This document shows, one piece after another, positions 1 to 64,000 of a stretch of DNA of 64,000 nucleotides. Source of the DNA: Candidatus Marinacidobacterales bacterium. GTDB taxonomy: Bacteria > Acidobacteriota > Vicinamibacteria > Marinacidobacterales > SMYC01. The stretch's first letter is position 1. Each line of letters starts with the position of its first letter. The notes beneath the pieces were generated by a model that saw only the letters and a program-made list of their open reading frames with translations, had not been told where the DNA came from and did no database searches. Where the stretch lies: positions 192,001 to 256,000 of the forward strand of contig CBDCYI010000004.1 in the NCBI GenBank assembly GCA_965224085.1. Reading direction: 5' to 3'. The position numbers were made by a program, and so were the translations under genes.

Positions 1-268
1 AGACCGAGCCGACGTTCCATACCGTTCCACCGTCCGCCGGAGTACGATTGTCGAGCTCCGCATAACCCACGCCGTCCGAGAAGACCATCTCTCCGTTCGA
101 GCCAACGGCGGCGGTGATTCCCGGCGCACCGGTCTCGTTCCGTACTTGCTCGAGATAGCGAACTATCGCCGATGTGCGGTCGTCCGCGCTCGTTTGGGCG
201 AGCACGAGAGTAGGCGCGAGCAGCAAAAGAATCGCGGGCGTCATCAAACGCGGGAGAATGCTGAACAT
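1..268 (-). CDS. Serine hydrolase (beta-lactamase class C-like), N-terminal part, runs off the window
   Basis: Hand translation from ATG 268 (GGAGG RBS upstream): signal peptide MFSILPRLMTPAILLLLAPTLVLAQ, then GAPGISAAVGSNGEMVFSDGVGYAELDNRTPADGGTVWNVGSV, which leads into the expected SxxK motif at the window edge. Not in the ORF track. Confidence 0.8.
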   Translation of the reverse strand, partial: MFSILPRLMTPAILLLLAPTLVLAQTSADDRTSAIVRYLEQVRNETGAPGITAAVGSNGEMVFSDGVGYAELDNRTPADGGTVWNVGSV

Positions 269-300
269 CTTCTTGTTCCTCCAGATCCAAAGGATAGACA

Positions 301-554
301 TGATGTATTGAACCTGCCCGGCCTTGAGAGCGTAGGTTACGCTGTCGCGGAAAAGTACGAAGACGCAGAGCCATAATCAAGGAGAGCAGGTCATGGCAGA
401 GTTTAGCCGATACGTGGGACTGGATGTACACAAGGAGACGATCGCGGGAGCGATGGCGTACGTTGGCTTGGTTGCATGTAAGTATTCGAGCGGCGGCATC
501 GACCACCCCGACGAGATCGCGGAGATCGACGCAAATGCTGATGCGGGCGTTTAG
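301..554 (+). mobile_element. Internally deleted IS110-family remnant (53-aa mini ORF at 393-554)
   Basis: AAGGAG RBS then MAEFSRYVGLDVHKETIAGAMAYVGLVACKYSSGG. The IS110 N-terminal motif YVGLDVHK is joined directly to a C-terminal-domain-like motif MAYVGLV..SSG. ACCTGC/GCAGGT inverted repeat in the leader. Confidence 0.7.
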
Positions 555-985
555 CCTGGGCCAAACACGAGAGTACCCCCGTCGTAGCGGATCCGAAGCT
601 CGTTGCTGGTGCGCGAGAACGAGACCGCGCTATCGAGCGCCTGTGTGTACTCGTCGAAGAAAGACGCCTCGCCGCAGAAAGCGCGGGTGCAGGCGAGGGT
701 TGAGATCTCGAGGCTGGTACCGTCGACCTGATAGCCGCCATTGCACTGGTTGCAGTCAGCGCGAACCGCGAGGTCCCCATCGACAGAAAACGTGGCGGTG
801 TAGCGTTCCGGGTCGTCGATCGTGACGGTGTTGCCGCCGTCTCGTTCGATGGATTGGAGCTGCCAGCTTCCGACCAGTGTCGTGACCTCGGTGGGGCCGG
901 CGGTGTCGTCGTCGCCGCCGCAGCCGGCGAGGGTGATACAGCAGAGGCCTAGTCCCAGTGCACGTAGCGTTGCCATGACAAACAT
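551..985 (-). CDS. META-domain (HslJ-like) lipoprotein
   Basis: Lipobox LAGC; LVGSWQLQSI, DCNQCNGGY and TLACTRAFC are typical META motifs. Confidence 0.85.
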   Translation of the reverse strand: MFVMATLRALGLGLCCITLAGCGGDDDTAGPTEVTTLVGSWQLQSIERDGGNTVTIDDPERYTATFSVDGDLAVRADCNQCNGGYQVDGTSLEISTLACTRAFCGEASFFDEYTQALDSAVSFSRTSNELRIRYDGGTLVFGPG

Positions 986-1050
986 CTCCTTCTAACTGAC
1001 GGGCACTGGGTAAGCCATACTAGCACGCTGCGGCGTGGAGGACGCCGCCG

Positions 1051-3552
1051 TTACTCGGAGCGCAGCACGACCGCCGGATCCAGGCGTGACGCGCGACGGG
1101 CGGGGAGATAGGAGGCGAGTCCGGCCGCCGCCACGATGACGAGCGTTACGACTCCATAGATTGCGGCATCCGTCGGTGCAATCTCGTAGAGATGCGCTTG
1201 AAGACGAGCGCCCGAGAAAGCCACCCCCGCTCCCGCGGCCACGCCGAGGAGGACCGGTCTCATTCCCCGTCGCAGCACGAGGCGCAGGACGTCTCGCGCG
1301 CTGGCACCTAAGGCGATCCTCAGTCCCATTTCGTGCGCCCGACCTGCGACGGCTTGGGAGACGACGCCGAAAACACCCAGAGTTGCCAGAACGAGGGCGA
1401 CGAGCGCAAACACGGTCACGATCGTCGTATTGAAACGCCAGGGAAGAAGCTCGCTATCGATGACGGATTGCATCGTCCGCACCCGCTCGACGCGAAGATT
1501 CGCATCGATCTCGGCGATCGCCAACCGAACGCGAGTGGCGGCGGCGAGAGGGTCACCTTCAGCTCGAACCGCGAGCGCCATTGGGACGAACCGCGACTGT
1601 TGGTATGGAATGTATACGTCCATTCGAGTGCCCGTCAGTTCGCGGTAGCGTGCATCCCCGACGACGCCCACGACGGTTTGCCACTCGGAGCGCCGGTTCT
1701 CGCTCCGATGACCCAGGGTGATGACGTGCTGTCCGATCGGGTCTCGATCAGGCCAGAGCTTTTCGGCGAAACTTTCGCTGACAATGACGACGCGCGGCGC
1801 GTTCTCCGTATCCTCGCCGGTGAACGTGCGACCACTCAGAATCGGAATCGCCATCGCGGAGAAATAGCCTCCGGAAATCGCTTCCCAGTTGACGCGCGGG
1901 TTTTGCTCCATGAACTGCAGCGAGGGTGCCGAGAAGTCGAGCTCTTCTCCTGTTTCGGGGTGGGTTCGAAAGACCGTGTCCCACGGTGGATTCTGGCTCT
2001 CCGCGACCCACCACAAGTCCCAACCAAGGGCACCCGCGGCGAAAGGTGGGACTAGTACCGCACCCGCGCGGGACACGCCAGAGAGCCCCTCGACGCGCTC
2101 GATCGAGCGCCGAATCAAAGACCGACTCTCCTCGACGGACTCATAGCTACCCGCGGGTCGTTTGATATCGAATAGAAGAAGACGCTCCGTTCGATAGCCG
2201 AGATCCGTATTCTTCAGATTGAAGAAGCTCTCGATCAAAAGCCCGGAAGCGACGACGAGTACGAAGGTCATCGCGATCTCGAAGAATACGAAACTCTGAC
2301 GCAGCCTCACCGATTCGGTGGAAACGCTCCCGCGCGCATCGGAAATGGCGACCGCCGGTGAACGCCGTGTCGCGCCGATGGCAGGGCCAGCGGCCACGAG
2401 CACAGCCGCCGCGCCCGCGGTCGACAAAGCAAAGAGGAGCATGGGCCAATCGATTCCGATTTGATCGAGTCGCGGCAACCCGGATGGGGCGAGCGCGAGT
2501 ATGGATTCGAGCGCAGTGTGAGCGACAAAGATCCCGAGGCCTCCACCGACGAGCGCCACGACGGCCGTCTCCGCGAGAATCGCGCGCGTTACGTGACGAC
2601 GCGAGGCTCCGAGCGCGGTACGGATGGCGATTTCCTTACGCCGTAACGACCCCCGGGCCAGAAAGAGGCTCGACACGTTGGCGCAAGCGATAAGAAGGAG
2701 CATCACTACAGTCCCTTGCAACACCCTGAGCGCCGAGCGCGTGTTGTCGCCCAAGAAATAGTCCAAGACTGGGACCGCGTGAACTCGTCGCGAGGCTGCC
2801 TCGGCGCGGTCGTTCTCCCGGTAGAGTTGCGGAATAAGTGCGTCGAGCTCTGCGGCCGCCGCTTCCACGGCAACCCCTGGTGCGAGGCGACCGACGGCGA
2901 ACAAGAACGAGAAGCCGCGACTCGGCCAGATGGGGTCTTCTTTCCGGAGCGGAGTCCAGAGCTTGGCACCGCTCGGAAACTCGAATCCGGGTGGCATCAC
3001 GCCGACGATCGCGCGGTCGCGCTGCTCCAACCGGATGCGGCGTCCCAAGACTTCTTCGTCAGCTTCGAAGATCTGTCGCCACGCCTCATAGCTCAGCACC
3101 ACGGCGTGATCCGACTCCGGCAGATCTTCCTCTGGCAGAAAGCCGCGCCCGAGAAAGGGCTGAACGCCAAGCATTTGGAAAAAGGAAGGAGTTACTTGGG
3201 CCGCCAGGACTTCGATGTGCTCACCCCCGTCTAGCTCGAGTCCGTATCGACTATGCGTCGGGGTGAACGCCGCCATGTCTTCGAAAGACGTGGTCCTTTC
3301 TCGCCAGTCGAAGAAATGGGGAAGCGAGATCTCACTGAACGGCACCTCGTCCGCTGGCTTTCTTTCATAGAGGACGTAGACTCGATCCTCGTCCAGGACG
3401 AGCGGCTCGAAGAGGACGGCATCGACAACGCTGAAAATCGCTGTTGCTGCTCCGATGCCGACGCCGAGAAGCAGGACCCCCGCTATGGAGAAACCTGGCG
3501 TGCTCGACAGCCAACGTAACGCGTGTCGAATCTCTTGGAGCAAAGCTTCCAT
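1051..3552 (-). CDS. ABC transporter permease, ADOP/MacB-FtsX duplicated type
   Basis: Real start MEALLQEIRHALR at 3552; LLIACANV, EIAIRTALGA, EMGLRIALGA and PARRASRLDP motifs. Confidence 0.92.
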   Translation of the reverse strand: MEALLQEIRHALRWLSSTPGFSIAGVLLLGVGIGAATAIFSVVDAVLFEPLVLDEDRVYVLYERKPADEVPFSEISLPHFFDWRERTTSFEDMAAFTPTHSRYGLELDGGEHIEVLAAQVTPSFFQMLGVQPFLGRGFLPEEDLPESDHAVVLSYEAWRQIFEADEEVLGRRIRLEQRDRAIVGVMPPGFEFPSGAKLWTPLRKEDPIWPSRGFSFLFAVGRLAPGVAVEAAAAELDALIPQLYRENDRAEAASRRVHAVPVLDYFLGDNTRSALRVLQGTVVMLLLIACANVSSLFLARGSLRRKEIAIRTALGASRRHVTRAILAETAVVALVGGGLGIFVAHTALESILALAPSGLPRLDQIGIDWPMLLFALSTAGAAAVLVAAGPAIGATRRSPAVAISDARGSVSTESVRLRQSFVFFEIAMTFVLVVASGLLIESFFNLKNTDLGYRTERLLLFDIKRPAGSYESVEESRSLIRRSIERVEGLSGVSRAGAVLVPPFAAGALGWDLWWVAESQNPPWDTVFRTHPETGEELDFSAPSLQFMEQNPRVNWEAISGGYFSAMAIPILSGRTFTGEDTENAPRVVIVSESFAEKLWPDRDPIGQHVITLGHRSENRRSEWQTVVGVVGDARYRELTGTRMDVYIPYQQSRFVPMALAVRAEGDPLAAATRVRLAIAEIDANLRVERVRTMQSVIDSELLPWRFNTTIVTVFALVALVLATLGVFGVVSQAVAGRAHEMGLRIALGASARDVLRLVLRRGMRPVLLGVAAGAGVAFSGARLQAHLYEIAPTDAAIYGVVTLVIVAAAGLASYLPARRASRLDPAVVLRSE

Positions 3553-3589
3553 GGATGGGTGTCCGCGCCGCGTTGAGTCGGAAAACGCG

Positions 3590-4234
3590 TCAGGCTTTCG
3601 TTTTCCTCGCGCGTGAAATCGCTTTCTTTCTCGCTGGGGGTTTCCTCTTCGCCGTCGCCTTCTTCTTCGCGCTCGCCTTCTTGGACGCAGCGCCTTTGCC
3701 CTTGGCGGCACGCTTCAGTTTCGCCACTTCTTTCTTCAAGGCGTCCACCTCGCTCTTTCGGGCCACGCCCGCTCACTTAACCCTAATCGCAAAATCTTCG
3801 AAGCACGAAAACGCGAAACAGCCGCACTGGGCGCAGGCGAGAAGCTCGTGCTGGGGCACCCGCTCGCCGCCACTATAGGTGATTCTGCACGGTGTATGCA
3901 GAACCTGGAAAAGGTGCTATTCACGGGGCCAAAGACCTCAGACACGGTGACGTTTATTTGCGATTAGGGTTAAGAGCCCTTGCGCCCTCGCGATCGAAGG
4001 CCGCTTCGATATTCGTGTAGGTCTCGTTCGCTTGCTTGTTGGCGGCCTTGACGGTGTCCTGGCCGTCGCCCGAGTCGGGATCAGGTCTTCATATTTTCTT
4101 GCCTTGCTTTACGAGGGTCTTGAAGAGCTTGTCGCCCTGCTTTTCCGCTTGGGCCAGTGCCCCGAGGCCGCGAGCCATACCTTGTTGGCGGAAGTCTTCA
4201 ATGCGCCCAAAGCGTCGTCTTTTTTCTTCGCCAT
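3590..4234 (-). pseudogene. PhaF-like phasin (polyhydroxyalkanoate granule-associated protein), frameshifted and MITE-interrupted
   Basis: Pieces across frames: MAKKKDDALGALKTSANKVWLA / GLGALAQAEKQGDKLFKTLVKQGKK / TYTNIEAAFDREGARALK*AGVARKSEVDALKKEVAKL, followed by a Lys/Ala-rich tail. Confidence 0.8.
3777..3973. mobile_element. MITE, 189 bp (3781-3969), perfect 13-bp TIRs, flanked by TTAA
   Basis: TTAA-CCCTAATCGCAAA ... TTTGCGATTAGGG-TTAA. Removing it restores the phasin reading frame. Confidence 0.88.
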
Positions 4235-4307
4235 AACGGATAGTGTACCGCGTCTCGAGCGTGGCGGCCACCTGGCGGCGACGGTTTCGTTAGAATGAGA
4301 CCCCACC

Positions 4308-4418
4308 ATGCTCCGTGTCGTTGCCCTCGGCGTCGCAATACTGATTTTGGTGCGCCCGTCACCAGCGGCGCAGGGGGTCGAGCGACGCGACGCGCTGGCG
4401 GCCAAAATCGACGAACCC
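4308..4418 (+). pseudogene. Orphan N-terminal signal-peptide fragment
   Basis: MLRVVALGVAILILVRPSPAAQGVERRDALAAKIDE, then runs into the antisense of the amidase fragment. Confidence 0.45.
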
Positions 4419-4880
4419 CCTTGGCCCGAGACTCCTGAAATACTTATTGATGTTGGCTTTGAACTCGTAATCGAGCACCCGCGTCGGAAGCTCGGAGAAG
4501 ACGTTGGCGTTGTCCATGCTGGCAATGTTGGCTGGGTCGATCACTTCGGCTCCCGCGGCCCTCATGTCTTCAATGGCCTGATCGAACACGGCTAGCACGC
4601 GTTCGTCGAAGCCAGGAAAGTTCCGAGGCCACGCCGATGCGCGCGCCTTTCAACCCATCCGGATCCAAAAACTGTGTGTAGTCCGCGTGGAAGTTGCCCT
4701 CGCTCGCGGCCGTCGCCTCGTCTCGCGGATCGACACCGGTGATCGCACCGAGGAGAGCGGCGGCGTCCGCCAGGGTTCGCGTCATCGGCCCGGCGGTGTC
4801 CTGTGAATGCGAGATGGGGATGATGCCGGAGCGGCTCCAAAGACCGACCGTGGGCTTGATCCCCACGATACCGTTTGATC
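4419..4880 (-). pseudogene. Amidase signature-family internal fragment
   Basis: NGIVGIKPTVGLWSRSGIIPISHSQDTAGPMTRT...LKGARIGV; frameshift near 4610; both ends missing. Confidence 0.85.
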
Positions 4881-4950
4881 GAGGACGGATAGCTATCACG
4901 CTGACGGTTAAGGCGAGCTAATCCGAAGAGAACGGTCCCAGAGTACTTCG

Positions 4951-6741
4951 CTAGCTCCCAATCAACGCTCGAAACCCGATATTGTCCAGAATAAGATTGC
5001 CTTTTTCGGTTCGGTCGAACACGAAGCGCACTTCGGTGATGCTCGCGACGTCGAGCTTGGATTCGGCTTCGATAAAATCCGAGAGAGGGAACGAAAAGCT
5101 TTGATAGACGGGCTCGGAGGTCTTCGAGCGATTGAATAGAGCGCTCTTCCGAACTTGCACGTCGATCTTGGGCTGTACCGGCGCGAAGTGGCTCAACGGC
5201 AAACGCGCCGTCACCCGAAAGCCGTCTTCGACTTCGAGCGCGAGGTCGATAGGTTCCTCGGCCGGCTCGCCTTCGCTGGCATCCGCGAGCGTGAAAACGA
5301 GCGCGTGGGCATCCGAGAGGTCGAGCCCGCCCGGGAGCGTCAATCGATAGACGGCCGTGCCGCGCTCGGTCACCTTCTCGTCGTCCCCTTCTTCCTCACC
5401 CCAACCCAAGTACACTCCGCTCGTGCCTTTGTCGTTGCTCTTGAGCTCGACGAGCGATTCGCGCCACGTCGTCAAGTTCTCGGCGGAGAACTCCCCCCCG
5501 GGAATGGACGTCGAGCGTAGGTCGAGATCTTCCTCGAAATCCGCGACGACGACGTGGGTCGAGTCTTCGTATTGCGTCAAGTAGATCGTGTCGGGAAGCC
5601 ACGCGCCGCCGGCGCGCGCGTCGCGGAACAGAGGCAAATAGCCGCGCTCCTCGTTGAGGCTGGCCTCGAAAAAAGCCGCGATGTAAACGCGCGCAATCTG
5701 AGCTTGATCCGGCTCGGGCATGATGTGCCGGAGGTTCAGAAAATTCTTCGACGGGAACGAGTTGTCGGTGCGCCCCCAAGTCGAGTTGAACTGACCGTGA
5801 TTCGCGCCGTAGACGTAGAGGCTCGACTTGAACCGAAAGCTCTCACCGGTGAGCAAGACGCGCTCGAACTGGCGCGAGCCGGCAAAGGACTGCACGTCCC
5901 CGTCATGCGAGCCGTGAATGACGAAGTAGTCGACATCCGTTATCGGTGTACCGCGCCCAGCTGGCTTGTACTGGCCGTCGACGGGTGCTACCGCGACGAC
6001 GCCGCGGATCGCAAAGTCGAAGTCGAACTCGATGTTCGCGTCGTCCGGGTAGAGGTCGAGCCGGTTGAACGCGGCCGCGACGGCGACCGCTTCTCCCCCG
6101 CGCGAGTGGCCGATGAGACCGAGGCGGTCCATGTCGACCTGCTCGAAGAAAGGGCCGTCCGCCGTCCTGTTCCACTGACGCCACTGTTCGAGATGCTTCA
6201 GCAGCAGGTAGCCGCGGGCGTCGTTCTCCGTCTTCAACCCGCGGCCGCGAATCTCGTCGAGACGCCCCGAGAACGAGCTGTTGATGAAGTTCTCGTCCAC
6301 GGATACGAGGATGATGCCCCGGCTCGCGAGAAGCTCGCCAAGATAGGCGTAGCCCGGGTCCGAGAAGTCCTCCATCGCGTGATTGCCATGCACGACGAGC
6401 ACGAGAGGAAACGGCCCCTCACCCGCCGGATACCATACGCGGCCTTGGAGCGGCAGATGCTCGGCGTCGAAGCCCCAATATTGTGCTCTCGCCCAACCCG
6501 AGCGCTTCTCCCAGCCTTCGATGAAAGCGGAGCCGTCTACCGGCTCGGTCACCAGATCGACGTCGGCGCCGAATTCCGGGCGGTGGCGGTCCGTGCCGCT
6601 GCCGTAGCTCAGCGTTTTGACGTCGTAGCTTCCCGGGGTGCTCGGATCGGAAAGCTCGATGAGCGCAAGTGCTTTAGCCGCGAGCTTCGCCGCATTGACC
6701 GGAGGCTCGACGGCAAAACCGGCACGGAAGAGCCCCGGCGC
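4951..6741 (-). CDS. Alpha/beta hydrolase, 5'-truncated
   Basis: HGNH, GHSRGG nucleophile elbow, GANHGQFN. The frame is open upstream of the listed start to 6741 (YGSGTDRHRPEFG) but has no native start and abuts the crcB fragment. Confidence 0.8.
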   Translation of the reverse strand, partial: APGLFRAGFAVEPPVNAAKLAAKALALIELSDPSTPGSYDVKTLSYGSGTDRHRPEFGADVDLVTEPVDGSAFIEGWEKRSGWARAQYWGFDAEHLPLQGRVWYPAGEGPFPLVLVVHGNHAMEDFSDPGYAYLGELLASRGIILVSVDENFINSSFSGRLDEIRGRGLKTENDARGYLLLKHLEQWRQWNRTADGPFFEQVDMDRLGLIGHSRGGEAVAVAAAFNRLDLYPDDANIEFDFDFAIRGVVAVAPVDGQYKPAGRGTPITDVDYFVIHGSHDGDVQSFAGSRQFERVLLTGESFRFKSSLYVYGANHGQFNSTWGRTDNSFPSKNFLNLRHIMPEPDQAQIARVYIAAFFEASLNEERGYLPLFRDARAGGAWLPDTIYLTQYEDSTHVVVADFEEDLDLRSTSIPGGEFSAENLTTWRESLVELKSNDKGTSGVYLGWGEEEGDDEKVTERGTAVYRLTLPGGLDLSDAHALVFTLADASEGEPAEEPIDLALEVEDGFRVTARLPLSHFAPVQPKIDVQVRKSALFNRSKTSEPVYQSFSFPLSDFIEAESKLDVASITEVRFVFDRTEKGNLILDNIGFRALIGS

Positions 6742-6900
6742 TCAGAGCTTCGCCGTCGCGCAAAAGCGCGAGCGTCTCATAGGCGAAAGTCGAAAAGGTC
6801 GTGAAGCCGCCGAGCACGCCGAGGAAGACGACGAGCCGAGCGCTCGGGCCGAAAACGCCCCGCGCATCGGCCATGCCGCCGAGCACTCCGATCACGAAGC
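6742..6900 (-). pseudogene. crcB: Fluoride channel CrcB/FluC fragment
   Basis: GVLGGFTTFSTFAYE signature; N- and C-terminal helices absent. Confidence 0.8.
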
Positions 6901-7009
6901 AAACCTTGGGAGCAAGAGACCCACTTTTTCGATCTCTTGCTCACGTGAACTGCCGGCTACACGTCGTGCTGAACCAGGTGTTTCGAGGAGATGCCCGCGC
7001 GATATGCCT

Positions 7010-7025
7010 AGCAAGTGACGTGCCA
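7010..7025 (-). promoter_or_regulatory. Sigma-54 (-24/-12) promoter
   Basis: Minus strand TGGCAC-GTCAC-TTGCT matches consensus TGGCAC-N5-TTGCW. Confidence 0.65.
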
Positions 7026-7119
7026 TGACACAAACCGCCCAAATGCTGATACTTGGGAATATGGAGTGGGTGGAATATCCTACGAACCGCGGCAGCCGCC
7101 GTTACTCTTTGAAACGAAG

Positions 7120-8082
7120 CTAGTCCGCCAACACTCGCTTGAGCGTATCTACGCTGACTTTCTTGCCGCTGACCACGAGCACGACCCTTTTCCCGCGCCA
7201 GGCATGGTTCTGCTTGAGCAAAGCGGCGATCGATAGAGCGGCCGCTCCTTCGATCATCATGTGGTGTTTCTCTACGGCAAGGCGCATCGCGGCGGCAATC
7301 TCGTCCTCCGCTAAGAGCACGAACGCGTCAATAGTTCTTTGGCAGATCGGAAACGTGATGGTGTTCGGATCGAGTCCGCCTGCCGTCCCGTCCGCGAGTG
7401 TCGGCTCAGAAGCGAGATCGAGGATCTTGCCCGCGCGTACGGACTCCGCCATGACGCGAGAATTCTCCGGCTGGCAGCCCACGACATGGAGCTCCGGACG
7501 GCGCGCTTTGATGTAACCCGCGATACCGGCAACCAACCCGCCGCCGCCGACGGGGACGAAGACGGAATCGACGTTTTCGAGCTGTCGTTCAATCTCCACG
7601 CCTATTGTTCCCTGGCCGCCGATGACCTTCGGATCGCTGTAGGGAGAGACGTAGACCAACCCTTCCCTCTTCGCAGCTTTCATCGCTTCGAGCTCACCCT
7701 GGACGGAATCCTGGCCGACGAGCCGCAGCTCGACCCCATAGGGCAAAAGCGCCTCCTTTTTTGCTTTCGCGACGGTCTCGGGTAAATAGATGACCCCAGT
7801 GCCTCCAAGTTTCAACAGTGCGTACGCCACGGCCGCCGCGTGATTTCCGGACGACGCCGTCACTACACGTTGGCGTTCATGCTCGTCGAGCGATAGGAGC
7901 TTGTTCATCGCCCCGCGCAGCTTGAACGAGCCCGAGAGCTGCTGGCTTTCGAGCTTCAAATAGACGTCGGCGCCGCTTCGCTCGCTGAGCTCGTGCGATG
8001 GTTCGAGCGGCGTTTCGCGAATATGGGGGCGGATGCGCTGCTCGGCGGCTTCCACCTCAGCGAGAATTTCTTCTTCGCGCAT
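7120..8082 (-). CDS. Threonine/serine dehydratase (PLP fold type II)
   Basis: SGSFKLRGA, SSGNH, PVGGGGL, EGAAA; start MREEEIL at 8082. Confidence 0.9.
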   Translation of the reverse strand: MREEEILAEVEAAEQRIRPHIRETPLEPSHELSERSGADVYLKLESQQLSGSFKLRGAMNKLLSLDEHERQRVVTASSGNHAAAVAYALLKLGGTGVIYLPETVAKAKKEALLPYGVELRLVGQDSVQGELEAMKAAKREGLVYVSPYSDPKVIGGQGTIGVEIERQLENVDSVFVPVGGGGLVAGIAGYIKARRPELHVVGCQPENSRVMAESVRAGKILDLASEPTLADGTAGGLDPNTITFPICQRTIDAFVLLAEDEIAAAMRLAVEKHHMMIEGAAALSIAALLKQNHAWRGKRVVLVVSGKKVSVDTLKRVLAD

Positions 8083-8128
8083 ATCGGCTATTGTAGTTAG
8101 AATATTGGATCTCAAGGAGGAAGTTAAA

Positions 8129-9760
8129 GTGTCGAATGCGATTCTCAATGTGCCAGCGCCGCGGAACGAGCCCGTCTACGACTACACGCCGGGAAGCCCG
8201 GAACGGAGCGCGCTCCAAGCCGCCACCAAGGACATGCTCGGTAGAGAAATCGAGATCCCCATCATCGTCGGGGGAAAGGAAATCCGAACCGGCGATTTGG
8301 GCGAAGTCCGCTGCCCTCACGACCACGCCCACGTCCTGGCCAAATTTCACAAGGCCAACACGCAGATCGTCCATCAAGCCGAGAAAGCGGCCGGCGACGC
8401 CTGGCACGAGTGGTCCGTCATGGATTGGCGGGCGCGCGCGAGCGTCGTGCTGAGAATGGCCGAGCTTCTGTCGACCAAGTACCGGCCGATCGTGAACGCC
8501 GCGACGATGCTCGGTCAATCCAAGACGGCACATCAAGCCGAGATCGACGCCGCAGCTGAGCTCATCGACTTTTATCGCTTCAACGCCCACTACATGCGGG
8601 AGATCTATGCCGGGCAGCCCGCCTCGAGCCCGGGCATATGGAACTACCTCGAGTATCGAGCACTCGAGGGCTTCGTGCTGGCGATAACACCTTTCAACTT
8701 CACGGCCATTGGAGGTAACTTGTCCACGAGCCCCGCGCTCATGGGCAACACGGTACTGTGGAAGCCAGCTTCGACCGCCGTCCTCAGCTCGTACTACCTC
8801 ATGGACCTCTTCAAAGAAGCGGGCCTTCCCGACGGCGTCATCAATTTCATCCCAGGCTCCGGTGGCAAAGTGGGTCCGCCGGCAATGGCCATGCCCAGCC
8901 TCGCCGGCATCCACTTCACGGGCTCGACCGAAGTCTTCCAGTTGATGTGGTCCACCGTCGGCGAGAACATCAAGAACTACAAGGTCTATCCGCGGATCGT
9001 CGGCGAGACCGGCGGCAAGAACTTCGTCTTCGCGCATCCGTCGGCCAATGTCGAAGCGCTCGTGGCCAATACCATCAGGGGCGCGTTCGAATATCAAGGG
9101 CAGAAATGCTCCGCGGCGTCGCGGGCTTACATCCCGGAGAGCCTTTGGCACGCGTTCAAAGAGCGCTGGATCTCGGAAGTCGCGACCGTCAAGTCGGGTG
9201 ACGTTACGGATTTTGGGAACTTCATGGGCGCCGTCATCGACAAACCGGCTTTCGACACCATCACGGAATATGTAGATTACGCGAAAGACTCCTCGGAGGC
9301 CGAGTTCATCACGGGTGGGAGCTATGACGGCTCCAAGGGTTACTTCGTCGAGCCCACGACCGTCGTGACCACCAACCCACACTTCAAGCTCATCGAGGAA
9401 GAGATCTTCGGCCCAGTGATCACGATCTATGTCTATCCGGACGACAAGTTCGAGGAGACGCTCGAGATCTGCGACAAAACGTCTCCTTACGGTCTCACCG
9501 GTGGGATCTTCGCCGACGATCGTGTGGCGATCGAAAAAGCGTTCCGCACGCTACGTCAGAGCGCGGGGAACTTCTACATCAACGACAAGCCGACGGGCGC
9601 GGTGGTCGGCCAACAGCCGTTCGGCGGAAGCCGCGCTTCGGGAACGAACGACAAGGCCGGCTCTGCCGGTAACTTGACGCGGTGGACGAGTATCCGCACG
9701 GTGAAGGAAACGTTCGTCCCGGCGACCGATTACCGCTATCCTTTCTTGGAGAGCGAGTAG
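8129..9760 (+). CDS. pruA: L-glutamate gamma-semialdehyde (P5C) dehydrogenase
   Basis: GTG start after AAGGAGG; PFNFTAI, ETGGKNF, YQGQKCSA, EEIFGP, QQPFGGSRASGTNDKAG. Confidence 0.93.
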   Translation: MSNAILNVPAPRNEPVYDYTPGSPERSALQAATKDMLGREIEIPIIVGGKEIRTGDLGEVRCPHDHAHVLAKFHKANTQIVHQAEKAAGDAWHEWSVMDWRARASVVLRMAELLSTKYRPIVNAATMLGQSKTAHQAEIDAAAELIDFYRFNAHYMREIYAGQPASSPGIWNYLEYRALEGFVLAITPFNFTAIGGNLSTSPALMGNTVLWKPASTAVLSSYYLMDLFKEAGLPDGVINFIPGSGGKVGPPAMAMPSLAGIHFTGSTEVFQLMWSTVGENIKNYKVYPRIVGETGGKNFVFAHPSANVEALVANTIRGAFEYQGQKCSAASRAYIPESLWHAFKERWISEVATVKSGDVTDFGNFMGAVIDKPAFDTITEYVDYAKDSSEAEFITGGSYDGSKGYFVEPTTVVTTNPHFKLIEEEIFGPVITIYVYPDDKFEETLEICDKTSPYGLTGGIFADDRVAIEKAFRTLRQSAGNFYINDKPTGAVVGQQPFGGSRASGTNDKAGSAGNLTRWTSIRTVKETFVPATDYRYPFLESE

Positions 9761-9769
9761 TTCCAGAGC

Positions 9770-10656
9770 TCAGCTCTTTGCTGCCAACAGATCCCGAAGG
9801 AGTCCGTTCTCGGCTCCCGCGGGAACGAGCGTCAGCTCGCCTTCGGTCTCGAGTAGCTTCGTCACCCGGAGAACCCGAAGCAGGGCCTCGACGACGTCGG
9901 GGTCTTTCGCGATGTCGCGAAGGGCCTCGCCCACGAGACGGGGATGCAGGGGGCTCGCGCGAACTCAACGGCGGCTTCTTTTTCCGCGGCGCTCGCAATC
10001 ACGTTGACTTGATTGTCGCCGGCCTGCCGGATGGCGGAGGTGACCTGCCGCAACCGATTGACGACTTTTTGCTCGATCTGTTGGATCATCACGTGGTCGC
10101 GGAAGTGGACTTTGCGGATGTAGACCGATCCGAGGTCATAGCCCCACGCCGAACCTTTGGGCGACACCTCTTCCCGAACGGTGCGGCTCATGCTGTGGCG
10201 ATCTTCGAGCATCTCGGGGAGTGGCAGATTACTCAGGCTTCGCACGGTGGCGTTCGCCACGTTGGCCCGAAGCGAGCCATCCGGATCGGCGTTTTCGAAA
10301 AGATAGGGCACGGGGTCGTGAACGCGCATCTCATACCAGACGCCGATACCCATCGGCGTGCCCTCTTCGGTGTTGACCGGCTGGCTCCTGAGGTAGCTTT
10401 GATTGAGACCCACGTCGACGTCGCGAACGTTACCAAAGAAGCGAACCATCAGGGCTCGGGGTCCGAACTTCGAGAGCGGAAAATGAAGGCCCGGCTCGTC
10501 GAGCACACCCAATACTTTTCCGAAGAGCACGTAGACTTTGGCGTGGCATTCGTGGACGATGGCGTAGACTCCGAAGAACCGAGCGAAACCGAACAAAATG
10601 GGCACACCGATGAGGGCGAAGAAGAAAACGAAGAAAGTCGTCGTGAAGAAGATCAC
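9770..10656 (-). CDS. SPFH-domain membrane protein with a frameshift near 9950
   Basis: N-terminal TM and EPGLHF. A plausible C-terminus (HPRLVGEALRDIAKDPDVVEALL...AAKS*) continues in another frame to 9770. Confidence 0.8.
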
Positions 10657-11651
10657 GAGCCCACCTCCCCGATGATCCGCTTGGCACGGGGAATGAGATC
10701 GAGCTCGATCTTGCGGAGATAAGCGGAAAGCGCGCCTTTGCCGCTGCCTTTCAGCTCACTCAGCTCCTCCGCTAAACGCAGGAGCGGTTGCAGCTCGGCC
10801 TGAGCGCGCATGGTCTCGATCTCCACGGCTCTTTTCGACTGCTCGATCTTCTGATCCGCCATCGCGCGAGCCACGCTCACGTCTGCAGAGACCTCGTTGT
10901 GGGCGGTGTTGATGGCGGCTAGAGCGGACTCGATTTCATCCGGCGGATCCATCCCGGTGATGAGAGAAGCGTTCAACACCACGCCGTAGCGGGCAGCCGA
11001 GAAAAGGCACTCGCGGTCCATTTCCTCATTGACCTCGTTCAAGTTCTTGCGCAGATCGTTGATCGAGATTCCTTCGATGGCCAGAGCGTCGGGGACGACG
11101 CCCTCGAGCTCTTCCGAGGCCGCGCCGTCCTTCACTTTGAAAGTAGCGATGCGCTCTCGCAGAATAGAAACGAAGTAGCCCATCACATGAGCGATGGGGT
11201 GACGCACCCCGAAGAGATAAGCGTAGAGGTTCTCCTCACTCACTTTGTAGCGAAGCTGGCCTCGGATGCCGATGTTCAGTTGATCCTTCGTCACCGCATC
11301 CAGCATGGTGTTGTTGTGGTTCGCGGTGGGGGCCTCCGGATCGTAGGCGGCGCTCACCGTCTGGATGGCCACGTTCACTTTGTGCACCCGTTGCCACGGC
11401 CACTTGAAGTACGGTCCTCCGGGACCGATGACCCGCACCTGCGGATAGCTGTAGCGTTCGCGCTGCGACGCGTCGAGGTGCTCGGCGATGGGCGCTTCGA
11501 GTGTGGTCCGGCCTTCGAGCCGCTGAGCGCGGCCGAAGGCGGTGAGGACCGCTCTCTCGTTTTGTTGCACGGTTAAAAACCCCACCAGGACGACGCGTAG
11601 GATGAAGTAGAGAAACGATCCGGCGATGACGCCGGCCAAAAATCCCAACAT
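10653..11651 (-). CDS. SPFH-domain membrane protein
   Basis: TM helix, TVQQNERAVLTAFG, GPYFKWPWQRV, AVTKDQLN and a coiled-coil tail; 4-bp overlap with the next SPFH gene. Confidence 0.85.
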   Translation of the reverse strand: MLGFLAGVIAGSFLYFILRVVLVGFLTVQQNERAVLTAFGRAQRLEGRTTLEAPIAEHLDASQRERYSYPQVRVIGPGGPYFKWPWQRVHKVNVAIQTVSAAYDPEAPTANHNNTMLDAVTKDQLNIGIRGQLRYKVSEENLYAYLFGVRHPIAHVMGYFVSILRERIATFKVKDGAASEELEGVVPDALAIEGISINDLRKNLNEVNEEMDRECLFSAARYGVVLNASLITGMDPPDEIESALAAINTAHNEVSADVSVARAMADQKIEQSKRAVEIETMRAQAELQPLLRLAEELSELKGSGKGALSAYLRKIELDLIPRAKRIIGEVGS

Positions 11652-11795
11652 ATTGGCTCTCCTCGAACGGAAGGACGGACTTTCTTGATTGTCGAGAAAT
11701 GGATGGAAGCTTGCTTTTATCCTACAGGGATGACCGCGTGCGCGCTACCGATATGCCTACGAGAAAGAGAAGAAAAAGAAGAGCTCGACCCGGAA

Positions 11796-12737
11796 TCAGT
11801 AGCCGCGGTCGGGATCGACGACGTTTTCGAGCGGCCTACCCGCGCGGAATCGCTCGAAGTTGGCGCAGAAAAGCTCGACGACTTTGGACTGCCAGCCTTC
11901 GATATCGCCGGTATGCGGTGTGATGACGACGTTTTCTAGATCCCAGAGCTCGCTTTCGGGGGGGAGCGGCTCCGTCTCGAATACGTCGAGAACCGCGCCC
12001 CGAAGCGCGCCGCCGCGAAGCATGCTCGCCAGGGCTGTCTCGTCCACGATCCCACCGCGCGAGATGTTGACGAGCACCGAGCCGGGCTTCATCGAAGCGA
12101 GCACGCTCTCCGAAACGAGACCGAGTGTTTTTTCCGTGCGCGGAAGCGTTACCGCGAGGAAGTCCGCGTCTTCGAGCACCTCGATGAGCTGATCGACCCC
12201 CACGGCGTCCCCTTGCGGACGTGACCGTACGCCTGTGACCTGAAGCCCGAGAGCTTTGGCCTTCGCGGCAACGCGTGATCCGATGCCTCCGAGTCCGAGC
12301 ACGACGAGTCTTTGCCCGTTCGAAGGTCGAAGTGGCTTCGGCTCCCAAACGTGATCGAGTTGTTGCCGGAGGAAAGCCGGAAAATGAAGGTTGAACATCA
12401 GCATCGCGCACACGACGTAATCCGCGAGGGCTTCGTCGTGAATGCCCGAGGCCGAGGTGACCCGGACGCGCCGGCTGAACGGGCGCAAGTGGTCGACGCC
12501 CGCCGAGTCGCATTGCATCCATTCGATGGAGGGTGCGTCGTCCAACAGAAGCTCGCGCGGGAAAGGCGCGCCGATCTTGCCCGCGAGCACGATCGAGGGC
12601 TCGAATCGGCGCGCGACGGCACCGAGCGCTTCGTAGCTCGAGCACGTCTCGAGTGCAAGCTCGGGATAGCGGACGCGGATCGGCGTCGCGTAGACGTCGG
12701 GCTCAGGCGCAAGAACGAGAAGGCGAAGCTCGCTCAT
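11796..12737 (-). CDS. D-2-hydroxyacid dehydrogenase
   Basis: GLGGIG, VNISRG, LDVFETEPLP, ITPH. Confidence 0.92.
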   Translation of the reverse strand: MSELRLLVLAPEPDVYATPIRVRYPELALETCSSYEALGAVARRFEPSIVLAGKIGAPFPRELLLDDAPSIEWMQCDSAGVDHLRPFSRRVRVTSASGIHDEALADYVVCAMLMFNLHFPAFLRQQLDHVWEPKPLRPSNGQRLVVLGLGGIGSRVAAKAKALGLQVTGVRSRPQGDAVGVDQLIEVLEDADFLAVTLPRTEKTLGLVSESVLASMKPGSVLVNISRGGIVDETALASMLRGGALRGAVLDVFETEPLPPESELWDLENVVITPHTGDIEGWQSKVVELFCANFERFRAGRPLENVVDPDRGY

Positions 12738-12741
12738 CGGC

Positions 12742-13983
12742 TCAGGTCACGAGCTGGCGCTTTTGGAACTCGGGGAGGCGCCAAGCTTCGGTCTCGAGAA
12801 TCTTCTTCAGGACCCAGACGGCGTCCCACACGTCGCGATATCGAAGGTAGAGAGGCGTGAAGCCGAACCGCAAAACGTCGGGAGCGCGAAAATCTCCAAT
12901 CACTCCGTTCGCGATGAGCGCCTGCATGATCGAGTAGCCATCCTCGTGCCGAAGCGAGACTTGGCTTCCGCGCTTGTCGCTATCGAGCGGGCATGCAATC
13001 TCGAGCCCGAATCCTTCGTAGTGCGCTTCGACGAGCTCGAGAAACAAATCGCCCATGCGTTGCGATTTCTTGCGTAGCTCCTTCATGTCCACGCGCGTTG
13101 CGATCTCGACGCCCACTTCGAGCGCTGCCATCGCGAGGATGGACGGCGTGCCACAAAGTTGCCGATCGATCCCGGGAGCCGGGCGATAATCCGCATCGAA
13201 AGCGAAAGGTGCTTCGTGCCCCATCCATCCGCTCAGCGGAGGGTCGATGTCGTCCTGGTGCCGCTTTGCAACGAAGAGAAACGCGGGCGCGCCGGGGCCG
13301 CCGTTCAAGTATTTGTAGCCGCATCCCACGGCGAAATCCGCTCCCGTTGCGTTCAGCTCGACAGGCAGCGCTCCCGCGCTGTGGCTCAAGTCCCAGACGA
13401 CGAGCGCCCCGGCGTCATGTGCGCGCCGAGTGACGTCCGCCATCTCGTGAACGTCTCCTGTCTTGAAGTCGACATGGGTGAGGGCGACCACAGCGACGTC
13501 GTCCCCGAGGGCGTCGTAGAGCTCCGAGCGCGGCACCAGTCGCAGCCGGTGCTCTCCGCCCAGAAACGAGGAAAGCCCCTGGGCGATGTACAGATCTGTC
13601 GGAAAGTTCTCTTGTTCCGAAACGATGATCCCGCGCCCGGTTCGGAGACCGAGCGCCGCCCCGAGCATCTTGAACAAATTGATGGAGGTCGTATCCGCGG
13701 CGACCACTTCGCCGGGCTCGGCCCCGATGAGCTGAGCGATCTGATCCCCGACTCGGCGCGGCAGATGAATCCAATCATGTGTGTTCCAGCTCTTGATCAG
13801 ATCGTGGCCCCACTCGTCCTCGATGAGCGCTCGAATCCGTTCCGGCGTTTTTCGAGGGAGAGCTCCGAGCGAGTTTCCGTCGAGATAGTACAAGCCTTCC
13901 GGAACGCGGAATTCTTCGCGAAACGGCGCCAAAGCGTCGGCGGCATCCAAGGCCGCGATCTCTTCGCGCGTTCGTCCCGTCAT
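12742..13983 (-). CDS. kynU: Kynureninase
   Basis: YLDGNSLG, FPTDLY, WDLSHSAG, GCGYKYLNGGPG. Confidence 0.95.
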   Translation of the reverse strand: MTGRTREEIAALDAADALAPFREEFRVPEGLYYLDGNSLGALPRKTPERIRALIEDEWGHDLIKSWNTHDWIHLPRRVGDQIAQLIGAEPGEVVAADTTSINLFKMLGAALGLRTGRGIIVSEQENFPTDLYIAQGLSSFLGGEHRLRLVPRSELYDALGDDVAVVALTHVDFKTGDVHEMADVTRRAHDAGALVVWDLSHSAGALPVELNATGADFAVGCGYKYLNGGPGAPAFLFVAKRHQDDIDPPLSGWMGHEAPFAFDADYRPAPGIDRQLCGTPSILAMAALEVGVEIATRVDMKELRKKSQRMGDLFLELVEAHYEGFGLEIACPLDSDKRGSQVSLRHEDGYSIMQALIANGVIGDFRAPDVLRFGFTPLYLRYRDVWDAVWVLKKILETEAWRLPEFQKRQLVT

Positions 13984-13984
13984 T

Positions 13985-14836
13985 TCAAATGGCGGTCCGA
14001 ACGGACCAGAGCTCGGGAAAGAACTGCAAGCGCAGAGCCTTTTTGAGATAGGACGCGCCTGATGTACCTCCCGTGCCGCGCTTGTGGCCGATGATGCGCT
14101 CGACGGTTTTCATGTGCGCGAAACGCCACTGCTGGAACTTGTGCTCGAGGTCGACGAGCTTTTCCGCAAGCTCGTAGAGATCCCAATGCGTTTCGACGTC
14201 TCGATAGACCTGGAGCCACGCGGCTTCGACATCGGCGTGAGGCTCGTAGGGCTCGCTCCAATCGCGCTCGATACGATCCCTCGGAATATCGAAGCCGCGG
14301 CGAGCGAGCATCCGGACGGTTTCGTCATAGATGCTCGACGCCTCGACGGTCTTTTTGAGGTGCGCGTAGATCTCGGGCTCCTCGCGATGCACTTCGATGA
14401 GCTCCTTGTTCTTGTTTCCGAGCATGAACTCGAGCGTGCGGTACTGATAGGACTGAAACCCGGAGCTTTGCAGCAACTTGTCACGAAACGACATAAAGTC
14501 AAAAGGCGTCATCGTGGACAATACGTCCCACGAAAGAATGAGCTGGCCTTGGATGCGGGCGACGCGCGATAGCATTTTGAATGCGGGCTTGAGCTCGTCC
14601 GACTGAATTTGGTGCCGCACACCGTTGAGCTCGTGAAGCGAGAGCTTCATCCAAAGCTCGGTCACTTGATGGATGACGATGAAGAGCATCTCGTCAGGAT
14701 GCTCCGAGAGCGGCTTCTGCGCGCTCAGGAGTTGATCGAGGCCGAGATAGCTTCCGTAGCTCAAGCCCCCTGAGGGCTTCCAGTGGATCTTCTCCCCGGA
14801 TAGATCGACGGCGCCGGTCTGGGCATCTTTAGCCAT
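13985..14836 (-). CDS. kynA: Tryptophan 2,3-dioxygenase
   Basis: DEMLFIVIHQVTELW, SGFQSYQYR, RIIGHKRGTGGTSG. Confidence 0.95.
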   Translation of the reverse strand: MAKDAQTGAVDLSGEKIHWKPSGGLSYGSYLGLDQLLSAQKPLSEHPDEMLFIVIHQVTELWMKLSLHELNGVRHQIQSDELKPAFKMLSRVARIQGQLILSWDVLSTMTPFDFMSFRDKLLQSSGFQSYQYRTLEFMLGNKNKELIEVHREEPEIYAHLKKTVEASSIYDETVRMLARRGFDIPRDRIERDWSEPYEPHADVEAAWLQVYRDVETHWDLYELAEKLVDLEHKFQQWRFAHMKTVERIIGHKRGTGGTSGASYLKKALRLQFFPELWSVRTAI

Positions 14837-14890
14837 GAGCGATGGTAAACGACCGTAAGGGCGTGGGCAAGAGGGAAAGTGCCGTCTACT

Positions 14891-16991
14891 TCAAGACTCC
14901 GTCGTCGCCGAGCTTTCTTCCGGCTCTTTCAAACGAACAGCCCACAAGCCGGAATTGTAGTCCGAGAAAAAAATTACTCCCTTGTAGGGTTGGGCGCCCC
15001 AAACCTGAGGGGAGTTAGGGACGAAACCCTCCGGGTCGAAAGGCAAGAAGCGCGCGATCTCGCGTCCCTGGCGATAGAGGTTTCCCATGAGCTCGCCCGA
15101 GTCGTCGACGACCCGGAGCCCTCCGTTGTAGAAGGCCACGTACATGATGTCGTCCTCGATCCAGATATTATGACTTCCCGCCTCCGGCACTTCGTAGCGT
15201 GCCACGATTTCCGGCTCGCCCGCAGGGTCCCAAGAAAGGATGTGAATCCAGCCGCGCCAGCGCGCCGATTCACCCTCATAGCCGGGCGTTCCGATCCCGA
15301 TCTCTGAGCGCGGGCTGAAGCGTCCCGTGCGAGCGGCCTCGTCTCCTGCAAAGATGTAGAACTTTCCTGTTGAAACACTCTGGTAGGGGTAGATGGCATG
15401 ATTCCACCCGGTCGGGAAAGGGTGGCTTCCCATCTTCACGGGGTTTGTCGGGGAGCCGCCTTGACCTCCGCCCCCGACATCCACGACGACGACGCCATCG
15501 TTCCAATTCGCGGAATAGGCGATGCCGTCTTTGACGATGACGTCATGGATCGAGCGGTCGGGATTATCGAGCGCAAAGCGCCCGACGCGGTGCGGCTTCG
15601 TGGGATCCTCGATACTAATGACGTCGTAGCGCTGTCCGGCCGAGAGCGCATAGACGTGATTGTCGTGAACGTAAATATTGTGGACGCCGCCCGTCAGCTC
15701 GTCATCATAGCGAGACAGGATCCGAATGCCGACCTGTGGCTCGGACACATCGAGGACGACGATGCCGTTTCGTCGATTCGAAGCTCCCTCGCGGCTGATG
15801 ACGGCAATGCGGCCATCTTCTGAAATCTTGACGTCATTGACCGTGCGCGCATCGACGTGGACGGTATCAATGATCACCATGTTGCCCGGGTCGGTCACGT
15901 CCCAGATATAAGCGTGTCCGGCGGCGCGATGCGTACCAGTGATGGCGTAGTCGCGGCCATCCGTGCCTTCCCATACCCAGAGGTCGGATGTCGCGCGGTC
16001 GCTGACTCTACCATGCCCCACGAGCTCGATCTCACGCTGCGCTTCGCGAGCGAGGATGGTGATAGGCTGAAGCGCCACGTGGTTGCCGGAAGTAGCGACG
16101 ATCGTATATTCGCCCGGCAAGTCGGCGACGAAGCGCCCGTGTTGCGCATATTGCCCATATTGTTCGATGAGCCCGGAGCTCGGCCCTCCGCTTGCGAGGA
16201 CATTTGTCCGCCCGTTGAAGCTGAAAAGGACGGGGACGTCCTCGAGTGCGACTCCCGCACCATCCTTTGGCTTGGCGTCGAACCGGACGACGTCTCCGGT
16301 GCGCGCTACAGCGGTCGCGGTCTCGAGCTTCAGGCTGGCTGTCGGGTTCGCGACAACTTCGAAGGCCAGCTCTGCCGTCTTTCCTTCGGCGCTCGCCGAG
16401 AGCGTCGTCGACCCGCGTTTCAGAAAATGGAGGGTGCCCATCGAGTCGACGCGAAAAATCTCGGCGTCGAGACTCTTGAGCTCGGGCTCGAGGTCCCGGC
16501 GGACGTTGCCTGCCTCGTCGGTCAGCCGTGTCGTCACGCGTACGCTCGTTCCGTCGTAGAAACGGGCGGGGACGTCCACGAACTCCACCTTGGCTATGGG
16601 AGGACGGAGCACGGTCAAGGGGATCTCTTTTTGAAGAAAAGCTTCGGCGTCGATTCCGCTTGCGTTCTCGTCTTTCGGAACGCGGACCATGATGCGGTAT
16701 TTGCCTGGCCGCGATGCGGAGACGGTCCCGTCGGGTCGCACGCGAAAGAGATTGAAGCGCCAAGTCCGCTCCTCGAGGTTCCAGAATTGCCCATGGAGCG
16801 GGAGGAAGAGAACGCGCCGATCGAGGGTTTGGCCATCCGCATCTTTCACTGTAGCTTCGAGCTTTGCACTCTCTCCAATTCGTAGCGTGAGCTCGCTCGG
16901 TTCGACGAGGAGCTCCGCGGGCTCACTCTGCGAAGCCGCACTTTGGACGGTCGGCGGCGAGTAAGAGGGGAATCCAAGCGACGAATGACAT
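14891..16991 (-). CDS. Secreted Ig-like plus LVIVD-repeat beta-propeller protein, frameshift near 16950
   Basis: GGAGG then MSFVAWIPLLLAA (16991) is out of frame with the body; body has TSDLWVWEG, GVHNIYV, SHNIWIED, YVAFYNGGLRVVD. Confidence 0.75.
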
Positions 16992-17043
16992 CGGCGATTA
17001 CCTCCGAAAGGCGGAGCATATCGCAATTTGCGAGTGGGGTCGT

Positions 17044-17385
17044 TTATCCCCTCTCCAGATACGCTCTCACTTTCGGCAACACCTCGTTCAGGCGGTGCCG
17101 GCTGATCGGAAGGACGACGTCATTCGTGAGGATGAGCCGATAGGTGCGCTTGTCTCGTTCGATGCGTTCGAGATGAAGTGGGTTCACCGCGTGGGATCGA
17201 TGTATGAGCAGGAACGGGGATGGAATTTGCTGGAGCACCTCCTTGAGCGGGAGCGCCACGTCGGTTTTCTTCCAGCCATCGTCGTCACGATAGTGGATAT
17301 AGCAGTAGTGATCGTCCACGCTGAACCGCGTCGACGCGATCCAGACAGAGGCGTCTACCGGGCTAGGAATGATCCCATAGGTAGC
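17044..17385 (-). pseudogene. LytTR DNA-binding domain fragment, 5'-truncated
   Basis: FLLIHRSHAVNPLHL...LPISRHR; no convincing start. Confidence 0.7.
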
Positions 17386-18148
17386 GCGGAGGCTCGCCGC
17401 CGCCACCGTCGGAAAACCCTTGGCCGAGCCGGAAACCGTCGGCGTTACGGAAGACGTTCTCGAGCGGTATGTGGGCCTGTACCGCGTCGATGAGAACGCG
17501 AGCCATGTCGTCTCGCTCGAAGACGGACACCTCTATCTTCGCCGCTATGGAGACGAGCACCCGGAAGGTGGTCGGGTAAGGAACCCAGGCCCGAGCGAGA
17601 GGCTGAACCGCGTACGCGCCGAGCTTTGGCCGAGCTCGGAAAGCACGTTCTTCCTAAAAGATTCTCCGCTGTCCGTGCGGTTCGAAGACGACGCGCTCGT
17701 CGTCGAGGGTGGGGGCCGGGCGGAGCGTGCACTGAAGCTAGACCTTCCCATTGATGACAGGTCGGTCATTCTAACAACGGTGCAAAAACTCTTCGACGGC
17801 ATGACGGCTCTCGACACCGACGCGATGCGCTCCGTACTCGATCCGGAGGCGCGTCTCGTACACACGTTCACGCGCGACGGCGTTCCCGGCATGCGCGCGG
17901 TCTCGATGAAAGACTTCTTGTAGAACATCGCGAGCCACACCGGGCCGACGCTCGTCGAGCGTAGTTACGACGCCGAGGTGCGCGTCGAAGACAACCTCGC
18001 CACCGTGTGGCTCGCCTATGATTTCTTCGTGGGCGACGAGCTCGACCATTGCGGCGAAGACACGTTCCAGCTAGCGCGCACGAGCCTCGGTTGGAAGATC
18101 ATCGCCATCGCCGACACGCGGCGGGACGAAGGCTGCGAGCGAAGATGA
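17386..18148 (+). pseudogene. C-terminal part of a hydrolase-like protein (DUF3471-like plus NTF2/SnoaL-like), in-frame TAG at 17921
   Basis: VLERYVGLY motif. The reading continues past the TAG as NIASH...ATVWLAYDFFVGDELDHCGEDTFQLARTSLGWKIIAIADTRR. Confidence 0.7.
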
Positions 18149-18180
18149 AACCCATAAGAGCGTCGCGCTCGCCCGATTGA

Positions 18181-18825
18181 CTAGGGGCTCGCTCCCGCCT
18201 GTCGAAGGAGCTGGCCCACGTCCGAATGACCCCGTTCTTCGGCCGCTTTGAGCGCCGTCCACCCGTTCGACGCGCGCGCGTCAACATCGGCGCCATGCGA
18301 CAGGAGATCGCGCACGAGCGCCGAGCTCCCGTAGCGAGAGGCCTCGATGAGAGGAGAGTTCCCCGTCTTCGAGGCGAGATTCGGATCCGCACCGTTATCG
18401 AGAAGAAGCTTCGCGACATCGACCCGCCCCTTGCCTGCCATCAAGAGAAGAGTCGTCCGCCCACGGGTATCGCGCGCGTCGACCGAAGCACCACGCTCGA
18501 CGAGCATGCGGACAACCTCATCGTGCTCGGCAACAGCCGCAACTATCAGCGCCGTCGACCCGTCACTCCGACGCCCATTGACATTCGCCCCCTGCTCGAG
18601 AAGCTCCCGTACGCGAGCACCATCCCCTGAAGAAGCGGCTTCGAGTAGCGAAAGCTCGAGCGCGGTCGTATCCGACGGCGCGAGCGAAACGCTAGAGGAG
18701 CCGACCGAATCGGTAATCGACTCGACCCCTGCCGAAACGTCATCCAAAGCCTCTTCCATCTCCGAAGGAAAGAGGTAGAAGAGTGCAAGAAGAACAATCG
18801 CAACAAGGAGCAGGATTTTGAGCAT
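18181..18825 (-). CDS. Membrane-anchored ankyrin-repeat protein
   Basis: MLKILLLVAIVLLALFY anchor; GSTALIVA, GRTTLLL, GNSPLIEA and GWTALKAA repeats. Confidence 0.88.
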   Translation of the reverse strand: MLKILLLVAIVLLALFYLFPSEMEEALDDVSAGVESITDSVGSSSVSLAPSDTTALELSLLEAASSGDGARVRELLEQGANVNGRRSDGSTALIVAAVAEHDEVVRMLVERGASVDARDTRGRTTLLLMAGKGRVDVAKLLLDNGADPNLASKTGNSPLIEASRYGSSALVRDLLSHGADVDARASNGWTALKAAEERGHSDVGQLLRQAGASP

Positions 18826-18830
18826 AACGG

Positions 18831-19211
18831 CTACCAATGCCAAGCGTGGTCGTAGCCGCTGATGAGCTCGGCGACATCGCTTCTCGATACCATCTTCAGA
18901 CCGTCGATGAGCGAGGACGCCTCGATGCCGCGCTCCGCGACGTCTTCCTCGATGATGTAGACGTCCACGCCTTTGCCGATGAGCTTTTCCACGTCTTCCG
19001 CGAGCTCGGGCGGTTTTGTCTGCGACACGGCGCCAAAGCTGAGACCCGAAGCATCCTGCCCTTTGACTCCGTAGTTGACCGCATTGCCACGCAGCAAGAC
19101 GTCGAGCTCGGCGCCCGCGCCTTTCATCGCGTGCGTGAGCCAGACGATCGTGTCGTCCTGCTCTTCGAGGGTGGCCCGATAGGCCGTCTCTATAATATTG
19201 ATGGCTTTCAT
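18831..19211 (-). CDS. DsrE/DsrF-like protein
   Basis: VLLRGNAVNY, EEDVAERGI, YDHAWHW; start MKAINII. Confidence 0.75.
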   Translation of the reverse strand: MKAINIIETAYRATLEEQDDTIVWLTHAMKGAGAELDVLLRGNAVNYGVKGQDASGLSFGAVSQTKPPELAEDVEKLIGKGVDVYIIEEDVAERGIEASSLIDGLKMVSRSDVAELISGYDHAWHW

Positions 19212-19222
19212 GGCTTCTCCCC

Positions 19223-19636
19223 CTACTTTGTCGGGATGACGAGCGTATTGTCCGAAGCGCTCGCCATCTTCCAAAGATCGCCCGGCGTACCACGGCGCAC
19301 ACCTTGAACAGCCTCGGCGACGCCACGCTCGTCAACGCAAAGCCCACAATTGACCCAGTCGATCTTGCCACCGTTTTTTTGCGCCTCTAGAATCAACGCC
19401 GCGACCCACTTGTGAGGCAGCGGATGATCTTCTTCGTCAGCGTCGTGGCCGTGAACCGCGTTGGCGTGTCCCGACTGCTTGGTGAAAGGAAGGCCAACCG
19501 CGCCCTCGTAGGCGAAAACGTTGATGTCATAGCCGCGGCTCGCCGCCACGTGCATGAGACGTAGCACGGTCGTGCTGCGGGCGTTCTCGAAGGGCGGATC
19601 CATGATAGCGAAGGTAAGTGTTTTCTTTTCGCTCAT
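19223..19636 (-). CDS. DsrE/TusD-like sulfur relay protein
   Basis: VFAYEGAV; NCGLCVDERG has Cys at the position of the TusD/DsrE active-site region. Confidence 0.8.
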   Translation of the reverse strand: MSEKKTLTFAIMDPPFENARSTTVLRLMHVAASRGYDINVFAYEGAVGLPFTKQSGHANAVHGHDADEEDHPLPHKWVAALILEAQKNGGKIDWVNCGLCVDERGVAEAVQGVRRGTPGDLWKMASASDNTLVIPTK

Positions 19637-19648
19637 CTCGGCCCCCCG

Positions 19649-19975
19649 TTAGTGCCACATGGCCTTGCGGCCCTCAGCGAGTTGATCCACGATGGTGTCG
19701 ATGGGCGCGGGCTTGACCGCGTCAAGAAGGCTCGCTTCCGCGATTCCCCGCTCGCGCAGTGAGAAATCATCCGCAAGCACTTCGACGCCCGCGGCCGCCA
19801 CGTCCGACAGCGCGCCGCTCATAGCACCCGGGCGCGCTGGAAACACACCGTTTTGGATCAAGAACAAAGTGACGTCATTCCCCGCCTTGGCTAAATCCTT
19901 GGCCAAGTCGTAGCAGAACCCGACATCCTGTGAGTCGTAGGGATCCCGCGACTCGATGAGAAGGTATTTAGCCAT
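19649..19975 (-). CDS. DsrE/DsrH-like protein
   Basis: VTLFLIQNGV, ADDFSLRERGI. Confidence 0.78.
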   Translation of the reverse strand: MAKYLLIESRDPYDSQDVGFCYDLAKDLAKAGNDVTLFLIQNGVFPARPGAMSGALSDVAAAGVEVLADDFSLRERGIAEASLLDAVKPAPIDTIVDQLAEGRKAMWH

Positions 19976-20434
19976 CGTCTTCCCTCCCTCGACGAAACAG
20001 ATGGAATGAATGGGGCGAGAAAGTTACCACGGAATTTCTCTCCACGACCAAGAATCTCTCACGAAACCGGGCGCGTGTAAGCGCGCTAACAGGCTCTTCC
20101 CAAAAGCCCTTCTCTCTCAATGCATTTTATTGAATGAAAAATCAAACAATTGAAGTATGTTTACGGCCGACGGAGGGTGGTACCCCAATGTTGCCAAAAA
20201 CCCGGTTTCGGCGGTGTGTAGCGCTAGCCACGATCGCCACGCTTGCCTACCCGAGTGCCCGGCTCCACGGCCTCGTTGCAGCTGTTGTGGAGTGACCAGA
20301 GCAAACTCCTGAAAGACAAACTCGTCGCGCGCGGCTATGAAACGATGACCCGTGAGGTCGCGGCGATCCTCGCCAATGCCGGGATCAAGGTCTCCTGGTC
20401 TCCGCTCACGCAGGCTCTCGACAGCAAAAGCATT

Positions 20435-20912
20435 CCAAGCCGAAGGTAGCGATCGCAATCCCTCCCACGGAAGAAACAGGAGCCCGCTCCAACCGTCTTC
20501 ACGGCGAAAGACTCGCGTCGAGAGTCCGACGAGCTCCCAGGCAAGGTCCATCTTTTTGTCGGGAGATCCCTGGATCATGCGCACGTCGCAGGTGACGTTG
20601 GCCGGGCTCAGCTCGACCTCGGCGTAATGCGTCCCCGAGCCGTCGAGGATCAAGAAAGATCTCCACGACCTCTTCATTCCAAAGTGGGTCGTCACGTTTT
20701 TTCATCGTGTGCCACGGATCGGGATCGCGCACATCGAAACGGAGATGAACGCCACCCAGGGTCTCGGGCGTCCAGAGCGCGCGAAAGCTGGTACGGTAGG
20801 CGGCAGGGCCCCAAATAATGCGGTCTGCCTCACGCCAAATCTCGTCCTCGCCCGTGAGTAAAGAGGCGGACGAAGCGTCAGTGCTTCGAACGAAATATTG
20901 TCCCTCAGCCAT
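20435..20912 (-). pseudogene. Carbohydrate-binding family 9-like (DOMON-like) protein, frameshifted and 3'-truncated
   Basis: RDDPLWNEEVVEIFLDP, frameshift, then DGSGTHYAEVELSPAN. Confidence 0.72.
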
Positions 20913-20928
20913 GGGCGAATTCTACACT

Positions 20929-20971
20929 TCAACGCCCTTCAACGCCGGTCAACGCCAGTCAACGCCAGTCA
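20929..20971. repeat. Intergenic tandem repeat, 4 x 10 bp (TCAACGCCnn)
   Basis: tcaacgccct-tcaacgccgg-tcaacgccag-tcaacgccag-tca. Confidence 0.8.
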
Positions 20972-23032
20972 TCGGATGCTACGGAACAGATTGGAAAAGT
21001 CGTCCGTCCAGAGAAAGTCTTCAAGACGCGTAGCCACGTCCGCGCGTCGCGGCGTCCACAACGATTGAAGCTCTGGGTCGGAGAGAAACGCGCCATTCGT
21101 CGTCACCAACATCCAATCGGACACGAAGAGACCTCTTTCTTCGTCCGCATCGCTCTCGACAAGGACCGCGACGAGATTCATGGCCTCCGCCCGGGCGCGA
21201 ATGACAGGCTTGAGATCGAAATGAAGGTTGGAGACGTGAATCGCAAGAATGCCGTCGGGCGCGAGATGCTGCTCGTAAATGACGAAGGCCTCTTCCGTCA
21301 ACAAGTGAACGGGGATCGCGTCGCCGTTGAAGGCATCGACGATGAGAATGTCGAGCTCGAGACTACCGTGCTCGCGAAGCTCGCGTTCCAAAAGAAGACG
21401 CCCGTCACCCGTCTCGATCGCGACCGCGGCCGGTGTGTCTTCGAGATAGTAGAAGTACTCGCGCGCAACATCGACGACGTCGGGGTTGATCTCGTAGAAG
21501 CGCCACTGGTCTCCGCCTCGAGCGAACAATGCGACGCTTCCCGTGCCGAGGCCGACTACGGCGATATGGCGACCCTGTTCAGCCTGTTCAGCCTGTTCAG
21601 CCGGTTCGGCTTCACCGTATCGAAGCGCGAGACCCACCCCCGTTTGCCGACCATAGTAAAGGATAGGGGTCTGTCGTCGGCCGGGCGCCAAGAATTGGCC
21701 TCCATGCGCGATCGGCCCGTTCCACAAATACCGCCGCCAGTCCCTAGAGCCCCGAGAGTGCTCGTAGACGCGGACGACGCCAAAGAAGCTTCGCCGCATC
21801 GTCAGCGCGCCGACGCTGTGCAAACGGACATAGCTCCCGAGAAACACGACGAGCGCAATGCCGCCGCCCAGCCAATAGAGCCGCTCACGTCCCGCAAACG
21901 GCATGGCGGAGCCGCCGAGCAGGTAGACGGCTGCGAGCCCAAGAGGATATTCCCAGTAGCCATCGAAGAGCTCAGGCGCAACGAGGCTCACGAGCGTGCC
22001 TCCAAGAACCCCGCCCGCGGCAACATAGAGATAGAAGGAGGTGAGCCGCTCGGCGCGTGGACGACGCCGGGCTAGCTCGCCGTGGCACACCATGCAGCCC
22101 GAGAGAAGGTTGACAGAATAGACGACGAACTGAAGATACAGGTCGGGCTCCGTCGCCTGCGCGAGCAACTCGAGCACGCCCAAAAGAGAACCGACGAAAA
22201 GCGGCGCCCAGAGCCAGCGCACGTACCAGCGATCGCGCTCGAAGGACACGACGAAAGAAAGGAGATACAAGCTCAGCGGCAACACCCAGAGAAACGGCAC
22301 CGCCGCGACGTTGCGCGTGAGCTGATTCGACGTCGCCATCAGCAGAATCGACCCTGTTGCAGAGAGGCCGAGCCACATGACTCGCTCGAGCCTGTCGCCT
22401 TCGGCCAAGGCGTCCGCTTTCTTGATTGGTGCCATCGGGGCCGCGTTTGCCCGAGCGGCACGGAGTGCACCGACCGCAGCGAAAAGCGCGAAAACGACAT
22501 AGCCAACCGACCACGCGCGAAGTTGAAAAGCGACCGTGGTCCATGGCTCGAGCAGGAACGGATAACTCCAGAGCCCGAGGAGCGAGCCGAGATTCGACAG
22601 CGCGAAGAGCCGATACACGCTCGACCCACCCGCCTCCGTTACCGTCCTCGAGGCCCAACGCTGCAGAAGCGGATTCGTCGCGGACAAAATCACGAGAGGC
22701 AAGCCCAAGCTCGCGGCGAGAGTCCACAAGATCGTGGTCGTGGGATTAGACGAGGCCGCGTCGACGGGCTCAGCCGGGTCGAGGGGCAGAAAGAGGAACG
22801 CCAAAACGAGAAGGGCTCCATGCAAGAGCGATTGCCTCCGGGCGTCGAGATAGCGGCTCGAAAGATGTGCATAGACATAGCCGGCGAGCAGCACGGCTTG
22901 AAAAAACAATAGCGCGACAATCCAAACTGTCGGGCTTCCACCGAACCACGGGAGAAGTTTTCGCGCAACGAGCGGCTGGACGACGAAGAGAAGCAAGGCG
23001 CTCCAGAAAATGGTGGTCCCAGTGACGATCAT
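20969..23032 (-). CDS. Fused membrane domain / spermidine synthase-like SAM-dependent protein
   Basis: LLFVVQP, CHGELARRRP, VGLGTG, YEINP, GDGR, VDAF, WTDD; a 9-bp tandem repeat encodes AEQAEQAEQ. Confidence 0.88.
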   Translation of the reverse strand: MIVTGTTIFWSALLLFVVQPLVARKLLPWFGGSPTVWIVALLFFQAVLLAGYVYAHLSSRYLDARRQSLLHGALLVLAFLFLPLDPAEPVDAASSNPTTTILWTLAASLGLPLVILSATNPLLQRWASRTVTEAGGSSVYRLFALSNLGSLLGLWSYPFLLEPWTTVAFQLRAWSVGYVVFALFAAVGALRAARANAAPMAPIKKADALAEGDRLERVMWLGLSATGSILLMATSNQLTRNVAAVPFLWVLPLSLYLLSFVVSFERDRWYVRWLWAPLFVGSLLGVLELLAQATEPDLYLQFVVYSVNLLSGCMVCHGELARRRPRAERLTSFYLYVAAGGVLGGTLVSLVAPELFDGYWEYPLGLAAVYLLGGSAMPFAGRERLYWLGGGIALVVFLGSYVRLHSVGALTMRRSFFGVVRVYEHSRGSRDWRRYLWNGPIAHGGQFLAPGRRQTPILYYGRQTGVGLALRYGEAEPAEQAEQAEQGRHIAVVGLGTGSVALFARGGDQWRFYEINPDVVDVAREYFYYLEDTPAAVAIETGDGRLLLERELREHGSLELDILIVDAFNGDAIPVHLLTEEAFVIYEQHLAPDGILAIHVSNLHFDLKPVIRARAEAMNLVAVLVESDADEERGLFVSDWMLVTTNGAFLSDPELQSLWTPRRADVATRLEDFLWTDDFSNLFRSIR

Positions 23033-23075
23033 CTATAATGGGACGTTACAATACTTTTGAGGCAAAGCGAGATCC

Positions 23076-23642
23076 ATGGGAAAGAAACGAAAGAAGAAAG
23101 TCGAAACGCAAGCGCCGCAAGAGACTGCGGCGCCAGACAATAGCAGCACTGCCGGCCGCTGGATGGCCATCATGCTGTTGGTGCTCGGAAGCGGTGTCTT
23201 CCTGTACGCGCTCACGACGGACGGGCCGCCCGCTCCAGCGAACGACCACGCGGGCCGTACGGCTCCCCCTGTCACGACGCAGCGTGACCCGGGGCAAATC
23301 CATCAGTACCGCTATTTCGAAAATCCCGACGCGGCACAGCCTCTCCCGGTGACATTGCCGCCGAGCCAGTTCCAGAATGCGGGCATCGCCAACTCCTATG
23401 CCATCGCGAAGGAGATTCCCGTGGTCCTCGCCCAACAGCCTTGCCTGTGCGGCTGCGACAACACCTCCGACGACCACCGGAGCCTTTTGGACTGCTACAT
23501 CGACGATCACGCCTCGACGTGCATGGTCTGCATGAAGGAAGCCGTCTACGCAAGCGAAATGACCGAGGCGGGCGAGTCAGCCGAGTGGATCCGCGACGCG
23601 ATTCTACGGAACGAGTTCGCCGGCACGAATATCGGGAATTAA
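23076..23642 (+). CDS. PCYCGC/CYCXC-family Cys-rich membrane-anchored protein
   Basis: TM helix; QQPCLCGC, HRSLLDCY, CMVCMKEA. Confidence 0.8.
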   Translation: MGKKRKKKVETQAPQETAAPDNSSTAGRWMAIMLLVLGSGVFLYALTTDGPPAPANDHAGRTAPPVTTQRDPGQIHQYRYFENPDAAQPLPVTLPPSQFQNAGIANSYAIAKEIPVVLAQQPCLCGCDNTSDDHRSLLDCYIDDHASTCMVCMKEAVYASEMTEAGESAEWIRDAILRNEFAGTNIGN

Positions 23643-23646
23643 ATCA

Positions 23647-23885
23647 TCACGGCGTGTACCAGATCGGCGAGGTGTAGGCTCGTTCCTGAGTGGTCATGGG
23701 CACCTCATCCGGCATCTGGATGCCAAATCGGACCGCCTCGTACGCCGTCCAGCGCGGCGTCGGAATCTCGATAACACGCGCATAGTAGAAAGCGCGCTCA
23801 CCTGGATCGAACGCGGGATCCTTCCAGACGGTAATCAGCTCGGAATCGCCGATGGTGTTGCTCCAGGTGGCGCGCTCGATATCTA
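23647..23885 (-). pseudogene. DUF3604 C-terminal fragment
   Basis: NTIGDSEL...[14 protein letters not shown]...[13 protein letters not shown], paralogous to the end of the ORF at 26534. Confidence 0.85.
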
Positions 23886-23990
23886 TGGTCGGCCTGCTCG
23901 AAGAGGTCGAAGCAAAGCAGCCCCGCAAGCGCGGACCCTACAAAAAGAAGTCCGCGGTAGTGGCCTAATTTTGAAATTAGGGACCACGGT
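23886..23990 (+). mobile_element. IS transposase C-terminal remnant with a palindromic IS end
   Basis: [22 protein letters not shown] (a KRGPYKK tail recalled from IS1-like DDE transposases); GGTAGTGGCCTAATTTTGAAATTAGG palindrome at 23956-23981. Confidence 0.5.
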
Positions 23991-24016
23991 ATCACTCTCC
24001 GCCGAAGTGACGCTTC

Positions 24017-24505
24017 TCAGGGGGCAGCGACCTCGACCACAAAAACAAGCTCTTTTTCGCCGGATACGGCCGTGATCTCCCAGCAACCCGGCGTTGGAAA
24101 GTACAAACGATTCGGTTCGAATCCCTTCTTAAGATACGAAGCATTGGGCTCGACTCTGAAGGGCGGCGCATCCCCATCGAGGCGACGGCCGCTGATCTCC
24201 ATTTCCAGATCTGGCGGCTTGATCCACATGATTCGATTGCCTCTCTCACCAGAGGAAAGCGGCTGCCATGCGGCCCAGAGACTCCGGTCCTCATTCAGGT
24301 ACCACGGCCCGCTTCCGAACGGATCGGCACTCGGGTCATCGGGCGGCACGTCCTTGATGGGCTTAGTTGGGTGGCACTGGAGCCTGAATTCTGGAACATA
24401 CGGAAAAACATTCTGTGGAGCGCCGTTCTGAATTAGAGAGGAACCCGTTGTGGCGAAACAGAGGAGACTCAGAGTCAATGCCGACGGAATCTCTCTCAAA
24501 GACAT
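24017..24505 (-). CDS. Exported hypothetical protein (DUF4871-like C-terminus)
   Basis: AAGGAGG RBS, signal-like N-terminus, ISGRRLDG...FPTPGCWEITA. Confidence 0.65.
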   Translation of the reverse strand: MSLREIPSALTLSLLCFATTGSSLIQNGAPQNVFPYVPEFRLQCHPTKPIKDVPPDDPSADPFGSGPWYLNEDRSLWAAWQPLSSGERGNRIMWIKPPDLEMEISGRRLDGDAPPFRVEPNASYLKKGFEPNRLYFPTPGCWEITAVSGEKELVFVVEVAAP

Positions 24506-24621
24506 GAACGCCCTCCTTGGGTTCACATTCTGCAGATATCGTAGCACGTCTCGCGTCTTTGTGACTCTGACCACTGGCGGGGTGTTGACAGTCACGGGGC
24601 ACGGGTTTGGTAACACCCGCC

Positions 24622-24643
24622 AATTTCAAAAGACCCCACTACC
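24622..24643. mobile_element. IS-like terminal inverted repeat
   Basis: AATTTCAAAAGACCCCACTACC is an imperfect inverse of GGTAGTGGCCTAATTTTGAAATT at 23956-23978. Confidence 0.5.
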
Positions 24644-25084
24644 AACAGTTGGCTGGACTCGTGCGCTTTCGACTCCGACTACCCAGACCAAGGGAACGCG
24701 ATAAAGGAAATACTTGTTCTATACTGCGACGGTACACTGGCTGGCCGCGTACACATCCCAGACTCCGTAAAAAAGGAGATTGACCATCCCAGAACTCCGG
24801 CCACCGTCAAGGCGGACGCGGCAAGCCTTTCTTACTCACTGCCCGTTGAACCGACGGCCGAGGAAGGGTTGAAACTGCGAGAGATCGAGAGCGTTCTTGC
24901 GGGAAACGGAAAGCGCGAGACAATACAAGCCGACGCCAAACACGTTGCCGAATCGATCAAGTGGGGTGGGTACTTCATCACCTGTGATGATGGAATTCTC
25001 AAGAGGGACGGGCTCAAGGCTTTGGGTGCAAACGTCCTGCTACCGAGCGAGTTTCTGGCTCTCGTTAAAGTCAACCTACCGTAA
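24644..25084 (+). pseudogene. PIN-domain-like protein lacking its start
   Basis: Frame open from 24644: NSWLDSCAFD...VHIPDSVKKEI...ADAKHVAESIKWGGYFITCD. Confidence 0.6.
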
Positions 25085-25313
25085 AACCCGCTGCTGAGTA
25101 CCGGACGAAACCTTGAAGATGCTTCGCATCCAGCGTGGCCAAAGTTCGTCGATGAACAGACCGGCCTCGAGTTCGGGGGGCCGCCGGCGCACCATGGTTG
25201 CCGATGTGGTAAACGGTTCATCTTGAGGCGCACACGTAGACCGATGGGCGAGGAGGAAGCGGCCTAGCAGAGACAGCGGCGAGCGGTGCTCGTCGCGAGT
25301 CGTAGAATCTGTG

Positions 25314-26374
25314 TCACCTTGCTGAGCTCGACAGGAAATCGAAGCGGATGACCTTATTGGGATCGCCCGACCGGTAGCTCTGCACGAAAGCCTTGTCGAT
25401 CGCTACCTCAACGGTCCAGCCGTCGACGAGCTCTTGCAGCGGCGGCTCCGGCACGATATCCGGATAGCCACCGTCGACGGGGTAGACCTGAAGGGAGGCC
25501 AGGAATTCGTTAAGAGCCGATCAAGAAACGGAGCTACCAATTGCTCGTATCGCTCCTGCGCAGAGGACCGCTCCGACATGCGGCGATCGAGGGGCGTCAT
25601 GGGGGCTGGATACTCCCGAGGATCCCCATACCCAGTCCAAATCGCGTCTGCCGGAAATACGAAATGAACGCGTTCGCGATCGCCAGCTTTGAGCATGCCG
25701 TGCAGCGTCATCTGGGCGTTCCGAAGTGTACAGAAAATGAAATCGCCCCCGCTAAACACGACCCGCTCGGCGTCCACCACGATCTGGTGCTCCTGCCCCT
25801 CACTCACGACCGCCAGATCGGGCTGGCGGTCCTCGGTGTACCAGAACGGGTAGTCCTGGCTAACGAAGTAGACGACCGGATGCCCGCGTGCCTTGAACTC
25901 GCGCACCAGCCGGTCTATTCCGGGCTTGGCCACCGCAGTGTGATCCCACCCGTCCAGATTGGCATGGCCGACGAAGAGCACCACCGCCCCGGCGATACGA
26001 TCTAACTCTGTGTGATGCGTGGTGGGGATCGGTGGCCTTGCAACCGGCTCGACTTCGATTGAAAGCACCCGCTCGCCGACGTCACTGCGCACGAGCACCT
26101 CGGACCTCCCGGGGGACACCGCTTCGAGCCGAATCGAATCGACCACCCGGACCACCGCGGGGTCCTTGCTCTCTAGGCTGTAGTCTTCGACGAAATTCGG
26201 CGCTCCATCCCGGCGGTACATGACCGTGTAGTGGATCTCGTCACCCACGCGCAGACGTGAGTGCGCCGGGTAGATCTCCAGACGGGACTGCGGTGTCTGC
26301 GCACAGCTAGCAATGACGACCGTCGCGGCGACACTAGAAAAAACCAGGCCGCACTTCTGGCTCGTCATACTCAT
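25314..26374 (-). CDS. Lipoprotein with an Ig-like domain, frameshift near 25510
   Basis: Lipobox IASC and SKDPAVVRV. A natural-looking C-terminus (EFLASLQVYP...VIRFDFLSSSAR*) lies in another frame. Confidence 0.6.
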
Positions 26375-26428
26375 TATCAGCCTACTTGCGGTCGTGAGAA
26401 GACACGTGCCATGTCGCTATCATGCCCA

Positions 26429-26477
26429 GAAACGGCGCCAAAGCGTCGGCGGCATCCAAGGCCGCGATCTCTTCGCG
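26429..26477 (+). repeat. Exact 49-bp copy of kynU sequence 13920-13968
   Basis: gaaacggcgccaaagcgtcggcggcatccaaggccgcgatctcttcgcg is identical at both loci. Confidence 0.92.
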
Positions 26478-26533
26478 AATACCGGGCCGGGCCGAGCGAC
26501 GGATGGTACCAGACTTTCGGACTTGCCAAGTCG

Positions 26534-29188
26534 CTACGGCGTAAACCAAATTGGCGAGGTGTAAGCGCGTTCCTGGTGGCTCAGTGGCACAGCTTCGGGC
26601 ATCGTGATACTGAAGAACTTGGCGTCATAGGCCTGCCAAGTCGGCGTCGGGATCTCAAGCACACGAGCGTAATACACGGCGCGCTGATCCGGATCGAAAT
26701 CCGGATCCGTCCAGACCGCGCGCAACTCGGCATCTCCGATGTTGTTCAAGTACGTCGCGTCGGCTTCATCAACCGTGTTGCCAACCGGGTGTTTACAGCG
26801 GCCGTCGGGACCGATGCTGCGTCCATCGGAAACAGCCACGTCATAAACCTTCTCGTGGCGTTCCCCCTTTTCATCCATCCAGCCCTTGATGATCTGAATG
26901 CGGTCAAGATTGCCGGACCAGGGGTCCTTCAACGCGCCCACCAGGAAGGTCGGGCCGTCTTTCCCTACTGGACGTTTGGGCAGATCGCCGCCCATCGGCA
27001 CGCCTTTGCTGTAGCCGATGGCGACGGCGTCCGGCCGGTAGGCGTCGTTTTCCCCATAGTCCCAACCGCCGAACAAACGCACTGTGAGTCGCGTACCGGT
27101 AGTAGCATAGGTTTCTTTCTTCTGCATCGCTTCGAAGAGCGCCTCGCGCGTGTTCTCGCGGGCCCAGACCCCAGCGAGCCCCGAGGCGAGCGTCTCGTAC
27201 GAATAGGTCGTCAGCGCATCGTTGCCAGCGACGGACCCGATCACAACGTGCTCCCAGCGATCGGGAGACGGCTCCATGGTCGGGGTCTTGCTCCAGGTGT
27301 TCTCGTCCCGGGTTGTGGCCAGCGAGGTGTGCGCGTCGGTGCTCCCGATCATGCCGAACTTGTAAGGGTTGACACCGAGCTTTTGCTCCTGCTGGAGACC
27401 CACCTGCAGGGCGGTGCGGGCGTATTCATACTGAAGCATCCAGTCCTCTTTGGGCTTGAGGCCAGCAATGTCACCTTTGTCCCATGTGCCGTAGTCGGCA
27501 AACTCGTCTTTGGGAGAGAGGAACGGATGCGCCTCGCCGTCGCCCTTCATCTGGGTGACCTCGTAAAGAGGTTCCCATCGGATGCGCGCCTCGGCGTACG
27601 CTCGGTCGATCGGTTGGCCGTTCAGCCGCTCGAGCGGGAACATCTGCCCATTGGAGACATTGCCGTTGTGGGCGATGGCGAGAACGCTCCCGCCGGTCTT
27701 CTCTTCGTAGGCCGCCATGTACTCCCACAGATTCTCCAGATCGTTCGAGTGCACCGTGCTGAAGGGTAGGACCCGCCCCACCTTGTTGCCGCCGTCTTTG
27801 AAGATGACGACCCGGTGCAGATTGCCCGGCGTTTCCGACGTGGCAATCGAGCTCCATTCGAAGCCGATCAAGGCAGTGAATTGTCCGGGCTCGTTGTATT
27901 CCTCGGCGAAGGCGATCTGACGCTCCCAGACCGTGCGTGTCATCTTCGGATTGCTGATCGGATCTTTGTTTACGGTGACAGCATCCGCGAGCCACAGCTG
28001 GAACGCATCGCGGCCCTTGCCGGCCTTCACCAGGTCGTGGACCCTTCGGCCCCACTCGTTCTTGAAGAGCTCCGGGTTGGACTCTGCGATCATCGGAGCG
28101 AGCCCCAGGTTCTCGGCGTGGTCTGCCACCACGAGAAAGTCCAGGGGACGGATCAGACGGACTCGCAGTCCCGCAGCTGACAGAACTTGCCACAGGGAAT
28201 CAGGGTGGTAGGGATTGAGCCGCATGGCCTTTCGTATCCAGGTCGCGGATTCCTCGTGGTGGCCGCGGAAGCAGTGGATCTGCCCCATCGCGCACACCTG
28301 GCGATCGTCGTTCGGGTTTAGAAGAAGACCCCGCTCCTGGTACGACTGGGCGCTCGCGAGATCGTGGCGGATCATGGCGATATGGGCGAGGATCCGGTAC
28401 GACTCGGCGTCCTGTTTGTCGAGCTCGCGGGCGTGCTCAGCGGCCTGTTGCGCGAGAGCGATGAGCGCTTCGTCCTCATCCGGGCGGTAGGCCCGGGCCT
28501 GCCCCAGCCCACAGGCGAGCCAGGCGTGTGCGGGGGCGAAGTTGGGGTCGCGCTCGATGGCACGCTCGAACATCTCGATCGCTTTCTGGCAGTCCTCCGC
28601 CGTGTAGCGGTGATGGTGGTCTTTGCCGCGGAGCACGTAGTCATAGGTGTCGAGTCGCTCGGGCGGCAGGCGGCGCGCGTGGGCGAGGCGCGAGGCTTCG
28701 ACGCGTCCCGCGAGAGTCGACACGACGGTGGCGCTGATCTCATCCTGGACCAGGAAGACGTCCTCGGGCTCCCGGTCGAACTTTTGGGCCCACACGTGCT
28801 TGCCGCTCGTCGCGTCGACGAGCTGGATGTTGATTCGGACGCGAGCTCCGGCTCGTCGTACGCTTCCCTGCACGATGAACTGGGCCTCGAGCTCTCGCCC
28901 AATCTGCTGCACGGTCAGATCACGATCGCGGTAGGCGAACGCCGACGCACGAGCAATCACCAGAAGGGATCCGAAGCGGGAAAGCGCCGTGGTGATATCC
29001 TCAGTAATTCCGTCGACGAAGTAGTCTTCGTTCCGTGCGAGAAGCTCCATGAGGGAACGGTGGGCTGGCTCGCAAGCAGGATCCATCGCGAGTCGCCGTC
29101 GATGGAGCTCCATGGCTTCCTCGAGCTTGCCTTCGTCGAGACGGGCGTCGGCGAGTCTCTGGAGAACGGACAAGGCCTGTTCTCTCAA
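26534..29188 (-). pseudogene. Chimeric ORF: BTAD fragment, TolB-like/TPR regulator fragment, DUF3604 body
   Basis: MDPACEPAHRSLM (BTAD), then DYFVDGITEDITTALSRF with TPRs, then RPLDFLVVADHAE...[12 protein letters not shown] (DUF3604 without its N-terminal HxH motif). Confidence 0.75.
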
Positions 29189-29397
29189 CTGCGTGCGTAG
29201 ACCGGGAACTCAACGGCGCCGAGCATCTTCTCCTTGGCGGGCGTTGCCGTTTCCTCGGCCAGGGCGAGCGAGCCGGCACCGAGCACCCAGGCCAGGACCA
29301 CGAGCCCCATCGGGCGAACGGAATTACATTGGAGCGTCCGCGCGTAAGAGCGTGTCTCGACTGCGGACGTCCCTGACTGAGACTTGCTATTGGACAT
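29185..29397 (-). pseudogene. Stranded N-terminus with signal peptide, probably from the DUF3604 gene
   Basis: GGAG RBS; MGLVVLAWVLGAGSLALAEE; stops at the junction with the BTAD fragment. Confidence 0.5.
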
Positions 29398-29739
29398 GAT
29401 TTATCTCCCTTCCAGGTGTTCCAACTCTCTGACTTGCTATACGCATCATGCCCTGACGCCCGCCTTCGTACCGTCTTTCGGGGCGTCTGTGTGCCGTCTA
29501 TTAGGCGTCTAAAGGTGCTTGCGCCCTAGGAGGTGAGCATGGGGTGCGCTTCTGGGGAACGAGCTGCGGTGGTGGGAGGCTGAGTTGCGGTTCTAGCTCA
29601 TGAGCTGCGGCGCTGGTGTGGCATGCTTGTGCTTCCTCGGAGAGATCTATGGCTTCGGTTGTACGCCAGGTCGAAGCCGATCGCGAATAGCTGGGCGGTT
29701 CGGGCGGTCGGCCGGTGCCGTCAACTCATTTCCCTTCAC

Positions 29740-29999
29740 GTCGGAGCTCGACCCGAGCGCCGCACAACCGCTCACCTTTCTCGGCGAGCTCTACTTGAAG
29801 AAAAGCGACTTCGAAGGAGCCATCGCATCGTTCTAGAGGGGCCCGTCGCCCAGACGCCGACTATTTCGAAGCCTATTACCACCTCGCGCAAGCCTACCGT
29901 CGCGCGGGGCGAACGGGTGACGCACGCACGGCCTTCGAAACCTACGAAAAGCTGAAACAAAGCGAACGCGGCCTATCTCGCAACGAGAACCAACGCTGA
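29740..29999 (+). pseudogene. TPR protein C-terminal remnant
   Basis: ELDPSAAQPLTFLGELYLKKSDFEGAIASF*RARRPDADYFEAYYHLAQAYRRAG. Confidence 0.6.
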
Positions 30000-30311
30000 T
30001 CCCCGAACGTTACCGCCGCCACGGTCCGGTCTCTTGGTTGAATCCCTCGCCGAGAAGGCAGAGGCGCCGGAACGGCATCGCCTCGCGTAAGCGCCTCGAG
30101 CGCGTCTTCGTGCCGGCCCGGGGCGACAGCACATACCCTCCGTAGAAGCTCTTCCGCGTCGGGCGTCACCTGTTGCGTGCTCCTAATCATCGAGATCTCA
30201 GAGGCCGTGCATTCCTCGCGTGGGACGCGGCACCAATCGCGACGTGATCCGAACGGCCAACGTCACTCCGGCGGCGCCGGCGTGCGTGCGCAACGTCAAC
30301 TAATAAGAAAC

Positions 30312-31550
30312 TCAGGGTGTAGCGTTGGCAAGAGGTGTGAGAGTGACGTCAAAACCGAGCTCCCTTAGGCGTCGTGTCATTCGTATTGTGAGCTGTTCCT
30401 TGTCGCGTTGATGGAAGTAATCGGCACCCAGTTCCCGGTATGGAATCTCATTGTGGAGCATGTAGTAGACGGCGGTGATGATGGAGGCGGCGACGGCGAC
30501 GACAGCTTTCTTGGGGCCCCGACGAGATTTGAGCCGGAAGAACTGGGCACGCAGATAGCTGTCGCGCTTGCGGCTTGCCGCCCAAGCGGCTTGGACAAGA
30601 GCGGTCTTGAGCCATGGAGCCCCTTTGCGGGTTTTCTGAGAAAAGCGTTTACCGGCACTCTCATGAAGCCGTGGGCATAGACCGGCCCAAGAGCGAAGGT
30701 GTCCGGCCGTTGGGAATGCCGAGACATCGGGTCCGATCTCGGCGACGAGAATGGCCGCCGTGGCTTCACTGATGCCCGGGATCGTCACCAGAAGCTCGAC
30801 GGCCGATCGAAAAGGGCGCAGGCTCTCTGTGATACGGGATTCGAGCGCGCTCACTGAGGCTTCAAGCTGCTCGATATGATTGAGATGAAAACCCAACAGG
30901 AAACGATGATGGTCGGTAACGTAGCCCTCGAGCGCTGCGCTCAATTCCTGTTCAGTGGCTTTGAGTCGGCTTGAGCCCAGCTCACTCAGCTTGTGAGGGT
31001 CGCTTTCTCCCGCAATGATCGCTCGGAGAATCGCCCGCCCGCTTACTCCCAAAATCGTGCTAATCACGCTCGTCAATTTGATGTTCGCGTCTTCCAACGT
31101 CTTTTGAATTCGCTGGGTCTCCCGAGCGATTTCTCGAACGAACTGCTTTCGCGTTCGGGTCAGCTCTCGCAGTTCCTGGATCGGCGTTGGCGGAACGAAG
31201 CTAGCTCGAATGAGACCATGGGCAAGCAAATCCGCTATCCACAAGGCATCACTGATATCGCTCTTACGACCCGGCATGTTCTTGACGTGGGCCGGTTGTG
31301 CCAACACCAACTCAAAATGACCTTCGAGCACATGCCACACCGGCTTCCAATACACTCCGGTCGCTTCCATCGCTACAATCGTGCAACCGCACTGCCCCAG
31401 CCAATCCAACATTTCCAGCAATTCGCTCGTGGCCGTGCCGAACACACGCGTCTCGCGCACCACCTTCCGCTTCGTCGCTACCCGCACGCAAGCCGTAATC
31501 GATTTCTGGTGGACGTCCAATCCGGCGCATCGCTTATGAACCACTCTCAT
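30312..31550 (-). CDS. IS110 DEDD recombinase/transposase
   Basis: GGAGG RBS; GLDVHQ, MEATGVYW and RKSDISDA form the DEDD set; TIPGI and WAGLCPRLHESAGK mark the Tnp domain with its serine. Confidence 0.95.
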   Translation of the reverse strand: MRVVHKRCAGLDVHQKSITACVRVATKRKVVRETRVFGTATSELLEMLDWLGQCGCTIVAMEATGVYWKPVWHVLEGHFELVLAQPAHVKNMPGRKSDISDALWIADLLAHGLIRASFVPPTPIQELRELTRTRKQFVREIARETQRIQKTLEDANIKLTSVISTILGVSGRAILRAIIAGESDPHKLSELGSSRLKATEQELSAALEGYVTDHHRFLLGFHLNHIEQLEASVSALESRITESLRPFRSAVELLVTIPGISEATAAILVAEIGPDVSAFPTAGHLRSWAGLCPRLHESAGKRFSQKTRKGAPWLKTALVQAAWAASRKRDSYLRAQFFRLKSRRGPKKAVVAVAASIITAVYYMLHNEIPYRELGADYFHQRDKEQLTIRMTRRLRELGFDVTLTPLANATP

Positions 31551-31565
31551 CGCAGCCTCCTTCAC

Positions 31566-31775
31566 GTCGCACCGGCGTGGAGCCCACGAACTTGTAATCT
31601 AATAGACGCGCTCAACTATCCCAGCTGGAATAGAAAACGCAATTTGGGGTACGCGCAGGACTCCCAGCCAAACTTGACAACGGGCTCAGTCGCACCAACG
31701 TTAAGCCGACCTCTGAGCCGGTGCCACCTTCACAGACTACCGCGTTTCATTCATTCGGGGTGGCCGTCAGGCCGT
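31566..31775 (-). ncRNA. Candidate bridge RNA in the IS110 left non-coding end
   Basis: Stems: GGCTCAG/CTGAGCC (31683-31719), CTATTCCA/TGGGATAG (31616-31633), GAGTCC/GGGCTC (31580-31663) enclosing a large internal loop. Short matches to both element junctions. Confidence 0.6.
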
Positions 31776-31971
31776 GGAAAACTTGACAATACGCCACGAC
31801 AACTTCTCGTCTCACAGCGCCGTATGGTAACCGGCGTCGCGGTCTGCGAGTTACAACAGATCCGCCGCCATACGGGATCGAGCGAGCCGTCGATTCATTC
31901 CGTTCCCGCACAGCTTCGCAAGGAATGGAATCTTCCGTTGAAGTGTGGGATGATCCTTTGCGTCCAACAAG

Positions 31972-32874
31972 ATGTTTATCGAGCCCGGAGCCCATCTTCA
32001 ATTCGTCGAATTCGATCCAGACACGGCGACCGTAATCCGGCGCTCCGAGCGCGTGCTCCGAGAAGTTCGGGAAGTCGCGACCCCGCATCCATCTCCCGTC
32101 GGTGATTGGATCGCGTTCTCGCGTGAAGCGATCCAAGAAGACATCGTGCTCGTGCGACCCGACGGTAGCGACCTGCGTCCCATTACCGAGGATCTTCATC
32201 GCGACCGCTTTCCGAGATGGGCGCCCGATGGTGAGCAGCTCGCGTTCTACTCGAACCGGAACGGAAGCTATGAGATCTGGACGATCCGCCCGGATGGCAT
32301 GGGGCTCCGCCAACTCACCGATACCCCGGAGCGCAACTTGCACACGCCCGTTTGGTCTCCCGACGGAAGCCGCATGGCTTACGCGAGCCCCGACAGCGAT
32401 GGCGCGCTCTTCGACCCGCGAGTGCCGTGGCAGGAACAGACTCCGGAGTCACTGCCTCCGTTCAGCGATACCGGCGATCAGTTCGTCGCCATCGACTGGT
32501 CGCGTGATGGAAAGGCTCTCGTCGGCCATGTCCAAACAAGAAGCGGCATTCGAGCTGGCATCGCCATCTATTCGCTGGAAAGCCGCACCTACGAACGCCT
32601 CACCAATTTCGGCGTCTATCCACAATGGCTCGGAGATGGACGCCGAATCGTGTTTCAGGGACAAGGTCCCGCTCGCTCACACGCACAGCATCAATATCAA
32701 GAGGATTTCGATCTCTACATCGTGGATCGTGAGACGCGCGTCGCAGACCAAATCTACGCCGATCCCGCGGGCTCCGTCGAAAGCCCGGTCATAACCCGGG
32801 ACTATCGCAGGGTCTATTTTTCGCTGACGGCGGTCGAAGCCAACATCTGGACACTCCACCTGGACGAGCCTTAG
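31972..32874 (+). pseudogene. TolB-like PD40 beta-propeller, 5'-truncated (likely a kinase C-terminus)
   Basis: PRWAPDGEQLAFYSNRNG, PVWSPDGSRMAY, WSRDGK, EANIW; no signal peptide or RBS. Confidence 0.7.
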
Positions 32875-33149
32875 GCTGAACGTATCATCATTATTAACCC
32901 GGACGGACCCAGCCGCGCGCCATTGTCGGACACGGAGGCCGCGATGCGATCCGCGCGCCACGGAAGTATGTTTGGGCATGGCGAAGACGTCTGTCGCTGA
33001 CGAGCTCACGTGGTTCGAGAACACGCCTTAACCGCCACCGCTCACCTAGCTGCTAGTCTCACTCGAGCTTTCTGCTCAAGCAGCCCCGCGCCATTCGTAC
33101 CGGTGGTGCCGTCCAACCGCTCGCGGCAGTGTAACAACTCTCGCCTTTG

Positions 33150-33263
33150 AGGATGGCCGAGGACTTCAGGATCACGATGCCGGACGAAGTACGGATGACT
33201 GTCACCGAAAGCACCTACACGTCGCCCATCTGGTACATTCCGGCGAACTACCTTGTGGCCTGA
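33150..33263 (+). pseudogene. Third DUF3604 C-terminal remnant
   Basis: ITMPDEVRMTVTESTYTSPIWYIP resembles the other two DUF3604 tails. Confidence 0.65.
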
Positions 33264-33317
33264 CGCGGTTCACCTTGCCGGAAGGAGTGAAGCAGCGACT
33301 CCAAAGATTGACTAGCT

Positions 33318-33665
33318 TCAAAGATTTCCGGAGCAGCGGTTCTCGTCGAGGATCCGCAGGAGCCAATCGAGCTCCATTCCCATGTGAGTGAGTAGTGTCC
33401 CGGCTTTCTCGTAGTCTTCCTGCTCGGCGGCTTCGACCATTTGTCCGGCCAGCGCCTCCACCCCTTCGGCCCCGATTTTGTGTGCGGTCGCGCGCAGCTC
33501 CTTGGACACTTCCCCGATGCGGATCGCGCGCTTGCGTTTGGCCGCTTTTTCGATCGCCTTTATCATCGCCGGAATCTGCACCTGAAAGTCCTCGAGAAGC
33601 TCTTCCAGCCGATCAGAATCGCCACCGAGGCGCTCGAGGGCGGCGCTACGGTCGAAGACTTCCAT
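33318..33665 (-). CDS. Stand-alone Hpt domain protein
   Basis: FDRSAALERLGGD...LLEDF. The segment SKELRATAHKIGA lacks the canonical phospho-His of AHxLKG. Confidence 0.7.
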   Translation of the reverse strand: MEVFDRSAALERLGGDSDRLEELLEDFQVQIPAMIKAIEKAAKRKRAIRIGEVSKELRATAHKIGAEGVEALAGQMVEAAEQEDYEKAGTLLTHMGMELDWLLRILDENRCSGNL

Positions 33666-33668
33666 GGA

Positions 33669-34004
33669 TCACCAGATCGGATTAGGCCGATAGAGCGGGT
33701 TGGCCCAAGGGCTCGATCCCGTGCCCGCTTCATCGTCGAGGCCTTGAGTCAGAACGAGATAATCAAGGATCCGCTTGCGTGTATCAGGCTCGAGCTCGAC
33801 GAGGCCTTGGGTTTCCTCCATCCACGTTAGCGTGGTGTCCCATGTCTTGCGGCTCATGTGTGAGGCGACGATGATCTCGGCCGTATGGCACTGTGTGCAA
33901 GCAGCCGTCACGATGTCGCGTCCTCGACCCGGCTTCAAAATGGAGTCAGAGGAGGTCTCTGCTTGCGCGAGAAGAACGAGAAAAATCCAAACGTTCACGA
34001 TCAT
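33669..34004 (-). CDS. Monoheme cytochrome c (SorB/SorU-like)
   Basis: CTQCH, WMEETQGL, ILDYL; 4-bp overlap with the molybdoenzyme gene. Confidence 0.8.
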   Translation of the reverse strand: MIVNVWIFLVLLAQAETSSDSILKPGRGRDIVTAACTQCHTAEIIVASHMSRKTWDTTLTWMEETQGLVELEPDTRKRILDYLVLTQGLDDEAGTGSSPWANPLYRPNPIW

Positions 34005-35224
34005 CCTACGCGCACCGCGATGCGATGCATGGCGTTATTGAGATAGCCGCGAGGATTCCATCCCGGCACGACCATCGGCTGCTGGCGACCGGCATGGTCG
34101 GTGGCCCGCGCCCACACCTCGTAATGGCCCGGCGTCGGAAAACGGATGCTAGCCGACCAATGCTGCCATGCAAAGGGATTCTTGGGCGAGCGGAGCTCCC
34201 CTTCGATCCACGTCGCGCCGAAATCGTGACTCACGTGCATCGCGGACACGGGTCCGTCGCCGCACCACGCGTGGCCGCGGAGTGCCATCGCCTCGCCCGA
34301 GGTAACTTCGACGCCCGTCGAGGGACGCGTGATCATCGACTTCACCGGCATCGCTTCGATGATCTCCATCGCTTCTTCCGGCACGTCGGCGCCCGGCTCC
34401 ACCGGGTGACGCGGGACGCGATAGGAGTAGCCGCCCATCTTTGCGCCGTCGTGAACGCGGTCGCGCACCCAGAGCCTTTCGAGCCACTTTCCTGACGTGG
34501 AGGCCGGATAGCCCGGCGCGACAAGCCGGAGTGGGAAGCCGTGTTGCGCCGGCAGCGGCTCACCGTTCATCTCCCAAGAGAGGAGCGTCCACGGGTCGAG
34601 CGCTTTCGCGATGGGGATGCCCCGCGAGATGGGCACCGCGTCCGGATCGCCGCTCAGATGAAGGTCTTCGCCATAATACGCGACGTAGACCGCGCTCGAT
34701 TCGACGCCGGCATCCTCCAAAACGTCTCTCAACTCCACGCCCGTATAGCGCGCACAACCCACAGCCCCGAGCTTCCACTGGTTGCCGCTTGCCGGGGGCC
34801 GGAATCCGGCGCGGCCGTTTCCGCCGCATTCTAAGTGCAGGAGCGCTGTCTTGTTGGAATAGCGTTCTTTCAAATCGTCGAGCGTGAGTTTCAACGGATG
34901 ACGCACGACGCCATCGACGGTGAGCGACCAGCCGCTCAGGTCGCGGGTGGTCGCGCGTTCGGGAACGAGGCCGTTGTTACGAATGAAATGCACCGCGTTT
35001 CCGGTCACTTCCTCGTCAAGAAGGGCAATCGGCGTTTCAGCGTTGATGGGGCGGTCGTTCAGGACGGTGATGCCTTCTTTGCCTTGGATGACGCCTTGTT
35101 TGCCTTCATTGACGATTGCTTCTTGGTTCTGCGCGAGGGGCATTTTCTCCGAGAAGAGCCACGCGGCCGAGGCCGATCCCACGGTACGAAGGAACTGCCG
35201 ACGGTGCTTTCGAGCCATGCCCAC
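34001..35224 (-). CDS. Tat-exported sulfite oxidase-family molybdoenzyme (SorA/SorT-like)
   Basis: RRQFL Tat motif, FIRNNG, ECGGNGR, HGFPLRL, SGKWL, WNPRGYLNN. Confidence 0.9.
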   Translation of the reverse strand: MGMARKHRRQFLRTVGSASAAWLFSEKMPLAQNQEAIVNEGKQGVIQGKEGITVLNDRPINAETPIALLDEEVTGNAVHFIRNNGLVPERATTRDLSGWSLTVDGVVRHPLKLTLDDLKERYSNKTALLHLECGGNGRAGFRPPASGNQWKLGAVGCARYTGVELRDVLEDAGVESSAVYVAYYGEDLHLSGDPDAVPISRGIPIAKALDPWTLLSWEMNGEPLPAQHGFPLRLVAPGYPASTSGKWLERLWVRDRVHDGAKMGGYSYRVPRHPVEPGADVPEEAMEIIEAMPVKSMITRPSTGVEVTSGEAMALRGHAWCGDGPVSAMHVSHDFGATWIEGELRSPKNPFAWQHWSASIRFPTPGHYEVWARATDHAGRQQPMVVPGWNPRGYLNNAMHRIAVRVG

Positions 35225-35273
35225 GATTATATCAGCGACTACAGCATGCTAAGATCGTTGTCATCCCAACAAA

Positions 35274-36551
35274 ATGAACGACTCCGAACCGCGCGTCACC
35301 ATTGTCTCCGCCGGACAGTTGTCGACCTGTCCGCGCATGGTGAAAGCCGCGGACGCACTCTACGCCGAAGGCTATCGGGTGCGCGTGGTGATGAATCGGC
35401 GCGCGGACTGGGCGTCGCAATCCGACGGTCTTCTCGAAGCGGAACGGCCTTGGCTCGACGTCACGACGATCGACGAGCGGCGCTCGGCGGATACCGGAGC
35501 ATCCTCGACATTTTGGATGGGTGCCGCGCGCTACCATATCGCGCGACACATCACCCGCACTCTCGGTGTCGCCCGCGCGAGCGCCCCTCTCCGGCGACGC
35601 GCGCTCGTTCGCTCGTCCGAAGCTCTCCTTGAAGCGACCATATCGAAGCCCACCGACTTTCTCTACTTCGGAGGCGGGAGTTACCCTATCGCTCGAGCGG
35701 CCGCGCAACGGATGAGCGTGCCATACGCCATCGACTTCGAAGACTTCCACCGCGGCGAGCAAGACAGCTCAGCCGACGGAAAGTTTCAAAGCGAGCTCAC
35801 CGCTTCCGTCGAGGCTGAAGCAGCTCGCGACGCGCGCTTCGTCTCCATGGGAAGCCCACTCATCTCCGCCAGCTACAAAGAGTGTCTCGGTGTAAGCGGC
35901 GTCGTGGTGCACAACGTGTTCCCGCTGCCGAGCGAAGCCCCAGCATTCGAGCTTCCGCGAGGACCGCTGAAACTCTATTGGTTCTCCCAGACGATCGGAC
36001 CCGGCCGCGGGATCGAGCACGCGATCCGCGGCGCGGGTGCCGCGGCTATCGAAACGGAGCTTCACCTGCGTGGCCGCATCGAGGGAAGCTATCGCGAGAG
36101 CCTCGAGTCGCTCGCCCAAAAAGTAGCTCCCAAGCTGAAGCTTGTGATTCACCAACCGAGCGCATCGGCCGGCATGATCGATGCCTGCCGCCCCTTCGAT
36201 ATCGGATTGTCTCTCGAGACCGGCGCTATCCCGAACACGCGCGTTCTCTTGTCCAACAAAGTTTTTACCTACTTGCTCGCAGGTCTCGCGACGATCTATT
36301 CGGACACACCAGCGCAGCGCGCTTTTTGCGATGGGCTCGGCGATCGCCAGCCGATCTGTGCGCTCGATGATACGGCCGCGCTTGCGAATATCTTGAAGAC
36401 GTGGGATGCGGATCGCGCCTCGTTGCTGGCCGCGCAGCAAGATGCTTGGCAATGGGCGAAGCGCCGCTGGCATTGGGAACACGACGACGAGCGCGGCGCC
36501 CTCCGCCAACTCTTCGACGAGCATCTTCCCAAGGTGGCTCGGTGCGCATAG
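35274..36551 (+). CDS. Glycosyltransferase (GT-B fold)
   Basis: CPRMVKAADAL, WFSQTIGPGRGIE, DIGLSLE, SNKVFTYLLAG. Confidence 0.8.
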   Translation: MNDSEPRVTIVSAGQLSTCPRMVKAADALYAEGYRVRVVMNRRADWASQSDGLLEAERPWLDVTTIDERRSADTGASSTFWMGAARYHIARHITRTLGVARASAPLRRRALVRSSEALLEATISKPTDFLYFGGGSYPIARAAAQRMSVPYAIDFEDFHRGEQDSSADGKFQSELTASVEAEAARDARFVSMGSPLISASYKECLGVSGVVVHNVFPLPSEAPAFELPRGPLKLYWFSQTIGPGRGIEHAIRGAGAAAIETELHLRGRIEGSYRESLESLAQKVAPKLKLVIHQPSASAGMIDACRPFDIGLSLETGAIPNTRVLLSNKVFTYLLAGLATIYSDTPAQRAFCDGLGDRQPICALDDTAALANILKTWDADRASLLAAQQDAWQWAKRRWHWEHDDERGALRQLFDEHLPKVARCA

Positions 36552-37628
36552 CCATCACCGCCGATCCCTACATACCGGTTCCGCCCAAGTTCTATGGCGG
36601 CATCGAGCGCGTCCTGGCTCTCCTGGTTGACGGGCTAGTCGCGAACGGTCATGACGTCGTCCTGCTCGGTCATCCGGAAAGCAACACCGAGGCTCGACTC
36701 GTTCCTTATGGGGCGCCGCCTCACACGGGGCGGGTGGACCGGACTCGAGAGCTCTTTCAAGTCGGAACGTGGTTGTGGCGGCATAGCCACGAGCTCGATG
36801 TCGTCCACAGCTTTGGGCGATTAGCCGCGCTCCTCCCGATTCTGCCCGCAGACTCGGCCCGTCAAGATTCAAAGCTACCAGCGCGCGATACCTTGGGCCG
36901 GCGTTCACCGCGCCGTCAGGCTCGCACGGCAATCACTGAGTTTCACCGGTTGCTCGACGGCCATGTACAAGAACTCTATAGCCGGAGAATGGCACACCGT
37001 TTACAACTGTGTCGACGTAGACCGTTTTGACTTCAAACCTCGCGTCCCGGATAATGCGCCGTTGATGTTCTTGGGTCGTATCGAATCCATCAAAGGGACG
37101 CACGAGGCCATCCAGATCGCCCTTCAAAGCGGCAGCGATCTTGTCGTGGCCGGGAATCGCGTCGACGAAGACGGTGGCTATTTCGAAGACAAAGTCGAGC
37201 CGTTCATCGACGGTCGACAAATCCGATATGTCGGTCCGGTCGATGATGAAGCGAAAAACGCTTTGCTCGGACGAGCTTCGGCGTTCCTCATGCCGATAGG
37301 ATGGGAAGAACCCTTCGGTATCGTCATGGCCGAAGCGCTAGCTTGTGGCACGCCAGTCATTGGTTTCGCCCGTGGGAGTGTGCCGGAGGTCGTCCGCGAA
37401 GGCGAGACAGGCTACGTCGTTCAAAACGTCGCCGAAGCGGTCGATGTGGTCGAGCGCATTCCGTCTTTGCCACGCGAGGCGGCCCGACGCGACGCCGAAG
37501 AGCGGTTCAGTGCGAAAGCGATCCTGCGGGGTTATCTCGAGCTGTACGACGCTCAGCTCGCGATCCCTCGCGGCGCCCAGTCCGACACCGCCGCCTCTAC
37601 GGCCTCGATTTCGCCCGTAAAAAAATGA
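36542..37628 (+). CDS. GT4 glycosyltransferase, frameshift near 36845
   Basis: GTG start, VPPKFYGGIERV; second frame has FLGRIESIKG and WEEPFGIVMAEALACGTPV. Confidence 0.82.
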
Positions 37629-38200
37629 TCGCTCCCGGGGATCACGACGAGCTCTTTAGGCTCGGGAACACGCTCGAGCAAGCTTTCGATGGCCGCCACG
37701 TTGCCGAATGGATCGAGCTCGCCTTGGATGAATAATTTGGGCTTGGTGATCGACTCGACGAACCGCGTGCGCGGGAGTACTTTGACCGGAAGCCCCAAAG
37801 CCAAAAACGCTGCGACGCGCGGGTCAGAACCGCCGACGCGAAGCCCCATGACGGAGCCGAAAGAATGGCCTCCGGACACGACGGGGCGGCCGGGAAGCTC
37901 TCGCTCGAGCCAATCGAGCGCAGCGCGGACGTCGTCCTGCTCACCCTTGCCGTCGTCATGCGTGCCTTCACAGAGGCCGACGCCGCGAAAGTTGAACCGC
38001 AGGACGGCGAAGCCAAGCGCTTGAAACACTTTGGCCACCCGGAACAACAATTTGTAGCGCATGACGCCTCCGTGAGCCGGGTGCGCGTGGCAGAGAAGGG
38101 CGGCCCCTTCGGCGGGCCCTTTCGGCGTCATCCATATCGCCTCCAGGCGGCCAACCGGGCCCTCGATCTCGATGGGTTTTGTCTGCATACGCTGCGTCAT
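37553..38200 (-). CDS. Alpha/beta hydrolase
   Basis: GRLEA, HAHPAHGG, RFNFRGVG, GHSFG, DHFF. Confidence 0.88.
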   Translation of the reverse strand: MTQRMQTKPIEIEGPVGRLEAIWMTPKGPAEGAALLCHAHPAHGGVMRYKLLFRVAKVFQALGFAVLRFNFRGVGLCEGTHDDGKGEQDDVRAALDWLERELPGRPVVSGGHSFGSVMGLRVGGSDPRVAAFLALGLPVKVLPRTRFVESITKPKLFIQGELDPFGNVAAIESLLERVPEPKELVVIPGSDHFFTGEIEAVEAAVSDWAPRGIAS

Positions 38201-38261
38201 CTCATGAATTCAGACTAGGATAGCTGAGCGAGCGCGCATTAAGCATTGAGCAGACGATAGG

Positions 38262-39206
38262 ATGAATCACGTCATCGCTCTTTTCGGGGTCGTCTTGATC
38301 GGGATGTCTCCGATTTGGGTCGCGCTCGCGGGAGTCTCTCCCGCCACGGCGACATTCTACCGTTGCGCCTACGCGCTTCCTGCTCTTCTCGTCATATGGT
38401 TTGTCGGGCGCAAGCGCGACAGCCGCTCGCCACGTGTACGCCTCATGGCCTTCGCGAGCGGTCTCATGCTCGCCGCAGATTTGACGATCTGGCACCACAG
38501 CATCGAGCTCATCGGCGCAGGCTTGTCCACGGTGCTCGCAAATATCCAAGTGGTCTTCGTCGGTCTTCTCGCTTGGCTCTTCCACCGCGAGCGGCCGACG
38601 CGCGTCGCGTTTCAAATGATCCCCGTCGTGCTCGTCGGCGCCACCCTCATCTCGGGATTGGCACAAGACGACGCCTACGGTAAAGCGCCGGTGACGGGCG
38701 CGATACTCGCGGTGACGAGCGGTCTTCTTTATGCGAGCTTTATTCTCACCCTTCGCGCGTCGAACCGCGTCCTGGCGCCGCCGGCGGGCCCATTACTCGA
38801 CGCGAGCGCCGGCGGCGCCCTCACGGCCCTCGCCATCGGGCCGTTTTCACCCGGGTTCGATGTCACATGGTTGAACGTCACATGGCCGAGCCATGGCTAT
38901 CTCGCCGCGCTCGCACTCGGCTCCCAAGTGGTGGGCTGGCTCTTCATTACCTATGTGCTCCCACGGCTGGCTGCACTCGAGACGTCGCTCTTGTTATTGT
39001 TACAGCCGATGTTCGCCGTCGCGGTCGCGGCTCTTTGGCTCGGCGAGAGGATTTCGGCGCTGCAGGGATTGGGTATCTTCCTCGTCATCGGCGGTGTAGG
39101 GTATGTCTCGCTGAAGGGCGCGACGAAAGAGCCTCGAGAGAAAGACGACAAATGGATTTCGGAAAGCACTATCTCGAAAACACGGCCTTCGAGCTCGGGC
39201 GCCTGA
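38262..39206 (+). CDS. DMT/EamA-family transporter
   Basis: About 10 TM helices in two repeats; LLQP and LWLGE motifs. Confidence 0.88.
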   Translation: MNHVIALFGVVLIGMSPIWVALAGVSPATATFYRCAYALPALLVIWFVGRKRDSRSPRVRLMAFASGLMLAADLTIWHHSIELIGAGLSTVLANIQVVFVGLLAWLFHRERPTRVAFQMIPVVLVGATLISGLAQDDAYGKAPVTGAILAVTSGLLYASFILTLRASNRVLAPPAGPLLDASAGGALTALAIGPFSPGFDVTWLNVTWPSHGYLAALALGSQVVGWLFITYVLPRLAALETSLLLLLQPMFAVAVAALWLGERISALQGLGIFLVIGGVGYVSLKGATKEPREKDDKWISESTISKTRPSSSGA

Positions 39207-39688
39207 AGCGGCTCGCGGAAGCCGCGATGGAGCAAATCCCGGACGATGCGGGATTGCACATCGAGCTCGACGATGCGTCGAACTCGATCGCTGTGATCCT
39301 CCAACACTTGAGCGGCAATATGGTCTCGCGTTGGACCGACTTTCTCACGACCGACGGCGAGAAACCGGACCGGCATCGTGACCGCGAGTTCGAGGCGCAA
39401 CCCGACCGCACCCGGGACGAGCTTATGGCCCTTTGGGACCGCGGCTGGTCGACGCTCTTCGCCTCCTTTGACGCACTCACGCCCAAAGCGCTCGAGCGCA
39501 AAGTGACCATCCGCGGAGAAGAGCTCACCGTACCCGAGGCTATTCAGCGCCAAGTCGTACACGCCGCCTACCACGTCGGCCAGATCGTCTATCTCGCCCG
39601 CCACGCGAGCTCCAAAAGCGGCTGGAAGAGCGTGAGCATGCCTAAAGGAAGCTCGGAGAACGCGAAGGGAGGGTACAAAACGCTATAA
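39152..39688 (+). CDS. DUF1572 (DinB-like) protein
   Basis: SNSIAVILQHLSGNMVSRWTDFLTTDGEKPDRHRDREF, HAAYHVGQIV. Confidence 0.88.
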   Translation: MDFGKHYLENTAFELGRLKRLAEAAMEQIPDDAGLHIELDDASNSIAVILQHLSGNMVSRWTDFLTTDGEKPDRHRDREFEAQPDRTRDELMALWDRGWSTLFASFDALTPKALERKVTIRGEELTVPEAIQRQVVHAAYHVGQIVYLARHASSKSGWKSVSMPKGSSENAKGGYKTL

Positions 39689-39697
39689 TCCCGCTAC

Positions 39698-40348
39698 ATG
39701 AAAAGGCGTCTTCTCGCGAGCGCGCTCGCGCTCGTGGCGGTTTCTGCGTGCTCCGGCCGCCGCGCGCCGACGTCACCGGACCGACCTCCGTCGCGCGTCG
39801 AAGAAGGCCTCGCCTCGTGGTACGGGCTCGAGGAAGCCGGCCGCGCCACCGCGAGCGGCGAGCCCATGGCGCCCGAGAAACTGACAGCCGCGCATAAAAG
39901 CCTTGCTTTCGGATCGCTCGTTCGCGTCACCGATCTCGACACCGGGAAACGCGTGGATGTGATCATCAACGATCGCGGCCCTTTCGTCCGCGGCCGAATC
40001 ATCGACTTGTCCTTCGCGGCAGCGAGGGATCTCGGGATCGTCGAAAAAGGCGTCGCCCGCGTCCGGATGGAAGTGATTGGTCTCGCGGGCCCCCTCGCCG
40101 AGCGGCGGTGGCGCGTTCAAGCGGGCTCTTTCGAAGCCGAAGCACGCGCGCAGGAGCTTCTCACGTCGCTCCAGGCCCAAGGTCACGGACCCGTATTGCT
40201 CACCGAGTTCGAAAATGAGGGCGTGCTCTACCATCGCGTGTGGGTCGGCTCGTTTCGCGAGCGCGACGGCGCCGAGCGCCTCCTGCGACAACTTCAGCTC
40301 CAAGGCTTCAGCGGCTTCGTCATCCTCGCCGCCGCCACTAGCTCCTAG
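39698..40348 (+). CDS. rlpA: Septal ring lytic transglycosylase lipoprotein with SPOR domain
   Basis: Lipobox VSAC, GLASWYG, TAAHKSL, INDRGPF, IIDLS. Confidence 0.9.
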   Translation: MKRRLLASALALVAVSACSGRRAPTSPDRPPSRVEEGLASWYGLEEAGRATASGEPMAPEKLTAAHKSLAFGSLVRVTDLDTGKRVDVIINDRGPFVRGRIIDLSFAAARDLGIVEKGVARVRMEVIGLAGPLAERRWRVQAGSFEAEARAQELLTSLQAQGHGPVLLTEFENEGVLYHRVWVGSFRERDGAERLLRQLQLQGFSGFVILAAATSS

Positions 40349-41030
40349 CCCCTAGCTTCTTGACGACGCCCCGGCGTGGACAGAGGGACTGAACCGAGCA
40401 TTGATCGCATTTCGGGCCGATGGGCCTGCAGACGAGCTGACCGTGTGCGACCAACAACACATTGACGCGCCCTCGCCACCGCACCGGCACGTGAGGTGTG
40501 AGCCGCGCTTCAGTTTTTTCGGGCGTTTGGGTACGGACCCAGTCGAGCCGGTTCGAAATGCGATGGACGTGCGTATCGACGGCGATGGTCGGCTTCCCGA
40601 AGCAATGGGCGAGCACGAGGTTCGCGCATTTGGGGCCGATCCCGGGAAGCTCGGTGAGGCCTTCGCGCGTCCGGGGTACGACACCGCCCCGCTCCATGAT
40701 GGCGTCGGACAAGGCGTGGAGCGTTCGCGCCTTTTGGCGGTAAAAGCCGGCGCCGTAGAGCAGCCGCTCGAGCCGACGGAGGGGCAGCCGACGGAGCTCT
40801 TCCGGCGTGGTCGCCTCGGCAAAGATTTTCGCGCAGACACGGGTCGTTTGCGCGTCCCGGACGCGCTGGCTCACCAGGCAGCTCACGAGCTCGAGAAAAG
40901 GCGAGCGGTTCGTCGAGAACGGGCCACCGTAGACAGGTGCACCGCGATAGCGACCCTTGCGGGTCTCGCTTGAAAGCTTCCGCAAGACCGCAACGATGCG
41001 CTCGGTGCGCGGGAGTCGTGTGTCCGACAT
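40338..41030 (-). CDS. nth: Endonuclease III
   Basis: LPGIGPKCA (HhH), AVDTHVHR, 4Fe-4S motif C-x6-C-x2-C-x5-C. Confidence 0.9.
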   Translation of the reverse strand: MSDTRLPRTERIVAVLRKLSSETRKGRYRGAPVYGGPFSTNRSPFLELVSCLVSQRVRDAQTTRVCAKIFAEATTPEELRRLPLRRLERLLYGAGFYRQKARTLHALSDAIMERGGVVPRTREGLTELPGIGPKCANLVLAHCFGKPTIAVDTHVHRISNRLDWVRTQTPEKTEARLTPHVPVRWRGRVNVLLVAHGQLVCRPIGPKCDQCSVQSLCPRRGVVKKLGARS

Positions 41031-41083
41031 CGAGGCCCCAAGTCTAATTGGGAGCTTGACGCGAATCGAGTCAAAATAGGGTC

Positions 41084-43168
41084 GTGATGCTACGAAATCT
41101 GATAGCCTTTCTGTTGCTGTCCGCGACAACCCTATCGGGCGCGCAGAAAGAGCTCTCGCAGCGCCTTTCCGACGAGCACCGAAAGTGGGTCGAGGAAGAC
41201 GTTCGATACATCATCACGGATCGGGAGCGGGAGCTCTATGTTTCGCTCGAGACTCTCGATGAGCGGGAGCGCTTCATTGCGGCCTTCTGGAGACGACGCG
41301 ATCCCAACCGGGCGACGCCCGACAACGAGTTCAAAGAGGAGCACTACGCCCGGCTCGAATATGCGAACGAGTTCCTGGGCCGGGAGAGTTTCATCCCCGG
41401 ATGGCGCACCGACCGCGGCCGCTACTACATCATCCTGGGGAAGCCGCGCGAGATCCAACGGTTCTACGGCTACGCCCACCTCAAAGAGGCGGAGCTCTGG
41501 TTCTATCAAGGTGAGGCTGGGCGCGCCACGCCCGCATTTTTCTATTTGTTGTTCTTCAAGAAAGAAGAAGTCGGCGACTATCGGCTCTACCATCCGATGA
41601 TCGACGGGCCGGCCTCGCTTCTCCGAGGGACCGAGGTCAACCCCGGCATGGACAACCTCGCCGCGGTCGAGAAGCTCGAAGAAACGAACGTCGAGCTCGC
41701 CCACGCATCGCTCTCGTTCGATACCGGCGAGCCGCCCGACTACTTCACCGGAAGGCCTGCGATCGGCATCGACGCGATGATCGCCCGCCTCGACGAATCA
41801 CCGAAGCGCGCCATCAACACGGATTATATCGACGCCTTCAACGAATATGGCCGGCGCGTCTCCGCCGACTACTCGTTCAACTTCGTGCCGAACCGCAATG
41901 TGTTCTCCGTCATGGTGGGTCCAGAGGCGACGCCTATCGTCCATTTCAGCGTGGAGCTCGACGCGACGAATTTCGGCCTCGAGACCGACGAGACAGGCTC
42001 GAGGTTCTATACAACGCTCGACGTCACCGTCGAAGTCACGGACTCCGAGGGAAAGCTGGCGCACTCCAACATACGCTCCGATTTCATCGAGCTCACGCCG
42101 GCGCAGGTGGAACGCATTCAAACGGCGCCGGTCGCCTATCAAGACGACTTCCCCCTCGTTCCGGGCGACTACACGATCGCGATATACCTCCAAAACCGGG
42201 CGTTGAAGAACTACACGGTCGCGGAGGCCGAGATTCACGTTCCTGAATTCTCGGAAGGGTTTCCCGCGCTCGCCGATATCTTGCTCTGTCACGAGGCCGC
42301 GATGGCGACGCAGGCCATCGCGCCGGACGAGGTTCGCACGTTTCAGCTTGGGGGGCTTCGCCTCGAGCCTGCCACCGATCAGCTCTTCGCCATTGGCGAT
42401 ACCATCGTCGTTTTCTCCCAGGCCTACAATGCGCTACCCGGGTCGAAAGTCAGCTTCGAGCTCGTCGCGGCGGGCCAAGACGGGGTGCACGACAACACCG
42501 AGCGCGTGATTACAGAGGCCTCTGGGAGCGGTGTGACCGCGGAGCTCTCGACGCTCGGTTTGGTCGGAGGGAGCTACGAGATTCGGGCCCGCCTCAACGG
42601 CCCGGAGGGAGCGAACCTCTCCGAGCGCAACGTCGAGATAACGCTTTCCCCGCGAACGAGCGTTCCCCGTCCCGGGTTCGTCTACCGCCGCGGGTTCAAC
42701 ACGAAGATTCCCGGCCTCGTCCCTCTCGTCCGAGGCGATCAATTGTGGAATCTAGGTCGCTACGAGGAAGCCCAAGAGAACTTCGAATCTGCCGTCGCCG
42801 CGGCGAACCCGAACCTTCCCCACGCCCGGTGGAAGCTCGCTACGGCGCTGCTTCGCGAAAACGACGCCGACCGCGCCATCGCGCTCCTCGCACCGCTCGA
42901 GGAAAGCTTCCCCATCCAGTTCGAGGTGATGGCAGGGCTAGGGCTCGGTTTTTACATCAAGGAAGAATACGTGAAGGCCGTCGGTTATCTGAAGCGCGCG
43001 AGCGCGATCCGCCCCCCCGATACGAGCTTGCTGAACGCGCTCGCCGATAGCCATCAACGTCTCGGCGATATCGAGAAAGCGAGAGGCTACTTCGAGCGGT
43101 CGCTAGCGTTGGATCCCGCACAAGACGCCGTCAAGAAGCGTTTGGCGGGACTGGAAAGCGAGGGCTAG
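41084..43168 (+). CDS. GWxTD-domain protein with C-terminal TPRs
   Basis: FWRRRDP, GWRTDRGRYYIILGKP; signal peptide. Confidence 0.9.
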   Translation: MMLRNLIAFLLLSATTLSGAQKELSQRLSDEHRKWVEEDVRYIITDRERELYVSLETLDERERFIAAFWRRRDPNRATPDNEFKEEHYARLEYANEFLGRESFIPGWRTDRGRYYIILGKPREIQRFYGYAHLKEAELWFYQGEAGRATPAFFYLLFFKKEEVGDYRLYHPMIDGPASLLRGTEVNPGMDNLAAVEKLEETNVELAHASLSFDTGEPPDYFTGRPAIGIDAMIARLDESPKRAINTDYIDAFNEYGRRVSADYSFNFVPNRNVFSVMVGPEATPIVHFSVELDATNFGLETDETGSRFYTTLDVTVEVTDSEGKLAHSNIRSDFIELTPAQVERIQTAPVAYQDDFPLVPGDYTIAIYLQNRALKNYTVAEAEIHVPEFSEGFPALADILLCHEAAMATQAIAPDEVRTFQLGGLRLEPATDQLFAIGDTIVVFSQAYNALPGSKVSFELVAAGQDGVHDNTERVITEASGSGVTAELSTLGLVGGSYEIRARLNGPEGANLSERNVEITLSPRTSVPRPGFVYRRGFNTKIPGLVPLVRGDQLWNLGRYEEAQENFESAVAAANPNLPHARWKLATALLRENDADRAIALLAPLEESFPIQFEVMAGLGLGFYIKEEYVKAVGYLKRASAIRPPDTSLLNALADSHQRLGDIEKARGYFERSLALDPAQDAVKKRLAGLESEG

Positions 43169-43222
43169 TCCCGGCTCGTGAAGTTGTTGAAATTGGAGTA
43201 GACTTCATCGCCGTCGAATAAG

Positions 43223-43247
43223 AAAAACCCGGGACCGAAGTCCCGGG
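43223..43247 (-). terminator. Rho-independent terminator of the TonB receptor gene
   Basis: Minus strand CCCGGGAC-TTCG-GTCCCGGG followed by TTTTT. Confidence 0.8.
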
Positions 43248-43270
43248 CTCTTCGTATCGCCTAGAAAGGT

Positions 43271-46174
43271 CTAGAACTCGAAGCGCAAACCGATGCGAAA
43301 GACCCGTGGGTCGAGCAACGCGATGACCTCCCGGAAGCGGCTTCCAGCAAAAGAGCGGAAGTTCGCCACAGGATTGGAGTTCAAGACGTTGTAGAGGTCG
43401 GCCATGACCGTGAGACCCCCCTTGTCTCCGAAATTGAACGAGTAGTCCACGCGGAGGTCCCAGATACCGACATTGTCCCCTCTGTTGTCTGAGATCTCTG
43501 TCGCGTGAATGCGCTCGGTACCGGCGTTGGGCAGGCGGGCGCTGATCCGCCGCGCCCAGTTGTAGCCGCTCTGCCACTTGTATGACGTACTGAGGCCAAT
43601 CTCCATCGGGAATACGTAGCGGCCCACGACCTTGAAGTTCGAGTAATTCGCGTCCTGGCGGCCAAAGTACTCGCGGAGGTTCGGCTCCCAGTTGTAGGAA
43701 CCGGAGGTCCGCATGGTCTGGAGCCGGCTCGTGGAGGATTGAGAGGTGTTCTTGAACTCGTCGACCTTCGTGAACATGTATGACGTCAGGAACATCCAAC
43801 GGTCGGAGTAACGCTTGTTGAACGCTACCTCGAACGTGTCGTAGTTACGGTTATAGGGCTCCAGGCCGTCGTACTTCACCGGATTCGTCCACAGGCGCTC
43901 CTCGCCGAGACCGGCGGGACGATCGAGAAGCGAGATCACTTGATCGTCTGCGGTTCCACGAATGTTGTCGTCGCCCGAGTCGGGGTACTCGAATGGGATC
44001 GTGTACTGGTCGAAGCGTTCGAGGTCCACCTCGTCCCAGCCATTACCGACACTCTTGTGAACATAATTGGCGCGGATGGAGAGGTTCGGTCGGAGCTCGT
44101 GCTCGATCGAGAACGACGCTTCCTGCCCGTACTCGTACAGAAGATCCGGGTCTACCTGCCGCCTGCCGGCGCCGTCGAGCGACCTCTGGAAGTTTCCGAG
44201 CTCGGGTGAGCAAAAGAGATTACCGCACGGTCCCGCGGTCAGCACTCCGTTACCGTCCATGTCGTTGAACGTGTACCGTAGACGTAATATGCCCACGGGG
44301 TTCGCGTCGTCAACGAAACCGGTACTCGGGTTCGAGTAGAAGCGGCCCCAGAAGGCCTTGGCTACCGTCCGGCCGTCCCCTCTGACGTCCCAGGCGAGAC
44401 CCAGCCTAGGGCTGAGCCCCTGAAGTATGTTCGTCGTCGTCGCAGGCGTCGTCACCGGTTCGAATGGGAAGCCCACGATCTCGGGGTTGATGCTCTGCTC
44501 GGGCCAGCCAAGCGTGTAGCGATCGAAGCGGAGTCCGAGGTTGAGCGTCAAGCGATTATTGAGCGTCCACGAATCCGTCGCCCAGAGCGAGAAGAGCTTC
44601 GAGTCGTTGGTTCCCCGGTTCGGCGTGTTGTAGATGTCGACGTCCTCCGAAAGGCCGTCACGGTCGCGATAGAACTGGTTGCCAGGCTGGAAGCGTGTAA
44701 CCCCTAGCCTCTCGCGATACCATTCGGTTCCAAGCTTGATGCTGTGCGTCCCTTTGGCATCATCCACGTAGTAGGAGAGCGACCCCGTGACCTGAGGTTT
44801 GTTGGTGTCCCGCAGCCGGTAAAAGGAATACGCGGCGTTCGAGTACTGCCCCGTCGCTTGATCGAAATGACCAATTTCCACACCTTCCACAGACTGAGAC
44901 TGGGTCTCTGTCGGATAGAGGGGAAATTCGTTGATCCACCCGGAATACTGGACGTCGAGAAACGCGGCCTGGCTCAAAACGCTGGTCCACTCGAGCTTCC
45001 AGGGCTTGTTTACCGAAGCTTGGTGCCACGCAGCGTTGATCGGAACCGTCGAGCCAAGGTTGCGCTCCGATTGGAGCTTGGTGCGCCGGTTCCAGAATCC
45101 GATGATTTGGTTCTTGTCGTTGATCTGGTAATTGCCCTTGATGGAGTAGTTGATAAGCTCGGTGTGTGCGGGATCAGGAAGGCCGAAGACGAACTTGTCC
45201 TGGCTGTTCTTCCGGTAGCTGAAGTACCACCACGCCTTCTCGCGAACGATAGGCCCGCCGACACCCGCGTTGAAATCGTACTGGCCCTCGGTGGGATTGC
45301 CCCGATCGACGCCGCCCGACGGTGCGGAAAAACCGTCCCTCTCGCCGCTACCGCCCGGCATGAACTCCCTCGGGACGTTGTCGGAGACCATCCCGCTGCT
45401 GATGAAGTCGTAGTAGACGTTGGCCTTGAACTGGTCGCCCCCCGAGGTGACCGTGAGATTGTGGAAAGCACCGATGCCATGTGTCTCGACCTGGTTCCCA
45501 GCGCCGCCGAGCTGGTACTCTTCGAAGCTCCCGTAGTCGAAGTAGCCGGCGTTTCCACCTGTTCCCTCGGTAACGTTGATGCCTTCGAGAAGCGTGCGGT
45601 TTTGCGACCGGAAGCCGTAGGTCGCGTAGCCGGTCTGGGTGCCTGCATGCGATCCGCCCACGTCGTAGCCATTCATTTGAAAGCCGGGAGCCTGGGCCAT
45701 CGCAGCCCAGATGTCACGCGCGTTGGGGATATCCTCGAGCAACTCCGAGGTGAAGTTTACCGCCGTAGTCGTGGTCTTGATGTCGACCACTGGTGACTCG
45801 CCTGTGATCGTCAGTGTCTCCTGTACCCCCGCAAGAGGCATCTCGGTATTGATCGTCAAAGTGACGTTCAGGTTGACACGGATTTCCTCCCGCCGAACCG
45901 TTTGAAAGCCCGACAGCTCGAAATCCATGTTGTAGACCCCCGGCGGTACGGACGGAAACCCGTAGTTCCCATTCGACCCAGTGACCGTCGTTTGAGCCTG
46001 GATCATCGCCTCACCCGAGAGGGTGACCGATACCCCAGGTAGCACACCACCCGTGTTGTCGCGAACCGTGCCCGTGACGCGCCCGCGAAGCTCCTGAGCT
46101 CCGATAGGCGTCACTAACGCAATCACCAACAGCACTACGAACAGGTATATCCACCGTCTGGACAGCTGCGTCAT
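43271..46174 (-). CDS. TonB-dependent receptor with N-terminal carboxypeptidase-regulatory-like domain (Oar-like)
   Basis: GGAGGAGG RBS, signal peptide, GTVRDNTGGVLPGV, LTLNLGLRFD, C-terminal RFEF. Confidence 0.9.
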   Translation of the reverse strand: MTQLSRRWIYLFVVLLVIALVTPIGAQELRGRVTGTVRDNTGGVLPGVSVTLSGEAMIQAQTTVTGSNGNYGFPSVPPGVYNMDFELSGFQTVRREEIRVNLNVTLTINTEMPLAGVQETLTITGESPVVDIKTTTTAVNFTSELLEDIPNARDIWAAMAQAPGFQMNGYDVGGSHAGTQTGYATYGFRSQNRTLLEGINVTEGTGGNAGYFDYGSFEEYQLGGAGNQVETHGIGAFHNLTVTSGGDQFKANVYYDFISSGMVSDNVPREFMPGGSGERDGFSAPSGGVDRGNPTEGQYDFNAGVGGPIVREKAWWYFSYRKNSQDKFVFGLPDPAHTELINYSIKGNYQINDKNQIIGFWNRRTKLQSERNLGSTVPINAAWHQASVNKPWKLEWTSVLSQAAFLDVQYSGWINEFPLYPTETQSQSVEGVEIGHFDQATGQYSNAAYSFYRLRDTNKPQVTGSLSYYVDDAKGTHSIKLGTEWYRERLGVTRFQPGNQFYRDRDGLSEDVDIYNTPNRGTNDSKLFSLWATDSWTLNNRLTLNLGLRFDRYTLGWPEQSINPEIVGFPFEPVTTPATTTNILQGLSPRLGLAWDVRGDGRTVAKAFWGRFYSNPSTGFVDDANPVGILRLRYTFNDMDGNGVLTAGPCGNLFCSPELGNFQRSLDGAGRRQVDPDLLYEYGQEASFSIEHELRPNLSIRANYVHKSVGNGWDEVDLERFDQYTIPFEYPDSGDDNIRGTADDQVISLLDRPAGLGEERLWTNPVKYDGLEPYNRNYDTFEVAFNKRYSDRWMFLTSYMFTKVDEFKNTSQSSTSRLQTMRTSGSYNWEPNLREYFGRQDANYSNFKVVGRYVFPMEIGLSTSYKWQSGYNWARRISARLPNAGTERIHATEISDNRGDNVGIWDLRVDYSFNFGDKGGLTVMADLYNVLNSNPVANFRSFAGSRFREVIALLDPRVFRIGLRFEF

Positions 46175-46431
46175 AATACGTCCTCCTCCAATTGCGCGAG
46201 CCGCGACATGCGGTATCTCAAACAAACCACTCGCTTCAATCTTCTCTAGCAAATAGCATTCCGCCGAGACTTAGTGCAGCAGATTGAGCGCTGTCAACTA
46301 ATTAAGTGTGCCAACTCCAAAATTGATCCCTTAATAAAATTCAATTATTTGGAGCGTATCCCAAAGTATTGGATCTTGGAAGCTACCCAAGTTCACCTCG
46401 CGATGGCCCGAGTCGTGCGAAGATAGTCGTC

Positions 46432-48963
46432 ATGGCTCGAAAGAAGACAAAGCCGCCGTCTCGGCGCGCGTGGATCGTCGTCGCGCTTCTGTTAGGAACC
46501 GTGGTCGCCTACGCACCCGTCTTTTCGAACGAGCTCGTCAATTATGACGACGACTACTACATAACGGCGAACCCCAATGTGCGTCTGGGCGTGAGTTGGG
46601 AGGGCCTGCGTTGGGCCGCGACGACGCCTTACGGTGCCAACTGGTTTCCGTTGACATGGCTGACGTGGCTCGCCGAGTACGAGCTATTCGGTCTCGATCC
46701 GTTCGTGCTCCACACGACGAACTTGCTGCTGCATCTCGCAGCGACGCTCGTTCTGTTTCATGTGTTCGAGCGGATGACGGGGTCTCGATTCCGAAGCGCC
46801 ATCGTTGCGGCCGTCTTTGCCCTCCACCCGATGCACGTCGAGTCGGTCGCGTGGGCCGCCGAAAGAAAAGACGTGCTCAGCGGTCTCTTCTGGATGCTCA
46901 CGATGTGGGCCTACGTGCGCTACGTGGACAAGCCCACAGTCGGGCGCTACGCGTGGGTTCCCATTTACCTCGTTATCGGGCTCATGGCGAAACCGATGCT
47001 CGTGACGCTCCCATTCGCGCTTCTGCTGCTCGACGTCTGGCCGCTTCGGCGCGCGCCCGACACGACGTTCCGGAAGCTTATTCTGGAAAAACTGCCGCTC
47101 GTTGCCATCGTTACCCTATCCGGTGTCGTGACCTTCTACGTGCAGCAAGCAGGAGGGGCGGTGCAGGCTCTACAGACGTTCAGCTTTCGCGTGCGTGTCG
47201 CCAATAGCCTGATCGCCTACGTCGTGTACTTGAAGAAGGCCATCCTGCCGACGGATCTCTCTGTCTACTACCCGCACCCCAGCGAGAGTGTGTCGATGGG
47301 CCTGGCCATTGCATCCGGGCTCGTCCTCGCCGCCATCTCCGCGGCGGTCTTGTGGGTCGCCGCACGGGATCGTGAGCGCGATTACCTCCTCGTCGGATGG
47401 TTCTGGTATCTCGGAACGCTCGTCCCCGTCATCGGGCTCGTGCAAGTCGGCATGCAAGCGATGGCCGACCGCTACACGTACATCCCTTACATCGGGTTGA
47501 GCATCCTGGGCGCCTGGGGAGGGGGCGAGCTTATCGAGCACTTTCGCGCACGAAAGCTCGTGCGCGTAGCGTTACCGGCGGCCGTTCTCGTGGCTTTCGC
47601 TGCGAGCGCGCGCGAACGAACGAAAATCTGGAAGGACAGCGTCACGCTCTTCGAGCAAGCCCTCGCGGTGACGGAGGGCAACTCCCTCGCCCATATCAAT
47701 CTCGGCTACGCGTATGTCGAGCGAGGCCGCCTCGACCGAGCCGACGAGCATCTCACCGCGGCCGTCGACCTCGCTCCGGGTGCTGCCGAAGCTCATCGCG
47801 GACTCGGGCTTCTGCGCCGCCGCCAATTCCGCGCCGACGATGCGATCGAGCACTATCGGGCTGCGCTCCGGCTCGACGCAACGTCGAGCCAAACCCATCG
47901 TGAGCTCGGCAACCTCTTGCTCACGCTCGGCGATCTCGAGCAGGCGCGGACCCATCTTTCGGAAGCGCTCTCGCTCGATCCTCGGAATCCCGACAACCAT
48001 ACGAACCGCGGACTTCTCTATCTAGAGGACGGCGAGGTCGAGCGCGCCGTCGAGCTTTTCGAGGCAGCTACCGCGCTCGACCCGGGTCATGCCCAGGCTC
48101 ACAACAACTGGGGCGTTGCGCTCTCCTCGCTCGGTCGCGAAGACGAGGCGATCCCGCATTTCCGTCGCGCCACTGCGGTGCGGCCGGATTACCTCGAAGC
48201 GCGGCACAGCTGGGGGCTCGCCGAGATGAGACGGGGTGAGATGAAAAACGCTGTCGAGCAGCTCGAAAAAGCACTTGCGCTGGCGCCCGAGGACGGAGAT
48301 ATCCATCTCGCCCTTGGACAGGCGCTCGAGGCGCTCGGCGATAGCGCTCGTGCAAGCAGCCACTTGAACCGCGCCGCCGCGGCGCGCCGTGACGATCCCG
48401 CGGCGCTTCACGAGCTCGGTGTCCGCCTCGCGCAGAGCGGCTCGCTTGCGGAAGCCATCGACGCGCTCGAGCGGTCCCTTCAGTTGGCCCCCAATCGGGC
48501 CGAGACGCACGTGAGCCTCGCAATGGCCCTCGGCGTTTTGGGACGTTTCGACGAAGCCATCGTGGGCTATCGACAGGCGATCGAGTTACGGCCGGACTTC
48601 GCTGAGGCCTATAACAGCTGGGGGGTCGCGCTCGCGAGCCAGGGCCGGGTTTCCGAGGCGCTCCCTCTCTTCGAGAAAGCGCTTGCGCTCGCCCCCGGTT
48701 TCGCGGCGGTTCACTTGAACTGGGGGCGCGCTCTCGCCGAGCAGGGGAATATGGGCGGCGCGCTCGCGCATTTTCGAGAGGCCGTCGAGATCGATCCGGC
48801 GAGCGCTGAAGCCCACAACAATCTTGGAGTGTTCCTCGCCAGGCAAGGCGAGCTCGACGCAGCCGTCGCGAGCTTTCGCCGCGCGGTGGAGCTCAACCCG
48901 GCGGACCTGCAGGCGCGACGGAACCTCGAGGCGACGCTCGCCAAGTTGACACGAAACCGCTGA
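46432..48963 (+). CDS. TMTC-like membrane glycosyltransferase with a long TPR array
   Basis: NYDDD, HPMHVESVAWAAERKD, MADRYTY and many TPRs. Confidence 0.85.
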   Translation: MARKKTKPPSRRAWIVVALLLGTVVAYAPVFSNELVNYDDDYYITANPNVRLGVSWEGLRWAATTPYGANWFPLTWLTWLAEYELFGLDPFVLHTTNLLLHLAATLVLFHVFERMTGSRFRSAIVAAVFALHPMHVESVAWAAERKDVLSGLFWMLTMWAYVRYVDKPTVGRYAWVPIYLVIGLMAKPMLVTLPFALLLLDVWPLRRAPDTTFRKLILEKLPLVAIVTLSGVVTFYVQQAGGAVQALQTFSFRVRVANSLIAYVVYLKKAILPTDLSVYYPHPSESVSMGLAIASGLVLAAISAAVLWVAARDRERDYLLVGWFWYLGTLVPVIGLVQVGMQAMADRYTYIPYIGLSILGAWGGGELIEHFRARKLVRVALPAAVLVAFAASARERTKIWKDSVTLFEQALAVTEGNSLAHINLGYAYVERGRLDRADEHLTAAVDLAPGAAEAHRGLGLLRRRQFRADDAIEHYRAALRLDATSSQTHRELGNLLLTLGDLEQARTHLSEALSLDPRNPDNHTNRGLLYLEDGEVERAVELFEAATALDPGHAQAHNNWGVALSSLGREDEAIPHFRRATAVRPDYLEARHSWGLAEMRRGEMKNAVEQLEKALALAPEDGDIHLALGQALEALGDSARASSHLNRAAAARRDDPAALHELGVRLAQSGSLAEAIDALERSLQLAPNRAETHVSLAMALGVLGRFDEAIVGYRQAIELRPDFAEAYNSWGVALASQGRVSEALPLFEKALALAPGFAAVHLNWGRALAEQGNMGGALAHFREAVEIDPASAEAHNNLGVFLARQGELDAAVASFRRAVELNPADLQARRNLEATLAKLTRNR

Positions 48964-49185
48964 TCTACGATGTCCGGATGACCGGGCTACCACGCCGCTC
49001 TGGCTCGCGTTGATTGCGGCTCTAGGAAGGCCGTACCAGCACGCCCAACAGGACGAGCGGGCCGCGAACCTCGACATCATCATCGGACAAAGGCATTTAA
49101 TACCGCCCGCTGCGCTCCCGGAGGGGTGCCGTGCGTTCTGCTCGCGCTTGCGAGCTGCGGCCCCGCGGGTGAGCCCGACCTAGCG

Positions 49186-50553
49186 CTAGATCGCGTCGCT
49201 CACACTTGCGAGGTTGAACCCGCTCAGCTTGAGGGCGGGCACGACAATCGGGGCGCCGACAGAGCTGTTCTCGCCCGCGGCCACGCGGACGGGCTCCCCC
49301 ATCATCTCGATGCCGTTGAGGAGATCCACCAGCGAATGATTGAACCGGAAGTTGTTGACCGGGCGGCTGATTTTGCCGTCCTCGATCAAGAAGGTGCCGT
49401 CGCGAGTCAAGCCGGTATAGGCGATTCGCCGGGGATCGAGGCCACGGATGTACCAAAAGCGCGTGATGAGCACGCCGCGCTCGGTAGAAGCAATCATATC
49501 CTCCACGGAATCGCTCCCACCGGACATCAGAAGGTTTGCGGGCCTGGGTCGTGGGTCGGTTTCCTGTCGTTCGGCCCAGAACCGGGAATAGGCGAGGCTC
49601 TTGAGAACACCGTCCTCGACCCATGTTTCGGGGGCTCGCCCCACGCCGTCGTTGCCGAAAGGCGCCGTCTCCGCATCCGGAGCAGCAGGGTCGCTCACGA
49701 GAGTCACGCGCGCGTCGAAGAGCCTCTCCCCTACGCGCGTCCCTCCGTCCTGATTGGAGAAGAACGACCGTCCCTCGTCGGCAGAACGCGCGTCGAACGT
49801 GTTGCGCATGCGCAGCATCAGCATTCCGACGGCCGTCGGCTCGAGAACGACGCTGTAGTCACCCGCATCCAAGCCGGTCTTGCCTCGCCAGTCTTGACAC
49901 TTGCGCGCCGCGGAGCTCGCGATGCGCTCCGTTTCGATTCGTTTCCAATCCGCGGCCTCGTCGCCAGCCCAACCCGACGTGGAGCCGTCCGGTGCACGCA
50001 CCGTGAGCGTCGACGCCACACCGGTTGCCGCGTGATAGGCGAACAACCCGTTCGATGTCGCCACCGCGCTCGAGCCCGCTCGAACGTCGATGTAGCCGGA
50101 CGCAACGTTTCCGGACGCGCGCGCGCCTCGGATTCCCTCCGCGGCCGCTTCGGCCAACGCATCTGGTGTGACGTCCCCGGTCGAGCTGTAATATCCCTCG
50201 ACCTGCGCGTAGCTCTGCTGTTCGAGCTCGCTCAAGTATTCCGGATCCTCAGGCGCGAGTCGAGCAAGGGATTCCGAGCGCTCGACCGCCGCCTCCAATG
50301 CCGCGTCGTCCAGAAGGTTGGTCGTCACGGAGGCCACGCGCTTTCCGAAGACACTCAGGATCGTCACCGAGACGTCGGCACTCCCCCCGGCCGTCGTGAT
50401 GCGGTTATCGGCGCTACGAATGAATCGGCGTCGTCCCGACGAGAGCGTCACGCGAGCATTGTCCGCCGTGGACAAGCCCAGGACCATTTCTGCCAGCGCC
50501 CGCGCATCGTCTCGCGAAAGCCCCGACCGGATGTTCGTGTTCTGCGCCTGCAT
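49186..50553 (-). CDS. TldD/PmbA family protein (non-catalytic TldE-like partner)
   Basis: TRFWYIR, TGLTRDGTFLIEDG, NNFRFN; no HExxxH. Confidence 0.88.
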   Translation of the reverse strand: MQAQNTNIRSGLSRDDARALAEMVLGLSTADNARVTLSSGRRRFIRSADNRITTAGGSADVSVTILSVFGKRVASVTTNLLDDAALEAAVERSESLARLAPEDPEYLSELEQQSYAQVEGYYSSTGDVTPDALAEAAAEGIRGARASGNVASGYIDVRAGSSAVATSNGLFAYHAATGVASTLTVRAPDGSTSGWAGDEAADWKRIETERIASSAARKCQDWRGKTGLDAGDYSVVLEPTAVGMLMLRMRNTFDARSADEGRSFFSNQDGGTRVGERLFDARVTLVSDPAAPDAETAPFGNDGVGRAPETWVEDGVLKSLAYSRFWAERQETDPRPRPANLLMSGGSDSVEDMIASTERGVLITRFWYIRGLDPRRIAYTGLTRDGTFLIEDGKISRPVNNFRFNHSLVDLLNGIEMMGEPVRVAAGENSSVGAPIVVPALKLSGFNLASVSDAI

Positions 50554-50563
50554 CGTTCGACCC

Positions 50564-52153
50564 CTAGGCTGTGTTGATGATCGTGGCGTCACGAAACAGA
50601 GCCGTCGGACAGCCATGCGAGACGGCATTGGCTTGGCCCGGCTGGCCCTTGGCATCGCCGAACGTCGCTCCGAGCCAATAGGTCTGCGCTCCGCCGAGAA
50701 CGGCAAGTGAGTTCCAGAAATCCGGTGTACGCATCACGTAGGCTACGTCTCGGAGCATGCGGTGCCGCTTACCGTTCTTGATCTCCCAAAACGCTTGTCC
50801 ACCGAACTGCGCGTTGTAACGCTGCTGGTCGATCGAGTACGAGCCATGGCCCTGGATCAGGATCCCCCGATCCGTTTGCGCAATGACGGCCTCCTCGTCG
50901 TAGTCCTCCTCCCCCGGCATGAGACTGACGTTGGGCATTCGCTGGAAAGGTATGCTCGACCAGTTCTGCCCGTAAGCACATCCCTGGCTCCGCGTCATCC
51001 CAGTGAGGTCCGAGATCCACGACGCTTGCTCGCGCGTGGTCTGATAGTTGACGAAAACGCCGTCTTCGATGATCGGCCACTCGAAAGCAGGCACGCCCTC
51101 GTCGTCCCAACCGCAAGTGGCGCAGCCGCCTTCCTCGGTGCGGTTCCCCATGAACGTCATGAATTCGGGGCCGAGCCGCGTCTTGTTGAGAACATCCCTC
51201 GGCGGCGCGAGAAACGAGGTGCCCGCGTAGTTCGCTTCGTAGCCCAAAACACGGTCGAGCTCGGTCGGATGCGCGATCGATTCGTGAATCGTCAACCAGA
51301 GGTTCGACGGATGGAGCACGAGATCCCACGTCCCCGACTCGACGGAGGTCGCCGACAACTTCATCGCCGCCTCTTCACCGAGCGGACCGGCGAGTCCGCG
51401 AAGATTCAGCCCGGTCACGTATTCCCATCCACGCCCCGCCGGAGCGACATCGAGCGCACGCGTCTGAAAGTCCGAGCGCTCCGACGACACTGCCGTCAGC
51501 CTGAGCGACGGGTTGATGCGCAGAAACGTTTGCTGGATGACGGAGCCCTCGGTCGTAGCAACCAGTCGTTGTTCTTTGACAGCCATGATGCTGCCTGTGA
51601 CGAACTGAACGCCGTTGACCGTCATGGCCTCCGCACTCGCGGTGAAGAGCAGGTCGGCCTTCTCTTCGAGCGGCACGTCGAACGGATCGATCTCGTGCGG
51701 TGTCGTCCATTCTGAGTTGGGATAGACATCGACCGGTGCCAGCTCCGTCTTTTGAGGAACGATGCGGTCATTGGCGGCTGCGATGGCGGTCGCTTCCCGC
51801 GCGGCACGGGCCACCGCGTCGTTCGTGAGCTCTCGCGTGCCGCTGAAACCCCACGACCCTCCGACCAATGTGCGGATGCCAATCCCGTAGGACTCGGTGA
51901 AGTTCGCTCCGGTGATTTGCTGCTCGCGCGTGCGGACCGACTCGAACCAGTGGCGAGAGACACGCACGTCCGCATAAGTCGCACCCGCCTTCGTCGCTTC
52001 GTCGAGAGCCAAGAGCGCGAGCTCACGCTCAAACGGATCGCCTACGCCGACGAGGGGATCGCTCGCGCATCCAAAACCGCTCGCTCCGAGCGCGAGCCCG
52101 AGCGCGGACTTCTTCAGGAACTGACGACGCGTTGGATGATTGGCGGCACTCAT
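50564..52153 (-). CDS. tldD: TldD metalloprotease with Tat signal and possible lipobox
   Basis: TRRQFLK...GFGC, HESIAHPTE, WDDEG, QRMPN, SHGCP. Confidence 0.85.
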   Translation of the reverse strand: MSAANHPTRRQFLKKSALGLALGASGFGCASDPLVGVGDPFERELALLALDEATKAGATYADVRVSRHWFESVRTREQQITGANFTESYGIGIRTLVGGSWGFSGTRELTNDAVARAAREATAIAAANDRIVPQKTELAPVDVYPNSEWTTPHEIDPFDVPLEEKADLLFTASAEAMTVNGVQFVTGSIMAVKEQRLVATTEGSVIQQTFLRINPSLRLTAVSSERSDFQTRALDVAPAGRGWEYVTGLNLRGLAGPLGEEAAMKLSATSVESGTWDLVLHPSNLWLTIHESIAHPTELDRVLGYEANYAGTSFLAPPRDVLNKTRLGPEFMTFMGNRTEEGGCATCGWDDEGVPAFEWPIIEDGVFVNYQTTREQASWISDLTGMTRSQGCAYGQNWSSIPFQRMPNVSLMPGEEDYDEEAVIAQTDRGILIQGHGSYSIDQQRYNAQFGGQAFWEIKNGKRHRMLRDVAYVMRTPDFWNSLAVLGGAQTYWLGATFGDAKGQPGQANAVSHGCPTALFRDATIINTA

Positions 52154-52262
52154 CTCTTTCTCCTCACCCCTTGGGGCGTCACGAGGAAGAGATTCTATAG
52201 TATCATGAAGCAGTTGCGCTGAGTTACCAACAGTTTTTGCACATCCCCGCAGAGCGAGAGGG

Positions 52263-52700
52263 TTAACTGTGTTCGTGCGCGAGCCAGTCCTCTACGCGCA
52301 ATCCGGGAACCCGCCGGAAATCTATGAGGTTGCTCGACAAGAGCGTAGCATCGTTTACCAAGGCGATGGCCGCGATCTTGAGGTCCATGGTCCCGATGCT
52401 CACACGCTCGTTTCGTAACGCGTCGAACTTGCCGGCGGCAGCCTCATCGAAGGGAAATACCACCCACTCCCCGTAGAACGCGAGCAGCTGCCTGAGTCTT
52501 TCGTAGTACTGGACCTGGTCCTTTGCTTGCCGAGAGCGTCGGATCAGGCGCAGCCAGCCCCTCGTCTGCTCTTCGACGGAAATAATCGATGTTGCGACGT
52601 CGATGGTTGGTAGTTGTTCGAGACGCTCTCGAAAAGCGAGGGCTCGTGGGTTGTGCCGATGCTGGAGAAGGGAGAGGTGGTCCGTATCCAGTAGGATCAC
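52263..52700 (-). CDS. vapC: VapC PIN-domain toxin
   Basis: ILLDTDHLS, SVEEQ, TMDLKIAAIAL, NLIDFRRVPGL. Confidence 0.9.
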   Translation of the reverse strand: MILLDTDHLSLLQHRHNPRALAFRERLEQLPTIDVATSIISVEEQTRGWLRLIRRSRQAKDQVQYYERLRQLLAFYGEWVVFPFDEAAAGKFDALRNERVSIGTMDLKIAAIALVNDATLLSSNLIDFRRVPGLRVEDWLAHEHS

Positions 52701-52897
52701 GAATCGGATTGCTTCCGGTCCTCCTCGCGGACGCGCTGGCTTTCTTCGATGATCTCCTTCATGATCGCGTCGTCGTCGAACATCCCGATCGTCCGTCTCC
52801 AGTCCTTTGGGTTTGCCGACACGTCCGACCGCTGCCTCAGCTCTTCCACAAGCTTTTCGAGATCGGCCACACGCTGCTCCAGAGTTGAACTAGCCAT
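52697..52897 (-). CDS. Putative antitoxin
   Basis: 66 aa, MASSTLEQRVADLEK...DWRRTIGMF; 4-bp overlap with vapC. Confidence 0.75.
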   Translation of the reverse strand: MASSTLEQRVADLEKLVEELRQRSDVSANPKDWRRTIGMFDDDAIMKEIIEESQRVREEDRKQSDS

Positions 52898-53032
52898 CAC
52901 GCATTCCTGATCTATTGTAACGTTACTGCCAATAGAGGACAAAATGAATGGAAGCAGCGAAATTGGTGGCCGGGCGGCATTTGAACCACGTCTTTGCGTT
53001 GTGACGGCAACACACCGCTCTTCACCCATGGG

Positions 53033-53640
53033 CTAGCGCTGCCGTGTGGCCTCGATGGCCGTGCGCAGGCGGTCGACGTTGGCAGGCTTGGACCGTGGAT
53101 TCACCACCTCGCCGGGTGTGATGATCAAACCCGTCCGCCAAGCTGTCTCCAGGCGTCCTCGACCTCCCACGCCACCTGTCCGGCGTGCCGTTCGCGATGG
53201 GTCCCCCAGGAGGGATGCCGCCGAGAAGACACTTGGTGGTCCGCTTGCGCATTTCTGAAAGCGATGGCTCGTAATCTCTATCGTGGTAGTTGAAAGCGTG
53301 GACGGGATAGTCCAGCACCTGATCGAACGAAATTTCTCGTCCGTGAAGATGGAAGATGTCGAACCACGTTTTGCCGCTCGTCGCCTCGAGCACTTGCAAG
53401 TCGTAGTGCTTGGCGAACGCCGCGTGCTCTTCCGGTGTGATGTAGTTGGGATCGACTGCCTGGCTCGCGAAGAACAAGCCGTCGGCGCCTCGCTGCACAA
53501 CCTGTGTCACGAAACGCCGTGTCGTTTCGGTGATGATCTTCAATCCTTGGTGGAGCTCGTCTGGGTGCTGCCGGATGTGGATCGGCAGCTCGTCGCGACC
53601 CACCATCTTTGCCGCCGACGTCAGCGGACTGAAGAGCCCT
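53033..53640 (-). pseudogene. Uroporphyrinogen decarboxylase-like fragment
   Basis: GADGLFFA, IFHLHG, LLGGI; 5' end missing and frameshifted near the 3' end. Confidence 0.65.
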
Positions 53641-53656
53641 AGCCAATCCCTTAGAT

Positions 53657-56600
53657 TCAGCGGGCTTCGAGAAAATCCAGCATCGACTGCGCGCGCTCGA
53701 GGCAGATGTCATCTCCTGCAAGATCGGCGGACTGGGCGAGGCCTTGGTAGCCGACGATGTTTCGCGGATTGAGGTCGACCGCCCGCTCGAAGAGTTCGAC
53801 CGCCCGCTCGAGGTTGCCGGCTTCGAGCTCGAGCTGCGCGTAGTTGTTGAGATGGATGAAGGCGTCGGGCTCGAGCTCGAGGAGGCGTTCGAACCCTCGA
53901 CGTGCCGCGTCACGATTAGAAGCGGCCGCGTCCGCGATGGCGAGCACTTGAAGCGCACGCGTTTCGTCCGGTAGTTGAGCGAGAATGGCTCGGGCTTGGC
54001 TTGCCGCGAGCGCTGGCTCGCCGGTGCGAAGGCTGACTTCCGCGAGTAGCGCCGCCGCTTCGGCATCGAGCGGATCAACACTCAAGATCCCCCGAACAAT
54101 CGCCGCAGTGATCTGGGGCTCCTCGCGATCCCCTGCAACTTCGGCGGCGAGCAACAGCGTGTCGTGGTTTTCAGGCTCGAGCTGTAGCGCCGCCGACAGC
54201 GCTTCGACAGCGCGGTCGAGAGCCCCCGCGTTGCGATAGAGAAGTCCGAGCGCGGCTTGCACTCTAGCGGCGTCCGGCCCGCTCGCTAGCGGGGTCAGCG
54301 CTCGTTCTGCGCGGCCTGGATCCCCGAGTGCTATGGCCGTCCGCACCATCCCGTGATAGTCGTTGGATTGCGCATAGAGCTCGAACGCCCATTCGAAGCT
54401 CTCCGCAGCTTGGAGCATGGCGCCGCGCCGACGGAGTGCTTCGTCGTCTCCTTCAGGTCGCGCCCCGGAAAGCGCGAGTATGGCGCGTCGGTTCGCGAGC
54501 CCGGTATCCCTGTGCATCGCGCGCGCGGCTCGGAACTCGAGCACCGGGTGGTCGTCGGTATGGCGAACGGCGTCCCGCGCCCATGCGGCGAGCGCAGGTG
54601 TTTTCGCGCCGAAGAGGGATACAAAGTCCGGGTAGCCGCGAACACCCACGTCTTCGAGATCGTCACGGATCCCCTCCGGCTTTATGCGGCGCTCCAGGGC
54701 GTCACGCGGCGGAAGCAGAACCGCGGAGCGTCCGCCCACGAGCAGCAAATCCGCATCGCTGAGCAAGAAAAGCATCGTGTGCTCGAACACGTCCGTGAAG
54801 CTCCCGACGATGATCTTCAAGTCATCTTCAGACATGTTGTAGATGTGCGCCCATTGGCAAAACAGGCCGTCCGCGCTGAGCCGGTCGCGTGCGAGCGCAA
54901 AGAACTCTCGGGTGAAGAGTCCGGAGACGCCCGCCATCCACGGGTTGGAAGGCTCCGAGATGATGACGTCAAACGGATCGTCGCTGAGCAAGAGATGATT
55001 GCGCCCATCGGTAACGTTCAGCGTGAAACGATCGTCACGCGGAGGATCGTGGTTCACGTCGCGAAAAAAATTGGACGCGGCGACAACGGCCTTCGAGATC
55101 TCCACCGCCTCGACCGAGGCCACGGGATGTCTGAGCGCGGAGCCCGCGGTCACGCCGCTCCCGTATCCAATCACGAGCACGCGGCTCGGCTCGGGATGAA
55201 GTAGAAGCGGCACGTGCGCGAGCATACGCTGCGTAAGCATGTCCTCCGCGTTGGTTGCATCTACTTTGCCGTCCACGGCAAGCGAGACGCGCCGGCCGAC
55301 GCGTTTGACGGCGACGGTTGCCGTTTTGTCTTCATCGTAGAAAACGAGCTCGCCCCGGCGGAGAAAGTCCAGGAACTCCCCACGCTCGAGATAGGGCGCG
55401 ACTTTGTAGAGGCCCCCCGAGATGAGCTCGCGATCCCATCGTGGGAGTGCGCGATAGATCCCTGCGGCGAGCACGACGAGTCCGAGCGCCGCGGCAACCC
55501 GTCGTTTTCTGGATAGCGACGGGGCTCGGGCGACGAGCCACAGGCAAGCGCCAAGCTGTACACCCGCTGCGAGGAATAGCGCGGCCTCCGCACCCGCCGC
55601 CGGGATCACGAGAAACCCGGTTACGAGCGAGCCAGTGACTGCGCCGGCGGTGTTTGCCAAATAGGTGCGGCCCGTAACACTTGCCGGTGGGCTCGACGCG
55701 CCATGTCCCGCGACCACCGCGACAGCGAGCGGAAACGACGCTCCGAAGAGAAGGCTCGCCGGTACGAGGAGCGCGGCGACCCAAAGAAGCTCGAGCCACA
55801 GTAGACGGCCGATATTGTCGGCGTTGTCGCGCACGAGCTCACCGATAGGGATGGGTAGCTCGCCGATGACGCGGATGAGCACGATCGAAACGACGGCCGC
55901 GGCGAGCTGGACCGCCGCGAGCCGCCACCACGCCTTCGACGCCGTGGCCCAACGGGATGCGACAGCGCTCCCGAGCGCGATCCCAAAGACGACGGAGCTC
56001 ACGATGAATGAGAGCCCATAGGTCGTCGGTCCGATGAGAAGAACGATGGCGCGGATCCACGCCACTTCGCTCGCGAGGGCCGCGAAGCCCGACAGCGCAA
56101 TCACGACGAGCCCGGCCGTCTCGAGCTTCGTCTCGCTTGCTCGAATCGGCGCGGGCACCTCTTCCACCTCTTCTGTGGAGACCCGCCAAATGATGGCGCC
56201 CGCGAGGACATTAAGGAGCACCGCGAGAAACGTCGTCGTCTGAAGGCCGAACCAATCAAAGAGAAAAACGCCGGCGGCGAGAGTGCCGACGACCGCCCCG
56301 AAAGTGTTGGCGGCATACAAAAGAGCGGCCGAGCGCGCGACGCCGTCCTGCGCGTCGCGTAGTCGCTCGCGAAGGGCCGTGAGAGTGGGAAGTGTTGCGC
56401 CCATCAGCGTCGTCGGAAAGAGAAGAAAAGCCGCGGCAGTGGCAAAGCGCAGCACGGCGAGCCCCGATCCCGAGCTCGTGTAGAGGCTTCGTAGAAGCGG
56501 AGTCATAGCCCCGACAACGATGGGAAATGCGAGTCCGGAGGCGGCAATGCCTGCTTCGAGCGAGGCGTAGATCTTGGGAAGGCGTCCCGTTTCCAAGCGG

Positions 56601-56788
56601 TCGATCCACCGCGCGGCGAGAGCGCTCCCGAGACCGAGACCCGCCATGAACGTCGCGAGGACCGTCGCCACCGCGCCGAGGCTGCTCCCCATCACGAGGG
56701 AGAGCTGTCGGACCCAGACGAGCTGATAAACGAGAGCGGCGGCTCCCGAAAAAAAGAGCGTCAACGATAGAAGCCAAGTTCGCTTCAT
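53657..56788 (-). CDS. Fused membrane domain / spermidine synthase-like protein with TPRs
   Basis: SGAAALVYQLVW, IGYGSGVT, VEIS, DGRNHL, DVIISEPSNPW, TDDHPVLEF. Confidence 0.88.
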   Translation of the reverse strand: MKRTWLLSLTLFFSGAAALVYQLVWVRQLSLVMGSSLGAVATVLATFMAGLGLGSALAARWIDRLETGRLPKIYASLEAGIAASGLAFPIVVGAMTPLLRSLYTSSGSGLAVLRFATAAAFLLFPTTLMGATLPTLTALRERLRDAQDGVARSAALLYAANTFGAVVGTLAAGVFLFDWFGLQTTTFLAVLLNVLAGAIIWRVSTEEVEEVPAPIRASETKLETAGLVVIALSGFAALASEVAWIRAIVLLIGPTTYGLSFIVSSVVFGIALGSAVASRWATASKAWWRLAAVQLAAAVVSIVLIRVIGELPIPIGELVRDNADNIGRLLWLELLWVAALLVPASLLFGASFPLAVAVVAGHGASSPPASVTGRTYLANTAGAVTGSLVTGFLVIPAAGAEAALFLAAGVQLGACLWLVARAPSLSRKRRVAAALGLVVLAAGIYRALPRWDRELISGGLYKVAPYLERGEFLDFLRRGELVFYDEDKTATVAVKRVGRRVSLAVDGKVDATNAEDMLTQRMLAHVPLLLHPEPSRVLVIGYGSGVTAGSALRHPVASVEAVEISKAVVAASNFFRDVNHDPPRDDRFTLNVTDGRNHLLLSDDPFDVIISEPSNPWMAGVSGLFTREFFALARDRLSADGLFCQWAHIYNMSEDDLKIIVGSFTDVFEHTMLFLLSDADLLLVGGRSAVLLPPRDALERRIKPEGIRDDLEDVGVRGYPDFVSLFGAKTPALAAWARDAVRHTDDHPVLEFRAARAMHRDTGLANRRAILALSGARPEGDDEALRRRGAMLQAAESFEWAFELYAQSNDYHGMVRTAIALGDPGRAERALTPLASGPDAARVQAALGLLYRNAGALDRAVEALSAALQLEPENHDTLLLAAEVAGDREEPQITAAIVRGILSVDPLDAEAAALLAEVSLRTGEPALAASQARAILAQLPDETRALQVLAIADAAASNRDAARRGFERLLELEPDAFIHLNNYAQLELEAGNLERAVELFERAVDLNPRNIVGYQGLAQSADLAGDDICLERAQSMLDFLEAR

Positions 56789-56847
56789 GGGCCGACGCGG
56801 AGTCTACCGCAGTTGACGAGGCACGAGCCTAGCGGTACTTTCTTGTC

Positions 56848-58761
56848 ATGAGCTCCGCGCTCTTAATGTTGATGCTCGGGACGACTCTGCAAGTCGAGGC
56901 GTCCAAAACCGTCGTCGGCCAGGCGGTTTGCCAGAAATGCCACGTGGACACCCACGCCAAGTGGAGCAGCTCGCGCCACAGCAAGATGGTGCAGCCCGCG
57001 ACGACCGAGAGCGTCAAAGGAGACTTCGACCAGTCCCGAATCACGCTTCGCGGGGACGTCTATGGGCTACGAGCCGGGGGCGGTAAGTTCTACATCACCG
57101 AAGCGTTCTTCAACCGGGATGTCGAAGAGCACGAGATCCAGTACACGCTCGGCAACCGTCGCATTCAACATTATCTGACGACGCTCGAGGACGGCCGCAT
57201 CATCCTGCTCCCGCCGAGTTGGGACGTGCTGCGCCAGGAGTGGTTTCACAATCTAGAGATCGCGGCGCCGGATCAGAAGGAAGGCATCATTCCCGTCCAG
57301 CTATGGAACAAGAACTGCTTCGGCTGCCACGTCAGTGAAGAGGTCAAGAATTACGACGCAGATGACCGAGGCTACGCCACCGAGTGGCTCGACTTCGGAG
57401 GCCATTGCGAGCGCTGTCATGGTCCCGGAAGCGCACACGTCGAGCTCTATTCCAGCGGCGCGACGGCGACCTCGACCGAAATCGTCGTCCCGACCCGGCT
57501 CGACAATGAGCGCAGCTCACAAGTCTGTGCGCAATGTCATTCCTTCCGGGACGTCTTGCATTTCGGCTACAGCGCGGGACAGGACTACTACGACTACTTC
57601 ATGCCGCTTCTCGAATACGGTATGGCCCCAAGCGAGGACCCAACCTGGTGGTCGGACGGCAAGACGCGGCGGTTTTCCACGAACTCTCTCGGCATCTGGC
57701 AGAGCGAGTGTTTCCTCAAAGGCAACGTCGCCTGCACGAACTGCCACATCGACATGCACACGCCCGAGATCGAGCTGAACGAGCAGCTTCGGCCGGACAA
57801 TCGCGCGCTTTGCACGGGTTGCCACGAGGATATCGGCGCCAATGTCGAGGAGCACACCTTTCACGATGCCGCAAGCGCAGGAAGCTCTTGCGTCGAGTGC
57901 CACATGCCGCGCTCCGTCGTGTCGATCAAAGCGACGATGCGCGATCACAGCATCAGCATCCCAGCACCCGAGAACACGATCCGCCACGACATCCCCAACG
58001 CTTGCAATCTATGCCACGAGGATCAATCGCCGGAATGGGCGATCGAAGCCCTCGAAGCGTGGCATCCGGAGAGCCAGAAGCGTCAGAAGGTGATCCGGCG
58101 CGCCGAAGCGTTCGTCGCAGCCAGAAACAGAGAGTCCGGAGCCGTCGAGATGCTCCTCACGCTCGTCGCCGACAAAAAGCAGGGGCCCATCCCGCGGGCT
58201 AACGCCATCGGCTATCTCGGCGATTTCGACGATCCGCGTGTGTTCCCAACCCTGGTCGGCGCGGCCGAGGACGAGCATCCGCTCGTGCGCGCTACGGCAG
58301 CCTTGAAGCTCGGGGACCGGGGCCAGCCGAACCGAGACACCGCCGTCATGGTGCTTGGCTCCGCTGTGGTGGACACCAAGCGCATCGTCCGCATGAACGC
58401 TGCGATCTCGCTTCTGAATCTCGGCGTACAGAAGCTCGCAGGCGAAGCCGGGCGTCTCTTCGAAGAAGCCAAGGCGGACCACATCGCGCGCGGTGCGTTT
58501 CACGCCGACGACGCGCCACAGCTGGCCAATCTCGGCCGCTTTCACGTGCTCTCGGGCGATGGGAGCGCGGCGGCCGAGGCCTTCGAGAACAGCTTCAAGC
58601 TCAACCCGGATCAACCCAGCATCAAGTTCTTCATGGCGGTGACGCGATTGTCACAAAGTCGTCCCGGTGACGCGAAGAAGTTCCTCGAAGAGGTCGATGA
58701 GGATGATCCGTTCGCGGCAGCAGCGCAAGATCTCCTTCGAAGACTTACAGCACAAAACTGA
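56848..58761 (+). CDS. Multiheme cytochrome c (8 CxxCH) with HEAT and TPR repeats
   Basis: CQKCH, CFGCH, CERCH, CAQCH, CTNCH, CTGCH, CVECH, CNLCH; signal peptide. Confidence 0.9.
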   Translation: MSSALLMLMLGTTLQVEASKTVVGQAVCQKCHVDTHAKWSSSRHSKMVQPATTESVKGDFDQSRITLRGDVYGLRAGGGKFYITEAFFNRDVEEHEIQYTLGNRRIQHYLTTLEDGRIILLPPSWDVLRQEWFHNLEIAAPDQKEGIIPVQLWNKNCFGCHVSEEVKNYDADDRGYATEWLDFGGHCERCHGPGSAHVELYSSGATATSTEIVVPTRLDNERSSQVCAQCHSFRDVLHFGYSAGQDYYDYFMPLLEYGMAPSEDPTWWSDGKTRRFSTNSLGIWQSECFLKGNVACTNCHIDMHTPEIELNEQLRPDNRALCTGCHEDIGANVEEHTFHDAASAGSSCVECHMPRSVVSIKATMRDHSISIPAPENTIRHDIPNACNLCHEDQSPEWAIEALEAWHPESQKRQKVIRRAEAFVAARNRESGAVEMLLTLVADKKQGPIPRANAIGYLGDFDDPRVFPTLVGAAEDEHPLVRATAALKLGDRGQPNRDTAVMVLGSAVVDTKRIVRMNAAISLLNLGVQKLAGEAGRLFEEAKADHIARGAFHADDAPQLANLGRFHVLSGDGSAAAEAFENSFKLNPDQPSIKFFMAVTRLSQSRPGDAKKFLEEVDEDDPFAAAAQDLLRRLTAQN

Positions 58762-58790
58762 TAACAGCCAAGAGCCAAGAAGGACCAACC

Positions 58791-60445
58791 ATGCGCTTTC
58801 TGCCTTCCGCAACGCTCGCACTCTGTCTGACACTCGCCCACGAAGCTCAGGGCCAGCCGAGTTTTAAGGTCGTCCTCGATCCTGCCATCGAGAGCGGGCC
58901 GGTCGACGGCCGGATTCTTATGCTGTTTTCGACGCGCGGCGATGATGAGCCGCGCTTTCACGTTGTGAACCGACGCGCGCCCCAACCCTTTTTCGGCATC
59001 GACGTCGAAGCGCTCGCGCCAGGCGACGGTGCCGTTTTCGATGAGACCGTCCTCGGCTATCCGCTCGAGAGCCTGCGCGACGTGCCCGCGGACGACTACT
59101 ACGTTCAAGCGGTGCTCAACCGCTACACGACGTTCCACCGAAGCGATGGACATGTGGTCAAGCTCCACATGGACCAATGGGAAGGCCAGAAGTGGAACCG
59201 CTCGCCGGGAAACCTCTACAGCCGACCGGAAAAGATTCATCTTGACCCGAAAAAGCGCGCAACGTTCCACATCGAGCTCACGGAGAAAGTCCCTCCGATC
59301 GAGCCGCCGGAAGATACGGAATGGATCAAGCACGTGAAGATAAAAAGCGATCTCGTCAGCGCTTTTTGGGGCACCGACATGCACGTCGGCGCCGCCGTGT
59401 TGCTGCCTGAAGGCTTCGACGCGCACCCTGACGCGCGCTACCCCGTCGCCTACCTCCAGGGCCACTTCGCGACCACGTTCACGCGTTTTCGCGACGAGCC
59501 GCCGGAGTCCGGACGACGCCAACAATCGGCGCATGATTTTTACCGGGATTGGAGCTCGGGCTCGCTTCCCAACATGCTCGTCGTCTTGCTTCAGGACCCG
59601 AATCCGTTCTACGACGACGCCTATGCAGTCAACTCCGCGAACCTCGGTCCCTATGGCGACGCGCTGATCGAGGAGCTGATCCCCGAAGTCGAAGAGACGT
59701 TCCGCGCGATCGGCGAGCCTTGGTCCCGCACGACGTTTGGCGGCTCGACGGGTGGGTGGCGCGCGCTCGGGCGCAAATCTTCTACCCAGACTTCTTCAAT
59801 GGCGCTTGGGTGTTCTGTCCGGACCCCGTGGACTTTCGATACTTTCAGCTCGTCGACATCTACGACGATGAGAACGCCTACTATTCCGGAAGCGGCTTCA
59901 AGAAAGATCCCATCCGTCCTTGGATGCGCAGCGTGGACGACCAAGTCTTGATGACCGAGCGTGACGCGAGCATTCTGGAGCTTGTGCTCGGAACGCGCGG
60001 ACGCTCCGGCGATCAGATGGACGTTTTTCAAGCTGTCTACGGACCGGTCGGTGACGACGGCTATCCAAGTCTTCTATATGACAAGAAAACGGGTGTCATC
60101 GATAAAGAGGTGGCCACTTATTGGAAAGAGAATTACGACCTACGTTACATCCTTGAGCGCGACTGGGAAACGCTCGGGCCGAAGCTCGAAGGGAAGATTC
60201 GAATCTACATGGGGGACACCGACACGTTCTATCTCGAGGAAGCGACGCGTCTGATGGAAGAGCTCCTCGAAGGCACGGAGAATCCGCACTATCGAGGGAG
60301 CGTGACGTGGGGCAAGCGTGAGCCTCACTGCTACACGGGCGCCCCGCCCGGTAAGAGCTTTCTCTCTCACTACTTGCCAGGAATGGCCGACCACGTCACG
60401 CGCACCGCCCCGAAGGGAGCGGATGTGACCAGCTGGAAGTACTGA
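58791..60445 (+). CDS. Secreted esterase-family alpha/beta hydrolase, frameshift near 59770
   Basis: Signal peptide, VNSANLGPYGDA, GGSTGGW; continues in another frame as AQIFYPDFFNG...SWKY. Confidence 0.78.
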
Positions 60446-60507
60446 CGAAGTTTCTGGAGACCGATGGGATGAGCTCCCCGCGGAGCACATGCCCCGGCAG
60501 GGGGATG

Positions 60508-62004
60508 GTCGAGTAGCTCAGCCATTCGGCTTTCGCCCTCACAGATCCGAGCGTGCGGCTTTCCCGCACTCGGCTCCTCCTGAAGGTATACCCGAAATCA
60601 GACAAGGCAAGGTAGTCGGGACGGAGTGAGGTGAGGGACTGGTAGGGGAAAGCGCTCCAACAACAAGTGAAAACGAGGCCAGGTCATTCGGCGCTGACTC
60701 CGCCGACGAAGGCTTCGAAACCACAACCGTGTCACCTCCTCAGAAAAGGATTGGAGAGAGCGGATGTTGCTGGGAAGTCCGTAGTACGCGTAGTGACCGC
60801 GCAGCACCTGGCAAAGCCAGCGATGCTGGACGGCGACTGGAGCATGCATACGTTGCTTCGCGCGAAGCCGTAGCGACTTGAGTTTGGCTCGTAGCCGCTG
60901 GCTCTGCGTTTTGCGCTTCACGACGAAACGGCCATCGCGGGTTCTCCCACAATAATGAGTGAAACCCAGGAAAGCGAACGTCGCACACCGCCGAAGGCCC
61001 CGTTGCTCGCGTGACAAGGAAGGTAATCTCCCGAACTCGAGCAAACGGGTCTTGTTCTCGTGGAGCGCAAGCCCGAATCGGGCTAGTCGCTCCTTGAGCG
61101 CTCTCATCATCCTGCTGGCATCGGTCCGATGCTGGAAGCCCATGACGAAGTCGTCAGCGTATCGCACGATGGAAATACGGCCTTGTGCTTCGAGCCGGCG
61201 CCATCGATGAACCCACAGATCTAGAACGTAGTGCAGAAAGACGTTAGCCAAGAGCGGGCTCACACCTGCCCCTTGCGGTGTCCCTTCAGTTGTCTCGCTC
61301 CACTCTCCTTTCTCCAGTACGCCGGCTCGCAACCACTGACGGATGAGTCGAAGGATGCGTTTGTCGGCGACCCGGTGCGAAAGCATCCGCATCAACCACT
61401 CGTGGTCCACCGAGTCGAAGAACTTGCGGATGTCCGCGTCGAGAACCCAGTTCACGCGTTGCGTCATGAGCGCGGTGTGGAGCGCGTGCAACGCTTGGTG
61501 CGGGCTCCGTCCGGGCCGAAACCCGTACGAGAACCCGATGAAATCGACTTCGTAGACGGCGCTCAAAACCTCGGCTACCGCTCCTTGGACAATCTTGTCT
61601 TCCAGTGCGGGGATGCCAAGAGGGCGCTTTCCGCCATCCGACTTAGGAATGTACACGCGCCGCACCGGTAGTGGTCGGTAGCGACCGGCGTGTACCCGCG
61701 AGCAAAGATCCTTGATGTTGCTCACGAAGTTCTTCTCGTAATCGGCGACAGTCTCTCCGTCGACACCAGCGCTTGCGCTGCGCTTCAACCGACGAAACGC
61801 TCGATAGAGCGCTTCGTGATCCACGTGATGCAGCAACGCAGTGAACCGAGCCTTTCTATCTCGCTTCGCTGCTTCGTTCACCCGCGTGAGATTTGGCGGT
61901 AAGGCGACCCGGCGCTGTGTCCGGACCTTAGCCCTCTCCCGTGGGTTCCCTCCAGGCCGATCCCTTCCCTCCACCATCTCGTTGCCTTCGATAGCTTCCT
62001 CAGT
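60508..62004 (-). mobile_element. Group II intron A, 3' half (DIII remainder, ORF, DV, DVI); outer intron
   Basis: DV GAGCCGAGTGCGGGAAAGCCGCACGCTCGGATCTG; DVI ends CTACTCGAC at 60508. Confidence 0.85.
60598..61977 (-). CDS. ltrA: Group II intron reverse transcriptase/maturase, no endonuclease domain
   Basis: RPLGIP, GFRPGRS, DADIRKFFD, GTPQG, RYADD, FLGF; start uncertain. Confidence 0.92.
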   Translation of the reverse strand: MVEGRDRPGGNPRERAKVRTQRRVALPPNLTRVNEAAKRDRKARFTALLHHVDHEALYRAFRRLKRSASAGVDGETVADYEKNFVSNIKDLCSRVHAGRYRPLPVRRVYIPKSDGGKRPLGIPALEDKIVQGAVAEVLSAVYEVDFIGFSYGFRPGRSPHQALHALHTALMTQRVNWVLDADIRKFFDSVDHEWLMRMLSHRVADKRILRLIRQWLRAGVLEKGEWSETTEGTPQGAGVSPLLANVFLHYVLDLWVHRWRRLEAQGRISIVRYADDFVMGFQHRTDASRMMRALKERLARFGLALHENKTRLLEFGRLPSLSREQRGLRRCATFAFLGFTHYCGRTRDGRFVVKRKTQSQRLRAKLKSLRLRAKQRMHAPVAVQHRWLCQVLRGHYAYYGLPSNIRSLQSFSEEVTRLWFRSLRRRSQRRMTWPRFHLLLERFPLPVPHLTPSRLPCLV

Positions 62005-64000
62005 GTCGGGTCGGAGGGGGCGCACCGCAGCGCTGACCCCCGTCCGCCGCTCAAACCGGACATACAGTTTTCCCGTATCCGGCTTTCACAAAGGTTGGAT
62101 TATTCATCGCGGCTTGATGGAAGGAATCAGGAAGACAAAGCGTACGAGGCCCATCTCATCGTAGAGCTGACGCTCCGGGAGCTGCTTCCACCCCCGACAG
62201 CGCCAGCGTTTGAACCGATGCGACCAGATACGTCGCAGGATCCAACGATCGAGACGCGCGAAGAGCTTGCGGACGTGAGCTTTATGATAGTAAAGACCCC
62301 AACCGCGAATAACCGGGTTGATCTCGTCGATTAGCTGCTGCGTACTCACAGGAGCTTTGCGACAGGTCCGTCGCCGAATCTGATCCTTGAAGTGCTGGAG
62401 CGACTTCTGTCGAGGGTACGCGTACAGGTCACCCTTGCGGACACCCGTACGGATCTTGTGTGAGGGTAGGGCCAAAGGGCGACTACCCCGCTTGATCTTG
62501 TATCCCAAGAACTCGAAGCCGTGTGCAACGTGAACGATACGAGTCTTCTCCACGTTCAAGGTTACACCCAACGTCGTAAGGATCATCCGGGCTTCGGCCA
62601 GCACCTTCTGGGCCTCTGCCTTGGTGCAGCATGTCACGACCCAGTCGTCGGCATACCGCGTCAGGCGATAGCCACGATGGCGCATCTCCCGATCAAACGG
62701 AGTCAAAAGGACGTTACTTAAGATCGGTGAGACCACACCGCCTTGCGGTGCACCTTGCTCGGTCGGGAGCCGTCTCCCCTCCGCCATGCAGCCTGCTTTG
62801 AGCATGCTGCGAATAAGACGAAGGACGCGACCATCCGACACTCGCTTGGCAACAAGAGCGAGGAGCTTCTCATGGTCCACAGTCCCAAAGAAATTGGAAA
62901 GATCCGCATCCACGATCCACTCGTAACCCTCTTCGATCTCTTGCCAGATCTTGCGTAAAGCATCCTTTGTCGATCTTCCTCGTCGATATCCGAAGCTGGC
63001 GGCATCGAACACCTGCTCGAAGATCGGTTCCAACCGGTTCTGCAGTGCCTGCTGACACACGCGGTCATAAACGGCCGGAATGCCGAGCGGGCGGAACTTT
63101 CCCGGTTGTCCAGCCTTGGGAATGAGTTTCTGCCGAACAGGTAGTGGACGATAGGCATCGGTCTTGAGCTCCTCATGGAGTCGGTTGAGGTGCGCATCAA
63201 GCTGCTCCTCAAACTCGTCCAGAGTTTGTCCATCGATGCCACCGGCACCCTTGTTCCGCTTCACTCGGTTCCAGGCCAGCTCCAAGTTCTTCCGCTTGTA
63301 TATCTTGTCCACCAGAGAGTGGACCTTCCTCTCACCCGTTGGGTTCAACCAGGCCGACAGTTTCCTCGGACGATCACTTCTGGGTCTTTCACTAAAGGAA
63401 CTTATCCGCGTCATCGCCCTTACTCGTCTGTCATCCTTGTTGTCACCAACCACCTTTGCCAGCCCCCTTCCCCAGCCCACTCGGCTGCCGATCTCTCGAT
63501 CACACGACTTTCACCGCGCTTCAGGTACTATTGGGCTGTCCGACGACTCACCCGGCTTCACTTCCCATTTCGCTCTCGCTTATAGGGTCGCTTATCCCGA
63601 CGCCACTCGGGAACCCAATGAGCCCTCCTGGGGTCACGTCCAGATCTTCCGTACCGTGCCGTCCGCAAACACCTTGATTCGGTGGGTGAATGAGAACGCC
63701 TTCGCCTCCATAGTGCAGGCTCGACCTTGCCCCACCTTTGGCCGACCGGTTCATCAACGGGGTCGCCCCCTCGATTACGGCCCGGTACTGCTCCGCATAC
63801 CCTTCAGATTCCACCTCGCGGTGGACACCCTGTCCTCCAGTTGTCCAGTGGACAGAACCCGAACTTAGGTACATCCCCTTGGCAGTAGCCATCGTTTCCA
63901 ACTTCGTGCCCGTTTAGGGTTCTCCTTATCCGCGTTCCCCGGCCAGCGAGGCGTTACCCCCGCTTTTGGATATGGCGCTCCTCATCCGAGCACCAGAGGG
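62005..64000 (-). mobile_element. Group II intron B; inner intron, 5' end beyond the window
   Basis: DV AAGCCGGATACGGGAAAACTGTATGTCCGGTTTG; DVI ends CGACCCGAC at 62005; about 580 nt of structured leader with a TAGTACC DIII-like motif. Confidence 0.85.
62104..63414 (-). CDS. ltrA: Group II intron reverse transcriptase/maturase, no endonuclease domain
   Basis: RPLGIP, DADLSNFF, GAPQGG, RYADD, FEFLGY, NPVIRGW. Confidence 0.93.
   Translation of the reverse strand: MTRISSFSERPRSDRPRKLSAWLNPTGERKVHSLVDKIYKRKNLELAWNRVKRNKGAGGIDGQTLDEFEEQLDAHLNRLHEELKTDAYRPLPVRQKLIPKAGQPGKFRPLGIPAVYDRVCQQALQNRLEPIFEQVFDAASFGYRRGRSTKDALRKIWQEIEEGYEWIVDADLSNFFGTVDHEKLLALVAKRVSDGRVLRLIRSMLKAGCMAEGRRLPTEQGAPQGGVVSPILSNVLLTPFDREMRHRGYRLTRYADDWVVTCCTKAEAQKVLAEARMILTTLGVTLNVEKTRIVHVAHGFEFLGYKIKRGSRPLALPSHKIRTGVRKGDLYAYPRQKSLQHFKDQIRRRTCRKAPVSTQQLIDEINPVIRGWGLYYHKAHVRKLFARLDRWILRRIWSHRFKRWRCRGWKQLPERQLYDEMGLVRFVFLIPSIKPR

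What the first reader, a model, noticed from the sequence alone, without database searches (positions are those of the whole stretch)
30300..31783. Intact IS110 recombinase with a structured non-coding end matching its own junctions: candidate RNA-guided recombination system
Seen: a complete DEDD plus Ser recombinase, no TIRs, and a 5' non-coding region with two multi-stem hairpins and a large internal loop. On the coding strand the putative left junction reads TTGTCAAG|TTTT and the right TTCTTATTAG|TTGA, sharing AG(TT), which is CT on the other strand. The non-coding region contains TTGTCAAGTTT (31670-31680, an 11-nt match to 31779-31789), TATTAG (31599-31604, matching the right end at 30300-30305) and CAAGTT (31589-31594); the last two lie in the internal loop. 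Known: IS621-type IS110 elements express a bridge RNA whose loops pair with target and donor DNA around a 2-nt core. Inferred: this is a bridge RNA with a guide layout that may differ from IS621. The 6-nt matches could be chance, and exact boundaries are unproven.
Basis: partly seen in the sequence, partly recalled or inferred. Interest (0 to 1): 0.8.

Follow-up and report, generated by a model that had tools for sequence, protein, structure and literature searches.

The report
Bridge-RNA insertion sequence with mirrored guides
This is an intact, recently active IS110-family mobile element whose upstream non-coding RNA carries short guides matching its own insertion site and its own end; it is a fresh example of the known bridge-RNA system, with its guides arranged the opposite way round to the textbook case.

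Summary
The finding holds. Window 30300-31783 (minus strand) is one of 6 complete, near-identical copies of a 1482-bp IS110-family element with PF01548+PF02371 domains.

- **Structure.** Its 230-nt left end folds into a conserved RNA. One long-range stem encloses two internal-loop modules, and the stems covary across 51 relatives.
- **Target guide.** TTGTCAAGTT (31671-31680) equals left flank + AG + the first 2 nt of the element. The 5 variable bases match exactly in 54 of 67 loci.
- **Donor guide.** TATTAG (31599-31604) equals the right end. The 8-mer matches at 7-8 of 8 positions in 57 of 67 loci.
- **Core.** Multi-copy relatives show the crossover core is AG on the transposase strand.
- **Guide order.** Both strong guides sit on the 3' side of their loops, the reverse of IS621 and ISEc21. 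Read on the opposite (CT) strand, the geometry is IS621-like, including a 2-nt handshake.
- **Weak or missing parts.** The right-target guide is weak. No right-donor guide was found.
- **Genome context.** The element targets the terminal repeats of IS6-family elements and has about 15 miniature derivatives.

An AG core and a MITE-like partner are already published for ISPpu9. This is a new member of a known kind.

The parts
30300..31783 (-). Whole element with both copies of the AG core. The element proper is 30300-31781, 1482 bp.
   Evidence: 6 complete copies in the genome are 99.3-100% identical across this span, and the flanks differ.
31784..31788 (-). Left target (LT) TGTCA. It belongs to the target, not the element.
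   Evidence: TGTCAAGTTGA occurs 47 times in the genome (1.4 expected), mostly unoccupied in IS6-type terminal repeats. Tandem junctions read RE-AG-TTCC without TGTCA.
31782..31783 (-). Left copy of the AG core
   Evidence: Multi-copy relatives share only AG between left and right junctions.
30300..30301 (-). Right copy of the AG core. The right target TTGACG follows at 30299-30294.
30312..31550 (-). IS110-family DEDD/Ser recombinase gene, 412 aa from the ATG at 31550
   Evidence: Pfam, NCBIfam, alignment to IS621. The same open frame is intact at 7 places in the genome.
31762..31773 (-). Left-end palindrome GGCC-TGAC-GGCC
   Evidence: A palindrome of varying sequence sits at this position in relatives (alignment). 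It resembles the A-box repeat described for ISPpu9 (passages). Function is inferred.
31744..31748 (-). GAAAC, left half of a short subterminal inverted repeat
   Evidence: It pairs with GTTTC at the right end. Relatives with GAAGC have GCTTC.
30307..30311 (-). GTTTC, right half of the subterminal inverted repeat
   Evidence: GTTTC, GCTTC or TTTTC is found 6-10 nt from the core in 56 of 58 relatives.
31734..31739 (-). TAGTCT, a -10-like box upstream of the RNA
   Evidence: TAnnnT lies 3-10 nt before alignment column 123, the start of stem P1, in 44 of 51 relatives. The promoter role is inferred.
31717..31724 (-). Stem P1, 5' strand (GCACCGGC)
   Evidence: Long-range stem with 31569-31576. 9 pairs, up to 27 of 51 sequences changed on both sides.
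31708..31711 (-). Stem P2, 5' strand (GGUC), closing the target-binding module
   Evidence: Pairs with 31666-31669. One pair shows 4 double changes.
31698..31707 (-). 5' side of the target loop (GGCUUAACGU), the candidate right-target guide
   Evidence: Family-wide complementarity to AG+right flank is above permuted pairs (z 4.5-4.8, 0 of 2000 and 0 of 3000 permutations). In this copy only 4 of 7 pair in the standard register and 5 of 7 with a one-base shift.
31681..31697 (-). Stem-loop P3 (UGGUGC...GCCCG) inside the target module
   Evidence: The stem is nearly invariant, so there is little covariation.
31671..31680 (-). Left-target guide UUGUCA-AG plus UU handshake, on the 3' side of the loop
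   Evidence: Guide columns are 0.91-0.98 identical to LT -5..-1, MI 1.4-1.8 bits. The 5 variable bases are exact in 54 of 67 loci, and the last 2 nt equal the element's first 2 nt in 60 of 67.
31666..31669 (-). Stem P2, 3' strand (GGCU here, GACC in most relatives)
31658..31664 (-). Stem P4, 5' strand (GGAGUCC), closing the donor-binding module
   Evidence: Pairs with 31579-31585. 7 pairs with 2-20 double changes each.
31642..31657 (-). 5' side of the donor loop (UGCGCGUACCCCAAAU)
   Evidence: Only its last 3 nt fit AG+T of the donor. No covariation with the right donor was found.
31607..31641 (-). Inner stem-loop of the donor module
   Evidence: The homologous segment folds as a hairpin with 6 or more pairs in 50 of 51 relatives despite different sequences.
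31599..31606 (-). Left-donor guide UCUAUUAG, on the 3' side of the loop
   Evidence: Guide columns are 0.96-1.00 identical to the right end at -5..-2, MI 1.3-1.8 bits. The 8-mer matches at 7-8 of 8 positions in 57 of 67 loci. In this copy 6 of 8 match.
31589..31598 (-).
   Evidence: No family-wide relation to any flank or end.
31579..31585 (-). Stem P4, 3' strand (GGGCUCC)
31569..31576 (-). Stem P1, 3' strand (GCCGGUGC)
30146..30244 (.). Remnant of an IS6-family transposase gene beside the insertion. It marks the target as a decayed IS6-type end.
   Evidence: tblastn of an IS6-type ORF from L141 gives 59% identity over 32 aa, E 6e-9. DNA identity is 74% over 73 nt.

Best explanation
This is an autonomous IS110-family insertion sequence that moves by bridge-RNA-guided recombination.

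**The RNA.** The left end encodes an RNA of about 160 nt, roughly 31727-31569 on the minus strand. A long-range stem (P1) closes a junction that carries two modules.
- In the target module, the 3' side of the loop (UGUCA-AG) is identical to the coding-strand left flank plus the AG core, so it would pair with the opposite strand.
- Its next two bases (UU) match the first two bases of the element. This is a handshake that can only pair after strand exchange.
- In the donor module, the 3' side (UAUU-AG, with one mismatched base upstream) likewise matches the right end plus AG.
- The 5' side of the target loop gives weak recognition of the right flank.

**The reaction.** The recombinase would bring together the circular RE-AG-LE junction and a target reading TGTCA-AG-TTG, and exchange strands at AG. 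In this genome that target lies in the terminal repeat of IS6-family elements.

**Relation to IS621.** Read on the strand opposite the transposase gene, the core is CT and the RNA geometry equals that of IS621: the 5' guide ends in CU, and the 3' guide is 7 nt plus a 2-nt handshake. The system is therefore wired in mirror orientation relative to the gene.

**Shown here:** element ends, target, conserved structure, and guide-DNA covariation.

**Inferred:** transcription, RNA-protein binding, the circular intermediate, and the order of strand cleavage.
For: - **Protein.** The domains and catalytic residues fit.
- **Copies.** There are 6 complete and 4 incomplete copies, with complete copies 99.3-100% identical and flanks that differ.
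- **Target.** TGTCAAGTTGA occurs 47 times against 1.4 expected, mostly as empty sites.
- **Left-target guide.** Its 5 variable bases are exact in 54 of 67 loci, across 45 distinct flank 5-mers. In an alignment-only analysis of 54 sequences, identity is 0.91-0.98 and MI 1.4-1.8 bits.
- **Left-donor guide.** It matches at 7-8 of 8 positions in 57 of 67 loci.
- **Handshake.** The guide's last 2 nt equal the element's first 2 nt in 60 of 67 loci, including 8 of the 15 where these are not TT. They equal the right flank in only 2 of 57.
- **Core.** It is AG, from 7 groups of multi-copy relatives.
- **Stems.** P1, P2 and P4 show compensatory changes. The inner donor hairpin folds in 50 of 51 relatives.
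- **Right-target guide.** Complementarity exceeds that of permuted pairs (z 4.5-4.8).
- **Published layout.** Passages read give the IS621 and ISEc21 guide order. Passages report an AG crossover for ISPpu9.
Against: - No direct evidence of the RNA. Rfam gave nothing. The single-sequence fold is no better than shuffles (z -0.08).
- RNA-library contigs covering 31429-31689 come from one study, cannot show transcription, and may be DNA.
- No guide for the right donor was found.
- The right-target guide is weak. With wobble pairs allowed, only 14 of 51 loci pair at 4 or more of 5 positions. This copy pairs at 4 of 7.
- This copy's donor guide has a mismatch.
- The left-junction search required AG, so the count 'AG in 67 of 67' is by construction. 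The AG core rests alone.
- The relatives are kin, so permutation figures overstate independence.
Confidence: 0.88

Rival explanations
1. The upstream region is only a promoter and translational leader for the transposase. The recombinase reads the target by protein-DNA contacts, and the repeated words are leftovers of nested insertion or chance.
For: The single-sequence fold is not unusually stable. There is no Rfam match. ISPpu9's long 5' UTR is reported to control translation (passage).
Against: The internal words change together with the flank and the element end across 45 distinct targets and 29 distinct ends. A leader or a relic would not do this. The words also sit at fixed places in a covarying structure.
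Confidence: 0.03
2. TGTCAAGTT is the true left tip of the element, so the internal copy is merely a direct repeat within the element and the target is just the sequence to its right.
For: All 9 copies that retain a left end, and 13 of 15 miniature copies (one more reads CGTCAAGTT), carry TGTCAAGTT with variable sequence further left.
Against: - 47 sites with TGTCAAGTTGA exist, most without the element and inside IS6-type ends.
- Tandem junctions read right end-AG-TTCC, with no TGTCA.
- In relatives the corresponding 5 bases differ between copies only where the guide tolerates it, and they belong to unrelated flanks.
Confidence: 0.04
3. The RNA guides target choice only, like a short seekRNA. 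The element's own ends are recognised by the protein, perhaps through the GTTTC/GAAAC repeat.
For: No right-donor guide was found. A covarying subterminal repeat exists. Short seekRNAs holding only the target matches suffice for some elements (passages).
Against: The donor-matching 8-mer tracks the right end in 57 of 67 loci (MI 1.3-1.8 bits) and lies in a second loop built like the first.
Confidence: 0.05

Closest known systems
IS621 and its bridge RNA (E. coli; Durrant 2024, Hiraizumi 2024)
   Same: - DEDD plus Ser recombinase.
- The RNA is encoded upstream of the gene.
- There are two internal-loop modules, one for the target and one for the donor.
- A 2-nt core is included in the guides, and a 2-nt handshake follows the 3' guide.
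- On the CT strand the geometry matches: the 5' guide ends in CU, and the 3' guide is 7 nt plus 2.
   Different: - The protein is only distantly related (44 bits).
- The core reads AG, not CT, on the transposase strand.
- The guides that equal the coding-strand flank or end lie on the 3' side of the loops, not the 5' side.
- The two modules are closed by one long-range stem instead of standing in series.
- The 5' guides are weak or undetected.
ISPpu9 of Pseudomonas putida (NAR 2025, passages read)
   Same: - It belongs to the IS110 group, and recombination takes place at an AG dinucleotide at both ends.
- Its left-end box holds a short palindrome, and its right-end box is short.
- It has a MITE-like partner element and tandem arrangements.
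- It inserts into a repeated sequence.
   Different: - Its target is a REP sequence, not an IS end.
- Its partner carries a small-RNA gene.
- The passages I read do not describe its guide layout.
- I could not fetch its sequence, so kinship with this clade is untested.
IS1111-type elements with seekRNA (ISEc11, ISPa11, ISKpn4; Siddiquee 2024, passages read)
   Same: The guide order is the same: the segment complementary to the top strand comes first, and the segment complementary to the bottom strand comes second.
   Different: In those elements the RNA lies downstream of the transposase gene and the ends carry 7-17-bp subterminal repeats. Here the RNA is upstream, only 11 nt follow the stop codon, and the repeat is about 5 bp.
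IS4321 and IS5075 (Partridge and Hall 2003; seen only as a reference title)
   Same: An IS110-family element that inserts into the terminal inverted repeat of another transposon family.
   Different: Their targets are Tn21-family ends. Here the target is the end of IS6-family elements.

Membership tests
IS110-family recombinase | DEDD_Tnp_IS110 followed by the Transposase_20 domain | tested here: met
   PF01548 E 4e-28 and PF02371 E 2e-23. NF033542 scores 293 bits against a cut-off of 140.
IS110-family recombinase | Catalytic D, E, D, D and Ser | tested here: met
   E, D, D and Ser align with those of IS621. The first D is inferred from the LDVH motif in the sequence and was not aligned.
IS110-family element | No terminal inverted repeats, a 2-nt core at both junctions, and site-specific insertion | tested here: met
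Bridge RNA | Conserved structured RNA in the long non-coding end | tested here: met
   Stems P1, P2 and P4 carry compensatory changes in 51 sequences. The inner hairpin folds in 50 of 51.
Bridge RNA | Loop segment covaries with the left target | tested here: met
Bridge RNA | Loop segment covaries with the left donor (right end) | tested here: met
Bridge RNA | Loop segment pairs with the right target | tested here: inconclusive
   Above permuted pairs (z 4.5-4.8). Counting strict Watson-Crick pairs, only 6 of 51 loci pair at 4 or more of 5 positions.
Bridge RNA | Loop segment pairs with the right donor (left end) | tested here: inconclusive
   No signal. The left end is conserved, so covariation has little power.
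Bridge RNA | Handshake bases that match the non-cognate DNA | tested here: met
   Target loop: 60 of 67 loci match the donor and 2 of 57 match the target. The donor loop is unclear.
Bridge RNA | The RNA is made and binds the recombinase | not testable with these tools
   Only contigs from RNA libraries of one study cover 31429-31689.
IS621-type layout | [quoted passage not shown] | tested here: not met
   The core is AG. Both such guides lie 3' of the inner hairpins. The IS621 layout is taken from passages.
IS1111 group | Non-coding region downstream of the transposase gene | tested here: not met
   The stop codon is at 30312-30314 and the element ends at 30300.
IS1111 group | Subterminal inverted repeats of 7-17 bp | tested here: not met
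   The longest inverted match has a median near 6 nt against 5.7 in shuffles. Only a 5-bp GTTTC/GAAAC pair recurs.
Rfam families | A match to any curated RNA family | tested here: not met
   Nothing relevant at E up to 10 or in a second copy.

The most novel reading that the evidence does not exclude
A large, phylum-spanning clade of IS110-group elements, probably including ISPpu9, carries upstream bridge RNAs wired in mirror orientation to IS621. The main 7+2-nt guides sit on the 3' sides of both loops and read the strand opposite the transposase gene, with CT on that strand. If so, the recombination complex engages the element the other way round, and the first-cleaved strand would be the non-coding one. 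This combines the IS110-type RNA position with the IS1111-type guide order. None of the passages I could read states this combination.
Probability: 0.3. Interest if true: 0.6.

Novelty: new member of a known kind. Interest (0 to 1): 0.42.

Why it matters
**The case itself.** It is a clean natural example of bridge-RNA guidance in an uncharacterised lineage. The copies are identical, empty targets are abundant in the same genome, miniature derivatives would have to be served in trans, and the guide-DNA code can be read from 67 loci.

**If the mirrored wiring is undescribed.** It would show that the orientation of the RNA-DNA complex relative to the element is not fixed in the IS110 group. That bears on models of how the RNA moved between element ends, and on which strand is cut first.

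**Practical value.** The clade offers short, strongly covarying 7+2-nt guides and an AG (CT) core for anyone surveying bridge recombinases.

**Ecology.** One mobile element uses the ends of another family as landing pads, and at least one further IS110-type element abuts the same motif.

Tried and rejected
**Searches and tests that found nothing**
- Rfam search of the region and of a second copy gave nothing relevant.
- A single-sequence fold of the 240-nt leader gave z -0.08. It is uninformative, and its lowest-energy fold differs from the comparative structure.
- I searched for a right-donor guide on the 5' side of the donor loop and in the rest of its 3' side, by position-wise pairing, identity and mutual information. 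No clear diagonal appeared.
- I compared longest shared or complementary words between the donor loop's 3' remainder and each flank or end. All z values lay between -1.0 and 1.2.
- I looked for long subterminal inverted repeats and found none.

**Readings considered and dropped**
- TT as the core was rejected, because right junctions in multi-copy relatives lack TT.
- A 9-bp pairing of this copy's 5' loop side with right-flank positions +4 to +12 was considered. I dropped it as post hoc, because other insertion sites in the genome differ there.

**RNA evidence**
- Four metatranscriptome runs from one study, kept as contigs, cover 31429-31689 and, separately, miniature-element sequence. Contigs cannot show transcription, ends or strand, and DNA may be present in the libraries. 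I use this as no more than a hint. The parts without cover say nothing.

**What I could not do**
- Figures and supplementary files of the papers could not be seen. Durrant 2024 Fig. 6d, Extended Data Fig. 10c and the supplementary data, and Fig. S12 of the 2026 preprint with 86 covariance models, may already show this layout.
- I could not fetch ISPpu9, IS621 or any IS1111-type sequence by name, so no tree placing this clade was built.

**Literature searches behind the statement that the layout is not described in what I read:**

**What I saw of each paper**
- PMC11208160: passages.
- PMC11208158: passages.
- 10.64898/2026.10.21.760802: passages and the whole of section 2.4.
- PMC11187229: passages.
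- 10.64898/2026.08.14.744561: abstract, outline and passages.
- PMC12288879: passages.
- 10.64898/2026.03.19.712850: passages.
- All other papers: search listings only.
- The IS26 terminal-repeat resemblance and the IS621 guide letters that I used while thinking were recalled, and are not relied on.
Full report
**What is there**

On the minus strand of the window, an ORF at 30312-31550 encodes a 412-aa protein. It carries PF01548 and PF02371 and scores 293 bits against NCBIfam NF033542, "IS110 family RNA-guided transposase". It is only distantly like IS621 (44 bits), but E, D, D and the catalytic Ser align.

Upstream lie about 230 non-coding nt. Downstream, 11 nt separate the stop codon from the element's end.

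**Copies and ends**

- The window's genome (6.87 Mb, 12 contigs) holds 6 complete copies, 99.3-100% identical.
- Two more copies have an altered right tip, and two are truncated. The same 428-codon open frame is intact at 7 places.
- On the coding strand every left junction reads variable flank, then TGTCAAGTT, then TTCCACGG.... Every intact right junction reads ...GAGTTTCTTATTAGTT, then variable flank.
- About 15 miniature elements of roughly 150 bp join the first 66-75 nt of the left end to the last 72-80 nt of the right end. They lack the gene and both guide loops.
- Three tandem arrangements read right end-AG-TTCC..., without TGTCA. This places TGTCA outside the element.

**Target**

- TGTCAAGTT occurs 99 times in the genome (23 expected from composition). 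TGTCAAGTTGA occurs 47 times (1.4 expected).
- Most copies are unoccupied and sit in GGTATTGTCAAGTTGACG..., the tip of an abundant repeat with about 33 copies of one subfamily.
- A full copy of that repeat carries a DDE_Tnp_IS240 (IS6-family) gene, E 3e-33.
- The window copy itself sits beside a decayed IS6-type gene fragment at about 30146-30244.
- So the element lands in the terminal repeats of IS6-family elements, at TGTCA-AG-TTG.

**Relatives and guides**

I fetched 80 loci with relatives at 53-65% protein identity from many phyla, and 29 more from the window's phylum. After dropping reversed, truncated and duplicate rows, 67 loci entered the junction tables and 51-54 entered the alignments. 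The leaders align well.

*Left-target guide.*
- The segment after the conserved GCCCGU is N5-AG-NN.
- Its five variable bases equal the five bases left of the junction in 54 of 67 loci, across 45 distinct 5-mers.
- In an analysis using alignment columns only, identity was 0.91-0.98 and mutual information 1.4-1.8 bits.

*Left-donor guide.*
- The segment after the conserved GAGCRCG is N5-AG.
- It matches the right end (GTTTC-N5-AG) at 7-8 of 8 positions in 57 of 67 loci, at 6 in 8 loci, and at 4-5 in 2 loci.
- This copy matches at 6 of 8.

*Core.* In seven groups of multi-copy relatives the right junction is ...N5-AG followed at once by unrelated sequence. The only letters common to both junctions are therefore AG. 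The AGTT seen here arises because this target happens to continue with TT.

*Handshake.*
- The two bases after AG in the target guide equal the element's first two bases in 60 of 67 loci.
- That includes 8 of the 15 loci where these bases are not TT.
- They equal the right flank in only 2 of 57 loci.
- This is the behaviour described for handshake guides (passages).

**Structure**

RNAalifold on 51 sequences gave four helices:
- **P1**, a long-range stem of 9 pairs, with up to 27 sequences changed on both sides.
- **P2**, GGUC/GACC, with 4 double changes in one pair.
- **P3**, an almost invariant hairpin inside P2.
- **P4**, 7 pairs with 2-20 double changes each.

Inside P4, the variable segment folds as a hairpin with 6 or more pairs in 50 of 51 sequences.

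The resulting layout is:
- P2, 5' loop side (GG-N6-CU), P3, 3' loop side (U-N5-AG-NN), P2'.
- P4, 5' loop side, hairpin, 3' loop side (N5-AG plus about 10 nt), P4'.
- Both modules are enclosed by P1.

A TAnnnT box lies 3-10 nt before alignment column 123, the start of P1, in 44 of 51 sequences. This suggests the RNA starts near P1.

**Weak and missing parts**

- The 5' side of the target loop is complementary to AG plus the right flank more than in permuted pairs: 2.14 vs 1.53 of 6, z 4.5, 0 of 2000 permutations.
- Taking the better of two registers gives 2.31 vs 1.77 of 5, z 4.8, 0 of 3000.
- Even so, only 6 of 51 loci pair at 4 or more of 5 positions by strict Watson-Crick pairs.
- This copy pairs at 4 of 7, or 5 of 7 with a one-base shift.
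- No guide for the left end (right donor) was found.

**Comparison with the literature**

- ISEc21 has the same order. IS1111-type seekRNAs have the reverse order, but their RNA lies downstream of the gene (passages).
- ISPpu10 uses CT.
- ISPpu9 recombines at AG, has a palindrome in its left box, and has a registered MITE-like partner.

The element here has the RNA upstream, an AG core, and the IS1111-type order. Read on the opposite strand, the core is CT, the 5' guide ends in CU, and the 3' guide is 7 nt plus a 2-nt handshake. That is the IS621 geometry turned round relative to the gene.

A 2026 preprint reports 86 covariance models for 32,190 bridge RNAs, many of them unlike IS621. This clade has therefore very probably been surveyed already. 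I did not see its guide order stated in the text available to me, and figures and supplements were closed.

**Expression**

Contigs from four RNA libraries of one study cover 31429-31689 and, separately, miniature-element sequence. This is a hint only.

**Verdict**

The bridge-RNA reading is well supported by comparative evidence, though no experiment backs it. The layout differs from IS621 in orientation. The case is a new member of a known kind. The mirrored wiring, the IS6-end target and the miniature derivatives are the points worth a specialist's look.

Noticed in passing
Outside the window: G000:C9:751918-752072, C4:496138-496382, C11:683576-683726 and about 12 more (loci L012, L017, L020, L022): About 15 miniature elements of roughly 150 bp are made of the left 66-75 nt and the right 72-80 nt of this element. 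They lack the gene and both guide loops. Some stand in tandem with each other or with a full copy.
   Followed up: partly
window 30146-30244 and 30283-30299; full copy at L141:133-960: IS6-family elements (DDE_Tnp_IS240) have tips reading GGTATTGTCAAGTTGA. One subfamily has about 33 copies, and several others share the tip. They are the landing sites of the IS110-type element.
   Followed up: partly
G000:C4:833140/833478-834656, C5:331257-332435/332773, C9:576971/577309-578487: A second IS110-family element, with an open frame of about 475 codons, lies a few hundred bases from TGTCAAGTT motifs preceded by a repeated sequence ending ...GCCATTGC. It may use the same IS6-type tip a few bases upstream.
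   Followed up: no
Whole genome G000: 61 matches to the IS110 transposase model, 38 of them over the cut-off. They fall into at least five size and score classes, so the genome is unusually rich in this family.
   Followed up: no
window 31744-31748 and 30307-30311; relatives L104, L105, L113, L118, L134, L137: A 5-bp subterminal inverted repeat, GAAAC in the left end and GTTTC in the right end, changes on both sides to GAAGC/GCTTC in a subclade. Its placement is asymmetric: about 34 nt from the core on the left and 6 nt on the right.
   Followed up: partly
Left flanks of L032, L064, L084, L092, L111, L123, L131, L134, L139: In many relatives the left flank looks like the right end of an element of the same family (GTTTC-N5-AG). 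This suggests tandem copies or insertion beside a relative's end. The base at -6 is C in 59% of targets, against 98-100% of donors.
   Followed up: no
window 30357-30433 joined to 31518-31519: Contigs from two RNA libraries join the right-end region to the start of the gene on opposite strands. This may be another rearranged derivative in a related organism.
   Followed up: no
L133 (a Luteitalea MAG contig): A relative at 57% protein identity, from a MAG labelled with another phylum, carries the same target guide TTGTCAAGTT and sits at a TGTCA-AG flank.
   Followed up: no
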